A stretch of DNA of 16,499 nt from an uncultured Candidatus Bathyarchaeia archaeon (GCA_964450845.1 CAYVGZ010000022.1:1-16499); one strand, 5' to 3'. Shown: positions 1 through 16,499, counted from the first letter of the stretch. Made by a program: numbers and translations. Notes: generated by a model from the letters alone, not told the origin.

Positions 1-205
1 GATTTGCACAGCAGAAGCCAGAGCCAGCAATCTTCATTTCCACAGTCTTCCGAACGGCTTCATCATCAATCTTTTTGGTTCCATACAAGGCTTCATGCAA
101 AGGGCAATATTCAACTGTAGGCTCGGTTAGAACCTCTACGCCTTTTTCTGAAATTCGAACGCGGGCTCCACAACAGTAAATTTCATGTTCACCCTTAACG
201 CGCAT
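1..205 (-). CDS. DUF2099 / methanogenesis marker protein 8-like, N-terminal part (runs off window edge; not in ORF track)
   Basis: Manual translation from ATG at 205: MRVKGEHEIYCCGARVRISEKGVEVLTEPTVEYCPLHEALYGTKKIDDEAVRKTVEMKIAGSGFCCAN, open to the window edge. The H-E..G-ARV-I....V..EP.VEYCPL...I....V....E..I...G.C pattern matches my recollection of DUF2099 N-termini. Confidence 0.7.
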   Translation of the reverse strand, partial: MRVKGEHEIYCCGARVRISEKGVEVLTEPTVEYCPLHEALYGTKKIDDEAVRKTVEMKIAGSGFCCAN

Positions 206-240
206 AGGCTGAACTCTCGCATAGAAAAAGGACGATGAAA

Positions 241-534
241 CTATTTTTGCTGTTCCTTATTCACCATCTCGTTAATTTGCTGTTCCATCATGTGTCCACG
301 ACAATGAACTAAGACTTTCTTGACGCCAACAACCTTCATAGCCGCATTTTTAACGTCCATGGCTAACTTGAAGGCAATGGGACAGAAGGGACTGGAAGGA
401 ATAAAGTCGACCTTAACTACGCCCTCTTCTTCTTTAACATTGGTAATCATTTTCATCTCACCGAAGGTCAAACCAGTCTCAGGGTCAACAACTTTCTCAA
501 CAGCTTCACGAACTTTGTCTTCTAACTCCGTCAA
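241..534 (-). CDS. DUF59 / MIP18 / SufT-like Fe-S cluster assembly or metal-sulfur protein
   Basis: 97 aa, TTG start. VREAVEKVVDPETG N-terminus and PSSPFCP motif with the conserved Cys. Confidence 0.85.
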   Translation of the reverse strand: MTELEDKVREAVEKVVDPETGLTFGEMKMITNVKEEEGVVKVDFIPSSPFCPIAFKLAMDVKNAAMKVVGVKKVLVHCRGHMMEQQINEMVNKEQQK

Positions 535-610
535 ACCCTTTACACATCCACTTTTCTTCCACGAATAAGCGCAGATGCAACATATAAACTATTACCATAA
601 TGCCACAAGT

Positions 611-2131
611 TTACTTATTTTTTTTAAGATACATGCGCCAGCTTAAAGCCATGGTTCTCGGATGTGAAGTCTTCACTTCGTCCAGCCGCGAAATAGCAGT
701 ATTATGCGGTGCTTTCAAAACCATTTCTGGGTTTCTGTAGGCTTCTTCGCAAGTTTTTCTCATAGCCTCAGCGAAGCGATCAAGTTCCTCCTTCTCAAAA
801 GTTTCCGTAGGTTCAATCATCAACGCCTCTTCGACAATGAGCGGAAAATAAATTGTCGGAGCATGCAATCCATAATCGAGCAAACGCTTAGCAATGTTTA
901 AGGCTGAAACGCCAGTCTCGTTTTTTAAAGGTTTTGCGCTGAAAACGCATTCGTGTTTTCTTGGTTTTTCACAGTTATACGGAAGCGTCAAACCCTTAAT
1001 TCCTCTAAGCTTTTTCATTAGATAATTCGCATTCAAAGCAGAAACTTCAGCCGCTTCCTTTAATCCTTCAAAGCCCAAACTCAAAATGTAAGCATAAGCC
1101 TTCAACAAAACCGCAGTGTTCCCATAAAAACTCCGAATTTTTCCAATACTATGCGGTCTATCATAGTCTAAGCGGTAACGTGCACCATCAAAAACTATGC
1201 GAGGAACAGGCAAAAACTTGGCTAATTCTTCAGAAACACCAACTGGTCCAGCTCCAGGACCGCCTCCGCCGTGAGGCGTGCTGAGAGTTTTGTGGATGTT
1301 TATGTGGACTATGTCGAAGCCCATGTCGCCTGGTCTAGCCTTGCCCAATATGGGATTCAAGTTTGCTCCGTCATAATAGAGTAATCCACCAGCCTCATGG
1401 ATGATTCTTGCTATTTCGTCAATGTTTCTTTCGAAAATGCCCAAAGTGTTTGGGTTGGTAAGCATTAACCCAGCTGTTCGTTCAGAAGCGGTAGCCTTTA
1501 AAGCTCCTAAACTAACACAGCCTTCATCGTCAGATGGAACAACCACAACGTTGAATCCAGCCATGGCTGCGCTTGCTGGGTTTGTGCCATGGGCTGAATC
1601 TGGAATAATGACCTCGCTTCGCCTTTCGCCCTTTCCGTTAAACTTGTGATATGCTCTCATCAGCAAAGTTCCCAAGAACTCGCCGTGAGCCCCAGCAGCA
1701 GGGTGCAAACAAACCTCATGAGTGCCCGTTATTTCAGCAAGCCAACGCTCAAGCCTATAAAGAATCTCAAGAATGCCCTGCACAGTGCTCTCATCTTGAT
1801 AAGGGTGAAGCATGCCCATGGTTGGCATACTTGCGAGCTGTTCGTTTATTTTTGGGTTATACTTCATTGTGCAGCTTCCAAGCGGATACAAACCAGAATC
1901 AACTCCATAATTCATTTCCGACAAACGCATAAAATGGCGGACAACTTCAACCTCTGAAAGCTCCGGAAGCCTAAACTGGCTTGTACGACGCATGTTTTTT
2001 GGTATGACGGTGCTCAGAACTCCAACTGCATTTTTAACTTCTTCTTCCACTTTGGGCAGAACGTGTCCTCTCCGCCCATTTCTTCCAAGGTCAAAAATTA
2101 CCGGCTCATTCCAGTTTGCTTGCTTAAACAT
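611..2131 (-). CDS. gcvPB: Glycine dehydrogenase (decarboxylating) subunit 2, glycine cleavage P protein beta
   Basis: YPLGSCTMKYNP, PAAGAHGE, PDSAHGTNPASA and the PLP-lysine motif NIHKTLSTPHGGGGPG. Start moved from 2152 to ATG 2131 (MFKQANWNEP), which follows GGAAGGTGA overlapping the gcvPA stop. Confidence 0.95.
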   Translation of the reverse strand: MFKQANWNEPVIFDLGRNGRRGHVLPKVEEEVKNAVGVLSTVIPKNMRRTSQFRLPELSEVEVVRHFMRLSEMNYGVDSGLYPLGSCTMKYNPKINEQLASMPTMGMLHPYQDESTVQGILEILYRLERWLAEITGTHEVCLHPAAGAHGEFLGTLLMRAYHKFNGKGERRSEVIIPDSAHGTNPASAAMAGFNVVVVPSDDEGCVSLGALKATASERTAGLMLTNPNTLGIFERNIDEIARIIHEAGGLLYYDGANLNPILGKARPGDMGFDIVHINIHKTLSTPHGGGGPGAGPVGVSEELAKFLPVPRIVFDGARYRLDYDRPHSIGKIRSFYGNTAVLLKAYAYILSLGFEGLKEAAEVSALNANYLMKKLRGIKGLTLPYNCEKPRKHECVFSAKPLKNETGVSALNIAKRLLDYGLHAPTIYFPLIVEEALMIEPTETFEKEELDRFAEAMRKTCEEAYRNPEMVLKAPHNTAISRLDEVKTSHPRTMALSWRMYLKKNK

Positions 2132-2138
2132 TCCATCT

Positions 2139-3545
2139 TCACCTTCCAGCAAGAAGCTTTTTTAAAACCTCTGCCAAACGTTCAATTTCCTCCTTGGAAT
2201 GGACCTCGGTTACACAGTAGATGGCTGTTTCGCCTAGCTCTGGAAACTCTTTTGAAATATCTTTTCCGCCATGAATTTTATGCTGCAAAAGTTTTTTGTG
2301 AACTTCTTTAACGCTTATTTCAGCATCGTCAAAATTAACTGTGAATTCTTTGAAGTGCGCTGATTTGAAAATTGGTGTCTTTACGCCATCTATTTCAGAA
2401 ATTAGGCGCATAGCATAATTAGCTTTGTACATTATTGTTTCGCCAAGCTCCCGTAGACCTTGAGGACCGAGCAAAGCCATGTAAACGGCAGAAGCAACAG
2501 CACATAAGGCTTCATTGGAACAAATGTTAGACGTAGCCTTCTCACGCCTAATATGCTGCTCTCGCGTTTGCAAAGCCATACAAAAACCTTGCCCACTACC
2601 ATCCATGGTTGTTGTTAATCCAATTATGCGACCTGGCATCTGCCTAATCAAATTCATGTCATCACGACAAGCAAATATGCCCAAAAGCGGACCACCAAAA
2701 TTCATAGCGTTTCCAAGAGGCTGAGCCTCACCAATCACAATATCCGCGTCATACTCGCCTGGCGGTTTCAAAATTCCCAACGAAGTCGGGTCAACGCCTA
2801 CTATGAAAAGTGCGCCGCGTGTATGTGCTTCTTTAGCGATTTCGTCAATCTGCGTTTCAATAAAGCCTAAATAGTGTGGATTTTCAATGTAGACAGCTGC
2901 TGTTTTGTCAGAAATTTTGCTCTTTAAGTCTTCGAGGTTAATTTGTCCAGTTTCTTCGTTATAGGCTAATTGCTGGATTCTTATTCCAGCTGATTCACCA
3001 TAAACTTGCAAGGTTGCAGCTCTTTCCGGATGGATAATTCTAGGAATTAAGACTTCGCTTCTTCCCGTTATGCGGACTGCCATACGAGCGGCTTCGCCTA
3101 AAGCTGAAGCCCAATCATACATTGAAGAGTTGGCAACATCCATTCCCGTTAACTCGCAAATCATACTTTGATACTCAAAAAGGGCTTGAAGCATGCCCTG
3201 CGAAATTTCAGGCTGATAGGGCGTGTAGGCTGTAAGGAATTCGCTGCGTTGCACAATTTCTTTTACAACTGCTGGCACATAATGGGGCCAGCATCCAGCG
3301 CCTAGAAACGTTGGTATATCGCTATTTGTCTTGTTTTTTGAAAGTAAAGTTTCAATGTGTCTCTTAACTTCAAACTCTGGCAAAGCCTCTGGAAGATTCA
3401 AGGGTTTTTTTAAACGGTATTTTTTGGGAATATCTGCGTATAGTTCATCAATGTTTTTTATGCCTATTTCCTGCATCATTTCTTTTTTGATTTCTGGCTG
3501 AGAATTTGGTATGTAAGGGTGATTATGTCTGTCCAATGGTTTCAC
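2139..3545 (-). CDS. gcvPA: Glycine dehydrogenase (decarboxylating) subunit 1, glycine cleavage P protein alpha
   Basis: FLGAG, SEFLTAYTPYQPEISQGMLQALFEYQ, ANSSMYD, QTREQHIRREKATSNICSN. GTG start. Confidence 0.95.
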   Translation of the reverse strand: MKPLDRHNHPYIPNSQPEIKKEMMQEIGIKNIDELYADIPKKYRLKKPLNLPEALPEFEVKRHIETLLSKNKTNSDIPTFLGAGCWPHYVPAVVKEIVQRSEFLTAYTPYQPEISQGMLQALFEYQSMICELTGMDVANSSMYDWASALGEAARMAVRITGRSEVLIPRIIHPERAATLQVYGESAGIRIQQLAYNEETGQINLEDLKSKISDKTAAVYIENPHYLGFIETQIDEIAKEAHTRGALFIVGVDPTSLGILKPPGEYDADIVIGEAQPLGNAMNFGGPLLGIFACRDDMNLIRQMPGRIIGLTTTMDGSGQGFCMALQTREQHIRREKATSNICSNEALCAVASAVYMALLGPQGLRELGETIMYKANYAMRLISEIDGVKTPIFKSAHFKEFTVNFDDAEISVKEVHKKLLQHKIHGGKDISKEFPELGETAIYCVTEVHSKEEIERLAEVLKKLLAGR

Positions 3546-3611
3546 CGTTAAGAATCTAACCTAGATTACAATGGCTTCTTTAAGCTTTTTAAATTACTTT
3601 GACTATTAAAG

Positions 3612-4124
3612 CTAATATTGTATTCCTTTTGTTGTAACCATTTCCTTTGGGTATTTAACGTCTACAATTTCGTTTACAAATTCTGCCCTGTCTATGAGTT
3701 CTTTTGGGGCGAATCTTCCAGTTAAGACAACGTCAGTTTTCTTTGGAATCCTACCAAGAAATTTTAGAACTTCTTTTATATCTAGAAGCTTGCAATGTAA
3801 AGCCAAATTAATCTCGTCCAAAACGAGCAGATGAGGCTTTTTCTCTTTCACAATTTTTTCAGCAAATCTTAATCCCTTATAAGCTAGTTTTTTATCTTCT
3901 TCACCCAAATTGCTCAGTCCATGCCATCCTTTCCTGCCAAATTGATAAATTTCATAGTAGGGTGCCAGCATCTTGCGAATCTTGTATTCGCCAGTATTTT
4001 TCCACCATTTTAAGAACTGGATTACAATGACTTTTCGTTTATGCCCCACTGAACGCAGTGCCAAGCCCAAGGCATTCGCAGTCTTTCCTGCCCCAGTTCC
4101 AGTGTAGAGATAAATTTTGCCCAT
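3612..4124 (-). CDS. cobO: ATP:cob(I)alamin / cob(I)yrinic acid a,c-diamide adenosyltransferase (CobA/CobO/BtuR family)
   Basis: YTGTGAGKT P-loop, ALGLALR, VIQFLK, LVLDEIN, VVLTGR, C-terminal KGIQY. Confidence 0.88.
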   Translation of the reverse strand: MGKIYLYTGTGAGKTANALGLALRSVGHKRKVIVIQFLKWWKNTGEYKIRKMLAPYYEIYQFGRKGWHGLSNLGEEDKKLAYKGLRFAEKIVKEKKPHLLVLDEINLALHCKLLDIKEVLKFLGRIPKKTDVVLTGRFAPKELIDRAEFVNEIVDVKYPKEMVTTKGIQY

Positions 4125-4266
4125 TTAACCCCTTCTTTTCCAATGTTTCCTTCTATGTTCGATCAACCCTATTATAAGTTTTAGATAGAATTAAAGCAGA
4201 AAATGAGCTCTTTTTTCGGCATCTGCAAATGATATTTTGGTGATTAACGATTCTAAAAATGGGAGA

Positions 4267-4297
4267 GAAAAAAAGTTGTCTAAGAAATGGTTCTTAG
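4267..4297 (-). terminator. Hairpin plus U-tract downstream of the surface-protein gene
   Basis: CTAAGAA(4280-4286)-ATGG-TTCTTAG(4291-4297) perfect 7-bp inverted repeat, 30 nt past the stop at 4327, followed on the minus strand by ACAAC and a T7 run. Confidence 0.5.
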
Positions 4298-4326
4298 AGC
4301 AGTTATTGCCTAGCACTGACTTGTTT

Positions 4327-5505
4327 TTAATGCTTGTTTGCTTTGCGTCTTTTCAGAAGCAGTGCCGCCGACATAGTTGATCCACCTGCACCGATGCCTG
4401 CAAGTGCTGCCGCAATCGGTATGCCAAGCGTAGTGGTTTGTGTTGGCGGTAAAGACGTAGTGATGTTTCCTAGGTCTGTTTTGATTGTGGCAATGTCCCC
4501 TTCTATGGAAACTAAGGTTCCTTGAATGTCGCCTAATGTGGTAGTAATGTTCACTATGTTTCCCTGAATGCTCGTAATATTCAGTTTAATACCTTCAAGG
4601 CTCGTTTTTATTATGCCTATGTCGGTTTGGATTATTGCAACTGTTTCATTCAATGCTTCCAATTTAGCGTTGATTTGGCTTAAGGTGACTTGTATTTCTC
4701 CTATGTTAGTTTCGATCGTTACCAGCGTGCCATTGATACTTTGCAGAGTAGCGTTTATGGCACTTATGTCTATTTGAATAGAACCTATATCCGTCTTGAT
4801 TGTGGCAATGTCTTCTTGAATTGAAACTATAGTTCCGTTGATGTCGCCTATGGTGGAGCTTATGATTGCAATGTTTCCTTCAATGCTTGTTAACCTCAGT
4901 TCAATGCTGTCTATGTCAGCCTTAATGATTCCCACATCTGTCTCAATGATGGCTATGCTTCCATTTATGTCAACCAACTTTGCGTTAATGTCTTCCAAAG
5001 ACGCTTTTATTGTTCCAATGTCCGTTTCTATGGTTGCTAGGTTCCCTCGTATGTCAATTATCCAAGCGTTCCAGTTTGTCAGCGTCTGACTTAATAAGAA
5101 GCTTTTGAGGGTAGTTCCTTTAAGTGTACAGTGGCTTGCGTTAACAGCCAGCGCATAGGTGCCTGCAAGAGCTTCCATCGGTATAGAATATTGCACCATG
5201 TAGAGCCCTGTGGCAACATATTGCACAGAGGCACTCAAGTTTGCAAGCAAGGTTCCGTTATAGTATAACATGGCGCTGATTTCTGCGTCGATAGGTTTGC
5301 CCAAGTAGGATACCAATATGTAGAATTCCGCCATTTCTCCCCTGAAATGTATTGAACCAACGTCTGCTTCAACATCTAATGGAGTCGTTACCGTGCCACA
5401 TGCAGATGCTCTGGAAATGTTGAAAACTGCTGATTGAAGGAGGAATATTGTGCATGCTAAAACCATCATAGAAAGATATGTTTTCCTATACTTTATTGTA
5501 GCCAT
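4327..5505 (-). CDS. Secreted, C-terminally membrane-anchored surface protein: signal peptide, beta-rich domain, Ile-heptad coiled-coil stalk, TM helix, basic tail
   Basis: Start reassigned from 5745 to ATG 5505 (GAGGAG 5' of it), giving MATIKYRK + hydrophobic core + ASA/C. About 200 aa of heptad repeats, terminal hydrophobic helix followed by KRRK, many N-x-S/T sequons. Confidence 0.8.
   Translation of the reverse strand: MATIKYRKTYLSMMVLACTIFLLQSAVFNISRASACGTVTTPLDVEADVGSIHFRGEMAEFYILVSYLGKPIDAEISAMLYYNGTLLANLSASVQYVATGLYMVQYSIPMEALAGTYALAVNASHCTLKGTTLKSFLLSQTLTNWNAWIIDIRGNLATIETDIGTIKASLEDINAKLVDINGSIAIIETDVGIIKADIDSIELRLTSIEGNIAIISSTIGDINGTIVSIQEDIATIKTDIGSIQIDISAINATLQSINGTLVTIETNIGEIQVTLSQINAKLEALNETVAIIQTDIGIIKTSLEGIKLNITSIQGNIVNITTTLGDIQGTLVSIEGDIATIKTDLGNITTSLPPTQTTTLGIPIAAALAGIGAGGSTMSAALLLKRRKANKH
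4447..5052 (-). repeat. Intragenic tandem repeat of 28/21-aa units (order 28,28,21,28,28,28,21,20)
   Basis: Units align as IxGNIAxIxTDIGxIKxxLxxINxxLxx. DNA 17-mer TTGATTGTGGCAATGTC occurs at 4481-4497 and 4796-4812 (offset 315 nt = 105 aa). Confidence 0.85.
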
Positions 5506-5745
5506 ATAACCTTTCTCCTCGTTCTTTCTGACACATAATTTGTCCTGTGGACACCATTTAACCAATATTTCGAATTCAACACTATTACGTGCAACAAAGT
5601 CGAAAATTATAGATGCGGTTGAGTCGTTTAGCGTCAGCAGTTTAGCTTTATCTAGTAAGTGAAACATGAATGCGAGGATTTTAATTGTTAAAAAACAAGG
5701 CTTTAATAGGATCATGCCTTCATGTTTTCCTTGGAGAATCAGCAA

Positions 5746-6156
5746 ATGAAATATGACTATGAGGAGTTGTTAAGGAGGGCACGTTCCCAAATTCCAGACG
5801 TCTCTTCGAAGCATGAAAGGCTAGAACTGCCTAGGTTACATCAGTCAGTTATTGGTATGCGTACAATAATCTACAATTTCAAGGAAATCGCCGACGCCTT
5901 AAACCGCGACCCACAACATCTATTAAAGTATTTAACGCGTGAAATGGCAACAGCAGCAACCATGCAAGAATCGAGGGTTATTTTTCAAGGAAAATTTTCG
6001 CAAGAAACTTTGGGAAGACTCATACAGAGGTATATGGAAAACTTTGTTTTATGCCCAGTTTGCAAGCTTCCAGACACAAAGATTGCAAAGGAGAAACGCC
6101 TATCATTTCTAATATGCGAGGCATGTGGAGCAAAATCCTCTGTGCCACAACTCTGA
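5746..6156 (+). CDS. eif2b: Translation initiation factor 2 subunit beta (aIF-2beta)
   Basis: YEELLRRA N-terminus, LNRDPQHLLKYL, C-terminal CPVC...PDT...CEACGA zinc ribbon. ATG 5746 preferred over 5722 (GGAGA 5' of it, CTTTAATA at 5701-5708). Confidence 0.95.
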   Translation: MKYDYEELLRRARSQIPDVSSKHERLELPRLHQSVIGMRTIIYNFKEIADALNRDPQHLLKYLTREMATAATMQESRVIFQGKFSQETLGRLIQRYMENFVLCPVCKLPDTKIAKEKRLSFLICEACGAKSSVPQL

Positions 6157-6174
6157 TGAATGAGTGTCTAAAAA

Positions 6175-6471
6175 TTGGAAGTCTACGTGAATCTTAGAAA
6201 GATTGGAAACAATGTGCTTTTAGCTATATGCGACACTGAAATTCTCGGCAAAACCCTGCGGGAAGGTAAAATAGTTTTCAATGTAAAAGAAGAGTTCTAC
6301 AAAGGCGCAAGAGCAGCTGTTGAAGAAGCCGTAGATATGATTGCAAACTCCACGATAGTGAACATGGTAGGCAAAAACATAGTCAAAAAAGCAATAGAAA
6401 AGGGGTATGTGCACCCGGAAGCAGTATTAAGCATAGAAGGCGTACCGCACGCTCAAATAGTGAAAATTTGA
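6175..6471 (+). CDS. DUF424 family protein
   Basis: LLAICD.EILGK...EG...V.EEFYKG, TIVNMVG, GVPHAQIV; typical archaeal DUF424 pattern. Confidence 0.85.
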   Translation: MEVYVNLRKIGNNVLLAICDTEILGKTLREGKIVFNVKEEFYKGARAAVEEAVDMIANSTIVNMVGKNIVKKAIEKGYVHPEAVLSIEGVPHAQIVKI

Positions 6472-6504
6472 AGCTGAAGCACGTAAAGGAATAAGCATAC
6501 TTTT

Positions 6505-6525
6505 AAAGAAGATATATACTTCTTT
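6505..6525 (+). promoter_or_regulatory. TATA-like element flanked by a 7-bp inverted repeat upstream of aIF-1A
   Basis: AAAGAAG-ATATATA-CTTCTTT, ending 27 nt before the TTG start; GAGGTG SD at 6541-6546. Confidence 0.5.
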
Positions 6526-6551
6526 TAGAGAGATATGTTTGAGGTGCTTGA

Positions 6552-6857
6552 TTGGGTAAAAAGAAGGTGCTAAGCGAAGGAGAATTAAGCGAGATGATGC
6601 TCCCATCCGCAAACGATGTTTTAGGCATAGCTGTTAAGCTGCTTGGTTATGACCGTGTTCTAGTCAAGTGTCAAGATGGACATGAACGTTTATGCCGCAT
6701 ACGCGGTAAGATGAAACGACGAGTTTGGATACGTCAAGGAGATGTTGTCGTTGTTTCTCCTTGGGATTTCCAAACTGACAAGCGTGGCGATTTGATTTGG
6801 CGTTATACAAAAGCCCAAGCGGACACGCTCCGCAAAAAGGGCTACTTAACCATCTAA
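6552..6857 (+). CDS. eif1a: Translation initiation factor 1A (aIF-1A)
   Basis: LLGYDRVLVKCQDG..RLCRIRGKMKRRVWIRQGDVV.V.PWDFQ. TTG start with SD GAGGTG. Confidence 0.96.
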   Translation: MGKKKVLSEGELSEMMLPSANDVLGIAVKLLGYDRVLVKCQDGHERLCRIRGKMKRRVWIRQGDVVVVSPWDFQTDKRGDLIWRYTKAQADTLRKKGYLTI

Positions 6858-6885
6858 ATTATTATTTATAAATGGAGAATCGCTT

Positions 6886-7683
6886 GTGTCTTTTCGGAAG
6901 CACGTTGACAAAAAACTTTACAAAAAGGAAACAGAATACGAAACTGAACAGTTGATGAAGGAAAAGCGAAGCGAAGAATATGAGGCTTTGGAAGAGGTTT
7001 TCGACCGCTCAACCCTCATGGTAATCTACGATTTTTTGAACAAAGGCACAATAAACGAGATTCACGGTGTTGTTAAGGCTGGAAAAGAATCACGGATTTA
7101 CTGGGGAAAAAACGAACAAGGAAACGAGTTGGCAATAAAAATTTATTTGACTGTTTCAGCAGAGTTCCGCAAGGGCATGCTTAAATACATAGAAAACGAC
7201 CCAAGATTCAAGGGCTTAAGACACGACACACGCTCACTAATCTTTGCATGGGCTCAAAAAGAATTCAAAAACCTAGAACAAGCAACAGCCGCAAAAGTGA
7301 GAGTGCCAAAACCCATAGCTGTGAAAAACAACGTGCTCATAATGGAGTTCATCGGAAAAAACGGCGTGAGTGCCCCCTCGATGAAGGAGCAAGTGCCAAA
7401 AAATCCTGAAAAAACCTACGAAACCCTACTGACCTATTTGAAGAAGCTTTACATTAAAGCCGAACTTGTCCACGGAGACGTGAGCGAATACAATGTCATG
7501 ATTTGGAAAAGCCATCCAGTACTCTTCGACATATCGCAGGCTGTTCCGCTTTCGCATCCTATGGCAAGTTTCCTTTTGCAAAGAGATTTAATAAACGTGA
7601 ACAGATTTTTTAGCAGGTTAGGCGTTAACGTTCTACCCATTGAAGAATGCTATAAGAAGGTGACAGGTCATGGCAAGGGCTAG
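6886..7683 (+). CDS. rio1: RIO1-type serine/threonine kinase/ATPase (40S/30S maturation)
   Basis: GKES.IY, AIKIY, WAQKEFKNL, LIMEFIG, HGDVSEYN catalytic loop, FDISQ. Lies between aIF-1A and the KH protein. Confidence 0.93.
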   Translation: MSFRKHVDKKLYKKETEYETEQLMKEKRSEEYEALEEVFDRSTLMVIYDFLNKGTINEIHGVVKAGKESRIYWGKNEQGNELAIKIYLTVSAEFRKGMLKYIENDPRFKGLRHDTRSLIFAWAQKEFKNLEQATAAKVRVPKPIAVKNNVLIMEFIGKNGVSAPSMKEQVPKNPEKTYETLLTYLKKLYIKAELVHGDVSEYNVMIWKSHPVLFDISQAVPLSHPMASFLLQRDLINVNRFFSRLGVNVLPIEECYKKVTGHGKG

Positions 7684-8251
7684 CACATTTCTAAGAATCC
7701 CAAAAGAGCGAGTAGGAGTTTTGATAGGGCCTGAAGGAAAAACCAAGAAGGGCATCGAAGAAAAGCTTTCGGTTGAGCTTCAAATAGACAGTGAAACGGG
7801 TGGTGTTACTGTTATGCTGGCTGAAAAGGCTGAAGACCCTTCTCTGCTTTTTAGGGTAAAAGATGTCGTAACAGCCGTTGGAAGAGGCTTTTCTCCAGAA
7901 CATGCTTTCCGCTTAATCCGCGATGAAGAAGCTATGCTAGATGTTATTGATTTGCGTCTTATTTTTGGAAAGTCTGAATCTGATATTAGACGCGTTAAAG
8001 GGCGAATAATTGGGATGAATGGTAAAACCCGCAGAATAATAGAGGAATTAACGGACACTAATGTGGCTGTTTATGGACACACAATAGGCATTATTGGAAA
8101 TATTGAACAGGCTCAAGCGGCAAGAGAAGCAATTCAAATGCTGATTAATGGAAGCCTGCACAGCGCAGTCTACAGGTTTCTACACAGAAAACGGAGAGAA
8201 CTTAAAAAGAAGATGTTGGAACTTTGGGAAAAACCTCCAGAAGAAAAGTAG
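7670..8251 (+). CDS. KH-domain pre-rRNA processing protein (Dim2/Pno1 type)
   Basis: IPKERVGVLIGPEG, AVGRGFSPE, RVKGRIIGMNGKTRRIIEELT, GSLHSAVYRFL. Overlaps the rio1 stop. Confidence 0.92.
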   Translation: MARASTFLRIPKERVGVLIGPEGKTKKGIEEKLSVELQIDSETGGVTVMLAEKAEDPSLLFRVKDVVTAVGRGFSPEHAFRLIRDEEAMLDVIDLRLIFGKSESDIRRVKGRIIGMNGKTRRIIEELTDTNVAVYGHTIGIIGNIEQAQAAREAIQMLINGSLHSAVYRFLHRKRRELKKKMLELWEKPPEEK

Positions 8252-8733
8252 AAAATATACCCATATTCAAAGAAATAAATGGAAAGATAAAAAGGGCAAG
8301 AGAAGCTCTCAAATTAATCAACTATGTAGCAGAAGATGTTTCGGCACAAGAATTCCACGATTATATGGCTGGCGAAATATTCTCTGAAGACACAACTACA
8401 CTGCAAGATGTTCTTGGCAACGAGTTTCTGATGGTACATGAACTATCAGAGATGAGCGAGCTAAAAAAGATGGGAAGAACAATTGACAAGCGAGTAATTG
8501 TAGATTCACCCAGAACTGTAATTTACGAAGCTCATTTCAAAGCTATGGAATTGGAGCTTCAATATGCCATGTTTAAGAAGGACTATTTCTGGGTTAAAGT
8601 TCGATTGAAACAGCACAAAGAAACCGTCCTAGAGGATGACCCGAACCTTCCTGAACCGCTAAGACCAAGAGGCGAGGAAATATTCCATAAATTCAGTAAC
8701 TTGGTGAAAAACCGTAATATATTATCAACATAG
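8224..8733 (+). CDS. Hypothetical protein with HExxE motif
   Basis: 169-aa ORF on the operon strand filling the gap; LMVHELSE and YEAH motifs. Start codon uncertain (TTG 8224 overlaps the KH gene). Confidence 0.65.
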   Translation: MGKTSRRKVENIPIFKEINGKIKRAREALKLINYVAEDVSAQEFHDYMAGEIFSEDTTTLQDVLGNEFLMVHELSEMSELKKMGRTIDKRVIVDSPRTVIYEAHFKAMELELQYAMFKKDYFWVKVRLKQHKETVLEDDPNLPEPLRPRGEEIFHKFSNLVKNRNILST

Positions 8734-8754
8734 CTGTATACAAAAGCATCAACG
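8734..8754 (+). repeat. 21-bp dispersed repeat, copy 1 (CTGTATACAAAAGCATCAACG)
   Basis: Exact reverse complement of 16449-16469. Begins immediately after the TAG at 8731-8733. Confidence 0.9.
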
Positions 8755-8775
8755 AAAATCCAATTTTTCGTTTCT
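8751..8775. terminator. Possible bidirectional terminator hairpin between the HExxE gene and the convergent sRNA
   Basis: AACGAAAA(8751-8758)-TCCAAT-TTTTCGTT(8765-8772) 8-bp stem with T-rich flanks on both strands. Confidence 0.4.
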
Positions 8776-8823
8776 TTCGCATGATATAATTGATAAGAAT
8801 CGATTTTCAACAATTCTAGTAAG

Positions 8824-8894
8824 TGGCGGGCTCTCCGCACTCAAGATCCCAATCATTTTGGGTTCAGCGGGGCCAGAGTCGTCATCGCCCACCA
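8824..8894 (-). ncRNA. Box C/D guide sRNA candidate, predicted Cm34 guide for tRNA-Leu(CAA)
   Basis: Minus strand reads TGGTGGGC-G-[C: ATGACGA]-CTCTGGCCCCG-[D': CTGA]-ACCCAAA-[C': ATGATTG]-GGATCTTGAGTG-[D: CGGA]-GA-GCCCGCCA. 8-bp terminal stem, 11- and 12-nt guides, TATA-like TTATTTAA about 20-27 nt upstream. Confidence 0.72.
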
Positions 8895-8911
8895 TGCAAA
8901 ATTAATGTAGG

Positions 8912-8923
8912 CTTAAATAAAAA
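8912..8923. promoter_or_regulatory. AT-rich TATA-like element shared by the divergent sRNA and UPF0282 genes
   Basis: CTTAAATAAAAA reads TTAAATAA on plus (33 nt before ATG 8953) and TTATTTAA on minus (about 20-27 nt before the sRNA 5' end). Confidence 0.45.
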
Positions 8924-8952
8924 GTTATAGCCTCCGTGAAGTATTGAAAATT

Positions 8953-9939
8953 ATGCTAAAAAACATTCAAATTTTTCCATTGGCTGCGGAAAGCTTCGGC
9001 GTAAGGTCCATGTGCACATATGTTGAAACTCCAGATGTAAGAATCCTTTTGGATGCTGGAGTTTCGCTTTGTCCAAATCGCTTCGGTTTGCCTCCACATC
9101 CGATGGAATTTAAAGCCATAGAAGAGTCTCGCAGAAAAATTGCCGCAGCCGCTGAAAAAGCCAAAATTGTAACATTGAGTCATTACCACTTCGACCATCA
9201 TACACCTTCTTATGAAGATTGGCTATGCAATTGGACGGCAGCATCGGAAACTGCAAGGCAAATCTACGATGGAAAAACTGTTCTGATAAAAAATCCAACG
9301 GACAAAATCAATTACAGCCAGAGACGCAGGGGATGGATATTTCAGAAAACTGGCGGAAGATACGCAGAAAAACTTGAAGTCGCAGACGGAAAAACCTTCA
9401 ATTTCGGAAAAGCTACAAAAGTTAGATTTTCAGAACCTGTCCCCCACGGACCTGAAAACTCAGCCCTAGGCTGGGTTCTAATGAACACTATAGAATATCA
9501 AAATGAAAAATTCATGTTTGCACCAGACATCCAAGGTCCCATGCCAAGCCACACGCTCGAGATAATCATCAGAGAAAAGCCTCAATTGATAATGATCGGC
9601 GGACCACCATCATACCTAGCTGGATTCCGGGTTGACGAGAAACAAATTCAAACTGGATTAAAGAATTTGGAGAAAGTTGTTGAGACTGTGCCATGCACTA
9701 TCTTGGAGCACCATATTTTAAGGGACGAAAATTGGCGAGAAAAAACAAAAAATGTTTTCGACAAAGCCAATAAAGCTGGATGTGAAATCATGACCGTAGC
9801 CGAGTTCTTAGGCAAACAAAACGCTTTCTTGGAAGCTGCAAGAAAAAGGCTTTTTGTTGAAAATCCTCCACCAAGAGAGTTCGAAAAATGGATGCGAGAA
9901 AGCATCGATATGAAGAAACATGTCAAGCCTCCAATTTAG
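8953..9939 (+). CDS. UPF0282 / COG2248-type metallo-beta-lactamase-fold hydrolase
   Basis: PLAAESFGVRSM, LLDAGVSL..RFGLPPHP.E, SHYHFDH metal motif, PVPHG, D.QGP, EHH..RD. Start ATG 8953 or TTG 8944. Confidence 0.85.
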   Translation: MLKNIQIFPLAAESFGVRSMCTYVETPDVRILLDAGVSLCPNRFGLPPHPMEFKAIEESRRKIAAAAEKAKIVTLSHYHFDHHTPSYEDWLCNWTAASETARQIYDGKTVLIKNPTDKINYSQRRRGWIFQKTGGRYAEKLEVADGKTFNFGKATKVRFSEPVPHGPENSALGWVLMNTIEYQNEKFMFAPDIQGPMPSHTLEIIIREKPQLIMIGGPPSYLAGFRVDEKQIQTGLKNLEKVVETVPCTILEHHILRDENWREKTKNVFDKANKAGCEIMTVAEFLGKQNAFLEAARKRLFVENPPPREFEKWMRESIDMKKHVKPPI

Positions 9940-10454
9940 TCTCTAATTAGGTTTCGCAGCTTAACTATGTCCTCAGATAGGCGTTCGTAACGTATTCCAT
10001 GAAATGGTACTGTCAGCCCTTTCTTTTTAAGTATAGACCGTAATTCCTCTATGAGAATTCCAGAATCGGTTACGCCGCAGCTTGGGCTTCCATCAACGCC
10101 TATAACGATTTTCGCTGTTATCTCGCCCTTAAAGTATTCTTGGATTTGTTCAACAATTTCTTCTGCAATTTTATTACAATGACTTCTAAACTTTGCATTG
10201 TCATATTGGTTTTTGGTTTGAGTTTCTCTTAGTATGCCAGCATACGTTAATTCGGGACACGGCATCTGAATAATGCCCATATCATTATGCATCAAAAATT
10301 CTACAATTTCAGCTATTGCGCTTGGTTTTTTCGCTAGACCAAAAACGCGGGAATTTTGATTTAAAATGCAATGTGCAACTATGGCAATTTTTCTGCTTCT
10401 TTTGTCTTCTAACATGTTGTTCGCATCCATCTTGCAGAAAGCATCAGTTGGCAC
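9936..10454 (-). CDS. DUF523 / TudS-related (thionucleobase desulfidase-like) Fe-S protein
   Basis: HCILNQN, MPCPE and GSPSCG give three spaced Cys as in DUF523/TudS. Start could be GTG 10454, ATG 10430 or ATG 10415. Confidence 0.72.
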   Translation of the reverse strand: MPTDAFCKMDANNMLEDKRSRKIAIVAHCILNQNSRVFGLAKKPSAIAEIVEFLMHNDMGIIQMPCPELTYAGILRETQTKNQYDNAKFRSHCNKIAEEIVEQIQEYFKGEITAKIVIGVDGSPSCGVTDSGILIEELRSILKKKGLTVPFHGIRYERLSEDIVKLRNLIRD

Positions 10455-10455
10455 T

Positions 10456-12855
10456 TCACTCTAACAACTTTTCGTTGATTATTCTTCTTTCGTCTTCCTT
10501 TATTTGCTCAATCATGTTCTCAACAATGTCTTTATCTGTTGTTAGTCTGCCGATAACGTGGTGGCTTCCTTTAGTAATCGAAGCTATGGCTTCTGTTACT
10601 AAAAAGCCGTAGGTTTCGCGACCATACAAGTGAGGATTAGTATTTATGACTATTGTGTGTATTCCCTCCCGCTTAATTATTCTTGAAACAGTCATTACGT
10701 CCTTCACAGCTATGTCTTCATATTCTCTAACAATTATACGCACTTCTTCTATCTGCCGAACCTCACCAGTTTCAAGGCTTCTCTGCAGCGGAACGTTGGC
10801 ACTTCCATCAGTTATTATCACCAATGCAGAGACTGTTGAAGGATTTCGCCTTTTAGCTTCTTTTAAGACTTCCAAAGCCTTTATCATTCCAGCAGCAAGC
10901 GGAGTGAAACCACTTACGCGCAAGTTTAGAAGTTTGTTGGCTACAACTCTTAGGTTTGTTATGGGGTGCTGAACAACAATGGCTCCTGTGTCTTTAAGTG
11001 CAACTATTCCCACCTGATCCCTGTACCTATAAGCGTCTTTGTGAAGATTAAGTAGAGCTTCCTTTACGGCGTCCAAGTTCAGCAGCATTGAACCGCTTAA
11101 ATCAACCAAAAAAACCATTGTTAACGGAGCCTTATGCAACCTTAATTTTTCGCGTACATCCTCAAGGTTGATCTTCAAAGAAGTCTCAAAGGTTTTTTCT
11201 CGGTTTTTCTGTTTTCTGGCTGCTGCCCGAATGGTTGCGGGCAAGTGAATGTCCATGGGTTTTCCATGTGGAAACTTCCACCCGTAAGGTTTGCCTCTGT
11301 GTAGGGTTGTGACCGCTTGAGCATGTCTTCCAGCATAGGTGCTTCGCCCCTTGTTCTTGGTTTTTCCCATCTTTAGAAAAAATTTAGATGGAGAAGTGAC
11401 TTTAGTCATTAAACTACCAATAATCGGTAAGCCTTCTGAAACCTTTGGTTGTCCAAGAGCGTTACTGATTGTAGGAATGCCCTTTAACTCACCCTTCTTT
11501 TCTTCAAAGCTTTCTTTGTATGTGTCGCCTTGAAGTTTATCAGAACCAACTTGGAACCCATCGGTAACAGGCATTTCTTTTGACCCTTTTCTTAAACGTT
11601 TTCCAATTGCGAAAAAAACTCCACCTAAGATTCTAGTCAAGCGAAATAAATATTCAGACTTTTTTGCTTGAAGTTTATTCTTAAGATTTTGTTTTTTTAC
11701 TTTTTCTTCTTCTTTTCTAGTGGCGTCTTTTTTAACCCAAAAAATGGCTCTTCCCTTAAGAAACTTTGATTTTTTAACCTTTTCTTCAGTTGTTTCTCCT
11801 GTTTTTTTGACATACTTAACTTTCTTGATTTTTGCTGAGAATACTTCAGTAATCTCTTGCGGTGTTGCTGGTTCAAGGAAGCCTCCTTCTCTCGTTCTAT
11901 GGCTCAAGGCGAATTCTGCCGCTAGCAAAACGTCATCTAATGTTACTTCTTTTCTATTTTCAAAGGCTGCTAGTGCTGATGCTGCTTTTGCGATAACTAT
12001 GTCGGGACGCAAACCGTCAACTTTTAAGTCTAAACATGCTTGAGAAATGCCTTCCAAGAGGTTTTCAGGGATAACAACCTCCTTTAAGACGTTTCTTGCC
12101 TTTGCTATTCTGTTGGCTAGTTCCTTTTGTTGAGGCAGGTATTTCTCATAGAACTTTTCAGGATTAGCTTCAAATTCTATATTTCTTTTTGTGATTTCAA
12201 TTCTGTCCTTCACGGACGTTATTCTTTCAACTGTAACCGATACTGGAAAACGATCAAGAAGCTGTGGCCTTAGTTCTCCCTCTTCAGGGTTCATTGTTCC
12301 AATAAAAATGAAGCGGGACGGATGGCTTACAGATATTCCTTCTCTTTCAACAATATTCCATCCAGTAGCTGCAGCGTCCAGCAAATCATCTGCGATGTGA
12401 TCTGGTAATAAGTTAACTTCGTCTACATATAGGATGTTCTGGTTTGCCTCGGCAAGAATCCCTGGCTCCAGTGCTTCTATTCCATACTTTATCACCTTTT
12501 CCACATCTAAACTTCCAAGAACTCTGTCTTCTGTGGCCCCCAGAGGCAGGTCTACAACAACCATTTCCTTCTCTTCGGTGGGTAGTTTTTCCTCTTTCTT
12601 GTATCTTCCACTGCATTTAGGACACATGTTAGAGGGGTCGTTTGGACTGCAGTTAAACGGACAATTTTTAACAACCTCTATTTTTGGAAGAATGTCAGCT
12701 AAAGATCTAACAATCGTACTTTTTCCTGATCCTTTTGGTCCCCTTATTAGTGAACCGCCTATTTTTGGATTTATTGCATTTATTAAAATGGCTAGTTTAA
12801 GCTTGTCTAAATCCACGATTGCAGCGAAGGGAAAAACCAACCTTTTTCTTTGCAT
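10456..12855 (-). CDS. Mg/Co-chelatase ChlI/ChlD-like AAA+ ATPase fused to a vWA domain
   Basis: FPFAAIV, Walker [20 protein letters not shown], Walker [24 protein letters not shown]; vWA DLSGS, TPLA, ITDG. Start moved to ATG 12855 (GGAG 5' of it). Confidence 0.85.
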
Positions 12856-12929
12856 TGTTTTAACGGCTCCGTTCAATGAGTAGTAAAAGCGAGTTTCAAC
12901 CTATTAGTTTTTAGTTGGTTGACTGCGAG

Positions 12930-13034
12930 GGCCGGGGCCGGGATTTGTTCCCTAGAAGGCGCAAACCTTCCAGATTTGAACCCGGGCGCTAGGCTCCACA
13001 GGCCTATAGGCTACCAAGCTACCTCACCCCGGCC
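12930..13034 (-). tRNA. tRNA-His(GTG) with encoded G-1 and a 31-nt T-loop intron
   Basis: Acceptor GCCGGGG/CCCCGGC plus C73, G-1 at 13034, D stem AGGT/GCCT, anticodon stem TAGGC/GCCTA with loop CTGTGGA (GTG at 12997-12999), T stem CCGGG/CCCGG. CCA not encoded. Confidence 0.95.
12945..12975 (-). other. tRNA intron at position 58/59 with bulge-helix-bulge motif
   Basis: Central helix GTTC/GAAC, two AAA bulges, intron hairpin TCTGGAAGG/CCTTCTAGG. Excision restores the TTCAAAT T-loop. Confidence 0.9.
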
Positions 13035-13239
13035 ACTATTCGTTGACCTCGGCTGCTCTCGAAATAGGGTTTTAGGATTTATTTATGTTTTCTACGAATA
13101 GATTATCCACAAGACTTACATTTCTCAACGTGATTGTGTCCTTTTTTCTCTTTCTTCCATGAAAAGTGGAGTTGCACGGCGTTAAGCCTTTATTAGAAAA
13201 GCTGCAATCCTATCTTGCACCATAAGCGGATGAAACAAA

Positions 13240-14439
13240 TTGCAGCAGCAATCAAAGAAAAACAGTCAACTTGCACTACTGGGAGCAGCACATTCCCTCA
13301 ACCATTCACTCTTCGTTATTGCGCCGCCTCTTCTAACTTTAATTATGAGCGACCTAGACGTTTCAAAATTTGCCATAGGCACAGTGGCAACAATTGCCTC
13401 GCTGCTTTATGGCGTCGGAGCCCTTATAGGTGGACCTTTAGGTGACAGGATTGGAGAGGCAAAAACAATAGCTATATGCCTCGCTTTTTCTGGACTCTCC
13501 ACATTCATTATGCTTGCTGCTGGAGTTACAGCAAGCATTTACATTTATGCTTTAGCGCTAATTTCAATGGCTGTTTGGGCAAGCCTCTATCATCCGACAG
13601 CAAATTCGTTGATCTCAAAAGTTTTTAAGGGCAAAGTTTCTGAATCTATGGGTTTACATGGCGTAGGCGGAACATTAGGCGTCGTGTTAACCCCTACAAT
13701 AGCATGGTTTATAGGCACAACTTTCGGATGGTCTTGGGCTTTCGTTGCCTTCGGACTATTATGCGTGTTGCTTGCTTTGTTCTTTGTTAGGAATTTTGGC
13801 AAGAGCGAAAACAAAAATGTAAGCGGCGGAACGATAATTGACGCCTTGAAGATTCGTGAGCTCTGGATGCTTTTGATCTTCAACGTAGCAATAGGGCTTT
13901 TCATGAAAGTTGTAGAGTTATACTTTCCAACTTATCTCCAAGACAATAAATTAATTGACTTTGGTCTCACTAAAGAGGAACGTGGTATGTGGGCTTCCAT
14001 AGCTTACACTTTGGTCTTAGCAGTTGGAGTACCTGCCCAGTGGATTGGCGGAAAAACCGCAGACAAGATTGGTTCCAAAAAGGTTTTAATAGCTACCTCG
14101 GCAGGTGTTTGCCTAAGCCTACTTTCTATACTATTTTTCCCATTCCCCATTGTTGGGATAGCCCTATTCATTGTTCTGTATGGTTTATCTTTCTACGCAC
14201 ACCAACCTGCACTGAACTCCCTCACGGGTTTCTGTTGTCCACAAAACCAGCGCGGTGCAGTTTATGGCATATTCTTCTTCACGTCCTTTGGCATAGGCTC
14301 CCTTTCGCAGTCAATAGCAGGATATGTAGCTGACAATTACGGAGGCTTAAACACATCATTTTACATGTTAACAGTTTTCGCCTTGGCTGCATTGGTTCTG
14401 TCCCTTAAGCTTCCAGAAAAGAAAGAAAGCAACACGTAA
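13240..14439 (+). CDS. Major facilitator superfamily transporter
   Basis: About 12 hydrophobic segments; motif A-like GGPLGDRIGEAK and GGKTADKIGSKK; substrate not inferable. Confidence 0.9.
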   Translation: MQQQSKKNSQLALLGAAHSLNHSLFVIAPPLLTLIMSDLDVSKFAIGTVATIASLLYGVGALIGGPLGDRIGEAKTIAICLAFSGLSTFIMLAAGVTASIYIYALALISMAVWASLYHPTANSLISKVFKGKVSESMGLHGVGGTLGVVLTPTIAWFIGTTFGWSWAFVAFGLLCVLLALFFVRNFGKSENKNVSGGTIIDALKIRELWMLLIFNVAIGLFMKVVELYFPTYLQDNKLIDFGLTKEERGMWASIAYTLVLAVGVPAQWIGGKTADKIGSKKVLIATSAGVCLSLLSILFFPFPIVGIALFIVLYGLSFYAHQPALNSLTGFCCPQNQRGAVYGIFFFTSFGIGSLSQSIAGYVADNYGGLNTSFYMLTVFALAALVLSLKLPEKKESNT

Positions 14440-14854
14440 ACTTCAATTTCGTCTTTTGTAACCGAACATCAACGAAGCTTATAAAACCATAAAATTCCAT
14501 GTCTGCAGATGTTGTCACTAACATTTTTGAAATGAAAGGCAACAATGTTTTGTAAAAATAGCGTTAAAAAAGGGATGGGTTTCTTGGAAGAAAATTAAAA
14601 ATCTTCTCAAAACAATCCTTGCACGTTATTTATTGAAGCACGAAAAATAGGCGAATGTACACAATTTACAATAAACAATTAAAAAAGACCCCTTAAACAG
14701 CACAAAAGAGATTCGAAAGTTTAAATCTAAACATAGGCGCATTCTTTGTAAAATATACGGAATGCGAAGTAAAGCTTTACATGATTCACGAAACAACCTA
14801 GATGTACGTCTTAATCAAAAGCGATTAAATTTAAAAATATCAGTGGCAGAAGTA

Positions 14855-15334
14855 ATGTCGCATCACGAATTAAGTGTTGAAGTAGAACCTCGACGCATTT
14901 CAGTGTGGAAAGAACTGTGAGCAAAGAGACATGCTCGAGTGACTTTGTTAGTGGATTTTGGTGATCAGTTGGTGATTATTAGGATATGTCAAATGGCTTC
15001 TGGTTTTTGCTTGGTGGAGGAGTAGAACAAAAAGAGTCAATAGAGGAGACGGCGAAAAGAGAAGCACTTGAAGAACTTACTGGAAATCAAAATTAATCGC
15101 GTCATAAAAGAGTTTCATGTAACTTTGATTTCGAAAAAGACGAAGGAGCAGTTCATAACTCTCCCTTTTACGCTAATTCATGCCACACCATCAAGAGAAC
15201 AACTCAACCCAGAGTACGCTCCTAACAGGAAAATCTTTCTCGTAAAAAAGAAAAATTGCAGAAAGCTTCTGCGTAGTTTCAAAATACCTATTGAATATGA
15301 GTGCATGAGTCCTTACTATTATGTTTCAAAGTAA
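14855..15334 (+). pseudogene. Disrupted Nudix hydrolase gene
   Basis: Stitched reading: MSHHELSVEVEPRRISVWKEL*AKRHARVTLLVDFGDQLVIIR / MSNGFWFLLGGGVEQKESIEETAKREALEEL / LEIKINRVIKEFHVTL... Nudix box Gx5Ex7REALEE at about 15016-15078. In-frame TGA at 14918-14920 and frameshifts near 14985 and 15079. Confidence 0.75.
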
Positions 15335-15399
15335 GTTGTCTGTCACCACATGCTGTATGTTCGACGTGACTGATGCATAGTTAAAACTCGCACAAATTC

Positions 15400-15816
15400 T
15401 TATGATTCTCCAATGACTTGGATTATGACTGTTCTTTTTCTTGGGTACACGTCTGTTTCCACAAAGACCAGCGACTGCCATGTTCCAAATTCCACGTGTC
15501 CATCAATTACTGGCATGGTTTTGTCTGGAGGCAAGAGCGCAGACCTTAAGTGAGCGTGGGCGTTGGAAGGATGGCTGTATCTACCCTGTTTCGGAATTAT
15601 TTCTTCGAGAAACTTCTTAACGTCACTTAAGAGACCATATTCGTTTTCTGTTAAGATTAGTATGCCAGTAGCATGAGGTGCAAACACGTGGACTAAACCG
15701 TTCCTAATGCCTGACTGAGAAACTGCTTCGTGAACCTTTTCTGTTAGGTCTACGAAGTCTATTTCGCCTTTCGTTGAGAAGCTGTAGCTTGCGTTAAAAA
15801 CTTTAAAGTTTGACAT
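15400..15816 (-). CDS. yjbQ: YjbQ / UPF0047 family protein (secondary thiamine-phosphate synthase activity family)
   Basis: GLVHVFAPHATG, NE, Y.H..NAHAHLRS.L, GTWQS.VFVE.D..PR.R.V. Confidence 0.9.
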   Translation of the reverse strand: MSNFKVFNASYSFSTKGEIDFVDLTEKVHEAVSQSGIRNGLVHVFAPHATGILILTENEYGLLSDVKKFLEEIIPKQGRYSHPSNAHAHLRSALLPPDKTMPVIDGHVEFGTWQSLVFVETDVYPRKRTVIIQVIGES

Positions 15817-15823
15817 GAAGCTT

Positions 15824-16372
15824 TCACTCCAGCAATTTCGTCATTATTATTTCGTCTATATATTTGCCTTCCTTGAAATGCTTTTTCGGAACTCGGCCAG
15901 TCTGCACAAAACCAACTTTCTCGTAAACATGAATTGCCCGTTTGTTGCTTGCAAAAGTCGTAAGCGTCAAAACCTTCAAATCCATTTCTTGAGCTTGCAC
16001 CACCAAAGTCTTCATCATCTCAGTTCCGATGCCCAAATCCCTAAACCCGTCTCTGATCGCTATGCCTATTACGCCTACGTGTTTCTCGTAGCCGCTTCTT
16101 CTGTCAATTTCAGAAACTGCAACAACTTTTCCGCCAACTTCGGCGACTAGGTAAAACGCTTCATTCTTTTCCAAGCGACTGAGGGCTTTAGATAAGAAAT
16201 CGATTTCCTCTTCTCTTGAAGCCTTCTCGGTTCTAGTTATCTCAGCTTTCTCATCCACGAGCGAGTTAATAAGTTCCAGCAAATCGTCCAAGTCTTCCCA
16301 CTTAGGAGTTCGTAAAACAACTTTCTGGCCATTCGTAGCAGTGAAGCTTCTGACAGTTTTTCCAGCCTTCAT
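15824..16372 (-). CDS. GNAT family N-acetyltransferase (RimJ/RimL-like)
   Basis: HVGVIGIAIRDGFRDLGIGTEMM acetyl-CoA motif A and N.RAIHVYEKVGF motif B. Stop is 7 nt before the yjbQ start. Confidence 0.9.
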   Translation of the reverse strand: MKAGKTVRSFTATNGQKVVLRTPKWEDLDDLLELINSLVDEKAEITRTEKASREEEIDFLSKALSRLEKNEAFYLVAEVGGKVVAVSEIDRRSGYEKHVGVIGIAIRDGFRDLGIGTEMMKTLVVQAQEMDLKVLTLTTFASNKRAIHVYEKVGFVQTGRVPKKHFKEGKYIDEIIMTKLLE

Positions 16373-16448
16373 AACCTAAAAGTAACGCTGCAAACATTTT
16401 AATGCTTTTTCAATTCAGATCCAAAAAGGGGCTTAAAAAGTGGAACTG

Positions 16449-16469
16449 CGTTGATGCTTTTGTATACAG
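16449..16469 (-). repeat. 21-bp dispersed repeat, copy 2 (inverted)
   Basis: Plus strand CGTTGATGCTTTTGTATACAG is the exact reverse complement of 8734-8754. Confidence 0.9.
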
Positions 16470-16499
16470 TTGCCTAAGACATGCTTGCTGGAAAGCGCT

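Follow-up and report, generated by a model that had tools for sequence, protein, structure and literature searches.

A deeply conserved box C/D sRNA family of Bathyarchaeia with a predicted guide for wobble methylation of tRNA-Leu(CAA)

Introduction

The closest described counterpart of the RNA reported here is sR47 of Pyrococcus, whose D guide was shown in vitro to direct the formation of Cm34 in tRNA-Leu(CAA). Box C/D guides for the wobble base of the Leu(CAA), Leu(UAA), Met and Trp tRNAs have been described in three Pyrococcus species, and sR47 with its in vitro methylation bears out the reference to a Pyrococcus precedent for C34 of tRNA-Leu(CAA) that was part of an initial annotation of the present locus. 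In Pyrobaculum, which belongs to the same phylum as the archaeon studied here, sR26 (Trp), sR27 (Gln), sR45 (Val) and sR46 (Thr) act on position 34 of single tRNAs. These sRNAs follow the same logic as the one described below, in that the anticodon-loop sequence to which one guide is directed is unique, and the other guide is usually an orphan; a guide for C34 of tRNA-Leu(CAA), however, is not listed for Pyrobaculum. A further arrangement is found in Haloferax, where a guide in the intron of pre-tRNA-Trp (sR50 in Pyrococcus) serves methylation of the wobble base C34 on an intron-carrying tRNA.

We analyzed a stretch of 16,499 nucleotides, referred to as the window, which corresponds to contig C22 of a Bathyarchaeia MAG (1.64 Mb in 120 contigs, 41% GC, 93.5% complete). 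The sRNA for which we find a gene in this window would share with sR47 the RNA class, the target tRNA, the target nucleotide and the use of the D guide, so that both would be tRNA-directed sRNAs, and the synthetic substrate used for sR47 contains CACUCAAGAUCC, the exact complement of the 12-nt guide of the window sRNA. As sR47 comes from the Thermococci, another phylum, the documented likeness is one of shared target and guide position only, and the general Pyrococcus C/D model of Rfam, snoPyro_CD, gives the window sRNA no more than 12.2 bits. Unlike sR47, the window sRNA has AUGACGA and CGGA instead of canonical boxes, extra bases at box D and a 7-bp terminal stem, and some of its relatives additionally feature a predicted intron or a hairpin insertion. 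The Haloferax system resembles the one described here in that many relatives of our archaeon have an intron in their tRNA-Leu(CAA); yet the Haloferax guide resides inside the tRNA intron, whereas the window guide is encoded by a free-standing gene and some relatives appear to carry an intron inside the guide gene itself.

The predicted function is thus known from Pyrococcus, but the family is new, deeply conserved and equipped with an atypical k-turn. For the Bathyarchaeia, an abundant uncultured group without described sRNAs, it supplies an RNA gene absent from the annotation as well as a predicted Cm34 in tRNA-Leu(CAA). While the copy in the window is a sound yet functionally expected finding, the relatives bearing predicted introns or hairpins are the more novel lead.

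Results

An unannotated box C/D sRNA gene with its own promoter

Judged by its sequence, segment 8825-8893 on the minus strand of the window is an unannotated archaeal box C/D sRNA gene of about 69 nt. The initial annotation had proposed a box C/D sRNA with the full C-guide-D'-C'-guide-D layout at 8824-8894. Boxes, spacers, conservation and a covariance model all speak for this reading and for the layout, and the locus was placed correctly, although its extent was drawn one base too wide at either end. On the minus strand the elements follow each other in the order 5' stem, a single G, box C, D' guide, box D', loop, box C', D guide, box D, GA and 3' stem:

8944-9939, plus strand: gene for a protein of unknown function with a metallo-beta-lactamase fold, archaeal PRK04286 family (context, not part of the RNA)
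8913-8923, minus strand: TATA box UUUUUAUUUAA, centred about 25 nt upstream of the 5' stem
8887-8893, minus strand: 5' half of the terminal stem, GGUGGGC, pairing with 8825-8831
8879-8886, minus strand: G and box C, G-AUGACGA (consensus RUGAUGA; the U at k-turn position 3b is changed to C)
8868-8878, minus strand: D' guide CUCUGGCCCCG, 11 nt
8864-8867, minus strand: box D', CUGA (56 of the 82 segmented homologs have CUGA, the remainder AAGA, AUGA or other forms)
8857-8863, minus strand: variable D'-C' loop ACCCAAA, 7 nt (3-18 nt and free in sequence among homologs)
8850-8856, minus strand: degenerate box C', AUGAUUG (of 82 homologs, 38 have AUGAUUG, 14 AUGAUUU and 9 AUGAUGA)
8838-8849, minus strand: D guide GGAUCUUGAGUG, 12 nt, bases 1-11 complementary to A31-C41 of tRNA-Leu(CAA)
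8834-8837, minus strand: box D, CGGA, followed by GA (box D region CGGA-GA, 8832-8837)
8825-8831, minus strand: 3' half of the terminal stem, GCCCGCC; the covariance-model match ends at 8825

The element displays a box C/D pair predicted to form a k-turn, an internal D'/C' pair with its loop, spacers of about 12 nt and a plausible target base at position N+5 of the D guide, and the host encodes L7Ae, Nop5 and fibrillarin. Contig C106 carries the fibrillarin gene next to that for Nop5, and two genes of the L7Ae family are located on contigs C50 and C82. Both ends of the RNA pair in the RNAfold prediction. The spacers are almost fixed in length, with 11 nt between boxes C and D' in 80 and 12 nt between boxes C' and D in all of the 82 segmented homologs. 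No Rfam family reaches its gathering threshold anywhere in the window, the best scores being those of snoPyro_CD (named above) and sR1 (11.6 bits) against a cut-off of 45 each, and ARAGORN calls no tRNA within it. As our literature search also retrieved no paper on sRNAs of Bathyarchaeota, the description of this lineage as poorly catalogued was a fair one.

Upstream of the gene, the proposed TATA box is present at 8923-8913, and its TTTTTAT core is kept at a fixed distance from box C in 116 homologs. This near-palindromic box probably also serves the divergent gene at 8944-9939(+), which is found about 60 nt from the sRNA in most homolog loci. The genes downstream of the sRNA differ among lineages. 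The flanking genes, which encode a RIO1 kinase and a KH-domain protein, are archaeal.

The sRNA is conserved across the phylum and its terminal stem covaries

A search at the DNA level recovered the locus in 57 of 61 relatives belonging to the same order. An 18-mer spanning box C and the D' guide occurs in more than 100 Bathyarchaeia MAGs as well as in a handful of bacterial records, the latter without any other element of the sRNA. Hardly any change is seen in the 5' stem, box C, CUCUGGCCCC, the C' box or GAUCUUGAGU across more than 110 (about 116) distinct Bathyarchaeia homologs, while the loop is free. A covariance model built from 36 homolog sequences has a single match in the window genome, at 8825-8893 with 82 bits and E = 2e-21. 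Of 151 genomes drawn evenly from the whole phylum, other classes included, 102 contain exactly one match each. Conservation of the locus, on which the initial annotation had made its proposal depend, is therefore seen among close relatives as well as phylum-wide, and it is far wider than that of typical archaeal C/D sRNA families.

Of the outgroup matches, 21 were fetched and aligned and 20 were credible. Nearly all of these carry GAUCUUGAG in the D guide and have box D after exactly 12 nt, and their D' guides vary by class (for example CUCUAGCCCUU, GUCUGACCAGG and ACCUAUCCCUU). Given that the classes differ in the D' guide but share the D guide, the tRNA-Leu guide appears to be the ancient, constrained part of the RNA. 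That so much of the phylum has the same guide, once in each genome, further suggests that wobble methylation matters for the reading of UUG codons.

Pairing statistics were derived from the 36-sequence alignment and from an anchored segmentation of 62 simple homologs, which gave an agreeing count; the segmentation was used in place of a MAFFT alignment of all 62 simple homologs, in which the 3' stems were misplaced. In the 36-homolog alignment, 94% of the cells that belong to the 7-bp terminal stem are paired. Taking all nine pairs tested, 95% of cells are paired, compared with 23-55% when the partner strand is slid. Six of the seven stem pairs change on both sides within the family, which substantiates the terminal stem proposed at the outset, and none of 500 shuffles reached the observed covariation.

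The D guide matches the anticodon arm of tRNA-Leu(CAA)

The complementarity of the D guide indicates that the window sRNA very probably serves as the Cm34 guide for tRNA-Leu(CAA). The 11-mer complement of the guide, ACUCAAGAUCC, occurs at three sites in the 1.64-Mb genome, one of them being the sRNA gene itself. A second site lies in the anticodon arm of the tRNA-Leu(CAA) gene at C37:10516-10601(-), where it spans exactly A31-C41 and provides 11 contiguous Watson-Crick pairs with the D guide. Counting upstream from box D, the fifth base is G8842, and its partner is C34, the first C of the CAA anticodon. With 11 of 12 positions matched, tRNA-Leu(CAA) is the best tRNA match in the genome, and any other called tRNA reaches at most 9. 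The target named in the initial annotation, C34 of tRNA-Leu(CAA), is thereby predicted from the host's own tRNA, with an exact complement and C34 at N+5. The same annotation had suggested looking for the complementary sequence after intron removal; the sequence is present, but the tRNA-Leu(CAA) gene of this genome has no intron, while those of many relatives do.

The third site is located inside a coding sequence on contig C96, in a radical-SAM-like reading frame on a contig of 51% GC, and was taken as a chance match. At this place (C96:2230-2290(-)) ACUCAAGAUCC is accompanied, 18 nt upstream, by GGGCUCUCCGC, the complement of box D and the 3' stem of the sRNA, so that 22 bases are shared in two blocks, a striking coincidence that we likewise treat as chance. 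Two further tRNA-Leu(caa) calls by ARAGORN, on contigs C5 and C7, were set aside as mis-called intron-bearing tRNAs without the target sequence.

Almost every archaeal homolog across the phylum retains GAUCUUGAG, and of the 34 tRNA-Leu(CAA) genes obtained from relatives, 33 contain the tRNA segment ACUCAAGAUC. Position 1 of the guide varies (G, A, U, C) and tracks neither C41 nor the fourth base of the intron, and is therefore probably unpaired. Otherwise guide and target are both invariant, without covariation between them, and the pairing is accordingly supported by conservation and exact fit rather than by covariation. A canonical 37/38 intron is present in 20 of the 34 tRNA genes, and 14 of these 20 introns begin with AUC. 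Where this is the case, the guide meets an uninterrupted run of at least 10 complementary bases in the precursor as well as in the spliced tRNA.

The AUC at the start of these introns repeats the start of exon 2. Several of the relatives' tRNA-Leu(CAA) genes (all at loci L204-L236) have a second, non-canonical intron in the D-loop region, and ARAGORN mis-calls these as other tRNAs.

Box C and box D are predicted to form an atypical k-turn

Box C and box D of the window sRNA each depart from the consensus at one position, and together the two changes place C-G at 3b.3n. The parts of a k-turn are present in the window copy, as GAUGACGA and CGGA(GA) supply both GA dinucleotides, GAU forms the bulge and the covarying 7-bp helix flanks the motif. 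In our reading, the CG of box D would pair with the CG of AUGA-CG-A, giving C-G at 3b.3n and G-C at 4b.4n, and one of the two GA dinucleotides in CGGA-GA would supply the sheared pairs. This pairing of CG with CG is supported by four divergent homologs that combine AUGACAG with UGGA, in which 4b.4n changes from G-C to A-U.

The 30 homologs retrieved through DNA similarity all have the same box C, and its C at 3b never varies in Bathyarchaeia sequences, most of which were found with a query containing that C. The second position of box D is G in 58 of 62 sequences (C-G at 3b.3n) and U in the remaining 4 (C.U). With box C fixed and box D divided 58 to 4 between G and U, there is no covariation at 3b.3n inside the class. 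The outgroups have the canonical combination AUGAUGA/CUGA (U.U) in 12 of 20 cases, one lineage amongst them has AUGGCAG with UG-CU-AA, and A-U, G.U and A.G occur at 3b.3n as single cases. As the outgroups are mostly canonical, the C-G of the Bathyarchaeia gives the impression of two changes that arose as a derived state. The co-varying C/D box pair put forward in the initial annotation thus finds support at the level of the phylum, where C-G stands against U.U and the adjacent 4b.4n pair covaries, but not within the Bathyarchaeia.

Box D occurs in the family as CGAGA, CGCGA, CGGGA, CGGA, CGGAGA, CGUGA, UGGA and CUGA. The number of bases between C-G/U and GA is 0, 1, 2 or 3 in 14, 36, 10 and 2 sequences, respectively, with the stem following. 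This makes the register of box D ambiguous both for the CGGA-GA of the window copy and for the modal family form CG-N-GA: the former can be read as CG, a GA bulge and GA, or as CGGA with two unpaired bases. With CG paired as in our reading, the guide abuts CG both ways, so that C34 is at N+5 in either case. In members and outgroups with CUGA or CGGA directly beside the stem, C34 falls on N+5 unambiguously.

K-turns with a Watson-Crick pair at 3b.3n do not fold in Mg2+ alone but fold upon binding of L7Ae. The complex k-turn Kt-15 of Haloarcula 23S rRNA, known from the L7Ae-bound ribosomal context, has C-G at 3b.3n like the window k-turn, and is unfolded in Mg2+ alone and bound by L7Ae; being a ribosomal element and not a C/D motif, it resembles the window k-turn by sequence rules only. 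By analogy, a k-turn of the window type should fold only with L7Ae bound. With Watson-Crick pairs at 3b.3n, 0-3 inserted bases and even a hairpin in box D, the family constitutes a natural experiment on the rules of k-turn formation.

The D' guide is nearly invariant but remains an orphan

The D' guide is the most conserved element within the class, CUCUGGCCCC being nearly invariant in Bathyarchaeia. Its target had been left unassigned in the initial annotation, and a scan of tRNAs and rRNAs brought forward no convincing one. The expected target sequence, CGGGGCCAGAG, has no other match in the genome, where there is also no one-mismatch complement of interest and no match among the tRNAs. No rRNA genes are assembled in the MAG, and in four relatives there is no consistent site in 16S or 23S rRNA. 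In two 100%-complete relatives the D' 10-mer is absent outside the sRNA gene itself.

The best candidate is UGGGGCUAGGG near position 900 of 23S rRNA (e.g. at loci L151, L303 and L305), which would pair through 8 Watson-Crick and 2 G.U pairs and is present in 9 of 17 relatives; by a rough estimate, a match of this quality arises by chance in the rRNA of roughly 1 in 14 genomes. In 3 of the 17 relatives the site contains an A that mismatches the unchanged guide. Because the guide shows no compensating change in these three, we did not accept the site as target and leave the D' guide as an orphan, with the 23S site as a weak candidate. The second guide of tRNA-directed sRNAs is usually without a known target.

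Proposed mode of action and alternative readings

We consider it likely that the window encodes an independently transcribed box C/D sRNA which guides formation of Cm34 in tRNA-Leu(CAA). L7Ae would bind the k-turn that box C (AUGACGA) makes with box D (CGGA) as well as the internal C'/D' k-loop, after which Nop5 and fibrillarin would join the complex. The 12-nt D guide would pair with the anticodon arm (A31-C41) of tRNA-Leu(CAA), and fibrillarin would methylate the 2'-OH opposite the fifth guide base upstream of box D, converting the wobble base C34 to Cm34.

A box C/D RNP could also act on a neighboring base if its functional box D were the tetramer with the GA next to the terminal stem. CG and this stem-abutting GA stand one to three bases apart in the window copy, as they do in 48 of 62 family members, and counting N+5 from the stem-side GA leads to C32 in the window copy or U33 in the modal form, not to C34. 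Methylation of C32 or U33 nevertheless strikes us as quite improbable, as the implied target would differ between close relatives despite their invariant guide, the spacing of C' and CG is 12 nt in every member, the base at this constant place takes part in the covariation of 4b.4n (G-C to A-U), and the unambiguous members and outgroups with CUGA, CGGA or UGGA give C34. It is likewise improbable that the RNA is C/D-like but acts as a non-methylating chaperone or processing aid for tRNA-Leu(CAA), or that it plays its main role through the D' guide on an unknown RNA. Such roles would account for a D' guide that is nearly invariant in the class without a convincing target, for a degenerate box D that tolerates insertions up to a whole hairpin, and for tRNA introns starting with AUC, which keep the complementarity in the precursor. 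Against them stand the retention of the D guide, and not the D' guide, across the whole phylum, the position of C34 precisely at N+5 and the catalytic activity of the same guide-target pair in Pyrococcus.

An 85-codon ORF, 8583-8840(-), starts within the element, and one might ask if a coding start, a cis-regulatory element of a neighboring gene or a chance box-like pattern has been mistaken for an RNA gene. The ORF is kept in the closest relatives only, where it mirrors the gene on the opposite strand, and has no family match, for which reasons we rejected it as a gene. The element, by contrast, is conserved phylum-wide whatever the gene downstream, has its own TATA box, shows compensatory changes in its stem and occurs as a single copy per genome, and we regard a reading without an RNA gene as scarcely credible. 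The likely reading is that of a Cm34 guide for tRNA-Leu(CAA).

Relatives carry insertions in the D guide or in box D

Some relatives of the window sRNA have insertions that the window copy itself does not have. In 15 distinct homologs from several families, an insertion of 29-52 nt is located inside the D guide, exactly between GAUCUUGAG and UGCG (for example at loci L100, L025, L047, L269 (G187:C30:6778-6882) and L255 (G052)). In 13 of the 15, CUUG of the guide pairs with CAAG at the end of the insertion to give a 4-bp helix, which is flanked by 3-nt bulges on opposite strands, AGA on one and AAU, AUU or AGU on the other. An adjoining stem of 4-10 bp inside the insertion is unrelated in sequence between homologs. 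The exon-side outer helix is absent, which corresponds to the relaxed HBh' form of the bulge-helix-bulge, and predicted cuts after the second base of each bulge would join GAUCUUGAG to UGCG and restore the consensus guide and box D. A copy with the insertion is the only copy in a genome that is 100% complete. Going by these motifs, the guide insertion is probably a tRNA-type bulge-helix-bulge intron in a C/D sRNA gene.

About 30 further homologs have a hairpin of 30-60 nt between CG and GA of box D, mostly in combination with AAGA as D' box (for example L044, L131, L123, L039 and L139). The hairpin shows compensatory changes and often has an AUGAUA-like motif in its loop. A bulge-helix-bulge intron was considered for this group too and rejected, since the two linkers lie opposite one another where the hairpin begins, and a central helix of 4 bp cannot be accommodated. 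A whole hairpin between the two halves of box D implies a three-way-junction k-turn, and the hairpin may be retained in the RNA as such a form of the C/D k-turn.

Taking both groups together, the odds are in our estimate slightly in favor of at least 15 lineages carrying a bulge-helix-bulge intron excised by tRNA splicing endonuclease together with a ligase, with the hairpin group forming a three-way-junction k-turn. In the literature we found, the substrates of the splicing endonuclease are tRNA, rRNA, a few mRNAs and SRP RNA, and C/D sRNAs are not amongst them. If the insertions are indeed spliced, box C/D sRNAs would represent a new substrate class for archaeal splicing, extending the range of the endonuclease to guide RNAs. 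The CAAG at the 3' end of the intron would then mimic the tRNA anticodon and mask the guide before splicing.

Further observations in the host genome

A stretch of about 28 nt, AACCUAUAUAUAAGGGGGCUAGAGC, is shared between C13:6060-6069(-) and C25:17165-17174(+) and looks like a repeated strong promoter. On the largest contig of the MAG (197 kb), the region C1:168700-186400 holds 16 tRNA genes within 18 kb. This cluster is unlike the scattered, intron-rich tRNA genes elsewhere in the MAG and may be due to a virus, a mobile element or wrong binning of the contig.
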